64,000 bases of DNA from positions 160,001 through 224,000 of the forward strand of contig OZ242326.1 in assembly GCA_965208325.1 (NCBI GenBank), given 5' to 3'. This DNA is from Candidatus Poribacteria bacterium. GTDB taxonomy: Bacteria; Poribacteria; WGA-4E; PCPOR2b. Shown here piece by piece: positions 1 to 64,000 of the stretch (within the stretch, counting starts at the first letter, position 1; the number at the start of each line of letters is the position of its first letter). Made by a program: the position numbers and the translations under genes. Below the pieces are notes generated by a model. That model had not been told where the DNA came from, ran no database searches, and saw nothing but the letters and a program-made list of their open reading frames with translations.

Positions 1-10
1 GAAACCCATC

Positions 11-1459
11 GTGTATTGGTCGGCTTTCACCTTTGTCCTTTTCTTCGTCCTCATCTGCATTAACACAATTATCCGCAGGCAGTTTACTGAGCATGAACGG
101 CTCACCTATCCGATTACTTGGATGCCGCTAGAGATGGGGCGCGATCCTGTCGCCTTCCTAAAAAACAGGTTGATGTGGATAGGTTTTGGAATCGCAGCAG
201 CAATTAGCTTGTTGAACGGGCTGAGCAATCTGTATCCCGCTCTGCCATCTGTTCCAGTTGGGTGGACGCGGTTCAACTTCAATGAGAAGCCGTGGAGTTA
301 CATGGTCTATACGCGGATCTCATTTCAGCCTTTCGTTATCGGCCTATCGTTCTTCATGCCGCTCGACCTGGCCTTTTCTGCCTGGTTTTTTTACTTCCTT
401 AAAAAGTTGACACAACTGCTCTTGGGCGCCACGATGGGTTGGCGGAATCTGTATCTTGATGAACAAGCCCAAGGCGCCTGGAACGCATTGGGGATTTTGG
501 CGTTGTGGGTCGGACGTAGACACCTCAAACGCGTATTCACGCACGCTTTTACGGGAAAGGGAGGCATTGATGATTCAAAGGAACCCATGCGTTATCGGAC
601 AGCTCTATTCGGAATCGCAGGAGGATTCCTGTTTTTTGTCTGGTTTGCGTTTAAGGCGGGTTTCTCGATTTGGGTGATGCTGATGTTTCTGGTGCTGTAC
701 TTTTGCACGGCGATTGGCATCAGCAAAATTAGGGCTAGTCTCGGTGTAACTGTGCATGAATTGTTGTGGGTGGATCCCGGCAGAACCATGGTTACATCGT
801 TGGGTACACGGACATTCGGCCCCCGTAACTTGACCATTCTCTCATTTCTGTACTGGCTTAATCGAGACCAGGCTGCCCATCCAATGCCAAGTCAGCTTGA
901 AGCGTTTCGGATTGGTGAACAGGTCAATATGAACTCTCGCCGGTTATTCTGGGCGGTGATTATCACTTTTGCCGTCGGAATTCCCGCGACCTTTCTGATA
1001 TACTTCGACATTTTGTATCACCACGGAGCCGCGAATCCTGCAACGTCCTTCATCATGGGCGTCGGAAGGGAAGGCTTGGGCCAACGCCTTCAAACGTGGT
1101 TGACTTTCCCAACGGCAGGGGACTACGTGACCATGGGATTTATGGGGCTAGGCGCCATCCTCACCGGTTTTTTCTTAATAATGAAGATGCGGTTCCTTTG
1201 GTGGCCCTTCCATCCGGTAGGTTATGTGCTCGGCGTAAGCCCGGCGGAGATGGTCTACATCTGGGTTCCCGTCCTCATAAGTTGGTGGCTAAAATTCATC
1301 ATCCTCAGATACGGCGGTTTACGGGCGTATCGGAAAGCCATCCCGTTTTTTGCGGGGTTGATACTTGGGGATTATTCGATGGGCGGCATCTGGAGCATCA
1401 TTAGCGCCATAACTAAAATCACAACCTACAATATGGGGTGGCACCCTGTGTTAAACTGA
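11..1459 (+). CDS. Polytopic membrane protein, DUF6785/DUF6784-like (5' truncated by window edge)
   Basis: Many hydrophobic helices; RRQFTEHERLTYPI, EPMRYR and WWPFHPVGY motifs; frame open to the window start. Confidence 0.65.
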   Translation: MYWSAFTFVLFFVLICINTIIRRQFTEHERLTYPITWMPLEMGRDPVAFLKNRLMWIGFGIAAAISLLNGLSNLYPALPSVPVGWTRFNFNEKPWSYMVYTRISFQPFVIGLSFFMPLDLAFSAWFFYFLKKLTQLLLGATMGWRNLYLDEQAQGAWNALGILALWVGRRHLKRVFTHAFTGKGGIDDSKEPMRYRTALFGIAGGFLFFVWFAFKAGFSIWVMLMFLVLYFCTAIGISKIRASLGVTVHELLWVDPGRTMVTSLGTRTFGPRNLTILSFLYWLNRDQAAHPMPSQLEAFRIGEQVNMNSRRLFWAVIITFAVGIPATFLIYFDILYHHGAANPATSFIMGVGREGLGQRLQTWLTFPTAGDYVTMGFMGLGAILTGFFLIMKMRFLWWPFHPVGYVLGVSPAEMVYIWVPVLISWWLKFIILRYGGLRAYRKAIPFFAGLILGDYSMGGIWSIISAITKITTYNMGWHPVLN

Positions 1460-1557
1460 GGTTGTACCGCGCGATGATTTTCCTTAACTGCATCGCAGTG
1501 TACTCAAGCGTGAATGCCTGCACGCAAAACTAGTGATTTGAAGAAAGCTAAGGTAGT

Positions 1558-3252
1558 ATGAGTTCAGACAATGCTAAAGGGATAAAAAAAGGTTTAACAA
1601 ACTACGGCGACCCTGAGTTTAGTGTGTACATTCGGAAGGCGTTTTTTAAGGCGATGGGGTACGGCGACGAGGAGCTTGAACGGCCTATCGTCGGCATCAT
1701 CAACACCTTCAGCGGGTTTAACAGTTGCCACCACAATTTCGCCGACCTAATCGAAGCGGTCAAAAGAGGAGTGCTGTCCCAAGGCGGGCTGCCAATCGAA
1801 TTCCCGACTATTTCGCTCGGCGAGATGTTTACGGCGCCTACGACCATGATGTTTCGCAATTTGATGGCAATGGATACTGAAGAGATGATTCGCGCCCAGC
1901 CGATGGATGGCGTCGTCCTTTTGGGTGGTTGCGACAAGACTGTCCCCGCCCAATTGATGGGTGCAGCAAGCGTGGATATTCCTGCAATCTGTTTAGTCGC
2001 GGGACCGATGATAACAGGCGATTATCGCGGTGAACGACTCGGCGCATGCACCGATTGCCGCCGATTTTGGAGAGAATACCGCGCAGGCAACATAGATAAA
2101 GGGGATATTGATGAAATTGAAGGTCGGTTGTGTGCCAGCACCGGCACCTGCATGGTAATGGGAACGGCTAGCACCATGGCAGCCATGGCAGAAGCGCTCG
2201 GTTTCATGCTGCCCGGCGGCGCCGCGATTCCTGCAGTGATGGCAGAGCGGCGTCGGCAGGCGGAGAAGACGGGGAGAACCATCGTCTCAATGATACGAAA
2301 ACAACTGCGTCCGTCAAAAATTTTGACCCGGAAATCATTCGAGAACGCGCTCAGAGTCCTCATGGCGATTGGCGGTTCGACAAACGCGGTCATCCACCTC
2401 ACAGCCATTGCGAGGCGTTTGCACATTGAATTGAATCTCAACGATTTCAATCAAATCAGCGATGAAACGCCGGTATTGGTGAACGTCAGACCCAGCGGTC
2501 AATATTACATGGAAGATTTTTGGAAGGCGGGCGGCGTTCCGGTAGTCATGAAAGCGCTCGAAGATTTTCTAAACACAGACGCGCTCACCGCCTTAGGGTC
2601 AACTGTCGGCGAGAACTTGTCGGGCGTTCCTCAACCCCCGGCATGGCAGAACGCGATCTCGGCAATAGACAATCCCCTGTTCGGAACAGGTTCGCTCGTC
2701 TGCCTATTCGGCAACCTTGCACCAAACGGCGCGGTCATCAAACGATCGGCTGCTTCTCCTAATTTACTAACACATCAAGGTCCCGCTGTTGTCTTTAAGT
2801 CGCTTGAAGACCTGCACAACCGTATTGATTCCCCGGACTTAGAGGTCACGAAAGAGCACGTTATGGTGCTTCAGAATGCAGGTCCCATCGGGGGACCAGG
2901 CATGCCGGAAGCCGGTTACCTACCAATTCCGAAAAAACTCCTACAAACCGGCGTCAAAGATATGGTTCGCATCTCGGACGCTCGCATGAGTGGAACGGCA
3001 TTTGGTGCCGTGGTGCTGCACGTCTCTCCGGAAGCGGCTGTTGGAGGCGCATTGGCATTGGTGCAGGACGGCGACCTGATTGAACTCGATGTCCCCACTA
3101 AACGCCTAGAATTGCTGGTAAACGCCGAAGAATTGGCGGAACGCTGGGATAATCTCACCCTCCCAACTACCCATTTTGAGAGAGGTTATGGCAAACTCTT
3201 TATCGATCACGTCGAACAAGCCCACCTCGGTTGCGATTTCGATTTTCTTTAG
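1558..3252 (+). CDS. ilvD: IlvD/Edd family dehydratase (dihydroxy-acid or sugar-acid)
   Basis: GGCDKT, GGSTN, GMPE, SDARMSGT and HVSPEA motifs. Confidence 0.9.
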   Translation: MSSDNAKGIKKGLTNYGDPEFSVYIRKAFFKAMGYGDEELERPIVGIINTFSGFNSCHHNFADLIEAVKRGVLSQGGLPIEFPTISLGEMFTAPTTMMFRNLMAMDTEEMIRAQPMDGVVLLGGCDKTVPAQLMGAASVDIPAICLVAGPMITGDYRGERLGACTDCRRFWREYRAGNIDKGDIDEIEGRLCASTGTCMVMGTASTMAAMAEALGFMLPGGAAIPAVMAERRRQAEKTGRTIVSMIRKQLRPSKILTRKSFENALRVLMAIGGSTNAVIHLTAIARRLHIELNLNDFNQISDETPVLVNVRPSGQYYMEDFWKAGGVPVVMKALEDFLNTDALTALGSTVGENLSGVPQPPAWQNAISAIDNPLFGTGSLVCLFGNLAPNGAVIKRSAASPNLLTHQGPAVVFKSLEDLHNRIDSPDLEVTKEHVMVLQNAGPIGGPGMPEAGYLPIPKKLLQTGVKDMVRISDARMSGTAFGAVVLHVSPEAAVGGALALVQDGDLIELDVPTKRLELLVNAEELAERWDNLTLPTTHFERGYGKLFIDHVEQAHLGCDFDFL

Positions 3253-3442
3253 TGCTGCGTAAGTTGGTAATCTGCATTCGGGACGATTCGGTGTAACATC
3301 CACGATCAATTTCTTAATCGTCGTGGGACTTTATAGTCATTGCAATCAAATAATTATACATTTACGCATTGGTTTGTTGGAGAGGCTTCTTAGCCTCAAT
3401 TATCAATCAGTCGATCCCTCCATGTGTAAATATGGACCTAAA

Positions 3443-3823
3443 TCACTGTAACTTGTACCGGTTCGTCTCGGGTTGCCAGTCTTGAATTAACCTTGTCTCC
3501 AATTCTAGCGTGTCCGTTTCTCCTGCTGTGGATACCGCCGAAAACTCGACGATATCGCGAAACATGTGAAGTTGCCGCCGAAGTTTTGGATTGTCTTCGT
3601 CGGAAAGATGCTGCAGCAGGCACCTGCGAACGCACGTAGTTGATTGACCGACGTAAAGGCGTTCCGGCGCATCCTCGGTGCAGGTCGGCAGCCACAACGC
3701 GTATAGACCGCATCTATCCTTCGGCAGTTGCAACACCTCAGTGCGTGTAAATGGCCGACGCTAGTTCTCTACCCGGTACTTCACAGAGAATGGGTTGGGG
3801 TAGTCGTGTGGTGTATTGGACAT
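3443..3823 (-). pseudogene. Small GIY-YIG nuclease, probably inactivated
   Basis: GLYALW...LYVGQS...LLQH...ELE...QPETN; upstream ATG at 3823 is in frame but interrupted by TAG at 3761-3763. Confidence 0.6.
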
Positions 3824-4106
3824 GGGGTGTCAAATAGGGTGCCTCAAATACCGAACAGCGATTGTTGCAACCGCTAAGCTAATATGTATAATTTTTGCTG
3901 ATTTTTATACATATAATATGTGATATGTATAAAACGTATACATATTGATGAGAGAAAACGAGTCTTTTGGAAAAACGCGGATTCTTTAAGGCGGCGCTAC
4001 GTTAGAAAATTGAGTTGTTCCCTGTCGTCCATCGCGGTGCGGATGTTACCCCATTCCGTAACGAGGTTATTGAAGATAACCGCGTTCTCCGAATCGCCCG
4101 GAAGGC

Positions 4107-4204
4107 AGTAGGCATACGCCGTATGCCGTAACCTTGGTTCAGAAGGCGCGAACGGCGTCAAAGCAAAATGTGCAAGTTATGCCGCACGGCGTATACCTAT
4201 TACT
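4107..4204. repeat. GTAG-type REP-like inverted pair
   Basis: agtaggcatacgccgtatgccgtaac (4107-4132) faces gttatgccgcacggcgtatacctattact (4176-4204). Confidence 0.6.
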
Positions 4205-4342
4205 TCCCCTTGCGCGTTCAATCGCATAAAGCCTAATTGAGGCTATATAGTAGCACAGACGACGGCCAAAATCTGCCAGTTTGTGGTGATTGCCCAGCTT
4301 GCCCTGATAAAAATATCGTTGTGAGCGAATCCCAAAATTGTG

Positions 4343-4371
4343 TTGACAAAGCCCATCTACATAGTTATAAT
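4343..4371 (+). promoter_or_regulatory. Consensus sigma70 promoter for the PorV-family gene
   Basis: TTGACA-N17-TATAAT, perfect match. Confidence 0.85.
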
Positions 4372-4405
4372 GGGGATATTCGTAAGTTTACAGAGGAGAG
4401 CAGAC

Positions 4406-5341
4406 TTGCCAGCGTACAAGCGATTCGTTGTTGCTGTTATTCTATGTACGACGTTACAGCCGTGGAACGTCGCCATTGGAGCGGACATACACCCGAACGC
4501 CGGTACAAGAGCCATGCCGTTTCTGAAAATCGGCATTGGGGCGCGAGCTATCGGCATGGGGGAATCCCAAGTTGCCGACGCAAGTGATCTCTACGCCTCC
4601 TATTGGAATCCGGCAGGCCTCGCTCGCGTTAAACGACCGCAGCTAGGCTTGATGCACAATGAATGGTTTGAAGGCATTAACCACGAGTTCTTTGGGTTTG
4701 TCCAACCCATTGGTGATGCGGGCGCGTTCGGCGGCAGTGCAATCTTTCTCGATTTTGGCGAACTGCAAGGGCGTGACGCCAGCGGCAACGAAACGAAAAA
4801 GTTCCGTCCCTACGATCTCGCGCTCGTTCTCTCCTATGCCCGCCAGTTCGCATCTGCGTTCTCGGTCGGCGTCAATGGAAAATGGATTCGGGAGCAAATC
4901 GACGACACAAACGCCCAAGTCATCGCATTCGACGTGGGGGGATTATATACCGTACCCAAAAGACCTCTCACCTTCGGGTTGAACATTCAACACCTCGGCG
5001 GCAAAGTGAAGTTTGTCGAGGAATCCTTTAATCTGCCGGTCAATATAAAGGTGGGTGCGGCTTATAAATTGCTCGACGATGCGTTCACCGTTGCCGCTGA
5101 TGTGAATCGCCCCTCTGACAATGATATCACGGTCGGATTCGGAACTGCACTCACGGTATCTCAACTGCTTCATCTGCGCACCGGTTACAAACACACCGTC
5201 GGTGGCAACGACTTGGGAGTTTCGTCGGGAATTACCGCTGGCATTGGATTTAGTATTGAGGGATTCCAGCTTGATTACGCCTTTGTCTCATACGGAAACC
5301 TCGGACCAACCCATCAATTTTCGCTCATCTTAAATTTTTAA
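4406..5341 (+). CDS. PorV/PorQ-family (FadL-like, UPF0164) outer-membrane beta-barrel
   Basis: FLKIGIGARAIGMG, YWNPAGLA, LDYAF and HQFSL motifs; C-terminal Phe; TTG start after AGGAG (ORF track start 4340 overlaps the promoter). Confidence 0.8.
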   Translation: MPAYKRFVVAVILCTTLQPWNVAIGADIHPNAGTRAMPFLKIGIGARAIGMGESQVADASDLYASYWNPAGLARVKRPQLGLMHNEWFEGINHEFFGFVQPIGDAGAFGGSAIFLDFGELQGRDASGNETKKFRPYDLALVLSYARQFASAFSVGVNGKWIREQIDDTNAQVIAFDVGGLYTVPKRPLTFGLNIQHLGGKVKFVEESFNLPVNIKVGAAYKLLDDAFTVAADVNRPSDNDITVGFGTALTVSQLLHLRTGYKHTVGGNDLGVSSGITAGIGFSIEGFQLDYAFVSYGNLGPTHQFSLILNF

Positions 5342-5488
5342 GGATGCGGCACACCCAGTTTTCAGATATTACGCCCAACTGTCACCCATCGTCTGAATTT
5401 TGTAGTCACATCCATCCGGCGCTGTCTATGAAATTCACACTAGCAATGTGCTAAGTGACGAGTCTCCGCGCTAACTGAAAGACAGACA

Positions 5489-6319
5489 GTGTATCCAACC
5501 ATCATTGATCTCGGATCAATCCCGATCGGACCAATTAACATTCCGCTGGCGATACATAGCTACGGGTTAATGTTGGCGGCAGCATTCCTGACGGTGATGT
5601 TCGTCACACAGCGGGAATTAGCGCGCAAACAACTCGATCCGCAATTGGCGTCATCAGTTGTCTTTGCCAGCGCCGTCGGCGGTATCATCGGCGCAAAACT
5701 CTACGCGGCGTTTGAGGATGGCAGTTTCTCCGTCAATGAACTGTTTTCGACTAGCGGGCTAGTTTGGTACGGCGGGATGATGGGCGGCGCTGCGGCTGCA
5801 TTTTTCGTCCTGCATCGTTCTACGAGTCCGACGCTTCCAGTGCTTGATGCATTCGCCCCTCTGTTTCTGCTTGGACATGGAATCGGGCGAATCGGCTGTT
5901 TTCTCGCCGGGGATGGCGATTACGGAGGGCCATCTGACCTGCCGTGGGCGATGGCGTTCCCGAATGGCACTGTGCCGATTGATGTACCGGTTCACCCAAC
6001 GCCGCTTTATGAAACCGGGATGTTGTGCATCGGCTTTGGCCTGCTGTGGAGGCTCCGCAAACGGAAGGAACAGACACCAGGCTGGTTGACAGGCGGTTAT
6101 CTCATCTTGGCGGGGGGCGAACGCTTCATAGCGGAATTTTGGCGACTCAATCCGCCGGGTCTTTTCGGGTTGTCCACGCCCCAAATCTTCGGTCTTGTGA
6201 GCGCCGGTATTGGCGGGTGCCTCATTTACTGGGTCACGCACCGATCCAGCCCTGCTGAGGCAGAGGACCTCCCAACCCCTAACCCGCCGCGAAGAAAACA
6301 GACGAGGCGCAGATCCTAA
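5489..6319 (+). CDS. lgt: Prolipoprotein diacylglyceryl transferase
   Basis: GRIGCFLAG, HPTPLYE and RFIAEFWR motifs. Confidence 0.9.
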   Translation: MYPTIIDLGSIPIGPINIPLAIHSYGLMLAAAFLTVMFVTQRELARKQLDPQLASSVVFASAVGGIIGAKLYAAFEDGSFSVNELFSTSGLVWYGGMMGGAAAAFFVLHRSTSPTLPVLDAFAPLFLLGHGIGRIGCFLAGDGDYGGPSDLPWAMAFPNGTVPIDVPVHPTPLYETGMLCIGFGLLWRLRKRKEQTPGWLTGGYLILAGGERFIAEFWRLNPPGLFGLSTPQIFGLVSAGIGGCLIYWVTHRSSPAEAEDLPTPNPPRRKQTRRRS

Positions 6320-6334
6320 GAAAGCATCGCCGGC

Positions 6335-7597
6335 CTAAGTTCGCACCTGCCCGTTTCCGTAGATGATGTACTTGTAGCTCGTCAACCCTTCAAGCCCCAT
6401 TGGGCCGCGGCAGTGCAGCTTCTGGGTGCTAATGCCGACCTCCGCACCGAGACCAAACTCATAACCGTCGGTGAACGCGGTGCTCGCGTTGACGTAGACG
6501 GCAGCTGAATCAACCTGCTTGAGGAATTGTTGCGCCGCGGCATAGTTTTCCGTGACAATCGAGTCTGAATGATGCGAACCGTAGGTTTCGATGTGTTGTA
6601 CAGCTTCGTCAAAGTTCGATACGATTCTGATTGACAAGATTGTATCGAGGTATTCTGTACGCCAATCATCCTCGGTCGCAGGAACCACGTCGGGACTCAC
6701 CCGCTGCGTCTTTTCACAGCCGCGAAGTTCCACGCCTTCGGCCGTAAACTTTTCGAACATTGGCGGGAGGAACTGCGGAGCGATTCGCTCGTGGACCAGC
6801 AGCGTTTCCATCGTGTTGCAGACAGCCACCTTGTATCCGACCTTTGCGTTGAAACAGATCTGCTCCGCCATGTCGGGATCAGCGGCTTCATCTACATAGA
6901 CGTGGCAGACGCCGTCCGCATGTCCGAGCACGGGAATCTCCGACTCCCGCATGAGAGAGCGCACCAACTCATAACTTCCGCGCGGAACTATTAGATCGAT
7001 GTGCTCCGGCAGCGCAATCATCTCTCGCACCGCCTGCCGATCGGTAATGCCGACAAACTGGATGACGTCTTTGATGCCTTCCCTTTCGGCGGTCTCGCTT
7101 AATATGTTGGCTAGCGTCGTGTTTGAACGAATGGCTTCCGAGCCCCCGCGCAAAATTACGCCATTGCCGGATTTGACACACAAGGCTGACACCTCGATGG
7201 TGACGTCCGGACGCGACTCGTAGATTACGCCAACAACGCCGATCGGTACACGGACGGTCCCAATTCGCAGCCCATTAGGGCGTTCCCACATGCGCGTCAT
7301 TTCGCCGATCGGGTCGGTCAGCCCGGCAACCTGCCTCAAATTATCCGCCATTCTTGCAATCTTCTTTTCGTCCACAAGCAGCCGCTTCATCAGCGGCTCT
7401 ACGAGTCCAGTCTTTTGCCCCTCCTCCAAGTCAATCTGATTGGCTTCTAAGATTTTATCTTTGAACGCTAAAATGCTATCCGCCATTGCCAACAGTGCGC
7501 TATTGCGCACATCAACAGAAGTGTTTGACAGGCGGCGCATGGCATTACTAGCAGATTCCGCTTTCGACTGGATCATTTCCTGAACCGTCTGACCCAT
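6335..7597 (-). CDS. proA: Gamma-glutamyl phosphate reductase
   Basis: IYESRP, LRGGSEA, VYVNAST and GAEVGISTQKLH motifs; ATG 7597 follows AAGGAG. Confidence 0.95.
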   Translation of the reverse strand: MGQTVQEMIQSKAESASNAMRRLSNTSVDVRNSALLAMADSILAFKDKILEANQIDLEEGQKTGLVEPLMKRLLVDEKKIARMADNLRQVAGLTDPIGEMTRMWERPNGLRIGTVRVPIGVVGVIYESRPDVTIEVSALCVKSGNGVILRGGSEAIRSNTTLANILSETAEREGIKDVIQFVGITDRQAVREMIALPEHIDLIVPRGSYELVRSLMRESEIPVLGHADGVCHVYVDEAADPDMAEQICFNAKVGYKVAVCNTMETLLVHERIAPQFLPPMFEKFTAEGVELRGCEKTQRVSPDVVPATEDDWRTEYLDTILSIRIVSNFDEAVQHIETYGSHHSDSIVTENYAAAQQFLKQVDSAAVYVNASTAFTDGYEFGLGAEVGISTQKLHCRGPMGLEGLTSYKYIIYGNGQVRT

Positions 7598-7611
7598 GAA
7601 ATTTTCTCCTT

Positions 7612-8778
7612 TCACGGTTCCTTTATCAAAACCAGGTTATCTCGATGAATCACCTCGTCATAGTGGTGATAGCCTAGAATCTTTTTTATTTCACTGGTGT
7701 GTTTACCCATTATTTGGGAAACTTCTAGCTTATTATAATTCGCAAGCCCTCTAGCAAATTCATTCCCGTTTTCATCGTAGCAGGAAAGGGTGTCGCCGTA
7801 CTCAAAATCACCTTCTACGCGGCGCAAACCGGATGGAAGCAGACTCTTGTCGCGGTGGATTAGCGCGTCGCGGGCACCGTTATCGACGTACAGCGTTCCT
7901 CTGGGCAGGCGTGAATAAGCAATCCACCGTTTGCGGGCAGATATCCGCTGTTGCGGCAGAAACAGCGTGCCAATCTCCTCTCCAGCGAGAATACGACTGA
8001 CCACTGCGGGCTGGTTTCCGTTCGCAAGCACCAGAATTTCCCCAGATCCTGTCACAATTTCTGCAGCTCGCAGTTTCGTAATCATTCCGCCGGTGCCGTC
8101 ACTGCTGCCCGCCCCGCCGGCAGAGCGCTGGAGCGTCTCCGTGATCGCTGGCACAACGCTGATAAACTCGGCGTTGGAATTTTTGCGGGGATCTTGCGTG
8201 TGAAAACCGTCCTGATCCGATAGAATTATGAGCAACTCAGCCTCCGCGAGATTGGTCACTTGGGCTGACAGCGTGTCATTGTCGCCAAACTTAATTTCTT
8301 CTACAGCAACGGAATCGTTTTCGTTGATAATTGGGATTGCGTTAAGTTGAAGCAGGGCACCCAGGGCGTCGCTTATGTGCGTGTAGCGCTCACGGTAACT
8401 AAAGTCGTCCTGAGTCAGCAGCATCATCGCTGTGATTATGCCGTGCCGTCGAAACCGTTGTTCATAAGCGCGCATCAGGTGGTACTGTCCAACCGCCGCG
8501 GCCGCCTGTAAATTCGGAATCGTTTGCGGCCGCTGCCGGAAAAGCTTTCCCGTGCCCGCGGCGATTGCCCCCGAAGACACGAGGATAATCTCTATCCCCT
8601 GCTGTTTCACCGATGCGAGATCGTCTACGAGGACATTAATGCGGCTCGGATTGAGAATGTAATTCTGGGAGATGACTCTGCTGCCAACTTTCACTACCAC
8701 CCGTTTGACGCGGGACAACAATTGACGCCTTTCAATCAGCGTCGCCCCCGTCGGGGCTGTATGTAAATTCGAATTCAT
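7612..8778 (-). CDS. proB: Glutamate 5-kinase with PUA domain
   Basis: VVVKVGS, INENDSV, FGDNDTLS, GTGGMITK and VIHRDNLV motifs; start uncertain. Confidence 0.95.
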   Translation of the reverse strand: MNSNLHTAPTGATLIERRQLLSRVKRVVVKVGSRVISQNYILNPSRINVLVDDLASVKQQGIEIILVSSGAIAAGTGKLFRQRPQTIPNLQAAAAVGQYHLMRAYEQRFRRHGIITAMMLLTQDDFSYRERYTHISDALGALLQLNAIPIINENDSVAVEEIKFGDNDTLSAQVTNLAEAELLIILSDQDGFHTQDPRKNSNAEFISVVPAITETLQRSAGGAGSSDGTGGMITKLRAAEIVTGSGEILVLANGNQPAVVSRILAGEEIGTLFLPQQRISARKRWIAYSRLPRGTLYVDNGARDALIHRDKSLLPSGLRRVEGDFEYGDTLSCYDENGNEFARGLANYNKLEVSQIMGKHTSEIKKILGYHHYDEVIHRDNLVLIKEP

Positions 8779-10042
8779 CTATTTTGACCGTATCTCCTAC
8801 TTGAGCGCCTGTTCTGTTAAGCGCGTTAATTACGCCCATCTTCTTGAGTTTCCGGTGGAGCAAAACAAGCGCTTGATCATTCTCCATATCCGTCATCAGT
8901 ACTGCCCGGTGCGGCTCCTCACCCCGAACAACGAAACCGTCTCCTACTTTCAAGAGTTCAAATCGCCCGTGCTGTTTGGGGAAGGTCGGCAATGAAATCA
9001 TATCGGATTCCACCGCGCCGCCGCTCTCCTGCCTTTCACGATTGCGTTCATGGATACGTTGGAGCCGTCCATACGCCGCACGAATTAACCCATTTACACC
9101 GTCTCCGGTAAGCGCTGAAATTGAAAAAATCCGTCGTTTACCAAAGTAATCAGTAATCTGTGGAAGATTGAGCTGTGCATTGGGCAAATCCGCTTTGTTG
9201 AGCGCGACTAACTGCGGCATTCGGACTAACCGCGGATTGTATAGTTCAAGCTCCTCGTTGAGTTGTTCATAGTCCTCAATTGGATCGCGACCGTCGACGG
9301 ATGCACAATCAATGACGTGGATGAGTAGTTTCGTGCGTTCGATATGCCGTAAGAAGTCGTGCCCCAACCCCGCGCCCGCGTGCGCCCCTTCGATGAGTCC
9401 GGGGATATCTGCAACCACAAAGTTTTTCGCCGCTCCGATACGCACTACCCCCAGGTTCGGCGCAAGCGTCGTAAACGGATAATTCGCGATTTTCGGCTTC
9501 GCGTCGGATACCCTTGCAAGCAGCGTCGATTTGCCGGCGTTCGGATATCCTACCAATCCCACCTCTGCAATAACTTTGACTTCCAGTTCAACACGCCGCG
9601 TTTCGCCCGGCTCACCCTTTTCCGCGACACGCGGCGTTTGAAAGATGCTGCTCTTGAATCGCGCATTTCCCTTGCCGCCGACTCCGCCTCGCGCAACAAT
9701 GACCCGTTGGCCATGCCGCTTCAAATCGGCGAAATCATCGGTCATTTCAGGATCCCGGACGACCGTGCCGACTGGAACTTTTACAACGCGGTCGTCCGCT
9801 TCCTTGCCGTGCCTGTGTTTTCCCCTGCCGTGTTGCCCATCGGGCGCGTTCTGGCGTGGTTGGTATCTGAGATCCAACAGTGTACTAAGTCCTTCTGCTG
9901 CTTCGAGAACCACACTTCCCCCGCGCCCGCCGTCGCCGCCGTTCGGTCCCCCGCGTGGCACATACTTCTCCCTGCGGAAACTAATGCATCCGTTTCCGCC
10001 GTTTCCGCCCGCGACGTGAATCGTTGCTGTGTCTACATTCAT
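8732..10042 (-). CDS. obgE: GTPase ObgE with C-terminal OCT domain
   Basis: Gly-rich Obg fold, GYPNAGKS, YPFTT, DIPG, NKAD; probable ATG at 10042. Confidence 0.95.
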   Translation of the reverse strand: MNVDTATIHVAGGNGGNGCISFRREKYVPRGGPNGGDGGRGGSVVLEAAEGLSTLLDLRYQPRQNAPDGQHGRGKHRHGKEADDRVVKVPVGTVVRDPEMTDDFADLKRHGQRVIVARGGVGGKGNARFKSSIFQTPRVAEKGEPGETRRVELEVKVIAEVGLVGYPNAGKSTLLARVSDAKPKIANYPFTTLAPNLGVVRIGAAKNFVVADIPGLIEGAHAGAGLGHDFLRHIERTKLLIHVIDCASVDGRDPIEDYEQLNEELELYNPRLVRMPQLVALNKADLPNAQLNLPQITDYFGKRRIFSISALTGDGVNGLIRAAYGRLQRIHERNRERQESGGAVESDMISLPTFPKQHGRFELLKVGDGFVVRGEEPHRAVLMTDMENDQALVLLHRKLKKMGVINALNRTGAQVGDTVKIDEFEFTYSPDGGDAD

Positions 10043-10200
10043 TGCTAAAACCTCTGAAGCGCCCCTCATTAGGAGAGGCAGCCCCGCCTCGACCATATCT
10101 TATTGGGACTGGGCGCCGCAGGACTCGTTACAGATTGCACAAATACAGTCTATAAAAAAAGCGGACAAAAACTGCATCAATGATGTTGCCTGTGTAATAT

Positions 10201-10350
10201 AGGACTTACGCAATAAGTTCAAGAGTCCCCCTGTTAAAGAATCAAACGAACGAATAGTGAGTGCGATAGTCTTTGGGGGGTTAAAAATCGCTGAAATAAC
10301 GATTATTTATGCCCAATATTTCCTTTTTCCGCTCAAATTGCGAAAGTCCT
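10201..10350. mobile_element. 150-bp MITE-like element with AGGACTTACGCAA terminal inverted repeats
   Basis: aggacttacgcaa ... ttgcgaaagtcct; same termini recur at 41205/41354, 48175-48186 and 50972/51404. Confidence 0.55.
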
Positions 10351-10382
10351 GTATAAGTTAAGCGGCGGCAAACTAAATGCAA

Positions 10383-10411
10383 AGAGTATCACAAATATAC
10401 TTGAAAGTCAA
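10383..10411 (-). promoter_or_regulatory. sigma70 promoter for obgE-proB-proA
   Basis: TTGACT-N17-TACTCT with extended TG on the minus strand. Confidence 0.55.
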
Positions 10412-10481
10412 GCCGTTGCCATCTTCCCAATCGGCACAGCAAGGCGAGTTGTTTAACACAAATAGCGCGTTACCATTTTGC

Positions 10482-10510
10482 TTGAAACTTGCCGCCTGCT
10501 TTGCTATGCT
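10482..10510 (+). promoter_or_regulatory. sigma70 promoter for VOC-SDR
   Basis: TTGAAA-N17-TATGCT with extended TG. Confidence 0.5.
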
Positions 10511-10557
10511 ATCTCACCATCGGCACAGGAACATAGCGTCTAGGCTGGAGGTGTCAC

Positions 10558-11037
10558 ATGATCGGCTCGGTAAACATCCTTGATCACGTCTCAGTAACTG
10601 TAAGCGATATGAATCGGTCACTCGCGTTCTACCGAGATCTACTCGGACTCGAAGAAGTCGAGCGGCATCGGCTCGAAGGCGAAACCATCTCCGAGATGGC
10701 TGGCAAACCGGATGTGGTTATGCAGGTCGTACGGTTGCAAGCGCCCGAAACCCCTGGGGTTTTGCTTGACCTGCAGCAATACATCACTCCGCAAGGCGAT
10801 ATATCTGACGCGCAGTTGGGTGACGTTGCTCACTCGCATTTTTGTTTCGGTGTGCCGGACTTGTTCGGAACCTACACCACGCTAAAAGCCAAAGGTGTCG
10901 AGTTCGTCTCGGAACCGGTTAATTTCGATCTCGAATGGGGTGTCGTGCACGTGGTGTTCTTCAAGGATCCGGACGGATTTGTTCTCGAACTGATGGAGTA
11001 TCCAATCAAAAGAAAAGCATCGGCCGATCAGCCGTAG
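10558..11037 (+). CDS. VOC/glyoxalase family protein
   Basis: LDHVSVTVSD, FYRDLLG, HFCF and FFKDPDGFVLEL motifs. Confidence 0.85.
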   Translation: MIGSVNILDHVSVTVSDMNRSLAFYRDLLGLEEVERHRLEGETISEMAGKPDVVMQVVRLQAPETPGVLLDLQQYITPQGDISDAQLGDVAHSHFCFGVPDLFGTYTTLKAKGVEFVSEPVNFDLEWGVVHVVFFKDPDGFVLELMEYPIKRKASADQP

Positions 11038-11051
11038 AGCGGAGATAACTC

Positions 11052-11849
11052 ATGCCCAAGTACGATTTAGATGGACAAGTAGCGGTTGTGACAGGTGCCG
11101 GACGTGGGATTGGCCGCGCCATTGCACTGCGCTTCGCCAAAGAAAGCGTGCGTGTGTCTGCCGCCGATATCAACCATCAAAACGCACAAGGTGTCGTCCA
11201 AGAAATCGAGGCGATGGGCGGCCAGGCAATTCCGCTCAAAGTGGATGTGACTTGCAAAGACGACACTGAACAGATGGTTCACCGGACTGTTGAACGATTC
11301 GGGCGGTTAGACATCTTGGTCAACAACGCCGGAATCGGCGTCATCGCCCCGCTATTGGACACCGATGAGGACGCCTGGGATGCGCTCATGAACGTCAATG
11401 CTAAGAGCGTTCTCCTCTGCTCGCAAGCCGCGGCGCGGCGCATGATTGGTCAGGGCAGCGGCGGCCGCATCATCAACAACGCCTCCGGCGCAGGCAAAAT
11501 CGCAACCGGCAAAGATATTCCGCTTGGCGCTTACGCCGCCAGCAAGCATGCCGTGGTTGCACTGACCAAGCAGATGGGGTTGGAACTGTCTTCGCACGGG
11601 ATTCTTGTCAATTGCGTGTGTGCCGGCATTGTGGACACGCCGATGTGGGATCTGATCGACCGTGAGGTGGCGGCGTTGCAAGGTGCGCCGCTAGGGTCTG
11701 TAAAGGCAAGCGCCGTCGATCGGATACCTCTTGGACGCATCGAAAAACCGGAGGATGTCGCCAACATGGTCGCTTTCCTCGCCTCCTCCGATGCTAGCTA
11801 CATTACCGCGCAAGCGCTAAACGTATGCGGCGGCATGCTGCCGTATTAA
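11052..11849 (+). CDS. SDR family oxidoreductase
   Basis: TGAGRGIG, NNAG and YAASK motifs. Confidence 0.92.
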   Translation: MPKYDLDGQVAVVTGAGRGIGRAIALRFAKESVRVSAADINHQNAQGVVQEIEAMGGQAIPLKVDVTCKDDTEQMVHRTVERFGRLDILVNNAGIGVIAPLLDTDEDAWDALMNVNAKSVLLCSQAAARRMIGQGSGGRIINNASGAGKIATGKDIPLGAYAASKHAVVALTKQMGLELSSHGILVNCVCAGIVDTPMWDLIDREVAALQGAPLGSVKASAVDRIPLGRIEKPEDVANMVAFLASSDASYITAQALNVCGGMLPY

Positions 11850-12087
11850 ACCGTTTCCCCGCCGCTCTGCAACGCCTTGCTTACACCCTCATCATCCACA
11901 CTTAAGTTCATGTCGCCCAACAGACAAGTTCTGAGTTTCTTCCTTAATTGTCGTGGATATGGTTAAGAAACATCATCCAACGCCATTTTTTCATCGCCGT
12001 GCTCAGTAGGCAACGGTTGTGTGGTGATTACGGCTCTTTACATACGACAGAAATGCGAGGGGGTTACCGAGTGATTACCCATAAGAG

Positions 12088-13278
12088 CTACCTGTTAGAA
12101 GGCGCAGGCACCCATGTAAGTCGTAAATCCACCCGAAAGTCATCGGGTTTCATTGCTGCATTCCGTTTGAGATCTGAGGCATTCGACCCTGTTTCCACCG
12201 CGAGAATTTCACCATCTGTGAACTGCATGTATAGAACCTCACTTTGATGTGCTCTCTCAATATCCTCACGCATACCATACCAAACTTTTTCAACAGTTTT
12301 CCCTTCCATTCTCGTTGATTCACATATCGAGTAATGCGATTCAATAGTTTTATTTTCATCAATTCTTGGTAAACCAGTCATGATTCGATGCCTTTCTAGT
12401 TCAAAATCGGACAAAAGATTAAATTCTGATTCAATTAGCACGAGTAGCTCTTCATAGGCAGTAATAGCGCCTTCTAAATCACGGTAGAAATACATAAAGG
12501 CATCAGATTTTCTTGCTGGGGGTCTGTCGCCATGACGAGCATTCCCACGCTGTTCGCTGACTTTTGAAAGTAAGGTATGAAGTTTTGAGTGTTTATCGAA
12601 CTCATTGAACACATGCCGTAGCAGCGTTGTCGATCTCATCTCCTGCGCTTGATGGATTGTCTTATTTCGCAGCGATGCGAGCTTCAAGAGACAACCCTTT
12701 GACAGTGAATCAATTAAAAAACCATACAAAATATTGTGAGCATCTTCATAAGCATGGCTATTTTGGGAAATGGGATAACGGACAGATTTGTCGGGTATTG
12801 CCGTATAGAGGGGTTCACACACAAGCGTTTTACAACAGGCATTGATTTTTTCGATAATCCGAGCGAGCCGTCTTCTAGGCCCGGTTTCCACATCAAAACT
12901 ACCCTTAAGGTATCTATCGTACCACATCTCAAATCGTTGATCTTCTGGCGATAAGAGAGGCTTTTGAACACGGAATGGGAACCACTTTTCCTGCTCTATC
13001 TCCGGCGCTTTCATGAGATCTGGGAGGTAAACGGCAATGCATAACGTACCGTCTTGTTTGCTGTGATAGCCAAAACGAATATTTATGCATTCGTCTTCTT
13101 TTCCGTGCGACTCAAGCTCATTAAAATATGTACCCGTTGTCATGAGTTCCCCCTCGAAAAAGTCCGCATCTATCTCATACTTGTGGGGATTGTTTTCGTA
13201 GAGAAACAATACTTCTGCTTCAAAGAAACCAATGATTCCATCTAGCTCAGAATAATCTAGCATGATGCTTTCCTTCAC
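12088..13278 (-). CDS. Hypothetical protein with Rx4H (HEPN-like) motif
   Basis: 396-aa AT-rich ORF; RGNARH in a helical region; probable start ATG 13263. Confidence 0.55.
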   Translation of the reverse strand: MKESIMLDYSELDGIIGFFEAEVLFLYENNPHKYEIDADFFEGELMTTGTYFNELESHGKEDECINIRFGYHSKQDGTLCIAVYLPDLMKAPEIEQEKWFPFRVQKPLLSPEDQRFEMWYDRYLKGSFDVETGPRRRLARIIEKINACCKTLVCEPLYTAIPDKSVRYPISQNSHAYEDAHNILYGFLIDSLSKGCLLKLASLRNKTIHQAQEMRSTTLLRHVFNEFDKHSKLHTLLSKVSEQRGNARHGDRPPARKSDAFMYFYRDLEGAITAYEELLVLIESEFNLLSDFELERHRIMTGLPRIDENKTIESHYSICESTRMEGKTVEKVWYGMREDIERAHQSEVLYMQFTDGEILAVETGSNASDLKRNAAMKPDDFRVDLRLTWVPAPSNR

Positions 13279-13285
13279 AATTCAC

Positions 13286-13369
13286 CAAGAACTTCAGGTG
13301 CAGCGGAGGCTTATTGAACCCCATCGCGGCAACGTACTCATTATCGTCCGCATGCACCTACTGTCTGAA
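13286..13369 (-). other. attC-like imperfect palindrome
   Basis: Minus strand agac-agt-AGGTGCAtGCGGA...TCCGCTGCACCT-gaa-GTT with one extrahelical base. Confidence 0.35.
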
Positions 13370-13385
13370 TCACCGAATCCGCTAG

Positions 13386-15287
13386 CTAGTAGAGTTCTCG
13401 AAGCGTTGACTCAATGGTGGTTTTTAGATTTGCATCGCCAGCAAATTCCGCGTGTTTCAATGCAGCTTGGAAGTCCGCCTTAGCTGCCCAAGTTTGACTT
13501 AGATTGTATTTCGCACACCCTCGATTGTAGTAGGCTAGGGCATAATCCGGTTGAAATCTGATGGCGGCGTCGTAATCTGATATCGCGTCAGTGTGTTGTC
13601 CTAGGTTAGCCTTCGCGAACCCTCGATCCGTGTATGCGGCGGCAAAATCCGGTTGGAGTCCGATAGCGGCATCAAAGTCCAATTTAGCAGCAACATGTTG
13701 TCCCAAGTCAGCCCTCTCTAACCCTCGATTGTAGTAGGCTATGGCATCATCTGGTTGGAGTCTGATAGCGGCATCATAGTCAGATATAGCGTCATTGTGT
13801 TGTCCTAAGTCAGCCTTCGCGCAGCCTCGATTGAAGTAAGCTAAGGCAAAATCCGGTTGGAGTCTGATAGCGGTATCATAGTCGGATATAGCGTCATTGT
13901 GTTGTCCTAAGTTAGCCTTCACGACCCCTCGATCGGTGTATGCAGCCGCATAGTCCGGTTCGAGCTTGATAGCAGTATCATAGTCGGATATAGCGCCAAT
14001 GTATTGCCCTAAGTAAGACTTCTGTAACCCTCGAACATAGTAAGCTAAGGCAAAATTCGGTTGGAGTTTGATAGCGACGTTAAGATCCTTGATAGCAGCG
14101 TCACGTTCTCCAAAGTTTGCCTTCGCCAAACCCCGATTATGGTAGAACGTAGAATAATCAGGTGCGAGTTGGATGGCAGCGTCGTGGTCTTGGATTGCCG
14201 CGATTTTGTGCCCTAGTGTAGCCTTCGTTCCCCCCCGCTCGCTGTAGGCTAGGGCAAAATCAGGTTTGAGCCGAATCGCCGTGTCACAATCTGCGAGAGC
14301 AGCGTCATATTTCGCCAAGTCATTGTTTGCAAAGCTGCGCCAGAAGTAAGCAAAGGGATTATCTGGATTCAATCGGATAGCCTTGTCATAATCTGCAATC
14401 TCGTTAGCGTATTGTTTTGGATTTGCTTTTCTACTTCGAATATGTTTCTGGCTTCGTATACGACTCTTGAGTGCTCTAGCGGTATAACAGTCTTGCTTAG
14501 CGGCAGGATGTTGCCCCAATTCATGGTTCGCAAAACCACGCCATATATAGGCAAGAACATGATCTGGGTTCAGTCTGATAGCGGTGTTGTAATTTTCGAT
14601 GGCTGATTGAAATAAACCTAACTCGTATTTAGCATTACCTTCCCTGTAGCTAATGATGACATTGAGATAATTTGAAGGAACAGCAAAATTGAGATTCTGC
14701 CCTCCGGTTACTGTAATCACGGACACGCCAATCACTTCTCCTTTTTCGTTGAATACAGGTTCGCCGCTACTGCCCGACGAAATCGGCGCGGTAAGCTGAA
14801 GTAACTTGCCTGATTGCAATTCACGGATGGCACTAATAAGCCCGTGTGAAAACGTGCCTTCCAAATATCCTTTCGGATTACCGGCAACATAACAGGTATC
14901 GCCGATGACGACAGAATCGCTATCGCCAAGTGCTAACGGTTGAACATCAGCATCCGACACCTGAAGAATCGCAAGATCGTGTATTTCATCAATTTCGTTG
15001 AAACTCGTAATTTTGTACTCAGTTTCATGACCAACGCGCTTTGCTATGCCTCGCTCGGCACCTTCAATAACGTGAAAGTTGGTAGCAATCTGATTCGTTC
15101 TAACGAAGAATCCGCTCCCCACACCAAGAACTTGACCGTTGGCATTTTCCATGACCAGAAGCACCGTTGCATCTAACGCCTTCTGGGCAATCTCTTGAGG
15201 AGTAAGGATACCAGCGGAGGCGATACCGCAGAACAGTAGAAGCGCTAAGGACATGCGGTACAGCAATGGTTTGTTCTTTATGGTCAA
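13386..15287 (-). CDS. Secreted trypsin-like (S1) protease with C-terminal TPR array
   Basis: Signal peptide; TNFHV/DLAIL/GSSG triad; about 11-12 TPRs of 34 aa. Confidence 0.85.
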   Translation of the reverse strand: MTIKNKPLLYRMSLALLLFCGIASAGILTPQEIAQKALDATVLLVMENANGQVLGVGSGFFVRTNQIATNFHVIEGAERGIAKRVGHETEYKITSFNEIDEIHDLAILQVSDADVQPLALGDSDSVVIGDTCYVAGNPKGYLEGTFSHGLISAIRELQSGKLLQLTAPISSGSSGEPVFNEKGEVIGVSVITVTGGQNLNFAVPSNYLNVIISYREGNAKYELGLFQSAIENYNTAIRLNPDHVLAYIWRGFANHELGQHPAAKQDCYTARALKSRIRSQKHIRSRKANPKQYANEIADYDKAIRLNPDNPFAYFWRSFANNDLAKYDAALADCDTAIRLKPDFALAYSERGGTKATLGHKIAAIQDHDAAIQLAPDYSTFYHNRGLAKANFGERDAAIKDLNVAIKLQPNFALAYYVRGLQKSYLGQYIGAISDYDTAIKLEPDYAAAYTDRGVVKANLGQHNDAISDYDTAIRLQPDFALAYFNRGCAKADLGQHNDAISDYDAAIRLQPDDAIAYYNRGLERADLGQHVAAKLDFDAAIGLQPDFAAAYTDRGFAKANLGQHTDAISDYDAAIRFQPDYALAYYNRGCAKYNLSQTWAAKADFQAALKHAEFAGDANLKTTIESTLRELY

Positions 15288-15359
15288 AATATCTCCCCAA
15301 CGGATTTGGTAGCTAGACTGGCAGCACCAGGGTGAAGCGGTGACTACTAAGCTGGAGCG

Positions 15360-16208
15360 TCAAGTTTCTATCTCTCTAATAATTAGGCGGTAGCGTGTTG
15401 TAGACATACCCGCATGTTGGATTTGCAAGTGTCCAAATTCAGGATCGTCACAGCGTAAGCTGACGATTTTTTCTTTCAAATCTTCAGATGAGTAACATCC
15501 AAGGATAACCCCCATTACGCACTTGGGAGGCAACCGGAAGAGAGCAATAGGCGGTGTATCAGGTGAATCGAGCTGTTCGTCCGCATCATTCACGTACTTC
15601 AGATACCGCCATTCCTTTTCATATTCCCAGTGAGATCCCTTAATGAAAAAGAGATCTAGCTCGGACACTTCTTCAATTGTTGTGCGAGGACGATTCGAAC
15701 TATATTGAACACGCGCCGGTTTAGCAAATCCTTGAATCGAATCATCGCCCTTGAAGAAATCGTGCGAACCGTCAAGTATAAGGACAAAACCAGTGTGTTC
15801 CTCTGCATAGTGTGCCCACATGAGAAGATTATCCGGTGTCTCAGAAAGCGATAGGATACCGACAACGTTGCACAGTTCATACGTTCTGTTCCGCGAGTAA
15901 GTGAGAGGGTTCGGCAAATCGGCATCCTTGTGCAATTGTTCAGCGTAATCTGGATCTCCTTCAATTTTGTCAGCGAGCGCTTGTCGGTCCAAGTTGGTTA
16001 GTCCAATACACGAGAATAACTCCCAATAGGCAGGTTCTTGCCTAACGACATCTGCAAAGACGCTTGCAAATCCCTCCTTTGTGGCGGTCGCTTCAATATT
16101 GGGTCGAGCTTCAAAGGGATCATTCATCGCGTTGGGCTGCGTGAATCGGAGTTGGTGTTTCTGAAGAATATCAATTCGATCTGCGCAAACATATTTGTAG
16201 AAAACCAC
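15360..16208 (-). CDS. DUF2971 domain protein
   Basis: NDPFE, LSLSE, LMWAHYA and KxxxWEYEKEWR motifs. Confidence 0.85.
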   Translation of the reverse strand: MVFYKYVCADRIDILQKHQLRFTQPNAMNDPFEARPNIEATATKEGFASVFADVVRQEPAYWELFSCIGLTNLDRQALADKIEGDPDYAEQLHKDADLPNPLTYSRNRTYELCNVVGILSLSETPDNLLMWAHYAEEHTGFVLILDGSHDFFKGDDSIQGFAKPARVQYSSNRPRTTIEEVSELDLFFIKGSHWEYEKEWRYLKYVNDADEQLDSPDTPPIALFRLPPKCVMGVILGCYSSEDLKEKIVSLRCDDPEFGHLQIQHAGMSTTRYRLIIREIET

Positions 16209-16277
16209 AAGCGTTGCACCCCAGTCGTCAACAAATCCATGATGTTTTTTTGGCTTTCAATGTCTCATTAAGTGACA

Positions 16278-17330
16278 TCACTCCACGATCTCGAAGTCAA
16301 GAACTCTAAACTCCACTTTCGTGTGGGGAGAATCAAATCCGAAGCGCGTAGTCAGTTTTTGAACACTCTCATCAACCTTACTAGTTACGCGCTTTGCCAA
16401 CCCAGCAGGTATCCCGCGGCGATACTGCACAACATTCACATCAATTGGATCGCCATGTGTATCATAGAAAATCACGAAACAGTATACATTCCTGACCTTT
16501 TCACGTAATCGATTCCGCAAAGAAAAGGCGTATTCACCACTTTGAAGTGCTGAGTATGTCCAAGTGAGTTTACCACCTGTCACACCCTCTACGCTTCGAC
16601 CGCCGAGATCTGCGAGTATTGAGCGTTTCGATTGAGTCTGTTTCGCCCTCGACAACGGTTTCGTGGCACCTACCTGCACAACAAGCGCCCTGAGATAGTT
16701 TGACGGGATGGCGAAATTAAGATTCTGTCCACGCCGAAAGGTTGCTACCGACACCCCAATCACCTTTCCCCTGCTGTTCAAAACAGGTCCGCCGCTGCTG
16801 CCCGGTGATATTGGAGCCGTGAGTTGAAGTAATTTGTCCGCTCCAACTCTTCGGACGCTGCTGATTATGCCCTGGGAAAACGTGCCTTCTAGACCATGCG
16901 GGTTGCCCACCGCGTAAACTGTCTCTCCCACCTGAACGGCATCGCTGTCACCGAGGGAAATTGATTTCGTGCCCAACGCCGAGACTCTCAATATAACCAA
17001 GTCTCGTTTAGCGTCAATCGCAGTGATGCCTTTGATGTCGTGTTTAGTCTGCTGACCGACGAGTTTAGCATAGCCTCTTGCTGCATCTTCGACGACATGG
17101 AGGTTAGTTGCGATTTGGTTCGGTCGTACGAAGAATCCGCTGCCCAATCCGACCGGCTGACCGTTAGCATCCTCCATAACCAAGAGCACTGTTGAACCGA
17201 AGGCGTTTTGGGCAATTTGTTGGGCAGTCTGCGCATTTGCTGTAGGTAGTAGGGCGAGCAGTGGCATCGCTAACCCCAATATCAGACACAAGACGCGTTT
17301 AAATTGCAGCATTGTATTCTCATGTTTCAT
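16278..17330 (-). CDS. Secreted trypsin-like (S1C-type) protease with C-terminal beta-sandwich
   Basis: TNLHV/DLVIL/SPGSSGGP motifs; signal peptide; paralog of 13386-15287. Confidence 0.85.
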   Translation of the reverse strand: MKHENTMLQFKRVLCLILGLAMPLLALLPTANAQTAQQIAQNAFGSTVLLVMEDANGQPVGLGSGFFVRPNQIATNLHVVEDAARGYAKLVGQQTKHDIKGITAIDAKRDLVILRVSALGTKSISLGDSDAVQVGETVYAVGNPHGLEGTFSQGIISSVRRVGADKLLQLTAPISPGSSGGPVLNSRGKVIGVSVATFRRGQNLNFAIPSNYLRALVVQVGATKPLSRAKQTQSKRSILADLGGRSVEGVTGGKLTWTYSALQSGEYAFSLRNRLREKVRNVYCFVIFYDTHGDPIDVNVVQYRRGIPAGLAKRVTSKVDESVQKLTTRFGFDSPHTKVEFRVLDFEIVE

Positions 17331-17470
17331 GGATGTATCCTCGCACTGTTGAACTTAACTGTGTCAAAGTTGAGTACTGAAAATTTAAAAGTAAGTATTG
17401 AGTCAAGGATGTGACAGATGCTCATTTATTTATTTATACTATTTGTCGAATGTTGACCGAATGAAACTAC

Positions 17471-17550
17471 CCAACCCCCTCTAGCTCCCCCTTGGCAAGG
17501 GGGAGAATGCAATGTGATGTCCTTTAACCGCTGCCTTGCCAAGAGGGAGA
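17471..17550. repeat. CCCCCTT-GGC-AAGGGGG REP-like palindromes
   Basis: ctcccccttggcaagggggag plus a degenerate second copy; related ccctccttaccaaggaggg near 45560-45580. Confidence 0.6.
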
Positions 17551-17590
17551 AACAACACGTGTGCATCTACGCTTAACTACCGCAAAATAC

Positions 17591-17623
17591 AAAAAAAGCC
17601 CCGTTTGACGACGAGGCTTTGAG
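17591..17623 (-). terminator. Rho-independent terminator after rpmA
   Basis: aaagcctcgt-cgtcaa-acggggcttt followed by a U tract on the minus strand. Confidence 0.75.
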
Positions 17624-17651
17624 TTTGGACCTATCCGATTGAAATACGAGG

Positions 17652-17918
17652 TTAGAAATCTGGGCGATCTGGGTAGACGCTGACCTTTCTGCGGTATTTG
17701 TCCTTCCGCTCGAACCAGACGTAGCCGTCAATCTTTGAGAAGAGCGTATAGTCGCTCCCAAGCCCGACGTTCGTGCCCGGATGAAGGTGCGTCCCACGCT
17801 GCCGAACGAGGATGCATCCTGCTGTCACGTGGTTTCCAGCGAATCGCTTCACGCCAAGTCGTTTGCCGCAGCTATCCCGCCCATTACTTGTACTTCCGCC
17901 GCCTTTTTTATGCGCCAT
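17652..17918 (-). CDS. rpmA: 50S ribosomal protein L27
   Basis: [16 protein letters not shown]...RLGVK...RQRGT. Confidence 0.98.
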
Positions 17919-18261
17919 TTTCTGCTGCCTCCTCGGGGCTATGTTCTTGTTGAATTTCAGTGATTCGTAATCGAGTCAATCTCTGCCGGTGTCCGAGCTT
18001 ACGTTTGTAGCCTTTTCGTCTCTTTGATTTGAAAACAACAATCTTCTTCGCTTTTCCCTGCTCAACAACCTCTCCAATTACGGCGGCTTTTTCCAGATAA
18101 GGCTCCCCAACCTGCAGATCGCCTTCGCCGTCGCCAATCGCTAATACTTCCGGGAACGTAATAATTTCGCCTACGGGAACTTCAACCTTTTCAACATCAA
18201 TCAGTGTCCCCACTTCAACGCGATGCTGTTTTCCACCGGCGGCAAATACAGCGTACATCAC
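17908..18261 (-). CDS. rplU: 50S ribosomal protein L21
   Basis: MYAVF..GGKQHRV...GHRQ. Confidence 0.97.
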
Positions 18262-18332
18262 TTTCTCCTTTAAAACGAACAGTTATGAATGCGAGCCTAC
18301 ATTATCGGAAATACCGGTAGGCACGATCAAAA

Positions 18333-18362
18333 AGTATACCAAACCACAACTTCTTCTGTCAA
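18333..18362 (-). promoter_or_regulatory. sigma70 promoter for rplU-rpmA
   Basis: TTGACA-N18-TATACT with extended TG. Confidence 0.6.
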
Positions 18363-18365
18363 TAC

Positions 18366-19925
18366 TTAATCTACATAGATTTCACGATTTGTGTCTTGGG
18401 CGAATATCCGATAGTCTTCAAGGTGCATGTCGGGATCTCCCTTAAACCGAATGGTCAGTTTCATTGATTCTTCAAGTTGGCGAACCTTGCCGGCTTTCTC
18501 ATTGAGAAGATGTGACACGATCATCTCGTTCGCCACGATTTCCAACCTTCTTTTTCGTGATTTCTGATGGGCTTTTTTAACGGTTCGGAGTAAGCCGATG
18601 GTAACCGTGTCCACCGAAAACACAGTGCCGTGTCCTTCGCAGTAGGGGCACGGCTCGGTGAGCAGCGTTGGCAGACTTGGTTTGGTTCTCTGCCGGGTCA
18701 TTTCGACGAGGCCGATTTCAGAAAAGTGGAGGATATTCGTTCGGGCGCGGTCCTTTTTCAATGCCTGCTGCAACAGCTTGTACACCATCTTTCGGTGTTC
18801 GGACTGGTCCATATCAATAAAATCGATAACGATAATCCCGCCAATATCTCTCAATCGGATTTGCCGAACCACCTCCTCAACGGCTTCAAGGTTTGCGCTC
18901 AGAATGGTATCATCCGGATCGCCTTTGCCGACGAATTTTCCCGTATTGACATCAACGGAAAACATCGCCTCCGTTTTTTGGATGACGATATGTCCGCCGC
19001 ATTTTAGCCAGATTTTCTCGGTTAATGCCTTCTTGAGCTCTTTTTCAATGCCGTAAGATTCAAAGATAGGGCTGGGTTTGTCGTAGAGTTTGACGCGTGA
19101 TCGAAGTTCCGGTAGTGCGGTGGATAGGTAATTGAGGGTTTCTCGGTATTTTTCTTTGGAATCAATGAAGATTTGGCTGACCTCGTTCGTCAAATAGTCA
19201 CGGATCATTCGAGCGGTAAAACCGAGATCCTGATGCACCAAGTGGGGCGCGGACATTTTTTCGGACCGTTCGCAGATTCCCTTCCATTGATTAATCAAGT
19301 ATCGAATTTCCGTCGCAAGTTCCTCTTCCGAAGCCCCTTCGGCCGCTGTGCGAATAATAAATCCACCTTCAACATCGGAACGCAGCGATTGCGCGATGTC
19401 TTTGAGGCGCTGCCGCTCTTCCGCGGATTCAATCCGCCGTGAAACGCCGATGCTTGATGAAGTGGATAAGTAGACAATGAATCTGCCCGGCAGGGTAACA
19501 CAGGCGGTGACACGCGGCCCTTTTGTTCCAATAGGTTCTTTTACGACTTGGACGAGGATTTCTTGGTTCTTGCGAAGCAGATTGCTTATCGAATAAAAAC
19601 TCCCCCTTCCGCCTCTTGGCGAATCTTTAGCGTTTGCGGCAAGACTCTCCTTCGTCGTATCCTTTTCTATGTCCTCTGCCTCGAAATCGTAATGAATATC
19701 CGAGGCATGGAGGAAGGCATGCCGATCCAATCCGATATCGACGAAGGCAATTTGCATACCGGGGAGTACGTTTTCAACGCGCCCCTTATAGACATTGCCG
19801 AGAGACTGCTCATCATCCTTGCGTTCAATTTCAATCTCGCTAAGAACACGATCTTCTACGATAGCGCATCTGGACTCATATTCATCGTCAGAGATTAAAA
19901 TCTCTTTTTGCATTGTCGCCTCCAT
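18366..19925 (-). CDS. rng: Ribonuclease G (Rne/Rng family)
   Basis: GNVYKGRV S1 domain, DVNTG, IDFIDM, EMTRQR and CPYC motifs. Confidence 0.93.
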   Translation of the reverse strand: MEATMQKEILISDDEYESRCAIVEDRVLSEIEIERKDDEQSLGNVYKGRVENVLPGMQIAFVDIGLDRHAFLHASDIHYDFEAEDIEKDTTKESLAANAKDSPRGGRGSFYSISNLLRKNQEILVQVVKEPIGTKGPRVTACVTLPGRFIVYLSTSSSIGVSRRIESAEERQRLKDIAQSLRSDVEGGFIIRTAAEGASEEELATEIRYLINQWKGICERSEKMSAPHLVHQDLGFTARMIRDYLTNEVSQIFIDSKEKYRETLNYLSTALPELRSRVKLYDKPSPIFESYGIEKELKKALTEKIWLKCGGHIVIQKTEAMFSVDVNTGKFVGKGDPDDTILSANLEAVEEVVRQIRLRDIGGIIVIDFIDMDQSEHRKMVYKLLQQALKKDRARTNILHFSEIGLVEMTRQRTKPSLPTLLTEPCPYCEGHGTVFSVDTVTIGLLRTVKKAHQKSRKRRLEIVANEMIVSHLLNEKAGKVRQLEESMKLTIRFKGDPDMHLEDYRIFAQDTNREIYVD

Positions 19926-20272
19926 TCTTAAGTCGCTAATGCGTTGTCAGTTATCTCTCGCGGCGCTGCCGTGACAACTGCTACTGTGCACGACGGCGCA
20001 AAAGCGGGTGAAGCTACCGGCTTTTATGTTCAATTTGACAATGCACTAGGAGGTTTTAAAGTAACAAAATTATGGAGGCAACGGGCCTAACATCAAGTTT
20101 AGAATTTGTTCAAGAATTATCTTCCTATTAAAGATATATGAACGCACACGTCGGCACTGGTTTTCGATGTGGAGCGGAATCTTCGATTCAGGCACATTCT
20201 TTGCCTTGGATTACCATGCGCGACCATGTGCTGTAAAATTCTCTTCATACAATCATGTCTTTTTATCTTAAG

Positions 20273-20471
20273 TCAATATCCCGCTTGTATAACTCCCGAT
20301 CTGACACTGCTTCTGAATGTCAGAAAACCGAACGTCGGTAAGGGTTGAGGATGTATTTGCTAAACCAACTTGTTCAAACACTAATCAAATACATCGCACA
20401 TTCAGAATCCGTACCTGGATTCAATGTTGTAAAACCCATGTGTCGGGATTTTGATACAACGGTGACATTGA
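20273..20471 (-). ncRNA. Candidate structured RNA of unknown family
   Basis: At least eight complementary helix pairs in 200 nt; G-U wobbles favour the minus strand. Confidence 0.45.
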
Positions 20472-20537
20472 TTTATTTCATTGAATGAAAGGTTGTCGGC
20501 CGCTTTTATCTGCGTGACAACACTCGCTCAAAACCCA

Positions 20538-22112
20538 TTAAGTTCCTTTGCGCGGCGTCATTGTGATTACCGGAATGATTAACTCGCTAGGTGAAATCCC
20601 GCCGTGCTGGAAGCCGCCGCGAAACTGTCGCGTATATTCATGATACTGATTTGGATAGACAAAATAGTAATCTTCCTTCGTTATAATATAGTTTTTACTT
20701 GAACCCTCAGCGGGTAACCTATATTCATTCGGATGCGCGATGTGTATAGCTTGATCTCTATTGCACCCGAGGTTCGTACCGACTTTGAAACGAAGGCTTG
20801 TGGACGTTTCGCGATTTCCAAGCGCTTTAGTAGGTCTATTGCAAAGAACGGAACCGTGGTCAGAGGTTAGGACGACGGTGGCGTTTCGGGTTGCAATAAT
20901 CTTCAAGACCTCAAAGAGCGCGGAATGGGCGAACCATGATTTTGCCAGTGAACGAAAGGCAGATTCATCCGGTGCTATTTGCTGAAGTACATTTGACTGT
21001 GAACGTTGATGGGTTAATATATCAATGAAGTTAACGACCAGAGCAGATAAACTGATTTGGTCGAAAGACGAAACTTGACGTAAAAACTCGTTGCCTCCCT
21101 TGGCGTCAAATATCTTGAAATACCTAATTCCTGGTTTAAGGTTCAGCCCGGCTCTTTGAAGCTTTTGTTGAAGGAGCTGTTTTTCATACCGATTCGTACT
21201 GGTTTCGTCTTCTGAGTTTTCCTGCCAATATTGCGGGAATTTCTTTGCAATCTCTTGAGGAAATAAACCGCTAAATAGTGCATTGCGAGAGTAGAGCGTT
21301 GCACTAGGCAAGATTGAGAAGTAAAAATCCCGATTGGTATAAAAATAGGGCCGAATCAGCGGCTCAATCGCCATCCAATGGTCGAGCCTGAGACAATCAA
21401 CAACAATAAAATAGGTGGGTCGTTTTTCGCGTAGATGTGGGATGACAAAATTATCTAACACATCCACAGATAAAATTGGCGAGTTTTCCCCTTTTAACCA
21501 GCGGGTATAGTCTCGCGAAACATAGTCCGAAAATGAAGCATTACACTCCTTTTTTAGCTCTACGTGAGTTTCTTCAAGGCCTGTTTGTCCCAATTGATCG
21601 AATTCGAGATCCCATTCGACCAATTTCAGATAAATTTCAATCCACTTGCGCCAATCCGGGGCGGTCTCTTTTGTGTGTCGAATCTGATCGAAATCGTGCG
21701 TGTAGTTGCGGGGTACCTGTCCTTCTGCAATCTTTGTCTGGTCTAGAACACGTTTCAAGGTAAGAGCGACCTGCGCTGCCCCGATTGGTTTCACCAGAAA
21801 ATCGCTAATCCGTTTCCCCAACGCCTCATTAACTACCTGATCATCATGGCATTGTGTTAGCATTACCACGGGCAAGGTCGGGTCAATCGCGCGGATGCGG
21901 TCCAATGCCGCTAAGCCGTCCTGCCCAGGCATCATCTGGTCAAGTAAAACCACATCATACCGCTGATTATTGAGCAGTGAAATTGCATCGTCCCCGTTGG
22001 ACACAGAGGTGACATCATAAGACTTTTCATTCAGAAAAAGGATGTGGGGTTTCAGGGCATCAATTTCATCATCAACCCATAAAATTTTGTGAGCGATATT
22101 TTGCATTAACAA
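20538..22112 (-). CDS. PorX-like response regulator (receiver plus PglZ phosphodiesterase domain)
   Basis: ILWVDDEI, LLDQMMPG, VDCLRLDHW, ILPSATLYSRNA, TSDHG and FQHGGIS motifs. Confidence 0.85.
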   Translation of the reverse strand: MLMQNIAHKILWVDDEIDALKPHILFLNEKSYDVTSVSNGDDAISLLNNQRYDVVLLDQMMPGQDGLAALDRIRAIDPTLPVVMLTQCHDDQVVNEALGKRISDFLVKPIGAAQVALTLKRVLDQTKIAEGQVPRNYTHDFDQIRHTKETAPDWRKWIEIYLKLVEWDLEFDQLGQTGLEETHVELKKECNASFSDYVSRDYTRWLKGENSPILSVDVLDNFVIPHLREKRPTYFIVVDCLRLDHWMAIEPLIRPYFYTNRDFYFSILPSATLYSRNALFSGLFPQEIAKKFPQYWQENSEDETSTNRYEKQLLQQKLQRAGLNLKPGIRYFKIFDAKGGNEFLRQVSSFDQISLSALVVNFIDILTHQRSQSNVLQQIAPDESAFRSLAKSWFAHSALFEVLKIIATRNATVVLTSDHGSVLCNRPTKALGNRETSTSLRFKVGTNLGCNRDQAIHIAHPNEYRLPAEGSSKNYIITKEDYYFVYPNQYHEYTRQFRGGFQHGGISPSELIIPVITMTPRKGT

Positions 22113-22158
22113 CTCACCCCTTTTTCCCTTTTATCCTTCAAATTTAGGGAAGCCTCAA

Positions 22159-23673
22159 CTAGATTTCTTCTCGTTTCTCGCCGGATATTGTCCCGATTGG
22201 CAGTACAATTTCGAAGCTTGTCCCATTAGGCCCGGAGTCGACTAACCGGATTTTCCCATGATGGTGTGTCTCGACAATACGTTTGACAAGTGTTAATCCA
22301 AGCCCCCAACCGTGTTTCTTGGTTGTTACACCGGGGTGAAAAATTTTTCGGCGGTCTTTCCGTACAATCCCCTTGCCATTGTCCGTGTATCGAATAATGA
22401 TACGACGGTTCTTCTCATCAAATCTCGGATCGATTTCGATTAAACCGTTCGGTTTGTCGAGGGCATCGAGCGAATTGCGAATCAGGTTCTCAAAAACCCA
22501 TTGCATAAGTTCTGCATTGGCGAAGACGTATGGAAGTTCACCAGCAGTGACCCTGATGTCAACCGATTTGTTGCGATTGGGCAACCGTTTTTGATAGTAG
22601 GAAACGACATCGCCAATCACTTCGTTGACGTTGACTTCCGTTTTTTGCGGTTCCGATCCAATCGTCCCAAAGCGTGCCGTGATTTTCTGCAACCGGACGA
22701 TATCGTTATGCACATTTTCATAAATGCCGCTAACCGTAGCGTCGTCCGCTTCACGATTTCGAGTGGTCAACAACTCCAACCAGCCCATCAAAGAGGATAT
22801 TGGCGTTCCCAGTTGGTGTGCGGTTTCCTTGGCGAGACCGCCCCAGAGCGCCGCCTGTTCGCTGAACCTTATGCGCCGATAGCTCAGATACCCTACACCC
22901 AAGAAAGTTGCAAACACAGTTATCAATACAACCGGCATAATCATAATGCCAAGATAACGCGTCGCTTCGTAATAAAAAAAACCCTTACGCAAGTCAGGTG
23001 TGGTCTGCAGCGGCACCTCGCGTCCCAACACTTTGGAGCTCTGCACCAATTTTTCAGCCCGTGCCAACTGTTCCGGTGTAGCATGCTTGGCAGTAACTAA
23101 GTCGCCGCCCCAGATTCGCCACATCTGCGGTTTGCGGTTCAAATCCGTGACGACAAAGGGAACCTGTTCTATCGCTGTTACATCGGCGTCGCCATGAAAA
23201 AAATAGGCAGAAAGTTCGCGGTTTTCTAAGCTGTATTGAATGGACACCGGTCCATTCTTCTTCTCCATCCGGTCCAATGCGTCTTTGAGTTTAACTTGCT
23301 CGACAGGGGATAACGCAATTGAAGGCTCGGTGTTGACTTTTAGGTCGATTGCTTCATCAACGCCCTTGGCAATGACAACTTCCCCGTTATCTGCATCTGT
23401 AATGATGAACGATAGACGGCTTTCCGTCAATAACTGCTTAACTATTTGCGTCAATCCGTCTTGAAGTTCTCTGTCCTTCACCTCGGGTAATGTCGCCGCA
23501 AGGTGTGCCAACGGTCCGACCTGTTCCTCCAACGCTCGATCCAGCTGGAGAATCTGTCTGGTATAATACACGAAGGCGAGCGACAGAATGAGTAGCCCAA
23601 CGATAAAGTACGCTAACAGGAATCTCGTCGTGGCGTAACCAGTCGGCACAATCCTTTTGCGCTTGAACAGCAT
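22159..23673 (-). CDS. Membrane sensor histidine kinase
   Basis: Two TM helices; AKETAHQLGTPISSL H-box; ENLIRNSLDA, DNGKGI and GWGLGL boxes. Confidence 0.92.
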   Translation of the reverse strand: MLFKRKRIVPTGYATTRFLLAYFIVGLLILSLAFVYYTRQILQLDRALEEQVGPLAHLAATLPEVKDRELQDGLTQIVKQLLTESRLSFIITDADNGEVVIAKGVDEAIDLKVNTEPSIALSPVEQVKLKDALDRMEKKNGPVSIQYSLENRELSAYFFHGDADVTAIEQVPFVVTDLNRKPQMWRIWGGDLVTAKHATPEQLARAEKLVQSSKVLGREVPLQTTPDLRKGFFYYEATRYLGIMIMPVVLITVFATFLGVGYLSYRRIRFSEQAALWGGLAKETAHQLGTPISSLMGWLELLTTRNREADDATVSGIYENVHNDIVRLQKITARFGTIGSEPQKTEVNVNEVIGDVVSYYQKRLPNRNKSVDIRVTAGELPYVFANAELMQWVFENLIRNSLDALDKPNGLIEIDPRFDEKNRRIIIRYTDNGKGIVRKDRRKIFHPGVTTKKHGWGLGLTLVKRIVETHHHGKIRLVDSGPNGTSFEIVLPIGTISGEKREEI

Positions 23674-23711
23674 CAGTCTTCCTCTATCCGACGAACAGAA
23701 AATCCCACATA

Positions 23712-23740
23712 ATTCTATCAGAAAATCGGTTTTAAGTCAA
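23712..23740 (-). promoter_or_regulatory. sigma70 promoter for kinase/porX-like operon
   Basis: TTGACT-N17-TAGAAT with extended TG. Confidence 0.65.
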
Positions 23741-24002
23741 GAATTGTTTAGTCGGAATAGCGAGTGGAATCATGCCGTGATTATGATTTGACAGACGCAA
23801 CGGTGCGGTTAGGCGGCATCGGTACATGCACTCACCCGAACCCATTGTAAGTGCGATAGTGTTCGCAAGTTTGGGGATTGGCACACCGTTTCCTAACGCC
23901 AAGATTGAGCGGACGCGGGGATTTCTTCTCCGATGTGAATTCAATTCCTAACTATGTATTATTGACGCAATTTATCCCTGTACGGGTTATCAATTTTTGG
24001 TC

Positions 24003-25583
24003 TCAAGGCATTTCGAACGTTCGGCGTAAAATACTTTGGTGGCCGAGGTCATTTTCGAGGTGGTAGATAACCGTATGAGTGCCGGCAATAGCGTCGATTT
24101 GGCTAACATTGATTGTTGGGCTGAGTGTGATAACCTCAGCGTCGTCACCGGCGATTGCCTCTTGGTGGGAAAATGGGCCGGAGCATCTTTCTCCGAGCGG
24201 ATTAAGGATTTTCCACGAGACCTTAATCCATTTTGGGCGCGGATTGAGTTTGACATAAACCACTAATTCATCCGCGAGCGAGTTCTCATTAAAGCCGAGC
24301 ACACCAAATTCAGAGAGCATTTTGGCTGTCATAGTTATTGGCGGAACGTATTCCAAGTAGCCCTTGCCGGGAATTGCTCGCCAGACCCCCTGCGTGCCCC
24401 AAGCAATCTGTTTAACAGGCAAATAGTCCAGGCCGAGGACGTTCACACGTATGCGTTCGCGCTGCAACGTTTCGATGACATAATCTAGGCTATACTCGGA
24501 CTTGCCGTCGTAATCTGCATCATGGAATGCAGCGTCACTCGCGAATACGAAGAACCGTTGCCTTCCCGTACGGAATTTTATCCTGTCCACCGCTGTCATT
24601 AGCGCGTCTAAACCGGATTCGAGGAGATCGCCCCCGCCCTCAAATTCAATCTCGTGAAGCCATGTTTTAAACTTACTGCGTTCGGTCGTAACACCGCGTG
24701 CATTTGGTTTTTCTTCCGTGGCATCGGAAAAAGTGACGAGGCCAACCGCTGCGTTGTGTCTCGTTCGCGCTAAATGATCCAGAAATTCATCGGCATAAGC
24801 CCGAATTCCACGAACATTGTCCTTCATGCTACCCGTCTTGTCGACGATAAATACGATATCAACTTCGGCTGTGGTTGCGGCCTCCGCAATGTCAAGCGCG
24901 AGATCGGTCATCAACTTGATGTAATTTCCTTGCGGTCGCGATGCCCCGCCGCTGCCGTAAGAGTTTCCTACAGGCGCCCCGCGCAGGACTGCGCCGCGCG
25001 TGTGCCAATACTGCATTTCGGCTGGATTAACCTCCAGAGAATTTGCTTTCAAACCCCTTCCCGACTCACTTATGCTGATATTTTCGTTTTCGGTTGGAGC
25101 GGTAACATCATCCGAACGCGTCGGTTGTAATGGCACAACTGCGGCAGCAATTGGTTGAGGTATCGGATAGGCAGAATTTGGCAAGCGGGAATGAGGATTC
25201 AGTCTAATCTGGTTAGATTTTGTTGACCGTTCCCCAATTTTGGAAGTTGTCTCGCGGTGCGCTGGGTTGTCGAATGAGGGTTCAACCTGCCATTCTGCAT
25301 CAGAAGTGGGCGTTGGCTTGGGCGGATCAAACTTCTTTGCCTCTTCCGTGGGCTTAGCAGGAGGCGGCGGCTTTTGAGGCTTACTAGGACGGTCTTCTAT
25401 ACGGGGTAAATACGAGATATCAATCGCAATCTCATCATGAACGGGTCGAGTCTGATAACGTTCATGCCAAAGCCGGGATAAGATAAGCAGGATAAGGAGG
25501 TGAACCATGAGCGAGTACATTAGAAAGGAGTAAGAATGTCTGCGCGGCTGCACGGTATCACCTGCTTTGAAAGTGGAAGGCAA
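24003..25583 (-). CDS. Membrane-anchored VWA-domain protein with Pro-rich linker
   Basis: N-terminal TM with SxxxH; MIDAS DKTGS; ESGLDAL and SDAAFH motifs. Confidence 0.8.
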   Translation of the reverse strand: MPSTFKAGDTVQPRRHSYSFLMYSLMVHLLILLILSRLWHERYQTRPVHDEIAIDISYLPRIEDRPSKPQKPPPPAKPTEEAKKFDPPKPTPTSDAEWQVEPSFDNPAHRETTSKIGERSTKSNQIRLNPHSRLPNSAYPIPQPIAAAVVPLQPTRSDDVTAPTENENISISESGRGLKANSLEVNPAEMQYWHTRGAVLRGAPVGNSYGSGGASRPQGNYIKLMTDLALDIAEAATTAEVDIVFIVDKTGSMKDNVRGIRAYADEFLDHLARTRHNAAVGLVTFSDATEEKPNARGVTTERSKFKTWLHEIEFEGGGDLLESGLDALMTAVDRIKFRTGRQRFFVFASDAAFHDADYDGKSEYSLDYVIETLQRERIRVNVLGLDYLPVKQIAWGTQGVWRAIPGKGYLEYVPPITMTAKMLSEFGVLGFNENSLADELVVYVKLNPRPKWIKVSWKILNPLGERCSGPFSHQEAIAGDDAEVITLSPTINVSQIDAIAGTHTVIYHLENDLGHQSILRRTFEMP

Positions 25584-25697
25584 ATAGTAGGTAAGATTAA
25601 GTCATCCCCTCCACAAAATTCACCGACGAGCGTCAATCGCAATCTGTATTATCGGGCGGCAAACCTTAATTCATGGCGAGTTAGTTTGAAATTCCTG

Positions 25698-27449
25698 TCA
25701 TTGGCTGAGGAGTCGTTGGAATTCGAGATTGTTGCGAATTCCGTCTAACGCCCTATCAGTCTTTGCCGTTTCCTGATAGGATTTATCAAGCGAAAATGCA
25801 GTTTCAAATGCATCCAGCGCTTTTTCGAGGTTATCGGTTTTTACGTACGTGAGACCCAAATGATAATGGGCAGACGCCAAATAATCACCTAACGCCACAG
25901 CCTTTTCCAAGGCGGCCGCCGCTTCCCTATACTCGCCGCGTTTGTAGAGCACCCATCCAAGTGTGTCGTGAAATGTCGCGTTATTTGGTTCGCTCAGTAA
26001 CGTTTTCCTTGCGATGGATTCCGCTTTCTCCAAATGTACACCTGCATCCGCGAATGACCAAGCTAACGAGTCGAGACTAGCGATTGCGTACTCACGTACG
26101 TGGGCGTCAGGATCTTTTTCAGCCAATCGTTCAAGTCCCGGAAGTGCTCGAATGTCTCCGAGATCGCCAAGCGCGAACGCAGCGCTGCGGCGGACATTTT
26201 CAGCCTCCGAATTGAGCGCCGCAATGAGCGGCTTTACGGCTTGTCGGCTGCCAACGCGGCCTAATGCAATCACGGCAGTACTGCGAATGAAATCTTTTTC
26301 GTCTTTTAGCATCGCAATTAACGGTTGCACTGCGCGTTTGTCTTCAAGTGCGCCCAAGGCAACGACAGCACTCACACGAACGGAACTATTTTCGTCCTGG
26401 AGGGCATCAATGAGCGGCGCCACTGCCCGTTGCTCGCCAAGCCGTCCCAATATGCTCGCTATTTCAGCACGGATAGGATTATTTTCAACTTCGAAAAGTG
26501 TAAGCAATGGCTCCACCGCTGCGGGACCAAGCTTCTCCAACGCTGAAGCCGCAGTGGCGCGCACCAGAAGATTTTCGTTGTTCAGGACCGGAATCAACAG
26601 CGCGATCGCCGGTTCACCGAGCGCTACCAGTGCCTCCGCAGCTTTGTCGCGGATTGAAGGCTCATCGTTAAGTGCGGCAACCAAGGGAATTCCTGCTCGC
26701 ATATCGCCAAGCTGCCCTAAAACAGAAGTTGCAGCCTCACGAACCAACGGGCTCTCATCTTTTAACGCCTCAATTAGCGGCTCGACAGCGCGTTTATCGC
26801 CAAGTTGCCCAAGTGCTAAGGCAGCAAATGGGCGGGTATAGCTGTCCTGATTGATGGCAGTAAGCAGCGGCTCCACTGCTTGTTTATCCCCAAGATGCCC
26901 TAACGCAACCGCAGCCGAAAGGCGGACATCATTCTTCTTGTCCATAAGCGCCGCGATTAACGGTTCTGTGGCGCGCGCGTCCCCAAGTTGGCCCAACGCG
27001 AAGGCAGTGCTGCTGCGTACTCTACTGTTTTTGTCCTTCAGTACATCAAGCAGCGGTTCAACGACTCGTCTGTCGCCAAGTTGCCCAAGTGCAATGGCAG
27101 CACTTTCGCGGACATTACGCCTCTCTTTCTTGTCCTTAAGGGCAGCTAGCAACGGCTCGACTGCCTGTATGTCGCCAAGATGACCCAACGCAACCGCAGC
27201 ACTCTCGCGGACATCACGCTTCTCGCTTTTGTCATTGAGGCGATCCAACAGTGGAACTACTGCTCGCGAATCCCCAAGCCTACCCAATGCTTCCGACGCT
27301 TCTATGCGAGCATCCTTATCTGCACTCATCAGTTTTTGGGAATACTTGGCGAATTCATCCAGTTTTTCCTCGGGCGATGCAGGTTGAAAAAATCCAAGTG
27401 ACATCGCGGCAATGAGGATTAAAACAGAAATCGACTTGTAGTTTTTCAT
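25698..27449 (-). CDS. Secreted HEAT (PBS-lyase) repeat protein with C-terminal TPRs
   Basis: Signal peptide; about 31-aa ALGQLGDxRAVEPL repeats; DTLGWVLYK TPR. Confidence 0.88.
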   Translation of the reverse strand: MKNYKSISVLILIAAMSLGFFQPASPEEKLDEFAKYSQKLMSADKDARIEASEALGRLGDSRAVVPLLDRLNDKSEKRDVRESAAVALGHLGDIQAVEPLLAALKDKKERRNVRESAAIALGQLGDRRVVEPLLDVLKDKNSRVRSSTAFALGQLGDARATEPLIAALMDKKNDVRLSAAVALGHLGDKQAVEPLLTAINQDSYTRPFAALALGQLGDKRAVEPLIEALKDESPLVREAATSVLGQLGDMRAGIPLVAALNDEPSIRDKAAEALVALGEPAIALLIPVLNNENLLVRATAASALEKLGPAAVEPLLTLFEVENNPIRAEIASILGRLGEQRAVAPLIDALQDENSSVRVSAVVALGALEDKRAVQPLIAMLKDEKDFIRSTAVIALGRVGSRQAVKPLIAALNSEAENVRRSAAFALGDLGDIRALPGLERLAEKDPDAHVREYAIASLDSLAWSFADAGVHLEKAESIARKTLLSEPNNATFHDTLGWVLYKRGEYREAAAALEKAVALGDYLASAHYHLGLTYVKTDNLEKALDAFETAFSLDKSYQETAKTDRALDGIRNNLEFQRLLSQ

Positions 27450-27455
27450 GTTATT

Positions 27456-30239
27456 TTACTCCACCTTTCCTCGCAATTCCGACACCTTCAATTGTTCAAC
27501 TCGTTCAAGGTATGTATCGTCCAACTCGAAAGCAGTGTCGAATTTCTCCTGCGCTTTCGCTTGCTGATTGTCCTTAAGGTATGCCAATCCCAAATGATAA
27601 TGCGCCGAGGCTGATCCAAATCGTCCTTGGATTGCTTTCTCGAAGGCGGAAATCGCGTCTGTAAACTTGCCCTGTTTGTAGAGCACCCAACCGAGAGTCT
27701 CATAAGAGGTTTGGGCATCGACGCGAAGCGCTATCGCATTCTTCACGAGAGATTCTGCTTCATCCAATCTGTTACCCGCGTTGGCAAAAGACCACGCGCG
27801 AATATTCTGCAAACTAGCTGTCGCAGAATTGCAGATTTGTTCATCAGCCTCTCTCTTTATGAGTTGTTCCAAGTCAAGAACCGCCCGTTCATCGCGAAGT
27901 TGCCCCAATGATTTCGCAGCAATACGGCGTACCCTTCTGCTTTCATCTCTCAGTGCAGCAATCAATGGCGCAACGGCTCGACCATCTCCCATACGCCCTA
28001 AAACAGAACCTGCCATACAGCGCATCGCTTCATCGTCGTCCTTTAGCGCATTTAACAACAATCCCATGCCGTGTTTGTCCCCAAGCTGTCCCAACCCGAT
28101 GGCGGCAATATATTTTGCTTCATCATCTTTGAGTGCGTTAAGCAGCGGTTCAATTGCCCGCTTGTCGCCCAAAAGCGCTAACCCAACCGCGGCCATAACC
28201 CGTACTTCATCATCTTTGAGCGCATTGAGTAGCGGTTCAACCGCCCGCTCGTCACCTAGCTGTCCTAGCGCTATGGCAGCATTTTTGCGAACGTAACTGT
28301 AGCTCTCTCCTGTGTCGCTATTGTAGTAACTATTTTTGTTTCTGAGAACCGCAATCAGAGGTTGCACCGCTCGATTGTCATCAAGTTGGCCTAAGGTAGA
28401 CACAAGCATATTTCTGAAATTTCCTTCTTCCGAATTGCGGATCTGGCCGCTATTCAAGACGTTGATGAGCGGCGTTGTTGCCCGTTTGTCTCCAAGCACT
28501 CCCAACGCAACGGCGGCATTCCAACGAACCTGCCAATTTTCATCATTAAGTGCCGCGGCTAACGGTTTCATCGCGCGTCGGACGCCGAGATACCCTAATG
28601 CAAAAGTAGCTTCAAGGCGGAATTGCGAATTCTCGTCTTCAAGCGCATCAACGAGTGATTGCACCGAGCGCTTGTCTCCTAGCCGACCCAGTGCATAAGC
28701 AGCGCCGCGGCGGACGATTTTATCCTGGCTTTCGTCCTTTAACACGGCAATCAGTGGCTTTGCCGCCGGTTTGCCACACTGCCCTAAAGCACGGGCAGCG
28801 TGCCAACAAAACCCCCAATCTGTATATTTGAGCGCGGCAATCAGTGGCTCTATCGCGCGCTTATCACCGAGACGGCCTAACGCTTTGGCAGCTTCAAAGC
28901 GAACTGCCCAATCTTGATTCTCAAGTGCGGCAATCAGTGGTTCTACTGCACGCCCGTCGCCAAGCTGGCCTAACGCTTTTGCGGCTTGCTGATGGACCTT
29001 CGCATCCCCGTCCTGGAGCGAAACGAGGAGAGGTTCGACGGCCCGCCTGTCCCCAAGTGTACCTAGGGCGCGTGCGGCGTTCGCGCGGCCTCCCCAATTC
29101 TTATCTTGAAGTGCAACAATCAACTCATCTACCGCTCGATTATCATTTAGCTGTTCCAACGCAGCTACAGCGCTGTTACGAATGGAACCCTGCTCGTCCT
29201 TCAGCGCGGCGATTAGGATATCAACCGCTCGCTTATCACCAAGCTGTCCCAACGCGGCTAGGGCATTATTGCGGACTACACCATCACTATCGTTGGAAAG
29301 TACGATGAGCGGTTCTACTGCTTGCGGGTCTCCAATTCGACCGAGTATTCGCGCCGCGTCGGCGCGGACAGAACTATTTCCACGCTTGAGTATAGACAGT
29401 AAGGGAACTACTGCCGGTTCACCTATCCGCCCTAGCGTCGAGACAGCGGCGGCGTGAACCAAAACATCCGTCTCTCCAAGCGCAGAAATCAGCGCCGCAA
29501 CCGCGGGTTCGCCAAGCAGCTCCAATGCGTTCGCGGCTCTTTCGCGTACAGAAATTTCATTGTCGCGAAAAGCGGCGATTAGCGGTTCTACTGCTCGCGT
29601 GTCGTCAAGTTTTCCAAGCACCGATGCAGCAGCGTCGCGGACAAATGGAGTTCCATCTCTGAGTGCTGCAATCAGCGGTTCAACCGCCCGCTTATCGTTA
29701 AGCTGCCCCAACGCAAGCGCAGCAAAAGGGCGCGAAAGGTCATCTTCCTCAATCACTGCAAGCAGCGCCTCTGATGCCCGCGCATCGCCAAGATGGCCCA
29801 ACGCAATTGCAGCACTATTTCGCACGGTGCGCTGGTCATCTTTCAATGCCGCAATTAAGGGTTCTAACGATTGCGGCCCGCCAAGTTGCCCCAATGCAAA
29901 TGCGGCGCTGCTCCTTACATTGTCACCCGTAACTTTCAAAACCGCAATCAACGGTTCCACTGCACGGTCGTCACCCAATTTACCCAAAGCAATCGCGGCA
30001 CTCTCACGGACAGTACAATCTTCCGCCTGATCCTGGAGGACATCCACTAGCGGCATAACCGCCCGCACATCGCCATATAGTCCCAATTCCGCCGCAGCTT
30101 CCTTGCGGAGAAGTTTATCCTCTCCTTCTAACTGCTTGATGTAAACTGCTACTTCATCTTTGTGGTTATGGCTATCACATCCGCATAACGCTGCAAAACC
30201 AATCGCAATGAAGACAGACATCGTCCTGTGTTTTCGCAT
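27456..30239 (-). CDS. HEAT-repeat lipoprotein with C-terminal TPRs
   Basis: Lipobox-like ALCGC; more than 20 HEAT repeats; ETLGWVLYK TPR. Confidence 0.88.
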   Translation of the reverse strand: MRKHRTMSVFIAIGFAALCGCDSHNHKDEVAVYIKQLEGEDKLLRKEAAAELGLYGDVRAVMPLVDVLQDQAEDCTVRESAAIALGKLGDDRAVEPLIAVLKVTGDNVRSSAAFALGQLGGPQSLEPLIAALKDDQRTVRNSAAIALGHLGDARASEALLAVIEEDDLSRPFAALALGQLNDKRAVEPLIAALRDGTPFVRDAAASVLGKLDDTRAVEPLIAAFRDNEISVRERAANALELLGEPAVAALISALGETDVLVHAAAVSTLGRIGEPAVVPLLSILKRGNSSVRADAARILGRIGDPQAVEPLIVLSNDSDGVVRNNALAALGQLGDKRAVDILIAALKDEQGSIRNSAVAALEQLNDNRAVDELIVALQDKNWGGRANAARALGTLGDRRAVEPLLVSLQDGDAKVHQQAAKALGQLGDGRAVEPLIAALENQDWAVRFEAAKALGRLGDKRAIEPLIAALKYTDWGFCWHAARALGQCGKPAAKPLIAVLKDESQDKIVRRGAAYALGRLGDKRSVQSLVDALEDENSQFRLEATFALGYLGVRRAMKPLAAALNDENWQVRWNAAVALGVLGDKRATTPLINVLNSGQIRNSEEGNFRNMLVSTLGQLDDNRAVQPLIAVLRNKNSYYNSDTGESYSYVRKNAAIALGQLGDERAVEPLLNALKDDEVRVMAAVGLALLGDKRAIEPLLNALKDDEAKYIAAIGLGQLGDKHGMGLLLNALKDDDEAMRCMAGSVLGRMGDGRAVAPLIAALRDESRRVRRIAAKSLGQLRDERAVLDLEQLIKREADEQICNSATASLQNIRAWSFANAGNRLDEAESLVKNAIALRVDAQTSYETLGWVLYKQGKFTDAISAFEKAIQGRFGSASAHYHLGLAYLKDNQQAKAQEKFDTAFELDDTYLERVEQLKVSELRGKVE

Positions 30240-30332
30240 TTCCTTCGTTTACTTCAACGTGTCAGCCAACGACTAATGCAAACATTACGCTGGAACGACA
30301 TGCATTCTGAATTCGCAGGTACGGGACTTGAG

Positions 30333-31364
30333 CTAATGCATATGAAATTCCAAAACGTCTCCATCGTGGACAATGTCATCACGGCTAACGGTCTGTCCGT
30401 CATGCCAGTTGACTCCCCAGATTCGCGCGTACTTAAAGTTCTCCGCAAAATCTTTGTGCAGCGACATGGCAGCATCAATTACGGTGCCATAAATTGGAAG
30501 CACAATTGGATCTTCGGGGTCAACTGGTTTTCCCGGCGATTTGGTGTAAACGCGTAAAATCTCCATTTGCTCATACATCGCTTTCTGCAACACATCAATT
30601 CCATCGCCCGTTATCGCAGAAAGGGGAAAGATTGGAAAATCGTCGGTGTAAAACTCGCGCAGAATCTCCAAGCGATCGGTTGCATCTACATTGTCCATCT
30701 GGTTCGCAGCGATTAATGCACGTTTAGTAAATTTGGCGGAGAAGGAGCCCATACTGTTGACATCATTACTCGATATCTCGTCGTTGTCCAGCGGGTTAGG
30801 GTAAATTTGACCGGCAATTTGAATATTTGCTTGCATCAATACAGACTTTACACTTTCAACCTGGTCGAGTACATCATCGCTTGCAAGGCTTAGCACTAGC
30901 AACAACAGATCGGCATTTCTTACGATGTCGAACACCCAAGGTTGCACGAAATCCTCCGTGATTGGCGGCATGTCAATCAGTTGAAACTGAATATTTTCAT
31001 ACTTTAGCATTCCGACGGCTGGTTCAAACGTCGTATGGGGAGATGGTGAGACAACCGGATTAGCGTTTGTGAACCTAGCGACGATTTGTGACTTTCCAAC
31101 GTTTGGTGCGCCGATCAGGGCAATTTGGCCTGCTCCGTGTTTTGGAACATGATAGCTGTGTCCTTTCTTTGCCTGTTTTTTTCCTTCCCCCTTTTTAACC
31201 TTTGTAATTCGCCGACGGAGATCTACACGAACCTTCTCTGTACCCTTGTGTTTCGGAGTAATGCGCAGCATCTCCTCTAACAGTGGGAGCCGTTCATCAT
31301 CAGTCCTTGCTGCCTCAAGTTGGTGCTTGAGTTTATAGTATTCGGGAGGGAGGTTTGCTGGCAT
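30333..31364 (-). CDS. DRG/Rbg-like GTPase with TGS domain
   Basis: MPANLPPEY, PKHKGTEK, GAPNVGKS, RVYTKSPG and KYARIWG motifs. Confidence 0.8.
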   Translation of the reverse strand: MPANLPPEYYKLKHQLEAARTDDERLPLLEEMLRITPKHKGTEKVRVDLRRRITKVKKGEGKKQAKKGHSYHVPKHGAGQIALIGAPNVGKSQIVARFTNANPVVSPSPHTTFEPAVGMLKYENIQFQLIDMPPITEDFVQPWVFDIVRNADLLLLVLSLASDDVLDQVESVKSVLMQANIQIAGQIYPNPLDNDEISSNDVNSMGSFSAKFTKRALIAANQMDNVDATDRLEILREFYTDDFPIFPLSAITGDGIDVLQKAMYEQMEILRVYTKSPGKPVDPEDPIVLPIYGTVIDAAMSLHKDFAENFKYARIWGVNWHDGQTVSRDDIVHDGDVLEFHMH

Positions 31365-31502
31365 TTTACCGGTAAATTTTAGTTCGATGAGAGTTTAGAA
31401 TAAAAATTATCAACATCACCGCTGACGTATCCTACGGTCGCTAAACGACCGTCAATTTGCGATTAGGGTCAAGAAATCAAGAGAATCATCTGTCACTAGT
31501 GA

Positions 31503-32366
31503 TTATGACTTTTGACCCGGTGCGTAGCGCGGCGGAATTGGCTGAATAATCTCACGCTGCTCATCATTCAAGCTTGCCATGAGAGCCTCGCTGGGCACGT
31601 AATTGAAGCGGCACCGCAATAATCTTGAGGAATAGCGGTACAGCGCGATTCGCCGATACCCCGGATTGGTTCTGGCGGCAGATCCGTGCGTGAGCGCATC
31701 GGCAAACATCAGCACATCCCCGGATTCAAGATAGATTTCCTTCATACCTACCTGCGCGCCGGCAGTAACGTCACTTCGGTAACCTTCCTGCAGTAGCATG
31801 GGATGTTTCATAGCCGATTTGTGGCTTCCTGGGATAATGGTTGTCGCCCCATCGCCGGGGCCAACGTCCTGCAGCGCAATGATAACATCAATCTGGCCGA
31901 CCATCCATTCGCCCGTGTTTTCTTGCCGGAATGTCAGATAACAGAGTGGGATCGCGCCGCCGCCGTGAATACCGATATACCCGCCCTGCCCCCTTATATT
32001 CAGCAGATTTTCATGGAGGGAGAGGCCGTTTGTCGGGTTGATAAAGCGGCGGCAGTGATCGATCCAGACTGGATAATTAATCATTCTCCGAAATACTGAA
32101 CCTCCCTCAATGATATTCTGGAAGTTGCATCCATCTGCGCCGCTGTAAGTGTGAGTTTCCACATGACCGATCCAGTTGCCGGAATCTTCGTCGGTTCTGC
32201 GGCATTTGCCATCAACAAAATTCCAATGGTCGTCAACCCACAGGTTCATCTCCTCAAGGTCTTGTTTCTGTACCGCCTTTTTCACGACGATGTATCCGTT
32301 CAAATCAAAAAGATAATCAATTAGATATTCATCCGTTTGGTCGGCGTCAACCCAATCACGTGACAT
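31503..32366 (-). CDS. PhyH-family Fe(II)/2OG oxygenase (HxG variant)
   Basis: YLFDLNGY, IHGGG, IPGSHKS and GDVLMF..ALTHG motifs. Confidence 0.85.
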   Translation of the reverse strand: MSRDWVDADQTDEYLIDYLFDLNGYIVVKKAVQKQDLEEMNLWVDDHWNFVDGKCRRTDEDSGNWIGHVETHTYSGADGCNFQNIIEGGSVFRRMINYPVWIDHCRRFINPTNGLSLHENLLNIRGQGGYIGIHGGGAIPLCYLTFRQENTGEWMVGQIDVIIALQDVGPGDGATTIIPGSHKSAMKHPMLLQEGYRSDVTAGAQVGMKEIYLESGDVLMFADALTHGSAARTNPGYRRIALYRYSSRLLRCRFNYVPSEALMASLNDEQREIIQPIPPRYAPGQKS

Positions 32367-32808
32367 AACGGGTCTCCTTCTGTTCCCGATTTCTTGAGCG
32401 GTGCTGTATCAAAACTGCGGTCTTCATATACCGGTCAACCATCTACAGCGCAAATCCCTTCGACCCAACCGGTTAAATCCCCAGCCTTCTGTTTGACGTT
32501 GCATCTAACGTAACCGGTTTAGTGTTTTGCCCGCACGCTCGGGCTTTGGGACAGACTTGCAATTGTTATGTATTTATTGTATTATCCTAGCAAAATTCCA
32601 ATATTGAGTCAACTGAAATTCAATCCCGATTACGTTGATTTAAGATATGTCCCTAGCGAAACTATGTTTGACGATATCGCGCGATTCAGAACGCCATCGG
32701 ATTCCAGCCTAGCGTTTTCTGCACCCTCTAAACTCATAAAACCGTATCATACGTCGAAAAATGGTGAGTAACTTTGACATCTAACCGCATCACGCACCGT
32801 CTCTAATC

Positions 32809-35800
32809 TTGACGATGGTGTCTAGTCAATCGTTTGACGACGCCAACGTAAGAGCAGCACAAATGAGCATGCCAACTACCTCTCGATTTCACCCTCTAGT
32901 TGCAAAATGGTTTACCCGCAAAATTGGTGAACCCACCGACGTACAAGCACAGGCTTGGCCGAAGATAGCTGAAGGCAATCACGTTTTGATTACTGCGCCG
33001 ACAGGGAGTGGAAAGACCTTGACGGCGTTTTTATGGTCAATTAATCAATTGGTGACGGGAACATTGCCCACTGGACACACAAGCGTCCTCTATATTTCGC
33101 CGCTCAAGGCACTCAACAATGACATTCGGCGTAACCTGCTTGAACCGCTTCGTGGTTTGAGACAGGTCTTTGAAGCGTCGGGACAACCATTCCCCAACAT
33201 CCGCGTATTGACCCGCAGCGGGGACACGCCTCAGTCGGATCGGCGCCGTATGCAGCGCCACCCGCCCGAGATTCTTATAACTACCCCTGAAAGTCTGAAT
33301 CTGTTGCTCAGTTCGAATAGCGGCCGGTCCATTCTAACGAAGATTGCCACCGTAATTCTTGACGAGATTCACGCTGTCGTCGGTACGAAGCGGGGGACAC
33401 ATCTGATTACGGCTGTAGACCGGCTAGTGCGTCTTTCCGGTGAATTTCAACGAATCGCGCTGTCTGCTACTATCCGGCCCATGGATACCGTCGCCGAGTT
33501 TGTAGGCGGATATACAACTGATGGAAACGTGCATGACCCGCAGTATTCAGCGAGGATTGTTTCGACGGTGTGCTCAATTGCCAACAAACAATACGATGTA
33601 CAGGTACGGTTTCCACAAGAAGCAGCGGAAGACCCGAATCGCGAGTCGTTTTGGGACCCGCTCATTGATGCTTTTAAAGAAATTATCGTCCGGAACCGCT
33701 CAACCCTACTTTTCGCCAACAGCAGGAGGCTATGCGAGCGGTTGACGTTGAAGATTAACACCGACGAAGAGCAACCTATCGCTTACGCACACCACGGCTC
33801 GCTGTCTCGCGAAATCCGGGAAACGGTTGAGGCAAAACTCAAAGCGGGTGAATTGAAAGCCATTATCGCAACAAGTTCGCTGGAGATGGGCATAGACATC
33901 GGTGCGCTGGATGAAGTGGTGCTTATCCAATCCCCATTCTCAATATCCTCGGCGATTCAGCGAATCGGCCGCGCAGGCCATCAGGTTGGGGAGGTGAGTC
34001 GCGCCACGGTGTTCCCGACTCATTCGCGCGACTTTCTTGATGCCGCTGTCCTATCCGAAGCCATTAACAGTCACGCAATTGAAGCCGTTAAACCTGTCAA
34101 ATGTCCCCTTGATGTGTTATCACAGATTGTCATTTCAATGGCGGCAATGGAGACTTGGGACATTGATGAGCTGTATATGCAACTGAGAACGAGTTACCCA
34201 TACCGATTCCTCGGCCGCGAACAGTTTGACCAAGTGCTGAATATGTTGGCAGGGCGGTACGCCGATAGCCGCATCCGCGAACTCAAACCGCGTGTGTCAA
34301 TTGACCGGCTTGATAATACAGTTTCGTCCAGAAAGGGAGCCATACAAGCGGTTTACGCATACGGCGGGACGATTCCTGACCGCGGGTATTTTCATATGCG
34401 CCACCATGAGACTAACGCCCGGATCGGCGAACTTGACGAAGAGTTTGTCTGGGAAAACGGAGAGGGAAGCGTATTCACACTAGGTACACAATCGTGGAGA
34501 GTTGAGCGCGTAAGCCACAGCGACGTATTTGTCCTGCCAAATAAGTCTCACCAGAAGGAAACGCCATTTTGGCGGGCAGAAGACCATGGGCGCGACTTCC
34601 ACTATTCGGAACGCGTCGGTCTTTTCCTCGAAACCGCTAATGATCGGCTGGAAGACCCTGGCTTTGCTGAAAACCTGCAACGCGAAAATTGCATGGACGA
34701 AACAGCGGCAATACAACTGATTGACTTTCTCAAAAGGCAAAAGGGTGCAACGGGATGCGGCCTGCCGCATCGGCATCATGTCTTGGTCGAAAACGTCCCA
34801 ACCGGTTACGATGGAGGCCCGGGAAATCAAGTCGTGATTCACACCTTCTGGGGTGCTAAAGTTAATCGGCCGTTTGGTCTGGCGCTTTCGTCCGCATGGG
34901 CAACCAGATTCGGTTATCAACTAGAAATTCATGCCACTGACGATTGTATTGTCTTAATGCTGCCGGAAGATTTGCCCGCGGAAGAACTGATGTCGATGGT
35001 AACAAGTGCCGCTCTTCAACCACTCCTTCGAAAACAGCTCGAAGGATCAGGTTATTTTAGCGCTAGGTTTCGGGAGTGCGCCGGGAGGTCATTGCTGTTA
35101 ACGTCCGGCAAGATGAACCAACGGATGCCCCTGTGGTTAAGCCGCTTACGCTCTCAAAAATTAATGACAGCCGTGATGAAATACGAGGATTTCCCCATAC
35201 TGCTTGAGACGTGGCGCACCTGCTTACAAGACGAGTTTGATTTGGAAAGCCTACAGCAGGTGCTCACAGAGCTTGAATCAGGTTCTATTTCTTGGACAGC
35301 AGTCAATACCCGCTACGCCAGCCCGATGGCGCAAAATGCTTCTTGGCGCCAGATAAACGAGTATATGTATATGGTCGATTATGCAAAATCGAAACACACT
35401 TCAATGCTTCGGAATGATCTCCTTCGCGATGTCGTGTTTATGCCGGGATTACGTCCCACGGTCACGCAAGCGCTAGTTCAAGAGTTTGAACACAAACGCC
35501 AGCGGTTGAGTCCGGGTTACTCGCCGCAGTCTGCACGTGACCTGGTTGATTGGGTAAAGGAACGGCTCATCATTCCTGAGCCGGAGTGGGAATCGCTCCT
35601 AAACGCCATTCATCACGACCACCAGCTCGAATTAGGCGAACTTTTCCGCGCCTTAAACGATAAACTTGTTCGCGTAACACTCCCTCGAACCTCCAAAGGG
35701 TCAATCGTTGCCATCGAAACGATGCCCCGTATCTGCAGTTTGTACAGCGATAAAGAGGTTATTGATGTTGAGCCATTCATCCAATCAACAGTTAGTACCC

Positions 35801-37422
35801 AAGAACAGATGTGCTCAAATGTCAACGGCGGTGCACAGGCCGGCGAGTTAGACATGCAAGCCCTTACATCGGTGCTGGAGGAGTGGTTGCAGTTCTATGG
35901 CCCTAAAACTGCCGAATTCATTCAAGATACGCTTGGTATCGAAAGCGGACAATTGCAGTTGTTGGTCGAAGACCTCGTCGATTCGCAAAGCATTGTCATC
36001 GGGAAACTCGTAGCAGATGACAACCATCAATCCGTCTGCGACAGTGAAAACTTCGAAATTCTTCTGCGCCTGACGCGGCGAGACGCGATTCCGGCATTTG
36101 AACCGCTTGAATTTGAATGGTTACCAGTCTTTCTTGCCGAAAACCAACGGCTCGCAACGCCCGAAAACGACGTAAACGACGTAGGCGGACTGTTCGATTG
36201 CATCGAACAATTGGCTTGTTTTTCGGCACAAGCGGGACTCTGGGAGTCGGAAATCCTCCCTGCGAGGCTCTACCCATATTCCACATCGTGGCTCGACACT
36301 ATCATGATGGAAGGCGGCCTCCGGTGGGTCGGCATGGAAAACCGGCGTGTGGCTTTCTGCTTTGATTCGGATCGAGACCTCATGCAAGAAAAAAGCAGCA
36401 ACGGCGGCAATGAGTTACCGGACGCTAAAAGTGAGAACAGGGAAGAAACGGACGCGCCGATGCCGCGTATGAATAAGCGCCCCGCAGAAGAAATTTACAA
36501 TCTGTTTCCTGACGAAACCGGGCGTTACGATTTTGCATCCATGTTACGAACGTCCTCGCTCAGCGCGAGCCAATTGACGGAGCAGATATGGAATTTCGTC
36601 TGGGCGGGCATGGTAACGAACGACACATTCATGTCACTGCGAAGAGGCGTGCAGAGTAAGTTCAAACATCCGGAAGTTGGGGTGTCCAGAGAACACAATA
36701 GGCATCGTCGTTTAAGCCGCCGCACCGAATTTGGCAGATGGAAAAATTCAAGTTCTTACATCGGTAATTGGTACCGGCTGCCGTCACTAAATCTTTCCGA
36801 CGACCCCATTGAGGCGGAAGAGCTAAAGAAAGATCGCGCGAGGTTGTTGCTAAACCGGTACGGAATAGTCTTTCGGGAGTTGCTCCAGAGAGAACTAGCT
36901 ACGTTCCGTTGGTCGGATATCTTTCGATCTTTGCGTATCATGGAGCTGTCCGGCGAGGTTTTGGCCGGTTGTTTCTTCCATGGAATCCCTGGTCCGCAGT
37001 TTATCTCACATCAGGCGTTCCGGCGGTTAAGCCGGCATCTCCCGATAGATAAAATTTTCTGGATAAATGCAGCTGATCCGGCGTCCTTGTGCGGCCTTCA
37101 ACTCGATGCCGTCAAAGGGAAAATGCCGAAGCGAGTTCCTAGCACTCATTTGGTCTTTCGTGGACGCAAAATTGTAATGATTTCAGAGCGCAATGGCAAA
37201 GCGCTTAAGTTTAATGTGCCGCACGACGACCGGCAGATACAGTTGTATCTCGGAGTCCTGCACCATCTGATCAGGCGCGAATTTCAACCAATTCCCCGAA
37301 TCACAATCGAGACTATCAACGGCGAGGACGCGGCGCGGAGTCCATACGCCGATATGTTGCGGACCGCTTTTGAGGTGACAATCGATTACAAGCATCTAAT
37401 TCTCTATCGCAAATCGGTTTGA
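32809..37422 (+). CDS. lhr: Lhr-family helicase, full length with C-terminal winged-helix region
   Basis: APTGSGKT, SPLKALNND, DEIH, LSAT, HHGSLS, QRIGRAGH, GELDEEFV and LLNRYGIV motifs; start uncertain. Confidence 0.9.
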   Translation: MTMVSSQSFDDANVRAAQMSMPTTSRFHPLVAKWFTRKIGEPTDVQAQAWPKIAEGNHVLITAPTGSGKTLTAFLWSINQLVTGTLPTGHTSVLYISPLKALNNDIRRNLLEPLRGLRQVFEASGQPFPNIRVLTRSGDTPQSDRRRMQRHPPEILITTPESLNLLLSSNSGRSILTKIATVILDEIHAVVGTKRGTHLITAVDRLVRLSGEFQRIALSATIRPMDTVAEFVGGYTTDGNVHDPQYSARIVSTVCSIANKQYDVQVRFPQEAAEDPNRESFWDPLIDAFKEIIVRNRSTLLFANSRRLCERLTLKINTDEEQPIAYAHHGSLSREIRETVEAKLKAGELKAIIATSSLEMGIDIGALDEVVLIQSPFSISSAIQRIGRAGHQVGEVSRATVFPTHSRDFLDAAVLSEAINSHAIEAVKPVKCPLDVLSQIVISMAAMETWDIDELYMQLRTSYPYRFLGREQFDQVLNMLAGRYADSRIRELKPRVSIDRLDNTVSSRKGAIQAVYAYGGTIPDRGYFHMRHHETNARIGELDEEFVWENGEGSVFTLGTQSWRVERVSHSDVFVLPNKSHQKETPFWRAEDHGRDFHYSERVGLFLETANDRLEDPGFAENLQRENCMDETAAIQLIDFLKRQKGATGCGLPHRHHVLVENVPTGYDGGPGNQVVIHTFWGAKVNRPFGLALSSAWATRFGYQLEIHATDDCIVLMLPEDLPAEELMSMVTSAALQPLLRKQLEGSGYFSARFRECAGRSLLLTSGKMNQRMPLWLSRLRSQKLMTAVMKYEDFPILLETWRTCLQDEFDLESLQQVLTELESGSISWTAVNTRYASPMAQNASWRQINEYMYMVDYAKSKHTSMLRNDLLRDVVFMPGLRPTVTQALVQEFEHKRQRLSPGYSPQSARDLVDWVKERLIIPEPEWESLLNAIHHDHQLELGELFRALNDKLVRVTLPRTSKGSIVAIETMPRICSLYSDKEVIDVEPFIQSTVSTQEQMCSNVNGGAQAGELDMQALTSVLEEWLQFYGPKTAEFIQDTLGIESGQLQLLVEDLVDSQSIVIGKLVADDNHQSVCDSENFEILLRLTRRDAIPAFEPLEFEWLPVFLAENQRLATPENDVNDVGGLFDCIEQLACFSAQAGLWESEILPARLYPYSTSWLDTIMMEGGLRWVGMENRRVAFCFDSDRDLMQEKSSNGGNELPDAKSENREETDAPMPRMNKRPAEEIYNLFPDETGRYDFASMLRTSSLSASQLTEQIWNFVWAGMVTNDTFMSLRRGVQSKFKHPEVGVSREHNRHRRLSRRTEFGRWKNSSSYIGNWYRLPSLNLSDDPIEAEELKKDRARLLLNRYGIVFRELLQRELATFRWSDIFRSLRIMELSGEVLAGCFFHGIPGPQFISHQAFRRLSRHLPIDKIFWINAADPASLCGLQLDAVKGKMPKRVPSTHLVFRGRKIVMISERNGKALKFNVPHDDRQIQLYLGVLHHLIRREFQPIPRITIETINGEDAARSPYADMLRTAFEVTIDYKHLILYRKSV

Positions 37423-37593
37423 ATACAAATTAACAATTGCGCCGCTATGAGAGTATGAAAAAGGCATTCTCAATGTCATTTCAGATTCGACTGCGCTGTC
37501 AGCACTACCATTGAGTACAAAACCTACCGTATTCCACAGCAAATCGTGGGTTGCGAGAAACCCGTTGTGTCCTCGGAAAGCCTTCCTATGTAC

Positions 37594-38490
37594 ATGAAAA
37601 AATTAATGATTGTGATTGCGATTGTGTTGATCGTTATGGTAAACGGTGTTGTGTCTGCTCAGGATGCTGGCGGGAAATTGGTCTTTGCCATCCGCAATCC
37701 ATTCTTGCATCGAGATGGGTTCCGGGCAGACACGGGCACGCTGGAGAAAGGCAGAAGTACGACGAAATGGCGGGAGTTCTACGAGTATAATATCTGCACC
37801 ATGCATCCAGCCGGAACCGATTTTCGCTAACTCACAGACGACGGGGTTTCGCGCCGGCCGCGATGGTCTCCGGACAGACAGCGAATCGCTTACATCTCTG
37901 GAGTTGATGGCGGTGAATCGCTGCATGTGATGGCGGGCGACGGCACTGAGAATAAACGGCTCGCCAAGGAACAACATCGCATTCACGATATCTGGTGGTC
38001 ACCGTCAAGTGATGCCATTCTAGTTGCGCTGGAAATTGAGCAAGCAAGGAACCAATTGGAAAACTGGATCGTGGCGATCGGTGGAAAATCAACAAAGCGC
38101 TGGCGAACCAGCCGATGGGCAAAGGGATGGCGGCACTGGGATGTAAACGGCGCGAAAGTCAATGAACCGAGAAACAGATTGATGGAAGCGCTGCCGGAAG
38201 GGACGAAATGGCCGGTGTGGTCGCCGGATGGAAAGCAGATTCTTTTTTACACAGCGGGAAAAATCTGCGTTGCCGCGGTAGAGAACGGCAGTTTCACAAA
38301 ATATCGGAATCTTAGCCCTTACAGCGGGTGGGACGCTGCATGGAGTCCGGATGGTAGTCGTATTGCATTCGTTGGGCGCGATTCAGCCGGGCGCGACACT
38401 AGCGAAATCTTCCTATTAGATGTTGAGACGGGAAATATGCGTCAGATTACTCCAAGCACCCACGGTTATTTGGATTTGCATTGGCGGTAA
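37594..38490 (+). pseudogene. TolB-like WD40 (PD40) protein with internal nonsense codon
   Basis: In-frame TAA at 37828-37830 inside GTDFR*LTDDG..PRWSPD; further WSPDG repeats downstream. Confidence 0.7.
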
Positions 38491-38590
38491 AAGTACGAAA
38501 AATTACCGATGCTTTTCCGATTCCCTTCCGAATTTCATGCAAGCTTCATTGACTTGCAGCCACAGGCGCGGTACATAGACTTAAAATCAG

Positions 38591-40450
38591 CTAATTGTCA
38601 TCGTCGCGCTCACTGAGTAACTCACCTCGCGCGAGGCGTTCGGCATTCTCCGTTGACCAAAGGATGTTCTTCATCAACTTCTGTGCAGTAATGTACCGGG
38701 TTGCCGCCAAAATGTGTATTCGCTTCTCCTCCGGATCGCCTGACAGGTCGAAGTGTCTCAAGGCGGCTTCAAGCACCTGGAACATGTGGAGCTCTGCATC
38801 TTCACGAAGCAAGATGTGGCAGAGCGCCTGCCTAAGATTTTTGATGTCGTGTCCGTCCTCAAGGTATTGATTTACTAAAATCTCCGCTTCATAAACCTTC
38901 TGGAAATCCGCCATTTCTTGAAGGCGGTCCAACATCTGTTTGGAGGAATCATAGGTTTCGTCAAGTCGCTGTCCGGGTTTTGGTACGCGTGCGGCGGGCA
39001 TATTGAGCCAACGGAGATAGGTTAGGAACACTACACCGTGAAAGATTCCACGTAATAGCTCCGCGCTCGGTGCGTAATGGAACGCGCAATAAAGGGCATG
39101 GGCGTACGAGTAGATGTTTGCCACATCGTGCCAATCTCCTTCATTTTTTAGGTGAAACTGCACAATGCGAATTGCAGCCGCATAAGTCATCGCACGGCAG
39201 ACGTCGTCCGGTCTGACGCCTGCACGGAGTTTCTCTTCCACCGCCGCAACAATCGGTCTGAAATCCTCACCGAGTAGGACCTGCGAAAATGCGGATACAT
39301 CAAGCGATGCCTCGTTTGCGGCATTTTCTTCCCAAATATCGTGAATTCGAGAAAAGACCGAATCCAGCACGGAAATAGAATCAGCCCAGCGCGACGTTTC
39401 CTCATGCCGAGTTCGGGTAACCAAATCGACGATTATCGGACGTAAGATTTCATGTGCCCCTTCCCACTCGACGTAATCCAATGCCTCAAACATCTTATTG
39501 GCGAAATCGAGTGCGTGGCCGTCGCCGGTGAAGTAGAAGTCGGTCGCCGCAGTAAAGACGAAATCAGCGATGACTGACTTTGCGTATCCGCGGTCGTTGA
39601 GCGTCAATAAAATACGTTCCGCCGCGCCGCGGTGCCGTTTTTCCACAAAATAGCGGAACCACCGTTTGAGTGTTGTAAGGTCATGCTCTTCGGCTGTGCG
39701 CGGAAAAGGTGCGCGGTATGGGCGTGAACTCCCTGTTGTTCTACGGCTAACCTGAGCCAGGCCATGCACCAGAAACAAATTGTGGTCTTTGGGGTCAACT
39801 TCGTTCCACAGGTTGCCCGCAAGTGCGAGGATTGTAACACCGGACGACCAACCTTCGCTGCTTTTGTGCGCCCCGTAGTAAAGTCCTTGTTGAATTATTT
39901 CCTGCGGTGATGCTCCTGCGCCTTGTATAGCGGTAACCGCTTTCGCAATGAAAAAGGAACTCTGGTCTTTGAGCCCTCGCTCCAGCGCACGCTTGCCACG
40001 TTCAATAGCGCGGCGTTGGGCTGCTTCCTTCTCCCCGTGGGCAACGCCAACGTAGAGATAACCGTCATCACGCGACTCGACCGGGAATGCCTTTAAATCA
40101 TCCCCGAACGCTTGAAAACAGCCGCCCGATTTGAGGTCGAATTCCCAGTGATGCCAATGGCAGATCAACACACCATCGCGGAGGCTGCCCTTGGACATCG
40201 GATAACCCATGTGCGGACAGCGATTATCAACCGCGTAAAATTTACCCTCAAATTTGAAGATGGCGAGGTGAGTGCCGTTGACATGAAACGGTTTGCCTTC
40301 AAGCTCTGCAAAGTCATCAGCACGGCACAGTTGGTGGTAGACGAGATCGGCTCCCGCCGCATATTCAACAGGCGGGCTCTCGACGTGGACTGAACCAGCT
40401 GCCTGCTCTTGCGGAATAGATGTTGTAACGCTCACGTTGAGTACCTCCAT
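38591..40450 (-). CDS. Rieske [2Fe-2S] protein with long helical C-terminal region
   Basis: CPH...CHWH Rieske motif. Confidence 0.8.
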   Translation of the reverse strand: MEVLNVSVTTSIPQEQAAGSVHVESPPVEYAAGADLVYHQLCRADDFAELEGKPFHVNGTHLAIFKFEGKFYAVDNRCPHMGYPMSKGSLRDGVLICHWHHWEFDLKSGGCFQAFGDDLKAFPVESRDDGYLYVGVAHGEKEAAQRRAIERGKRALERGLKDQSSFFIAKAVTAIQGAGASPQEIIQQGLYYGAHKSSEGWSSGVTILALAGNLWNEVDPKDHNLFLVHGLAQVSRRTTGSSRPYRAPFPRTAEEHDLTTLKRWFRYFVEKRHRGAAERILLTLNDRGYAKSVIADFVFTAATDFYFTGDGHALDFANKMFEALDYVEWEGAHEILRPIIVDLVTRTRHEETSRWADSISVLDSVFSRIHDIWEENAANEASLDVSAFSQVLLGEDFRPIVAAVEEKLRAGVRPDDVCRAMTYAAAIRIVQFHLKNEGDWHDVANIYSYAHALYCAFHYAPSAELLRGIFHGVVFLTYLRWLNMPAARVPKPGQRLDETYDSSKQMLDRLQEMADFQKVYEAEILVNQYLEDGHDIKNLRQALCHILLREDAELHMFQVLEAALRHFDLSGDPEEKRIHILAATRYITAQKLMKNILWSTENAERLARGELLSERDDDN

Positions 40451-40953
40451 GCTTTGTAACGTGATTCAAAATTGAACGTCTTGTATCATCGGTTGCAATG
40501 TCCCACATTTGCCTTGATTGCGAACTGTTTCGATACATCGCCGGCCCCCGTTTCACTACAAATGGGTACCAACCGATTTACCCATCCCGATATCGTCCCT
40601 CTAGCGCCAAATCCGCGGCAATTTATCCCAACATCTTGGAGATCGGGGCTTGTGGCACATGGTCGTTTTGTCTAAAGATGAGCAAGTGTCGTTATTGGAT
40701 TTCAACTTAGCTCCAGGGCAAACATCAACGATAATTGTAAATTAACCCCAGCCAAATGTCCAGCTTTTTGCGGACAGCGATTGGAATAAAATGCAGGCGC
40801 CTAATTGGTCGATTTTTGGGATGACAAACGAAGGACGTTCTGATAAAATCTGCCAATGCAACGCATACAAGTATTCGCAAGAAAAACGGGCAAAATATGC
40901 GCTGGACGCCAACGATTGACTCCACAATCTTAGGGCTTGTTGAGAGGTCGTAG

Positions 40954-41202
40954 ATGAATCAGAAGATTTTTCGACTCGTCGATCTTGAACATGACCAAGA
41001 GATTGGAATAATCACTGAAAATCAGGTTCAATTTTTGATTGAGAATCTTGAGGAGGGAGGTATTGAAGATCAAGACTATTACATTAATGAAGAAACATAC
41101 GACTTTCTTGCCGAGAACGGATGCGAAGTAGAATTGCTCGAAATGCTCGCCGAAGCCCTCGAGCGCCGAGATGAAATCGACATTCGATACGAAATGATTT
41201 AA
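40954..41202 (+). CDS. Small, highly acidic conserved hypothetical protein
   Basis: LEE...DQDYYIN motif; GAGG RBS. Confidence 0.7.
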   Translation: MNQKIFRLVDLEHDQEIGIITENQVQFLIENLEEGGIEDQDYYINEETYDFLAENGCEVELLEMLAEALERRDEIDIRYEMI

Positions 41203-41204
41203 TT

Positions 41205-41354
41205 AGCACTTATACACTTCAGATTGAAGTTGCCAGACTCATAAGGTGTCGAAGGGCATTGTCAACGCTTTACCCGACGTAGGCGGACATCTTGCCCCGC
41301 ATTCTTGATGAAGCATCGAATTACGGCGCTTCATCCTTCCACTGTGTAAGTCCT
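41205..41354. mobile_element. Degenerate 150-bp MITE-like element of the AGGACTTAC family
   Basis: agcacttataca ... tgtgtaagtcct termini. Confidence 0.4.
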
Positions 41355-41513
41355 GATAATGAGAATTACGCAAATCATTAGGTCCGAATCAGTATGTTGG
41401 ATACAACTGTTTGTCTTGACGCATAATTTGAAGTCCCTTGCTGACTGCATTTCACACTCCGCTCAATTGGCAAGGATTAAGGCGTAGAAACGTCAAAACA
41501 GTGGAAATTTCTC

Positions 41514-41542
41514 TTGCGTTTTTAGCATAATGATGTTAAAAT
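41514..41542 (+). promoter_or_regulatory. tRNA promoter
   Basis: TTGCGT-N17-TAAAAT with extended TG. Confidence 0.65.
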
Positions 41543-41558
41543 CTATGCTTGTTCAAGT

Positions 41559-41634
<76 letters not shown>

Positions 41635-41699
41635 TTTTTTTGCCCGCCCCATGCGTTGCACATTTTCGCCAATGGCATTTTTTTGCGTTTTCCCGGCCG

Positions 41700-42176
41700 C
41701 TATTGTTTGGCGCCGTCTGTTTTCTTGTCTTTAGGCGAGGTTGTCCCTAAGCGTCGGGGTGTTAATCCGTTTTCTAACACCCCCAAGATTGTCAAGTGCA
41801 ATTGCGCACGATACGGCAATTCTTCGATGAGTTTATCTTCCGTTGATTTTATCTTCGACTCTTCGTCTAAACGACTCTGACGTAGTTTTTTCAACGTCTC
41901 CCCAATTTCATCTTCCGATACGACTAAATCCTTGGCAAGTCGATTTAGTAGGCGTAGATTTTCGACAGCCTTAATGCGTTTTTGGCGTTTGAGTTCCCAA
42001 AGCGCTTTTATCTTCTTCGTTTGGTCAGTTGACACCCCGAGCTCTGCCAACGTTACCCCTCTGCTTTCGTTCGTTTCCTCTGCCATTAGTGCCCACGCCC
42101 ACATGCCAACCAGTACGGTAAAGGCAGTGATTGATATGAGCAAACTCACGAAGAAGGGTGTATGGTCTCTTCGCAT
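41700..42176 (-). CDS. Exported helical hypothetical protein (possibly Spy/CpxP-like)
   Basis: Signal/TM segment; LGVSTDQ motif; GGAGG RBS. Confidence 0.6.
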   Translation of the reverse strand: MRRDHTPFFVSLLISITAFTVLVGMWAWALMAEETNESRGVTLAELGVSTDQTKKIKALWELKRQKRIKAVENLRLLNRLAKDLVVSEDEIGETLKKLRQSRLDEESKIKSTEDKLIEELPYRAQLHLTILGVLENGLTPRRLGTTSPKDKKTDGAKQ

Positions 42177-42446
42177 ATTTCACCTCCAGTCGGTCGTCAA
42201 AACCGAGAAATCCCTTTCACCCTGATGTGCGCCAACGTTGATTAAGCGTGTTTTCAACCTGCCCCCTTAAGCGCTGCAGCAATGCGCTGGCAACTCATGC
42301 GGTGTAAGTAGCATACCACAGTTGTCCTGAACAGTCAAGCGGCGAGAAATGTAGTGCCGGATAAACATTGCATCGCACAAGTCGATATGAGATAATGTTA
42401 ACCTGCGGAAGGTTCAATTGTATCCCGAGTCAATAAGGAGACAGAC

Positions 42447-42725
42447 GTGTTGGAGAAGATTCGCGAATTAATCATTTTACTTCAAACTGGAATTGAGGAC
42501 TACGAAGGACAGTTAAAGACACTACAGGAAGAACGGTTGAAATTTATTCGCCTATCCCAATCAAACGGATTTGGCACGGATGAAAACTCCTCAAACGAAT
42601 CTTGGCTGCTCCATCTAAAACAGCTTGAGGATTCACTGGAACTCCGCGTTAATGCACTCAAACAGGCAATCAAAGAAACCGCAGATGATATTACGTCAAC
42701 GGAAAAATCAAATACGGATTCCTGA
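42447..42725 (+). CDS. Coiled-coil hypothetical protein
   Basis: AAGGAG RBS; heptad pattern. Confidence 0.6.
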   Translation: MLEKIRELIILLQTGIEDYEGQLKTLQEERLKFIRLSQSNGFGTDENSSNESWLLHLKQLEDSLELRVNALKQAIKETADDITSTEKSNTDS

Positions 42726-42811
42726 CAGGTGTGCCGTGAGCAAAGGATTATCGCGGCTAATGATGCATGAAAGCATTCTAACACATTTCTACTGCGGCAC
42801 CGTAAAACCGA

Positions 42812-43501
42812 ATGGTGGATTTTAGCATGAACGCCGAACCACGTTATAACGACACATATTACAAATTCACCCAGGTCGAATCACGGATAATAAATCTGAG
42901 AGCGGGCACTGAAATTAATCTGAAAGATGTTGCCCCTCCGCTCGATTGGAATCAGGTCTTTGGTAATGGTAATCCCGTCGAAATTGAAATTGGGTGCGGC
43001 AAGGGGCGTTTTCTGGGAAAATCCGCAAAGCAGCATCCTGACATAAATTATGTTGGCGTAGAGAGAGCTCCAAAATATGTTCAGCGTACAAAGGAACACC
43101 TCCTGAAACAGAACGTTACGAGGACGCTTCTTGTGTGGAGCGACGCGTCCTATTTTGTGAATCGCTATGTTGCGCGGGAATCGGTCAAGACCTATCATGT
43201 CTACTTTCCCGATCCCTGGCCGAAAAAACGTCAGCACAAACGCCGGATCTTTAACAACGAACTTTTCATCAAAGGTTTAATTCGGACCCTCGATTCAACA
43301 GTAGGGTGCATACAACTCGCTACCGATATTCAGGAGTGTTATTCTGAAATTTGTTTAAGATTAAATCAGTTCCCGTCTCTAGTGTCTGTACCATTTGAAG
43401 CAGTAAGAGCCGATCGCATTCGAACATGTTTTGAGATAAAGTACCTTGCCGAAGGGCGGAATATCTATCGGGCAGCGTACCGCAGGCGGCACCTAAATTA
43501 A
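42812..43501 (+). CDS. trmB: tRNA (guanine-N7) methyltransferase
   Basis: EIGCGKG, FPDPWPKKRQHKRR and LATD motifs. Confidence 0.9.
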   Translation: MVDFSMNAEPRYNDTYYKFTQVESRIINLRAGTEINLKDVAPPLDWNQVFGNGNPVEIEIGCGKGRFLGKSAKQHPDINYVGVERAPKYVQRTKEHLLKQNVTRTLLVWSDASYFVNRYVARESVKTYHVYFPDPWPKKRQHKRRIFNNELFIKGLIRTLDSTVGCIQLATDIQECYSEICLRLNQFPSLVSVPFEAVRADRIRTCFEIKYLAEGRNIYRAAYRRRHLN

Positions 43502-43563
43502 AAGTTTGCAGGTTTTCCGCACGCGGAACAGCAACATTCGGAATACCGCACTGCAAGCGATTA

Positions 43564-44715
43564 TTGCCAAGAGTACCAAGAAAGTCGAACATGAGCAACT
43601 GGACGCTATGGCGAGGACAGTTTCCCGTAACGCAAAAGTATATCTACTTCAACCACGCCGGAGTGTCACCTTTATCCCTGCGCGTGCGAAAGGCGATGCA
43701 CGATTTCTTGGACGACGCTTCCGATAACGGCGCGGTCAATGTGGCTAACTGGACCGCGGCAGCAGAATCCTGCCGACGTTCAGCCGCTCAGCTAATCAAT
43801 GCCGATACAAGCGAAATTGCGTTCATGAAGAACACGACGCAAGGGCTCATCATCGCTGCAAACGGGATAGATTGGCGGCAAGGCGATAATGTCGTGACCA
43901 CGTCCGTAGAATTTCCCGCTAATGTTTATCCTTGGTGGAACTTGAAGGAGCGTTACGGCGTAGAGATGCGCATGGTGCAGGAAAAGCACGGGCAGATTTT
44001 TATTGAGGACATTGAGGCAGCAATTGACGCCCGCACCCGCGCCGTAACAATTAGTCATGTTGAGTTTGCATCGGGGTTTCGGAACGACATCGCAGCAATT
44101 GGTGAAATTTGCCGGAGGAAAGACATCTGGTTTGTCGTGGATGCGATTCAAAGCCTTGGCGTGATTGATTTAGACGTGAGGGTTTGCAATATCGACATTC
44201 TGTCCGCTGACGGGCACAAATGGTTGCTCGCTCCCGAAGGTGCGGCGATTTTCTATTGCGCCAAGGAGAAATTGGATAGATTAATTAATACCAATGTCGG
44301 ATGGGCAAGCGTGGTAAACCCTAGGGATTTCCTAAATTACGATTTCACGCAGAAACCGGATGCCACTCGGTTTGAAGAGGGATCTTACAATACCGTTGGA
44401 TTATATGGACTGTATGCAGCCATTGAACTTCTGTTGGAGGTTGGCATCGCAAGCATTGAAGCGCGTGTATTGAATCTGACGCAACGGCTAATCGACGGAC
44501 TCCAATCTAAGGCGTATAGAGTCATTACGCCAGGACTTGAATCCAAACGATCCGGAATCGTCGCGTTTGAAAGCGGCGCATATTCAACAACTGAACTTTG
44601 TAACCGCCTTCAGCGTGAAAACGTGATTGTTGCTGAACGCGGCGGCGTGCGAGTGTCCCCGCATTTCTATAACTCCGAAGCGGAAATTGACCGTGTGCTG
44701 GAGTTGTTACCGTGA
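43564..44715 (+). CDS. Class V PLP aminotransferase / cysteine desulfurase-like
   Basis: YFNHAG, DAIQSLG, DGHKW and RVSPHFYN motifs; probable ATG 43591. Confidence 0.88.
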   Translation: MPRVPRKSNMSNWTLWRGQFPVTQKYIYFNHAGVSPLSLRVRKAMHDFLDDASDNGAVNVANWTAAAESCRRSAAQLINADTSEIAFMKNTTQGLIIAANGIDWRQGDNVVTTSVEFPANVYPWWNLKERYGVEMRMVQEKHGQIFIEDIEAAIDARTRAVTISHVEFASGFRNDIAAIGEICRRKDIWFVVDAIQSLGVIDLDVRVCNIDILSADGHKWLLAPEGAAIFYCAKEKLDRLINTNVGWASVVNPRDFLNYDFTQKPDATRFEEGSYNTVGLYGLYAAIELLLEVGIASIEARVLNLTQRLIDGLQSKAYRVITPGLESKRSGIVAFESGAYSTTELCNRLQRENVIVAERGGVRVSPHFYNSEAEIDRVLELLP

Positions 44716-44765
44716 GAGATTTGCTCGAACCAGAATCCTGCGCGTTGTGAATAAGGGAAGGGGGC

Positions 44766-44800
44766 AGAAACCAAGTTTTTATCTTGGAAACTCGGTTTCT
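44766..44800. repeat. AGAAACCGAGTTTT-type hairpin repeat (three copies)
   Basis: Copies near 44766-44800, 47772-47805 and 58594-58627. Confidence 0.7.
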
Positions 44801-44875
44801 TTACAAGCGCCCTGGCTATCGCCGTCTCTCTAACTCCAAAATTAAAAACCACTTAAACGATAAAGGAATTTTTAA

Positions 44876-45313
44876 ATGATTAAAACAAAGATATTTGCCG
44901 TGTTACTAATCGCTTGGATTTCAGTTTCGTTTTTGGGATGCGGTGATAGTGATGACGGTCCAGTCAATCCGGTTGAGCCAGACGTTGAACTTGAGCTGAT
45001 GTACGACGATCCAGCACAGGCTGGCAGGCCCGTTCCTTCATTCTCGAACGATATTCTGCCTATCCTCACTCAACGGTGTGCATTGTCCGGTTGCCACGTT
45101 GCCGGCGGACCGCACGGCGTCGATCTCAGGACGTATGAGTCCGTCCAAAAGGGAGGAGAACACGGCGCAATCGTCGTTGCGGGCAATGCGGCCGAAAGCG
45201 AGATGGTCGAAGAAATAGTAGAGGGCAATATGCCGCTGGGCGGGCCGCGGCTGAAAACCGCTCAAATTCAACTCATTATTGACTGGGTCAACTCGGGCGC
45301 AAATAACGATTGA
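44876..45313 (+). CDS. Lipoprotein with Planctomycete-type cytochrome c domain
   Basis: FLGC lipobox; SFSNDILPIL..RCALSGCH; MP..G; IIDWV..GA. Confidence 0.8.
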   Translation: MIKTKIFAVLLIAWISVSFLGCGDSDDGPVNPVEPDVELELMYDDPAQAGRPVPSFSNDILPILTQRCALSGCHVAGGPHGVDLRTYESVQKGGEHGAIVVAGNAAESEMVEEIVEGNMPLGGPRLKTAQIQLIIDWVNSGANND

Positions 45314-45456
45314 ATCCGAAACGCTTCCGAGTACGTTGTTACGAGTGCGTACTCATTCCGCTCCTTAGCAAGCTAACTATTGCCCGCAAGTCTCTGGAGT
45401 TAGACGCCGTCTATGTTTGGGCTAAGAACGATTGTTCCTTTCGGTATGTTGTAAAC

Positions 45457-45592
45457 TGTGGGAGGGACATCCCTGTCCCGATAATCAGGGCTAGGAAGCC
45501 TTTCCCACATGTGTTTTAAAACATTGTTACGTCAAGAATGAGGGGCGGCAAAACTCATTCCCCTCCTTACCAAGGAGGGGCAAGGGGAGGTT
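45457..45592. repeat. REP-like cluster
   Basis: tgtgggagggacatccctgtccc / ggaagcctttcccaca and ccctccttaccaaggaggg. Confidence 0.55.
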
Positions 45593-45649
45593 AACCGAAA
45601 TACCACCCTTTGTCTATTCGCCAAATTATCAAAAAGAGAACTTTAACCC

Positions 45650-46450
45650 ATGAACGACGCCGAAAAATATCTCTTTGACCTAAACGGTTATCTCGTCGTC
45701 GAGGGCGTGCTCCCACCCGACGAAGTCGCCCGCGCCAACGAAGCCATCGACCGTCATTGGCATCGGAATAAAATTCGTTCCCGCGAGGAGACATTAGACG
45801 GCGGCTCAACGTCGCTCCGGGGTGAGCAGGGACGCGGCGAACTGGGCAATATGCTTGATTGGGAAGAGCCGTGGTGCAACCCTTTCCGAGAAATGTTGGC
45901 GCATCCACGGATTGTCCCTTATCTTCATCAACTCCTCGGCAAAGGTTTTCGGATGGATCATCCGATGATTCTTTTGTCGATGGAAAAAGGAGCGGAAGGC
46001 TTTCTGTTTCACGGGTCTTCAGGTCCCGGCTTCGATCCAAACCAATATTACATCGTCCGTGACGGCAAGATACATAACGGGCTGACAGTTGTGGCATTTC
46101 AACTCATGGATGTGAATCCGGGTGACGGGGGGTTGATTGTCATCCCCGGTAGCCACAAGAGCAATTTCCCATGCCCCGAAGAGATACGCCGCTACAAAAA
46201 CTATCAAGAACACGTTCGGCAGGTTGTCTGCAAAGCCGGAGATGTGGTTATCTTCACTGAAGCCGTCACGCACGGGACGCTGCCTTGGACTTCGGATCGT
46301 CCGCGCCGGTCGATATTGATGCGGTACACCACCGGAAACATGGCGTATGTTCCCGCCTACCCCATCCCTGAATGGGCAAATGAGCGGGAGCGAACCGTGA
46401 TGGAACCGCCGTACCATACGCGCCTAAACCGCCCAGTGTTGGACGAATAG
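45650..46450 (+). CDS. PhyH-family Fe(II)/2OG oxygenase (HxS variant)
   Basis: YLFDLNGY, FHGSS, IPGSHKS and GDVVIFTEAVTHG motifs. Confidence 0.88.
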   Translation: MNDAEKYLFDLNGYLVVEGVLPPDEVARANEAIDRHWHRNKIRSREETLDGGSTSLRGEQGRGELGNMLDWEEPWCNPFREMLAHPRIVPYLHQLLGKGFRMDHPMILLSMEKGAEGFLFHGSSGPGFDPNQYYIVRDGKIHNGLTVVAFQLMDVNPGDGGLIVIPGSHKSNFPCPEEIRRYKNYQEHVRQVVCKAGDVVIFTEAVTHGTLPWTSDRPRRSILMRYTTGNMAYVPAYPIPEWANERERTVMEPPYHTRLNRPVLDE

Positions 46451-46584
46451 AACTAACAGATCGACATTTCTCGAAATACTTCTGTCTAACAGTCGGGTGT
46501 ATTGGCATTTTGGGGTTGCCAATTCAAAAAAGCGGCCGTGTAAATTGCCAAAAACCCTAGTTGGGTGAGACGCGCGGCCTATAA

Positions 46585-46643
46585 GCGTAACCACGAGGAT
46601 TGCCCCTACAAGGATGATGTGGGGGCAGGTCTTGTGCCTGCCT
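46585..46643. repeat. GTAG-type REP pair
   Basis: ccacgaggattgcccctaca ... tgtgggggcaggtcttgtgcctgcc. Confidence 0.6.
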
Positions 46644-46667
46644 AAAAACTCTGGCCGGTGGTAAAAG

Positions 46668-47540
46668 CTAGTCATCGTCGATGTTCATTGAGAACCGCGC
46701 CCAAACCGGGCGGCGGTCGCTCACCGCTTGTGATGCGGCCAGGTCGTTATTCGCCCAATCCTTTTCATCGAACTTATCAATCCCGCATTCGCCTGTGTAC
46801 TCGGATGTATGCCCGCTCTGGAAAAAGATGTTGTCGAATAGGCTGGTATCTTCGATATGAGATGCTAACGGTAAGTCAAACAGATTCATCATCGAGGGAA
46901 TTGACTCGAGCCGCGCAAAGGCCCGGCTGTCGTCCGGATTGCGGTTGAAGTCTCCGAGAAGAATTACGTCATTTTCGTTTGCGTCCGCATGTTGAACCTG
47001 CCGGTAAACATCTGCAAGGCTTTGTATTTCTCGCTGCCTCTCCTCCACCTTCCCCCAAACCACCCGCACTACAATTACCGTGAAATCGAAACTACCAGCA
47101 CGGAACGTAGCGAAGTACGGATCGCGGATAAAGTCTTCCTCACCGTCCGCACCATCGTCATACAACTGCCCCGGTGCGGAAACTGTAGCGAATTGCGGGT
47201 CATAAAGGAACGCAAACCGCTCCGTCATGTGACGCCCTACCGCGGGGCTGATGAGATACTCGTATCTTCGTCCCATCTCCTCCAACTGTGTTACAGTACG
47301 CTTCAACACCTGTTCATCGCGTAACTCCACCAGCGCCGCAATGTCATAGCCGATAAGCACGTCCGCAATACGTTTCACCTCGGCGGCATCCCGGCTTTTA
47401 TCGCTAAAGACGCGGACGTTCCACGCAGCCACATCAACCGTGTGCTTCTCAACCTGCTTTTCGCAACCCAAACTCAACACTGCCATCGTCGCGCCAAGAA
47501 GAATGATGTGAATCCTGCCCCATTGGAAAAACTTTAACAT
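46668..47540 (-). CDS. DNase I-like (EEP) lipoprotein with catalytic His residues replaced
   Basis: LSLGC lipobox; AWN, ELRD, RDPY, GDFN, DNI and SDRRPV motifs. Confidence 0.85.
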   Translation of the reverse strand: MLKFFQWGRIHIILLGATMAVLSLGCEKQVEKHTVDVAAWNVRVFSDKSRDAAEVKRIADVLIGYDIAALVELRDEQVLKRTVTQLEEMGRRYEYLISPAVGRHMTERFAFLYDPQFATVSAPGQLYDDGADGEEDFIRDPYFATFRAGSFDFTVIVVRVVWGKVEERQREIQSLADVYRQVQHADANENDVILLGDFNRNPDDSRAFARLESIPSMMNLFDLPLASHIEDTSLFDNIFFQSGHTSEYTGECGIDKFDEKDWANNDLAASQAVSDRRPVWARFSMNIDDD

Positions 47541-47993
47541 TGCTATAATATTGCCTTAACTATGTGATATAATTGAGAGCGGTTTAGCTTTCGCTCAATA
47601 AGAGTGCGCACCGCCGATTGTATATCTTATACATGGTCAAATAACGAATGTCAAGGACTTATTTCGGGGATATTTTCAGACATCTGAGGTTGAAATCACA
47701 GGTGCGTTTTGCAACTATTGCGGACACGCGCAACGCTTCTCGCATACATGCCGGCGGCGAAGAAATTGACTAAAAACCAAGTTTTTTCTTCAAAACTCGG
47801 TTTCTTAACGCAACGGTTTTAACGGCGAAATTCCTTTGAGATTTGATGTGTCTTGTGCTACTATAAGACGCCATTCCTGCAAACTCACGCTCGGCAATGG
47901 GGAGGCGGTGTAGAGTGAATCCCTTATCAAAAAGGCGAAGGTGTGTGGTGAAGAAGATGAATCAACCTTTATTCTTAACTCAAATGACCACAA

Positions 47994-48068
47994 AAAGCCC
48001 CAGCGGGGCGATAGGTGTATAGAAAAAAGAGCAAAACCTCCCCTAAAGCCCCAGCGGGGCGACAGGTG
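47994..48068. repeat. Tandem AAAGCCCCAGCGGGGCGA(T/C)AGGTG palindromic repeats
   Basis: Two copies 51 nt apart; degenerate copies near 63334 and 63415. Confidence 0.7.
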
Positions 48069-48212
48069 GGTTTCATTGAGTTGGTGCTCAACAAACTTAA
48101 TTAATTGTCATTGGTTTCGAGATTCCTAGTTGAATAGAGTCCTGCAATTGAATACCTACCTTTAGAAATTCAACTGCGTAAGTCCTATTTAGCGATCAGA
48201 AGGAGTAACATC

Positions 48213-50924
48213 ATGTCCAAGTCTATGCACAATCTGTGGAATACGCTTTGTTCATTTGAATGCGGTGCGGTGCAACGCCAATACTACTCGATTTCAGTGT
48301 TAGAGGAACAGGGGATTGGTCCAATTTCTCGGTTGCCCGTGAGTCTGCGGATTGTGCTTGAATCGCTGTTGAGAAATTATGATAACCAGCAGATTACAGA
48401 ACAAGATGTCGAAAATCTGGCAAATTGGGACGCGAAAACGCCTAAACCTGTCGAAATCCCCTTTAAACCTGCGCGCGTCATAGCTCAAGATTTCACGGGC
48501 GTACCGCTTCTCGTTGATCTCGCCGCGATGCGATCGGCTGTCGATGAACTCAACAGCAATCCGCAAATTATCGAACCGGTCATTCCGGTCGATCTGGTGA
48601 TAGATCATTCTGTGCAAGTCGATGCTTACCGCTCTGAAAACGCCCTGCAAATCAATACCAGAATCGAATTTGAACGGAACAAAGAGCGGTACGAATTTCT
48701 TAAGTGGGGGCAGGGCGCATTTAACAGTTTCAAGATAGTTCCGCCGTCAATCGGCATCGTGCATCAGGTGAATCTGGAATATCTGGCGAGGCTCGTCGTA
48801 GATAGCCGCCTTAACGGAAGTGGCGTGGCTTACCCGGACACCTTGGTAGGAACTGATTCCCACACAACCATGATCAACGGTTTGGGAATCGTCGGTTGGG
48901 GGGTCGGCGGTATTGAAGCCGAAGCCGCCATGTTAGGTCAGCCGGTATACATCTTAACGCCGGAGGTGGTCGGGGTAAACTTGAGCGGCTCGCTGCATGA
49001 TGGCGTCACGGCGACGGACCTTGTCTTAACGGTCACACAGAGGTTGCGTGAGACCAAAGTTGTCGGAAAGTTCGTCGAATTCTTCGGTGAAGGCGTCGAA
49101 GCCCTCTCTCTGCCGGATCGTGCGACCATCTCAAACATGTGTCCCGAATACGGCGCGACAATCGGCTTTTTCCCCCCTGACGCCGAAACCATGCGTTACC
49201 TCAACCAAACCGGCAGAGAAGAATCACAGGTTGCGCTGGTGGAAGAGTATCTCAAACGGCAGCAGTTGTTCGGTATTCCCAAGACCGGAGATATAGATTA
49301 TTCTTCCGTGTTGACCATCGAACTCGATGCCATTGAACCGAGCATTTCGGGGCCCAAGCGGCCGCAGGATCGCATTGTTATCTCAAAAGTCAAAGACACC
49401 TTCTCCAATCTCTTGAAGCAGCCGATTACGGATGGCGGATACGGACTTTCTGAATCCGACTTTCATCTGCATGGAAGCGTACCTACTCAAGGCGAGCAAA
49501 TAACGCACGGTTCAGTCGTCATTGCCGCCATCACCAGTTGCACCAACACTAGTAATCCTTCCGTGATGATCGGCGCCGGACTACTGGCAAAGAAAGCCGT
49601 CGAGCACGGTCTCCGAGTTCCCGATTATGTCAAAACCAGCCTCGCGCCCGGTTCGCGGGTTGTCACGGAGTATCTAAACCAAACCGGATTGCTCGGTTAT
49701 CTTGAAAAATTGGGGTTCGGGCTCGTGGGATACGGTTGCACCACCTGCATCGGAAACAGCGGCCCTTTAGATGAGACTGTCCAACGCAGAATTGACGAGG
49801 AAAACTTAGTTACCGCCAGCGTTCTCAGCGGCAACCGCAATTTTGAAGCGCGCGTCCACCGAGATGTCAAAGCCAATTTCCTAATGTCCCCGCCGCTTGT
49901 TGTCGCTTACGCGCTGGCTGGCACCATTGATATTGACCTTAATGGCGAACCGTTGGGATATTCTGATGCGGGTGCGCCCGTATACCTCGCCGATGTCTGG
50001 CCCGCGAGTCGTGAGATTGCCGAATTGGTGAGCCAGTCGGTTGATCCAGCCTCGTTTAAACGTCTGTACGCAAAGATTGACGACCAGAGCCCGGAATGGG
50101 ACAAGTTAGAACCGCCCGAAGGCGGAATTTATCGTTGGAGCGAGGCAAGTACATACATTCAGAAGCCGCCGTTTTTTGAAACTTTTAAACTCCAACCCGA
50201 ATCCATTACCGATATTAGGGGCGCGCGCGTCCTCGCCCTGCTTGGCGATTCGGTGACGACCGACCACATCTCTCCGGCTGGCGCAATTGGTGCCGATAGC
50301 CCGGCTGGAAAATACCTGGTGAGTCGGAACATCCCGGTCAAAGACTTCAACACATACGGGTCGCGGCGCGGAAACGACCGCGTGATGACGCGCGGAACGT
50401 TTGCGAACAATCGCGTCAAGAACTTGATGCTGCCCGGCGTCGAAGGCGGTTATACGCTCAAATTTCCCTCTAAAGAAAAGACTTCAATCTATGACGCCGC
50501 GCAATATTATGCCGAGCAGGGCACGTCGCTCGTCGTGTTTGCGGGCGCAGAATACGGTTCCGGAAGTTCTCGGGATTGGGCGGCTAAAGGTGTTGCCCTG
50601 TTAGGTGTCCGGGCTGTCGTCGCCGAGAGTTTTGAGCGGATCCATCGGAGCAACCTGATTGGTATGGGGGTGCTGCCGTTACAGTTTCAGGGCGGCGAGA
50701 GCATTCAGTCTCTGAACCTAGACGGAAGTGAAATCATCAATATCACCGGTATTGAAACCAATCTTGAACCCGGACAGACAGTCAACATGGCATATATTGA
50801 CGAATCTGGCGCGCAGTGCCAGACACAATTGCTAGTTCGAATAGATACCCCGGTCGAAGTCGAATATTACCGGCACGGCGGAATCCTCAACTACGTCTTG
50901 AGAAATCTAATGGCATCAGAATAA
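48213..50924 (+). CDS. acnA: Aconitate hydratase A
   Basis: [35 protein letters not shown] and [12 protein letters not shown] motifs. Confidence 0.97.
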
Positions 50925-50971
50925 ACCGCGGAACGCCAAGCAACAACTAATGAGAATCGAGTTTCGAGGTG

Positions 50972-51404
50972 AGGACTTACGCAATTCGGTTTGAAATAGC
51001 GCAATTCATTTCGTGTCGGCAGGTCGTTCACTTACTAGGGCGTGTTGACATTTATGTAAAACGGCCTGTAATCGTAGGGGCGAGGTTGCCTCGCCCATTG
51101 ACCAACGCGGGCAGGGAACTTCCAACCATACAGATTGAGTCGAATTTGGTCAAACAACCTACAGCAGTCGGAAATCGTATCTGATTGTGAAAAAAGGGTT
51201 GGGGGACCCAACCCCTACGAAGCGTCATGTGTCTGTGCACCGTTCTTGATTGTCCGGTTGCGATGAAATGTCAACAAAACCTAATACACCGCCTGACACG
51301 CTGTTTTGTGTAGAGGCGGGCAAAATAGAGGATTCCTATCGCAGTCGCTATTCGCTCCCTTAATTCCTACTACGAACCATTGGCTGTTCACCCGCGTAAA
51401 TCCT
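50972..51404. mobile_element. Nested non-autonomous repeat element
   Basis: Three to four concentric inverted-repeat pairs. Confidence 0.55.
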
Positions 51405-51420
51405 AAAGGAGTAGACTAGA

Positions 51421-51795
51421 ATGCCGTTCTGCCCGGAATGCAACGCTGAATATCTTGAAAGTGTTTCGGTATGTGCGGACTGTCAGGTCGCGCTAGTCCC
51501 TGAGCGCCAATCCGAAGACACCGTTGAATACATCAATTGGGAGGTTGTCCACCAAGTCCCCAATGAAGTAGTTGGAAACATCATCAAGGGCGTGTTGGAG
51601 TCGGCTGGTTTCGATGTCCTGTTGCGGTCGTATGAAGTCGTCGCTCACGGCGGACTCAGCCCAAAACCTCAATGGGGCGATATTCTCGTTCGCGGTGACG
51701 ATGTGGAACGTGCGGAAGCCATTGTCGATTCGTACATTTCCTCCTTATCGGAAGATGACGCCGAGAGTCGCGAATCTGAACTCGAAAACGTGTGA
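51421..51795 (+). CDS. Zn-ribbon plus DUF2007-like protein
   Basis: CPEC..CADC; IIKGVLESAG motif. Confidence 0.75.
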   Translation: MPFCPECNAEYLESVSVCADCQVALVPERQSEDTVEYINWEVVHQVPNEVVGNIIKGVLESAGFDVLLRSYEVVAHGGLSPKPQWGDILVRGDDVERAEAIVDSYISSLSEDDAESRESELENV

Positions 51796-51819
51796 ACTTA
51801 ATGCGGAGGAATTGCTTTA

Positions 51820-53190
51820 ATGATTTACTTACGCTTGATTTGCGCCGTATGCCTTCTTATTGGTGTAAATTTTACCGCTTTTGCCGATTATCGAATCGAG
51901 CCGGGGGATACCCTCCAAATTGTTGTCATCGGTCAAGCTGATTACTCTCAGACGGTAAAAGTCAGAGCGGACGGGATGATAAGCTACGTTGACGGCGATC
52001 TGCCGGTTTCCGGCAAGACGCCGGAGGAGGTTCGGCTGCAAATCTTGGAACACCTGCGTCAACAAAAGCAGCTTTTGAGTCCGAATATCATGGTTTCACC
52101 GCTGCCCGCGGAGGACGAAATTTTTGTCGGCGGTGCGGTTAACTTGCCAAACCGTTACCCGCTTCAGTTGCAGGATGAAATTGGGTTGGACCACGCCATC
52201 GCAATGGCGGGTGGCGCTGACGCCAAAGCAGATCTCACCCGCGTCCAAATATATCGCCAAGATGGCACCGTCGAGCAATATGACCGCTCTCTAGGGGCTG
52301 ATTATGAATACATCCTCGTCCGCGGAGGCGATTTGGTGCGCGTACTGGCGCAAGGCGTCGTTGATGTGCAGGGGCAGGTCAACAAACCCGGAAGAATCCT
52401 GATTCAGGATGGCATCCAAATTGGCGACGCACTCGCCCGCGCGGGCGGTCCTGATAATAGGGCGGACCTTTCCAAATTAGTCATTGTCAGACGCGGAAGC
52501 GAGCCAATCGAAGTCAACCGCGCTGAGCCGTTTTGGCGGAGTGCCAAGGAATCCGGCGGTAAGTATCTGCTGGTAGACGGTGACACGCTGTATGTCCCGC
52601 CGCGCGGCGTGGTCGAAGTGCAGGGTCAAGTCAACGTCCCGGGCAGTAGAATAGCGATTCGCGACCGAATTCGGGTAGCCGATGCCATCTCGCGGGCGGG
52701 AGGCGCAGATGATAGAGCCGACCTTTCCGAATTGGTTATCACCAGAACCGATGGCGAAAGGGTCGAAATTAGCATCCCAGATCGATTTTGGGAAGAACCC
52801 AGCGATGGCGAAACGGAGCACTATTTGTATGATGGAGATTCACTGTATGTTCCCAACGCCTATGAGGTCGAAACCATATATGTGCTCGGTTATGTACGTA
52901 ATCCCGGCGCCTACAAGATTCGCGATCCGATTACACCGGCGCAAGCCATCGCTCACGCTGGCGGAGAAGAGGCGGAGGCGAATCTCGGAGATATAGAAAT
53001 CATTCGAAAAGACGGAAGCGTCGAAAAAATCAATCTTAAAGAACACAAGAAACAGATGCAAGAAACCAAGATTTTACTGCATCCAGGCGACTCCATGCGG
53101 GTCAATAAGGGGTTTCAGATTAACTGGGGATTGGTTCTGAATTTCCTCTCGGTCACAACGGTCACAATAGGCCTCATCATCAGCAACTAA
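51820..53190 (+). CDS. Polysaccharide export protein (Poly_export plus four SLBB repeats)
   Basis: YRIEPGD, VRADGMIS; repeated GxVxxPG..A..AGG; C-terminal TM. Confidence 0.85.
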   Translation: MIYLRLICAVCLLIGVNFTAFADYRIEPGDTLQIVVIGQADYSQTVKVRADGMISYVDGDLPVSGKTPEEVRLQILEHLRQQKQLLSPNIMVSPLPAEDEIFVGGAVNLPNRYPLQLQDEIGLDHAIAMAGGADAKADLTRVQIYRQDGTVEQYDRSLGADYEYILVRGGDLVRVLAQGVVDVQGQVNKPGRILIQDGIQIGDALARAGGPDNRADLSKLVIVRRGSEPIEVNRAEPFWRSAKESGGKYLLVDGDTLYVPPRGVVEVQGQVNVPGSRIAIRDRIRVADAISRAGGADDRADLSELVITRTDGERVEISIPDRFWEEPSDGETEHYLYDGDSLYVPNAYEVETIYVLGYVRNPGAYKIRDPITPAQAIAHAGGEEAEANLGDIEIIRKDGSVEKINLKEHKKQMQETKILLHPGDSMRVNKGFQINWGLVLNFLSVTTVTIGLIISN

Positions 53191-53267
53191 TCTCGCCTTT
53201 CGTACATTCTCTTCGCCCAAGGTTTATTAAAAATTGGACGAAGAAAAGAGTCGCTCACATACTAATC

Positions 53268-55523
53268 ATGGACGACACACCAAATAAGCCACCTCGGTTT
53301 TCAGACAAACAATTCGCATTAACGCTCTCGGCAATTTTCTTGGTTGCCGGTGCAGTCGTCGCATGGAATCATGAGATGTGGCGTGATGAGATGCAAGCTT
53401 GGTTGATTGCGCGGGATGCGTCCTCCGTGTTTGAGCTTTTCAATATTCTAAAGAGATATGAAGGGCATCCTAGCGTATGGCACCTTGGGCTTTATGTGCT
53501 CCAGTTCTTCACCAGCTCGCCAATCATTATGCAACCCTATCATCTACTCATCGCCGCAACGACAATCTTTGTGTTTGCGAGGTATTCACCGTTCACGCGC
53601 TTGCAAAAGACACTCTTCGCGTTCGGTTATTTTCCCTTCTATGAGTATGCCATCATCTGTAGAAATTACGCAATCGGCATATTGCTGCTGTGTCTCTTCT
53701 GCACACTCTTCACCCGCTGGAAGAAAAAATTTCCGCTTGTCGGCTTAATTCTTTTTGTGCTCGCGCACACGAGCGTTCACGCCCTGATTATCGTCATATC
53801 CGTCGCCCTGCTCTTATTCTTGGAATTACTCGTCAACTCGGACCGTCCGAATCGAATGCACATCGGAATCGGCTTTGCATTGATTCTAACTGGAATAATC
53901 ACCGCCATCTACCAGATCGCGCCCGCCGCGGACCAAGGCACGCGCCCCGGATGGACGACAAATTTCGACTGGCATCACCTGCAGAACACCTTAAATTTAA
54001 TTCCAAGGGCTTTTTACGCTATACCCCGCTCTATGCTGCACTTTTGGAATACCAATTTCTTAGATCCAATTCCGTCGTCAGCCCAGGTAAAACTTGCCCT
54101 GTCGCTGCTCACATTGCTTTTCCTCTTTTTACTGTTACTCCGAAAGCCGACGGTGCTCATGATGTATCTATGCGGGACAACCGGGTTGTTAGCGTTCTTT
54201 TATACCAAATATTTCGGTTCGGTGCGGCATCACGGCTTCCTTTTTATGCTGTTTATCGCCGCCGTATGGATATCGCATTATAGCTATGAAGCCAAACGGC
54301 TGCCGAATGCGTTGAAGGCAACCAGTTGGGGGTTGGCGAAGGCGTTCAATATTATATTCGTGTGCATCCTCATCGTTCATTGCGTTGGCGGCGTTACTGC
54401 AGCCAGGCTTGAGTTAATCTATCCCTTCTCCAACGGCAAGGCTGTCGCTGAATTCATCATTGATGAAGAGCTGGATGACATGTTAATCGCAGGCGTCGCT
54501 CCAGACGATCTGACACTGGAAGTTCTCGGATATCTGGAGAAGGACGAGTTTTACTATCCCCGCAGCGGGCGGTTTGGTTCTTTTGGCGTCTGGGACATGG
54601 CATGGCGGAACGGGAGAAGCCTACAAATCGGCGATGTGTTGCGAAGAGTTCAGCAGTTAGCGGAGGAAAGGGGCGAGGATATCTTACTCGTCTCGGCTCG
54701 TCCGCTGCCCGATGACATGCAGCGCAGTATTCCGAAAGTTTCGGCGCCCTTGGAGATTGGCAGAGCTGAAGCAGCCCACTATTTCGTAGGAGGTATAGAT
54801 GAAGTTTTCATGGCACAAAGGGCTCTCTCGCAGGAGGAAATCGACGCCCACTATAACGGGGGTGTAGCCGCCATTGCGGCGGCAAAACCGGAGGTCATTC
54901 TGGCGATGCGATTTGAAGAAGGCGAAGGGTCAGTAACCAAAGACCACTCGCCGCACGGCAATCACGGCGCACTGCATGGAGGCGCGAACTGGAGCAAAGG
55001 CAAGTTTGGCGGCGCACTCACCTTGAATGGAACCGGTTGGGTGGAAATCGGAAACAACCCGCAGCTAGAGTTAAAACACACAGATTTTACGATTGCACTG
55101 TGGGCAAAATTTGCGTCGATTGGCGTACACGGACTAATCGGAAAATCTGAGGGTCCCGGTGAACGGAACAAGTGGTGGCTCATGAACCGTCCTTCGGCGT
55201 CGCCGGGCGGCGAGATTTCGTTTCACCTCAATTGGCCCCACAGGCCGGGAATCTGGATCGGAACACCTCGGCATGCCGAGACTAATCAATGGCATCAGAT
55301 TGTGCTCGTCAAGAGCGGTAACAATTACAACTTCTATGTCGATGGTCAACTGATTGCCGCTATTCCGGACCCCTTGGTGCATTCGCCGCCTCCGGGATAT
55401 AAACTCACGGAAATTAAGCGATTTGGCCCCGCGGTAATCGGCGGAGAGGTGCCGCAATACTGCGTGTACCGATTGTCATTACCTGATAGACAAGAGAATA
55501 AAAAGGTAGGCAACAGTGAATAG
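53268..55523 (+). CDS. GT-C-like polytopic membrane protein with inserted LamG domain
   Basis: HEMWRDEMQAWLIA, YEGHP, YEYAIICRNY and RHHG motifs; LamG motifs at about 54740-55370. Confidence 0.65.
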   Translation: MDDTPNKPPRFSDKQFALTLSAIFLVAGAVVAWNHEMWRDEMQAWLIARDASSVFELFNILKRYEGHPSVWHLGLYVLQFFTSSPIIMQPYHLLIAATTIFVFARYSPFTRLQKTLFAFGYFPFYEYAIICRNYAIGILLLCLFCTLFTRWKKKFPLVGLILFVLAHTSVHALIIVISVALLLFLELLVNSDRPNRMHIGIGFALILTGIITAIYQIAPAADQGTRPGWTTNFDWHHLQNTLNLIPRAFYAIPRSMLHFWNTNFLDPIPSSAQVKLALSLLTLLFLFLLLLRKPTVLMMYLCGTTGLLAFFYTKYFGSVRHHGFLFMLFIAAVWISHYSYEAKRLPNALKATSWGLAKAFNIIFVCILIVHCVGGVTAARLELIYPFSNGKAVAEFIIDEELDDMLIAGVAPDDLTLEVLGYLEKDEFYYPRSGRFGSFGVWDMAWRNGRSLQIGDVLRRVQQLAEERGEDILLVSARPLPDDMQRSIPKVSAPLEIGRAEAAHYFVGGIDEVFMAQRALSQEEIDAHYNGGVAAIAAAKPEVILAMRFEEGEGSVTKDHSPHGNHGALHGGANWSKGKFGGALTLNGTGWVEIGNNPQLELKHTDFTIALWAKFASIGVHGLIGKSEGPGERNKWWLMNRPSASPGGEISFHLNWPHRPGIWIGTPRHAETNQWHQIVLVKSGNNYNFYVDGQLIAAIPDPLVHSPPPGYKLTEIKRFGPAVIGGEVPQYCVYRLSLPDRQENKKVGNSE

Positions 55524-55696
55524 TTGAATCGGAAGAAGGGCGGCACGGTCGGTGCGGATTCCAATCGCACCGACGGACTGGGTACATAGCGTTCGGTTAG
55601 GAAACCGACTCTACCGCAGCGAATAAATGATTATGGGATTTACAAACGACGACAGGAAATGAGCGAATTGGCGGGGAGAACTTTGGCGGGTGCCGT

Positions 55697-55984
55697 TTAC
55701 TTTCGGAATCGAATCTCGCCGTGAACTTCGACCGAGTCCACGATTGCCATGATGACCGCGTCAACCGGTTTGTCTTGGGTCGTGTTTGTCTGGCGCGCAG
55801 AGCTGCCGGCGGCGGTAAGAACAGTTTCGCCGATGCCGGCGCCAACCGAATCAACAGCTACAGTATAGCGGCTGAGTAAATTGCCGTCAAGATTCGACTC
55901 TTGGACAATCAATAACTTGCTGCCGACTAATTTTTCATCTTTTCGTGTCGCAACCACCGTACCCACGACTTTACCGAGCGTCAT
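55697..55984 (-). CDS. EutN/CcmL microcompartment vertex protein
   Basis: GKVVGTVVATRK, AVDSVGAGIGE, GSSAR and VDAVIMAIVD motifs. Confidence 0.93.
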   Translation of the reverse strand: MTLGKVVGTVVATRKDEKLVGSKLLIVQESNLDGNLLSRYTVAVDSVGAGIGETVLTAAGSSARQTNTTQDKPVDAVIMAIVDSVEVHGEIRFRK

Positions 55985-56232
55985 CCGAAAAATTCCTTCA
56001 CTGCTAGTTGCGTCCGTCCACAGATTTTTAAGGCAATACTACTTGAGTATGTTATACTGAATGCGCTTAAAAGTCAAGTCTTATTATCACGTTACTCTTT
56101 GCTAAATAACCCAATTTCCGCTGCGCAAATTACAACCCACTTGCTGCCGAAACCGGGATGCAGTTAACGCTTGAAAACATAGGTTTACGTATAATTTCGC
56201 ACCAAAAACACTTTACGTCAATAGGAGTTCTA

Positions 56233-57222
56233 ATGCAAAAACATACAGGCGTCATTTGTGGAATGTTGATATTTTTGATTGCACTTACAAGCTGGGGCGA
56301 TGGTACAGGTAAATTCAAAGTGGCGTTGCTCACACCGGGATCCATCAGCGACGCCGGTTGGAATGCGCTAGCATACGACGGCCTCAAACTTATTGAAACG
56401 GAGCTTGGCGCAGAAGTGAGTCACGTCGAAAGCAGAACACCTTCTGAATGGGAGGAACACTTCCGATTTTACGCCGAAAAGGGTTTCAATCTCGTCATCG
56501 GACACGGATTTGAGTATCAGGAAGCCGCGAAGGCGGTTTCCCCCGATTTCCCGAACGCCGTATTTGTCACAACTTCGGGCAGTACGGTTATGAAAAATGT
56601 CGCATCAATTGTCTTCGAGCTTGAGGAGGCGACCTATCTCTTGGGTATCATTTCCGGGATGATGACGCAAACTGGCAAAATTGGGCTGGTTGGAGGCATG
56701 AATATCCCGCCCATTAAGAGCACCTTTCTTGCGTTCGAGGAAGGAGCGAAATCCGTGAATCCCAACATTAAAATCTCTCGCTCTTATGTAGGCGATTGGG
56801 AAAATATAAGCAAGGCAAAGGAGTTAGCGCTGTCTCAAATTGCGGAAGGCACCGACTTCATCTTCCATAACGCCGACGCTGCCGGGCAGGGTGTTTTCCA
56901 CGCCGTCGAAGAGAGCCGCAAAGCAGGTAAGGACATCTACGCTTACGGCTCTAACCGCAATCAGAACCACATCGCTCCGGACGCGATTCTTGCAAGCGCT
57001 GTCATTGATACGAAGGTTTTTGTTCACGTCGCAAATCTTGTCAAAACCGGCAAATTCGAACCCAAGGTTATGCGCCTCGGCATGGCTGAAGATGAGATGG
57101 TGAAACTCGTTTACAATCCGGAGCTAAAAGATCGCGTGCCAAAAACCGTTATTGACAAAGTTGAGGAAACCCGGCAATTGATTCTTGCCGGAACATTCAA
57201 AGCGCCTAGGGTGAAGTTTTAG
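56233..57222 (+). CDS. BMP family ABC substrate-binding protein
   Basis: PGSISDAGWNA, GHGFEY and AKELALSQI motifs; ATG after AGGAG. Confidence 0.88.
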   Translation: MQKHTGVICGMLIFLIALTSWGDGTGKFKVALLTPGSISDAGWNALAYDGLKLIETELGAEVSHVESRTPSEWEEHFRFYAEKGFNLVIGHGFEYQEAAKAVSPDFPNAVFVTTSGSTVMKNVASIVFELEEATYLLGIISGMMTQTGKIGLVGGMNIPPIKSTFLAFEEGAKSVNPNIKISRSYVGDWENISKAKELALSQIAEGTDFIFHNADAAGQGVFHAVEESRKAGKDIYAYGSNRNQNHIAPDAILASAVIDTKVFVHVANLVKTGKFEPKVMRLGMAEDEMVKLVYNPELKDRVPKTVIDKVEETRQLILAGTFKAPRVKF

Positions 57223-57295
57223 TTAAGTGTCGCGTCCAAAAATTGGTTTTGCCCCCTTCCATCCGCTCCATTAGTCAATGAAAATCCGTGCGTCA

Positions 57296-58249
57296 TTAGA
57301 ATCCAAGCTGTTTGTCCACGATATTCTTCAAGGGTTCACCGTTCAGGTAACGCTTTAGGTTTTCGCAAAAGAACTCCGCGGCGCGGCGTACGCGGTGCTG
57401 CGACCTACCCGCTACATGCGGGGTAAGAAGTACGCTGTCCATATCCCACAGCGGGCTGTCATTTGGCAACGGCTCCACTTCAGTTACATCCAACCCTGCG
57501 CCGGCAATCTTCCCCGCCTTGAGCGCCTCAATGAGTGCGGGCTCGTCAACAATCTTGCCGCGGGCGACATTGATAAGATAGGCGGTCGGCTTCATCAGCG
57601 CTAAGTTGTCCGCATTGATAAGGTGATAGGTCTCCTCGGTGAGCGGGCAAGCTATCATCACTACATCTGAGCGGCGCATCAACTCTGAGAGCTGGCCAAT
57701 CGGCATCAATTCATCGACAAAATCCGGCTTATCCTGCCGGTATGCATCTACTGCAATGATACGCATGTCAAATCCTATGCCGCGTTTCGCCATATGTATT
57801 CCAAATCCACCCAATCCAATGATACCGAGCGTTAATCCGCCAATCTCAATCAATTGATTTGGCTTACGCCATTCATGTTTGGTGTGGTTGACGGCGGCGC
57901 CCTTCACGTCGCGCGTTAGACCGAGCAATAGCGCGTACGCATGCTCTGCCGCGTGCGATCCATACACGCCCGCCACGCTTGTCAAGACAACCTCACTATT
58001 TTTTAACGCAGGATACAGTTGAGCGTCCATCCCAGCGCTGTGGCTCTGAATCCATTTGAGTCGTGTCAAATAGGAGAAAGTCTCTTCAAGACAGTTTCCG
58101 AAATAAACCTGCGCGTCCCCGCCCGTTTCGATAATCTCTTCTTGTGAACGTGGAAAGACAACAGTATGCTCTTCGCCGGCTGCCTCGCGGATGAGTTGGT
58201 GCAGCCGCTCGTTTAACACGTACACGCTAACATCAACAAGAATCTTCAT
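57296..58249 (-). CDS. D-2-hydroxyacid dehydrogenase
   Basis: GLGGFG, INVARG, DV..EPL and TPHVAG motifs. Confidence 0.92.
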   Translation of the reverse strand: MKILVDVSVYVLNERLHQLIREAAGEEHTVVFPRSQEEIIETGGDAQVYFGNCLEETFSYLTRLKWIQSHSAGMDAQLYPALKNSEVVLTSVAGVYGSHAAEHAYALLLGLTRDVKGAAVNHTKHEWRKPNQLIEIGGLTLGIIGLGGFGIHMAKRGIGFDMRIIAVDAYRQDKPDFVDELMPIGQLSELMRRSDVVMIACPLTEETYHLINADNLALMKPTAYLINVARGKIVDEPALIEALKAGKIAGAGLDVTEVEPLPNDSPLWDMDSVLLTPHVAGRSQHRVRRAAEFFCENLKRYLNGEPLKNIVDKQLGF

Positions 58250-58725
58250 TCAGTTTAGTTCCTTTCAAAAATCAAAAACTCCTAAAACCTTGGCAATCAT
58301 AGCCATTGCTGCCGGTGCTAACTTCACGCCCAAATCTGCGATTGAGGGAATTGCGTGGTTGCGTTGCCGACCGCATCTCGTCGCAAACGAACACGATATT
58401 CCAAAAATTGAACTTTATGATAGCCGACCGATTCTATCACAAGCGCACGAATCCGTCAAGTCGTGAAACCACCCGCATTACCTGGCAACGAACCTGTCTA
58501 TTTAAAGGGATTAACGCATTTTTGCAAGGGTCAAGTTCAGTGCAGACTCTCTCGTTCCTTAGCTCCTTCGCCCCGGCGGCGCGGAAGGTAACTTGAAACT
58601 GAGTTTTTTCTTGAAAACTCAGTTTCTTTAACAGTGTCTAAATTGCCGCCGTGACTGATAAAGGATATTTGGATTTCCGCCTGCATCAAAGAGTGTAATT
58701 TCCAAGTGTGTTACTACGGTTTTCA

Positions 58726-58755
58726 TTGCTAATTCACCCGGCATAGAGATATAAT
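58726..58755 (+). promoter_or_regulatory. sigma70 promoter for the LamG gene
   Basis: TTGCTA-N18-TATAAT. Confidence 0.5.
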
Positions 58756-58888
58756 AAGAACCCTTGAGAGTTGAAAAATTTAACCGTTCCTCCTTCTCAC
58801 CTACGATGGAAAACGGTAGGAGTCAAGAAACTCCCTTTTAATTTTACAAAATTGGAATTGCTGTATTAACTCATGGGAGATGACATAA

Positions 58889-59689
58889 ATGAACCCCCCA
58901 ACTAACATTCATGCATTTATCAGCGTTGCTATCCTAATTGGCTTGATTCTCTCGGCACCCGGCTATGCCGCTATCGACCCCGATACCGCGGTGGCGGTCT
59001 GGCTCTTTAACGAGGGCGAGGGGAATGAAGTCAAGGACGAGACAGATAACCCTGCAAACCTGACGGGAGTGTTAAAGGGCAGGGAAATTACGTGGATAAA
59101 AGGTGTGTACGGTAACGCGGTAAACCTCGGAGTAGATGGCGATGTCGTAGCCGTTTCCGCGGCTTTCGGCGACGCAGCCGCTCCCACAGAAGAGATTACA
59201 ATCGTGGCATGGATTCGTTGGAATCCAAAAACCAACACCGACCTCTTTTTCTTCGTACCGCCTGAACCTTGGGATAACCGAATTGCAGTGCATTTCCCGT
59301 GGGGTGCGGACGGTATTGCATGGCAGTTTGGCAGGCCAATGGCAAACCTAAACGCCCCGATGCCAAAAAACTTTGAGGATGATTGGCATCACGTGGCGTT
59401 TACCGGCTCCGGTAAGAATATGGCGATTTGGATTGATGGCAAGATCGTCGCCGACAGGGCCGGCGTGACTCCCTTCGTACGCGGAAACAACCGCGCTTGG
59501 CATATCGGCGGTCGAGCTGGCACCACTTTCGAGGGCGGGGTTGACGAGGTGGCGGTTTTTAATGTGGTCTTGACCCAAGCAGATATCAAAGCAATAAAAG
59601 ATAGGGGACTCAGTCATGCCGTCGGATTAGCCGTCGATCCATCAGGCAAACTCACGACAGCTTGGGGCAACATTAAAACACGCGATTAA
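58889..59689 (+). CDS. Secreted LamG-like jellyroll protein with short C-terminal motif
   Basis: WLFNEGEG, WHHVAF, IDG and FEGGVDEV motifs; AVDPSGKLTTAWGNIK tail. Confidence 0.88.
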   Translation: MNPPTNIHAFISVAILIGLILSAPGYAAIDPDTAVAVWLFNEGEGNEVKDETDNPANLTGVLKGREITWIKGVYGNAVNLGVDGDVVAVSAAFGDAAAPTEEITIVAWIRWNPKTNTDLFFFVPPEPWDNRIAVHFPWGADGIAWQFGRPMANLNAPMPKNFEDDWHHVAFTGSGKNMAIWIDGKIVADRAGVTPFVRGNNRAWHIGGRAGTTFEGGVDEVAVFNVVLTQADIKAIKDRGLSHAVGLAVDPSGKLTTAWGNIKTRD

Positions 59690-59799
59690 CCGTGCGAAAA
59701 TCTTCTATGATGACGGATGGATTCGTGCGAAAACCAGACAGAATAGACATACGCCTAAAACTCATGCCATGTTCGTTCTAGCTGCAGCAACATCATAAT

Positions 59800-60567
59800 A
59801 TGGACGTATTTGACGCAATCGCCCGGCGCAGGAGCTGTCGCAGAGAGTTTCGGAAGGAACCCATCGCTCAATCCGATGTGGATAGGCTCATTGAAGCCGC
59901 GCGGTGGGCGCCATCCCCGTTTAATGTCCAACCGTGGGAGTTGCTCATAATCCGAGAAACGCAGGGCAAAAATGCGATCGCCGACCTTACCGAACGGTGC
60001 ATCATTGAGCAGTTCAAGGATGCGAAGTTTCTTGATGACAACAGCCGCTGGATGCGCTTGACGGAGGAAGAGTGGCATGCACACGGCGACGGAATTCTGC
60101 TCGCAGATCATGTTGACCTGCCGCCAATCTTACTGGAAGATCCAAAAAAACTCGCGCCGCTCCTCAAGAATGCAAAACACTTGAGCGTCTTGGGGCATCT
60201 GGGCGCAGGGCGAAAACCTGCGGAAACAATCTCCAACCTCATTCGAAACTCCCCCCTGTTAATGCTGGTATTGATGGATTGCCGAAAACGTCCGCCGGGG
60301 GACGGCGGGCGGCGCTGGATGTCGCTGAGCATGGGAGCCATGATTCAAAACCTACTGTTAGCCGCGGCAGCGCTTGAAATTGGCACACAGTTCATCAGCG
60401 CACCCCTGGAACGTCACGGGGATTGCGAACAGATTCGCCAGATTTTCAACATTCCTTCCAACTACGAAGTCGTCAGCCTATTGCGGCTGGGATATGCGGA
60501 GTCAATGCCTGCAAAGTCCGTACGTTTGGGTGCATCCGCATTTGTTAAACATGAAAAATTCAAGTGA
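59800..60567 (+). CDS. Nitroreductase family protein with central insertion
   Basis: RRSCR, WAPSPFNVQPW and GAMIQNLLLAA motifs. Confidence 0.85.
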   Translation: MDVFDAIARRRSCRREFRKEPIAQSDVDRLIEAARWAPSPFNVQPWELLIIRETQGKNAIADLTERCIIEQFKDAKFLDDNSRWMRLTEEEWHAHGDGILLADHVDLPPILLEDPKKLAPLLKNAKHLSVLGHLGAGRKPAETISNLIRNSPLLMLVLMDCRKRPPGDGGRRWMSLSMGAMIQNLLLAAAALEIGTQFISAPLERHGDCEQIRQIFNIPSNYEVVSLLRLGYAESMPAKSVRLGASAFVKHEKFK

Positions 60568-60582
60568 AAGGTAGAAACAAGC

Positions 60583-60984
60583 TTGAAAGATTCAATAAAT
60601 CACGCGCAATCAACGCAATCCGCAGAAGCACAGACGTCCGAATCCGCTCAGGGTTTTGAACCGGAAAAACACGAAATCTCGGTTCATGAGCTCAAGCAGA
60701 AACGCGATCGGAATGAGCCGATTGTGTTGCTTGATGTTCGCGAGCAGGACGAGTATGACATTGTCCATTTTGAAGACGCGCTTTTAATCCCCGTGAACGA
60801 GTTGCCCCAGCAGGCGCATCGGCTTGGTAGAGACAGCGAAATCGTCATCCATTGCCATACAGGGATGCGAAGCATGTACGCGGCTGCCTACTTATATCAA
60901 CTCGGTTATCAGAACGTTAAGAGTTTAACCGGTGGGATTGATCAATGGGCGATTGAGATTGATTCGACGCTGAATCGCTACTGA
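60583..60984 (+). CDS. Single-domain rhodanese
   Basis: LLDVRE, CHTGMRS and GGIDQW motifs. Confidence 0.88.
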   Translation: MKDSINHAQSTQSAEAQTSESAQGFEPEKHEISVHELKQKRDRNEPIVLLDVREQDEYDIVHFEDALLIPVNELPQQAHRLGRDSEIVIHCHTGMRSMYAAAYLYQLGYQNVKSLTGGIDQWAIEIDSTLNRY

Positions 60985-61033
60985 ACCGCGTGGCGCCCGG
61001 CACGCATCGCCGCATTCGTCAAATGCGTTGAAT

Positions 61034-62263
61034 CTACGCTGCTTGCGCGTCATAACATACCTTCCCGCCGACTACAGTTAGCAGATTACAAGCGGATTCA
61101 TCAAAAATCTGCGTTACGGCCGATTGCCCGCTGTTCGGAAGTTCGATGGCGGTAAAGTCTGCCTGCCACCCTTTTTCTAACTTCCCGACGTGATTCAATC
61201 GAAGCCCGCGTCCGCCGTTAATTGTCGCCATGTCTAGAAGCGTTTCTGGTGGAAGGCATTCCCACGCTTTGCGCAAGAATCTAAGTTCATCAAGCATGCT
61301 TAAGGACCAGTTACTGGCGAGGCTGTCTGTTCCAATAGCCACGTTTACACCGGCTGCAAGCAGCCGCAAAAGCGGGTGATTGGTATGGTAAAAGTAGTGA
61401 TGGCTGCGTGGGCAAAATACAACTGACGCACCGCTGGCCGCAAGCGTCTGAATGTCTTCATCTGTCAGGTAGTTACAATGCGCTAAAAGCGGACGCGTTT
61501 CTAACACGCCAAGTGCCTTCATGTGCTGCACCGGCGTCAGATTCGGCGGCACCCAGTCTGCCATTGGAATCTGTAAAGCCTTGAGCAAGTCAGCGAATGC
61601 ACCCATCCCTGACGCCAAAAACTCAATCTCCAATTCGGTTTCTGACAAATGTGTGCACAACGGTAATTGGCGAGATAACGCGAATTCACAACAGTGTCGG
61701 TAAAGGGAGTCAGCCGTTGAATACGGGGCGTGGGGCGACACACCGTACGTTAGGAGAGCATCCGGCTCTGGCGCAGTTTCGAGATGTGAATTAATCCGCC
61801 GAACTCCAATCTGCGACCGTTCCGGTGAAAATCCCGTCGTTTCGAAAAACACCACTTTGCGGATGGGCGCGTCTTTGAGGGTTTGTACAGATTTTCCAAA
61901 TCCATGAATGTCGCCAACGGTAGTTGTTCCTCCAGCTAAACTCAATTGCACGCCGCTTTGGACTGCACTATCAACCCATGCCTTGTCCGACTGCTGATTG
62001 CGAACAATCTGCAGCAGCCAATCCGTAAGCTGCGGCGTCCGGTCAACAAACGCACCGTGGTTAGTCAACTCAAGATGGGTGTGGCTGTTTACCAATCCCG
62101 GGAGGATGGTTGCCTCGCCCAAATCTCGTATTGGACCTGCCCCCGCGCGTCGAAGTGTTGAATACCGGCCAACATCCACAATCTTCGACCCATGAATCGC
62201 AACCGCGCCGTTGTCGATAATCTGGCGGCTATTGGGAAGGATAAACTTCGCACGGAAAATCAC
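61034..62263 (-). CDS. Metal-dependent amidohydrolase/deaminase (SsnA-like; possibly aminofutalosine deaminase-like)
   Basis: HTHLE, SPHAPYS, HLSE and GTDSLASN motifs. Confidence 0.82.
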   Translation of the reverse strand: MIFRAKFILPNSRQIIDNGAVAIHGSKIVDVGRYSTLRRAGAGPIRDLGEATILPGLVNSHTHLELTNHGAFVDRTPQLTDWLLQIVRNQQSDKAWVDSAVQSGVQLSLAGGTTTVGDIHGFGKSVQTLKDAPIRKVVFFETTGFSPERSQIGVRRINSHLETAPEPDALLTYGVSPHAPYSTADSLYRHCCEFALSRQLPLCTHLSETELEIEFLASGMGAFADLLKALQIPMADWVPPNLTPVQHMKALGVLETRPLLAHCNYLTDEDIQTLAASGASVVFCPRSHHYFYHTNHPLLRLLAAGVNVAIGTDSLASNWSLSMLDELRFLRKAWECLPPETLLDMATINGGRGLRLNHVGKLEKGWQADFTAIELPNSGQSAVTQIFDESACNLLTVVGGKVCYDAQAA

Positions 62264-62288
62264 CCGATGTTCTTCACCTTTGTCTCTG

Positions 62289-63215
62289 CTACGGTTTATA
62301 TAGCTGCTCAGGTTGCCAGCCGGGGGGATACCCTATCGGCCAGTCTGAATAGCCAAACAACTCACGGAGTCCGTCCGGATTTCCACACAGCCAAAAAAAC
62401 ATCTCTGCTGTGTCAAACCAGTCTCTGAATTGCTGGCGCGGCGGCTGAAGGAAGGGGCCGTCAACGCTATATTCCGCAGTGGCAGGGTCAAAGTCCGGTT
62501 CAACCACCCAGTCTCGCTCCGGTTGAACCGTCCGCCAATAACAGTATTTCAGCATATTGCGGATCCCGTGAGCCGTGGATTCGGACCGGCGATGCCAAAT
62601 TGAATAGACGGTGATAAAAATTGTGCCTGCCGATGCGGCGGTGTTGACCGAAGAACGAATGTTCGAATAATGCCCCATGCACCTCGAAAGCGTAAAATAG
62701 AAATGAGATGTCGGTACCAGACCCGTCGGTCCGAGTTCTACAGGCGTGTCCTGCGGATAATAGAATACCTGAAGGTGGTTGAGTGCCGGTCCGTGGCGGG
62801 AACCGCCGTCTCTATGCCAGCCCTGCGCCGGTGCGGGACATTCGATTCGATGGTTAGCCACCCCTTTTGGAAGCATGAAGTTTTTGCCCAACAGCGACCG
62901 CACTGCCCCTGCAGCCTGCGGGTTGAGAAGAACATGTTCAATGAACCAATCTTCGTTAAGCAGTTCGATAGGCTGGCCCGTCGGATTTGCAATCAAATAA
63001 TCGTATGTCCGTCGGTTTATCTCGTCCGGAACGGCGTCCTCTAGCATCAGATACCCCATTTTGCAGAATTCTACGACCTGGTTGTCGGTGAGCGAAGGGG
63101 TAATCTCGCTCAAAACCACGCCATCTTTCACTTGAAGACCGGGTTTGGAAAGTTCTACGGTTTTTGTGTCAGTTCTCACTGGGCTAATTGCCCCTTTAAT
63201 CGGCGGTCTTGCCAT
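62289..63215 (-). CDS. PhyH-family Fe(II)/2OG oxygenase (canonical HxD)
   Basis: WHRDG, YYPQD, VPTSH and IWHRR motifs. Confidence 0.85.
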   Translation of the reverse strand: MARPPIKGAISPVRTDTKTVELSKPGLQVKDGVVLSEITPSLTDNQVVEFCKMGYLMLEDAVPDEINRRTYDYLIANPTGQPIELLNEDWFIEHVLLNPQAAGAVRSLLGKNFMLPKGVANHRIECPAPAQGWHRDGGSRHGPALNHLQVFYYPQDTPVELGPTGLVPTSHFYFTLSRCMGHYSNIRSSVNTAASAGTIFITVYSIWHRRSESTAHGIRNMLKYCYWRTVQPERDWVVEPDFDPATAEYSVDGPFLQPPRQQFRDWFDTAEMFFWLCGNPDGLRELFGYSDWPIGYPPGWQPEQLYKP

Positions 63216-63522
63216 CTGTCCATAGTCCCTTCAGTTTCAGTGTGTTACCAAATTATTGTCGTGTCTCATTATCAGCGATTTCGTTATAACCTGCTTAAAA
63301 ATCCATCTAATTGAACATCATTAGTCTTTTGCCAAAGCCCCGGAGGGGATCTTCGATCATCAAATCGAAGATAGTTTTTTCAGTAAAATAGAAACGTCAA
63401 TTCACGATACATCGAAAGCCCCAGCCGGGCGGCAGACTACTGTTGCAGGAATTCACACACCGCTGCATCCTCTCCGGAGGTTGAATTTAATAAAACGAGA
63501 TGAGTGTGCTGAGTCAATGACG

Positions 63523-63963
63523 TCATCCTTCCCGATTCGAACGCTCCTGCGAATGTGAAGGCGTATGCTGATGGGCGGAAGACACACCTTCCGGGCGTGG
63601 GTCGGGCGCTTCGGCTGGATTTACAATGTAGTCGAAACTCAGCCACAAACTGCGAGAATACCGGAAGAAGAAGATGGGAAAAAGTACACAGAAGACAATC
63701 CAAAGAATAACGTTTACATAATATGCGATAGGTGTCAAATACTCCAACGCAAAAAAACCGGCAAATGCCATGATAATCGTCGCGCCGTAGTTGATATACA
63801 TCGCACCCACAAAATATCCCATCTCGCGCTCAAATTTGAAATAGCAGCAACTACACTCCGAGCACATTTTGAACATACCCGAAAACAAATCGCCTTCACC
63901 ACAAGATGGACATTTAAGGCGCAGCCCCGCGCTCAAAATTCCGCGCACGCTGTGTTTCCGCAT
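63523..63963 (-). CDS. DUF983 membrane protein
   Basis: CPSCGEG..CSC, ExGYFVGAMYINY and SRSLW motifs. Confidence 0.85.
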   Translation of the reverse strand: MRKHSVRGILSAGLRLKCPSCGEGDLFSGMFKMCSECSCCYFKFEREMGYFVGAMYINYGATIIMAFAGFFALEYLTPIAYYVNVILWIVFCVLFPIFFFRYSRSLWLSFDYIVNPAEAPDPRPEGVSSAHQHTPSHSQERSNREG

Positions 63964-64000
63964 GTATTGTTCCGCCTCCTTGAACTCGCGCCTTCAATAC

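Follow-up and report, generated by a model that had tools for sequence, protein, structure and literature searches.

A closed, branched 199-nt fold confined to one genus of Candidatus Poribacteria, upstream of the sole RNase E/G gene, and its tentative place in a structured rng leader

Two minus-strand genes of a Candidatus Poribacteria genome are separated by a gap of 612 nt, and within it a stretch of 199 nt folds into a closed, branched structure. Is this stretch an RNA in its own right, a part of the message of the gene downstream, or a fold without any function? The original prediction, made from the window (the whole stretch of DNA analyzed, 64 kb long), took it for an undescribed noncoding RNA or switch with two alternative folds, possibly controlling RNase G. 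The element and its neighbors are the following.

20538 to 22112, minus strand: response regulator with a PglZ domain and PorX-like architecture (Pfam Response_reg 4e-24, PglZ 9.5e-17)
20273 to 20471, minus strand: the element, a closed, branched 199-nt fold found in one genus only (minimum free energy, MFE, -67 kcal/mol; z -5.09; 1 copy)
18366 to 19913, minus strand: rng, an RNase E/G-family endoribonuclease of 515 amino acids from its corrected start (Pfam RNase_E_G 1.4e-104)

A histidine kinase gene precedes that of the PglZ response regulator, rplU comes next after rng, and the rng product also has thioredoxin-like and S1 domains (Pfam). The order regulator, spacer, rng was found in 16/16 and 28/28 Poribacteria loci (two overlapping sets), with spacers of 200-628 nt, and the regulator lies upstream of rng in two loci of a third family as well. 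The element is on the same strand as both flanking genes and upstream of rng, which is the sole PF10150 (RNase E/G) gene in the genome; this much of the suggested control of RNase G holds, but the part of the spacer that is conserved as a controller might be lies elsewhere, as described below.

All the pairing segments that had been predicted are present in the sequence. In plus-strand letters, the closing helices are tcaatatc at 20273 with gacattga at 20464-20471, ttgtat at 20285 with atacaa at 20454, and tcccga at 20294 with tcggga at 20443; inside them are the hairpins tctgaca/tgtcaga (20300 and 20318) and accga/tcggt (20327-20339), and a gggtt/aaccc helix (20342 and 20433) together with gatgtatttg/caaatacatc (20350 and 20386) and acatt-gaatcc/ggattc-aatgt (20398-20427). 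The perfect 10-bp complement on which the second fold was based, ttctgaatgt at 20311 with acattcagaa at 20398, is there too. Shuffles of the minus-strand RNA average -45.5 kcal/mol (sd 4.2), whereas the RNA itself reaches -67.0 kcal/mol, and 0/200 shuffles fold as well. The plus strand reaches -58.2 kcal/mol (z -3.82), so the gene strand is the better folder. In the MFE structure, a closing stem of 17 + 6 bp surrounds a three-way arrangement of hairpins.

To place these values we have a background scan of 304 window-strands from the first 15.2 kb of the 64-kb window, which is noisy at 12 shuffles each; its two best candidates, re-scored with 200 shuffles, gave z -2.90 and -4.08, the latter for another spacer. 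The element is thus a folding outlier in its window, but the margin is not wide and it is not unique. The strength of that second spacer is one of the points that speak for our main rival explanation, in which the fold has no function of its own and is a species-level accident: inverted repeats in a fast-evolving spacer, with short islands constrained for other reasons. We take this to be a serious possibility, if one that stops well short of likely. Set against it is the presence of two perfect 10-bp complements within 199 nt, each of them improbable (by our own estimate, about 0.02 would be expected per element).

The word "undescribed" was borne out, as the element has no Rfam match even at E<=10. 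At this threshold, a cmscan search of 19800-20700 against all 4227 Rfam families returned only two chance matches, both to eukaryotic snoRNA models (14.5 and 14.6 bits), and no Rfam family matched the spacers at four loci of other genera. The element had also been described as unlike the local REPs. We found 1 match in the 4.7-Mb genome, which is not multicopy and rules out a MITE or REP repeat, and a covariance model of the element found 1 full copy in each of the four genomes of the genus. The claim that the element contains no ORF is correct in the sense that no ORF of at least 30 amino acids is common to three species, which rules out a small conserved ORF, but mechanical ORFs of 31-73 amino acids do exist in the spacers.

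A single-copy RNA of this size whose ends are joined by a long helix resembles a stable small RNA, and in particular 6S RNA (RF00013), with which the element shares its size, its terminal closing helix and its single copy. An independent small RNA gene, 6S-like or trans-acting, might then be sitting between the two genes, and the slot is formally unfilled, as the Rfam 6S model finds no 6S RNA genome-wide. We nevertheless consider this very improbable. Neither a promoter-like nor a terminator-like site flanks the element; no Rfam family, the 6S models included, matches it at E<=10; its MFE structure is multi-branched and not a rod with a central bubble; and what would be the core is its least conserved part. 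Furthermore, the element is absent outside one genus, whereas 6S RNA is conserved far more widely than that. Identity with 6S RNA itself was rejected, as neither RF00013 nor a related model matched the region (E<=10) or the genome (E<=1), and both fold and conservation are unlike those of 6S RNA.

How far the element extends among related bacteria was asked in several ways. BLAST found the spacer in 3/3 congeners and in 0/37 other relatives, with identities of 99.5%, 78% and 74%; blastn of the spacer against 80 upstream regions matched the three congeners only, and a scan of the genome collection returned the same three and no further homolog. A metagenome scan with the rng protein gave, among the best 80 of 111 relatives, one with more than 50% identity (L086, 72%) and none belonging to the genus. 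The covariance model of the element (R1) had no credible match in 25 other genomes of the family and none at the rng locus; weak matches (E 0.02-1) appeared at unrelated places in 5/25 of them. Within the genus its only extra match was a partial one in G001 (E 0.27, model positions 48-91). A collection of homologs had been proposed as a check on the original prediction; what we find is not a conserved RNA family, as the element is restricted to four genomes of its own genus.

Against its two diverged congeners, the element shows identities of 75.5% and 65.5%, compared with 67-75% and 61-70%, respectively, at the fourfold sites of the flanking genes, where the three-way identity is 192/317 (61%). 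Judged by these figures, the element diverges at about the neutral rate. Conservation along the spacer is nevertheless uneven:

20344 to 20403, minus strand: element centre, 12-16/30 columns invariant, neutral or faster
The two arms of the element: 22-24/30 columns invariant, constrained
20064 to 20123: spacer block, 24-28/30 columns invariant, the most constrained

The centre of the element is the most variable part of the whole spacer and changes more than the fourfold sites do. Near-neutral divergence and a hyper-variable centre are what a fold without function would show; on the other side, the arms of the closing helix stand above neutral, with some 18 invariant columns expected in 30.

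We then looked at which of the pairings persist. This genome's MFE structure was scored on a four-sequence alignment, and the share of cells that are paired is given with each helix.

20459 to 20471, minus strand: 5' arm of the closing helix, UCAAUGUCACCGU, pairing with 20273-20285
20273 to 20285, minus strand: 3' arm of the closing helix, AGCGGGAUAUUGA, on the same basis as the 5' arm
20401 to 20424, minus strand: UUGAAUCC/GGAUUC hairpin, core pairs invariant in 4/4 sequences and thus in all congeners
20327 to 20339, minus strand: ACCGA/UCGGU hairpin, 95% of cells paired
20301 to 20323, minus strand: CUGACAUU/...GUGUCAG hairpin, competitor of the long-range helix, 90% of cells paired
20350 to 20395, minus strand: perfect 10-bp hairpin GAUGUAUUUG/CAAAUACAUC, this species only
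20311 to 20407, minus strand: long-range 10-bp helix (the second fold), 20398-20407 with 20311-20320, 90% of cells paired
20492 to 20521, minus strand: GUUGUC-CGC...GCG-GACAAC hairpin just past the regulator stop codon, predicted in whole-spacer folds

The closing helix has 92.6% of its cells paired, and 12/17 of its pairs never vary among the four sequences. The GGG/CCC helix is nearly as complete (94.7%), and the GAAUCC hairpin reaches 86.4%; since the core of the latter is invariant, it offers no covariation for or against pairing. In the hairpin at 20327-20339, four of the five pairs change on one side, to G-U, and so pair only on the minus strand; three pairs of the hairpin at 20301-20323 also change to G-U. 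At the other end of the scale, the inner closing segment (75% of cells paired) is a species-specific feature, and the long 10 + 6-bp hairpin (72.5% and 62.5%) lies in the most variable stretch of the spacer. The hairpin at 20492-20521 belongs to a block with 23-26/30 invariant columns, lacks a U tract and was negative in the terminator scan. Words resembling TCAATG stand in forward orientation at 20466-20471 and 20484-20489; in reverse they stand at 20421-20426 and, as a one-base variant (TATTGA), at 20273-20278.

Whether these pairings are maintained by selection is less clear. In the two relatives the element folds more weakly (z -2.72 and -0.25, down from -5.09), and the RNAalifold consensus keeps 40/70 pairs with a single compensatory one, at -29.4 kcal/mol compared with about -62 for single sequences. 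When substitutions were permuted, G003 kept 52/70 pairs against 48.7 expected (p 0.15) and G001 kept 45/70 against 43.7 (p 0.39), that is, without significant sparing; with only three diverged sequences, these tests have little power either way. Rates of change are similar in paired and unpaired columns. The prediction had also held that mismatches become G-U on the minus strand. There is indeed a mild excess there, but A-C mismatches occur in the relatives as well: over the 70 MFE pairs, G-U and A-C number 5 and 0 in this genome, 10 and 4 in G003, and 11 and 8 in G001. By this comparison of sequences, what persists in the relatives is limited to the closing helix, the long-range helix and three of the hairpins. 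The loss of folding strength, the poor consensus, the permutation results and the restriction of the perfect 10-bp hairpin to this species all favor an accident of sequence; the changes in two of the hairpins, which are all pair-preserving G-U changes, do not.

Conservation within the element is highest in its terminal arms, an imperfect inverted repeat, and TCAATG/CATTGA words recur around it. The feature might for this reason be one of DNA, either a set of clustered protein-binding sites or what is left of an insertion bounded by terminal inverted repeats. We give this little credence: apart from the partial match in G001, the element is single-copy here and in each congener, no target-site duplication is evident, it occupies the same place in all four genomes of the genus, and the G-U changes favor RNA pairing on one strand.

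The second of the two predicted folds deserves separate attention. The 10-bp long-range helix truly excludes two of the hairpins, so in this respect the prediction was sound, but a fold forced to hold it lies 5.4 kcal/mol above the MFE, with a pair probability of about 0. The penalties in three species are 5.4, 7.3 and 4.4 kcal/mol, again with probabilities of about 0. The helix keeps 8/10 pairs in each diverged relative, with 2 compensatory pairs, and its 7-nt core (UUCUGAA/UUCAGAA) is the same in G000, G002 and G003 and differs by one base in G001; in a shuffle control, 62/500 were as good, which is not significant. A two-state switch, riboswitch-like or triggered by a protein, would set the long-range helix against the two local hairpins and control rng in response to a signal, perhaps a nucleotide product of the PglZ regulator. 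The mutual exclusion of the helices, the pairs retained in both relatives and the near-invariant core are in keeping with such a device, which we find hardly credible all the same. The second state, at 4.4-7.3 kcal/mol above the MFE, is unpopulated at equilibrium; the pairs it retains do not significantly exceed what shuffling gives; and the core of the element, where a conserved unpaired ligand site might be sought, is the most variable part, with none visible. In place of a ligand core conserved across many taxa we see a sequence present in 3/3 congeners and 0/37 other relatives, with 12-16/30 columns invariant at its core, a limitation to one genus that sets it apart from the known riboswitch classes. 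As for an expression platform, competing helices exist, yet neither a terminator nor a Shine-Dalgarno (SD) sequence adjoins the element or is within its reach: the SD is 350 nt away and has a conserved anti-SD of its own. No observation here demonstrates a switch. The long-range helix may still matter kinetically or with a protein bound.

It is at this anti-SD that the spacer is best conserved, outside the segment originally pointed to.

20064 to 20138, minus strand: block with the highest conservation in the spacer (up to 28/30 columns invariant), holding a small hairpin and the anti-SD
20072 to 20082, minus strand: anti-SD, GUUGCCUCCAU, pairing with 19915-19925 at probability 1.0
19911 to 19925, minus strand: sequestered arm AUGGAGGCGAC (19915-19925), SD GGAGG (19919-19923) and start ATG (19911-19913)

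The sequence GGAGG, a spacer of 5 nt and a start codon are present in 17/17 loci (ATG in 16, GTG in 1) and, with ATG, in 28/28 loci of a second, overlapping set. The conserved start corresponds to residue 5 of the rng ORF call (18366-19925), and at the position of this genome's upstream in-frame ATG other genera have TAG or CCG/ACG. From the conservation of the one and the absence of the other in other genera, we conclude that the true rng start is 19913-19911, with the SD at 19923-19919.

In this genome the anti-SD helix has 11 bp (20082-20072 with 19925-19915) and forms a separate domain in the whole-spacer fold. Across genera the spacers are unalignable except for two blocks, the SD region and an upstream motif, TCGTTGCCTCC, which is complementary to GGAGGCGAC; similarly, an nhmmer profile of family-f3 spacers recognized only the anti-SD and SD blocks in the spacers of this genus (g1). 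Within the anti-SD, TGCCTCC is exact in 26/28 loci, from five genera and two families, and has a one-base variant in the other two. Its distance from the ATG is -66 to -78 in g4, g5, g9 and g11, and -165/-166 in this genus. When the segments from motif to start were folded, all five SD bases were paired with the anti-SD at P>=0.97 in 12/14 leaders; the exceptions are L014, which pairs 4/5 SD bases, and L020, at about 0.57. In two family f2 loci the anti-SD motif is absent. Because the SD side never varies, no covariation is possible, and the case rests on conservation of the motif in otherwise unalignable sequence. What characterizes an SD-sequestering leader, a conserved complementary sequence upstream and a predicted pairing, is therefore found at 19915-20082. 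On these folding models, it is this region, 190 nt downstream of the element, and not the element itself, that looks like the conserved controller of rng.

Do element and controller belong to one transcript? RNA contigs of relatives (two RNA runs, mostly 90-95% alike) reach 19979 on the rng side, resume at 20800 in the regulator gene, and are silent on 19980-20799. Consensus scans of four spacers (from this genome, G003, G001 and one f3 locus) found no gene-strand terminator and no conserved sigma-70-like site between regulator and rng; the sole terminator-like site belongs to L010, where it falls within the coding sequence of rng and on the other strand. A candidate rng promoter, TTGATG-16-CATAAT (20096-20069), present in this genome and G003, was discarded: it is absent in G001 and in the f3 locus, and it overlaps the anti-SD. 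The rng message has to include the anti-SD, which places its 5' end upstream of 20082. Were the message to begin at the anti-SD itself, the element would fall outside the rng leader.

A further piece of evidence comes from a sister genus, g5, in which the whole spacer is alignable across 13 species. There, RNAalifold predicts a closed, branched domain, about 205 nt long and beginning 27 nt past the regulator stop codon, with three stacked closing segments (7 + 8 + 6 bp, 21 bp) around three hairpins. It is 91.9% paired, and 12 of its pairs show changes on both sides, where shuffles give 5.2 +/- 1.8 (0/500) and slid controls 3-6; these figures are somewhat inflated, as one alignment served both to derive the structure and to count its pairs. 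A covariance model of this domain (R2) matched, among 16 loci, only the held-out g5 locus L200 (E 2.5e-20) and none in g1; in L200 the interior of the domain is largely replaced and the closing stems are kept. In the opposite direction, R1 gave only weak matches in g5, at other loci, so homology to the g1 element is not detectable. Closed, branched domains of about 200 nt are thus predicted at the same position in two genera, and the parallel is one of position only. A covarying closed domain at this place in the sister genus is a further point against a mere accident of sequence in ours.

Taking the evidence together, we favor, with a confidence that stops just short of even, the reading that the element is a branched domain peculiar to its genus and belongs to a structured RNA, either the rng leader or an intercistronic RNA between regulator and rng, whose conserved core is the SD-locking helix. 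This reading draws on the strength and strand bias of the fold, the partial conservation of outer helix and hairpins, the pairs kept by the long-range helix, the lack of a gene-strand terminator, the synteny, the anti-SD, the g5 domain, the fact that rng is the sole RNase E/G gene and the precedent of E. coli rne. Against it count the near-neutral divergence, the variable centre, the weak folds of the relatives, the low consensus energy and the pairs that are not spared. Under this leader model, we infer that a transcript covers the element and connects it to the rng message, and that a nuclease binds or cuts the element. One long minus-strand RNA would span the spacer between the PglZ regulator and rng, with the element as the distal part of the rng leader or as the spacer of a co-transcript. 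The anti-SD at 20072-20082 would pair with the SD/start region at 19915-19925, such that translation of the RNase would require this helix to be opened or cut. The branched domain upstream, with its closing helix of about 23 bp, would most likely serve, by analogy, as a platform for docking or processing. The RNase itself might act on it, with feedback of the kind that runs through hp2 and the branched hp3 in the E. coli rne leader, or a nuclease specific for double strands might cut there and so part the two cistrons. In both cases the branched domain would set the stability of the rng message.

A bolder form of the leader model would extend it to the phylum. According to it, the sole RNase E/G of Poribacteria would be controlled by a two-module feedback leader that evolved independently, with a fast-evolving branched domain that recruits the RNase or is cut by it, and an invariant helix that keeps the ribosome-binding site and start codon closed as long as the RNA is unprocessed. 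The 199-nt element and the g5 domain of about 205 nt would then be versions of the first module, directly behind the PglZ regulator gene. We think this unlikely, though far from negligible; if true, such a leader would couple a PorX-type signaling operon to global RNA decay. For the present, the element alone is a weak candidate, and its value is mainly that it pointed to the rng leader, whose start codon was corrected in the process.

Several known systems bear on the leader model. SD-sequestering leaders include translational operators, RNA thermometers and leaders activated by processing. As in these, the upstream anti-SD of Poribacteria is predicted to form 9-11 bp with the SD/start region, enclosing a structured insert that varies; the likeness belongs to 19915-20082 and not to the element. 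Stalks cut by RNase III are known from the rnc and pnp leaders and from the early sites of phage T7. The element is similar to them in that a helix of about 20 bp (21 bp in its g5 analog) joins the ends of an insert between co-directional genes; it differs in that its helix is bulged and is not known to follow the rules of RNase III.

The closest comparison is with RNase E. To our knowledge, E. coli and its relatives are the only bacteria in which the feedback of this enzyme on its leader has been worked out well, and for other phyla little is settled about how the level of the main decay nuclease is set; the Poribacteria locus is a case from an uncultivated phylum that can be put to the test. 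A literature search confined to noncoding RNA in Poribacteria found no relevant paper. The Rfam families rne5 and rne-II are, we take it, those of RNase E leaders, and the cmscan search (E<=10) gave no membership in an Rfam RNase E leader family. E. coli rne is reported to be under feedback control through hp2 and the branched hp3 of its 5' UTR, both of which bind RNase E, and the structure of hp2/hp3 is conserved more than their sequence (PMC13692253). The Poribacteria spacer resembles that 5' UTR as a long multi-hairpin RNA with a branched stem-loop before an RNase E/G-family gene, in both cases a key nuclease of RNA decay, and with secondary structure kept more than sequence. It differs in having no Rfam match at E<=10, in its phylum, in the short RNase G-type enzyme it precedes (515 amino acids), in the additional conserved SD-sequestering helix and in the confinement of the element to one genus. 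A structured leader before an RNase E/G gene is therefore of a known kind, and what sets this one apart is its setting in an uncultivated phylum, its SD-locking helix, its lineage-specific domains and its fixed synteny with the PglZ regulator.

The start codon of rng, the sole RNase E/G-family gene of the genome that holds the window, is probably misplaced when it is assigned by the longest open reading frame (ATG at 19925, minus strand). That ATG and the codons following it constitute the Shine-Dalgarno (SD) sequence of rng (SD and start together, 19911–19925, minus strand), and in other genera the corresponding position is occupied by a stop or a non-start codon. The ATG that is conserved as the start codon lies at 19913–19911 (minus strand), 5 nt 3′ of GGAGG. 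A stretch of 58 nt (19876–19933) takes in the SD together with the start and initial codons of rng. In the sequencing runs that we compared with the window, this stretch was the sole match (at least 88%) in many contigs of other organisms, which diverge from the window on both of its flanks. This pattern of isolated matches indicates that, among Poribacteria, the rng start region is unusually conserved at the nucleotide level.

Upstream of this start we identified a motif, TCGTTGCCTCC, which is conserved across two Poribacteria families, is absent from two loci of a further family (f2), and, as an anti-SD, is predicted to base-pair to the rng SD and start region:

19915–20082, minus strand: anti-SD/SD pairing region, in the same place in the Poribacteria rng loci L173–L200

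The predicted pairing closes a variable structured insert, which measures ~60 nt in most genera and ~150 nt in the genus of the window.

In the sister genus g5 (L177–L193), a closed, branched RNA domain of ~205 nt is predicted within the first ~230 nt past the regulator stop codon, and its covariation amounts to 12 compensatory pairs, with none of 500 shuffles being as good. This domain has no detectable homology to the folded element of the window (20273–20471, minus strand). Locus L200 keeps the closing stems of the g5 domain with its interior mostly replaced, and carries a GC-rich insertion of ~70 nt further downstream.

Elsewhere in the window, the AT-rich region 3801–4000 (minus strand) contains long palindromes of UAUACAUAU-type words and folds with a z of −4.08 relative to 200 shuffles. 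The Rfam 6S model (RF00013) had no match at E ≤ 1 in the whole genome; therefore, if this lineage has a 6S RNA, it escapes that model. In a genome of genus g4, a region downstream of rng (L179:3744–3849, minus strand) matches the Rfam ylbH leader below threshold, scoring 31.5 bits (E 0.0023) against a gathering score of 50.

Finally, the genes surrounding rng share its direction:

16278–23673, minus strand: histidine kinase, PglZ response regulator, rng, rplU and further genes, all co-directional

The adjacency of regulator and rng holds in three Poribacteria families. Together with the shared orientation, it suggests that a PorX-type two-component system is linked, functionally or transcriptionally, to RNA decay.
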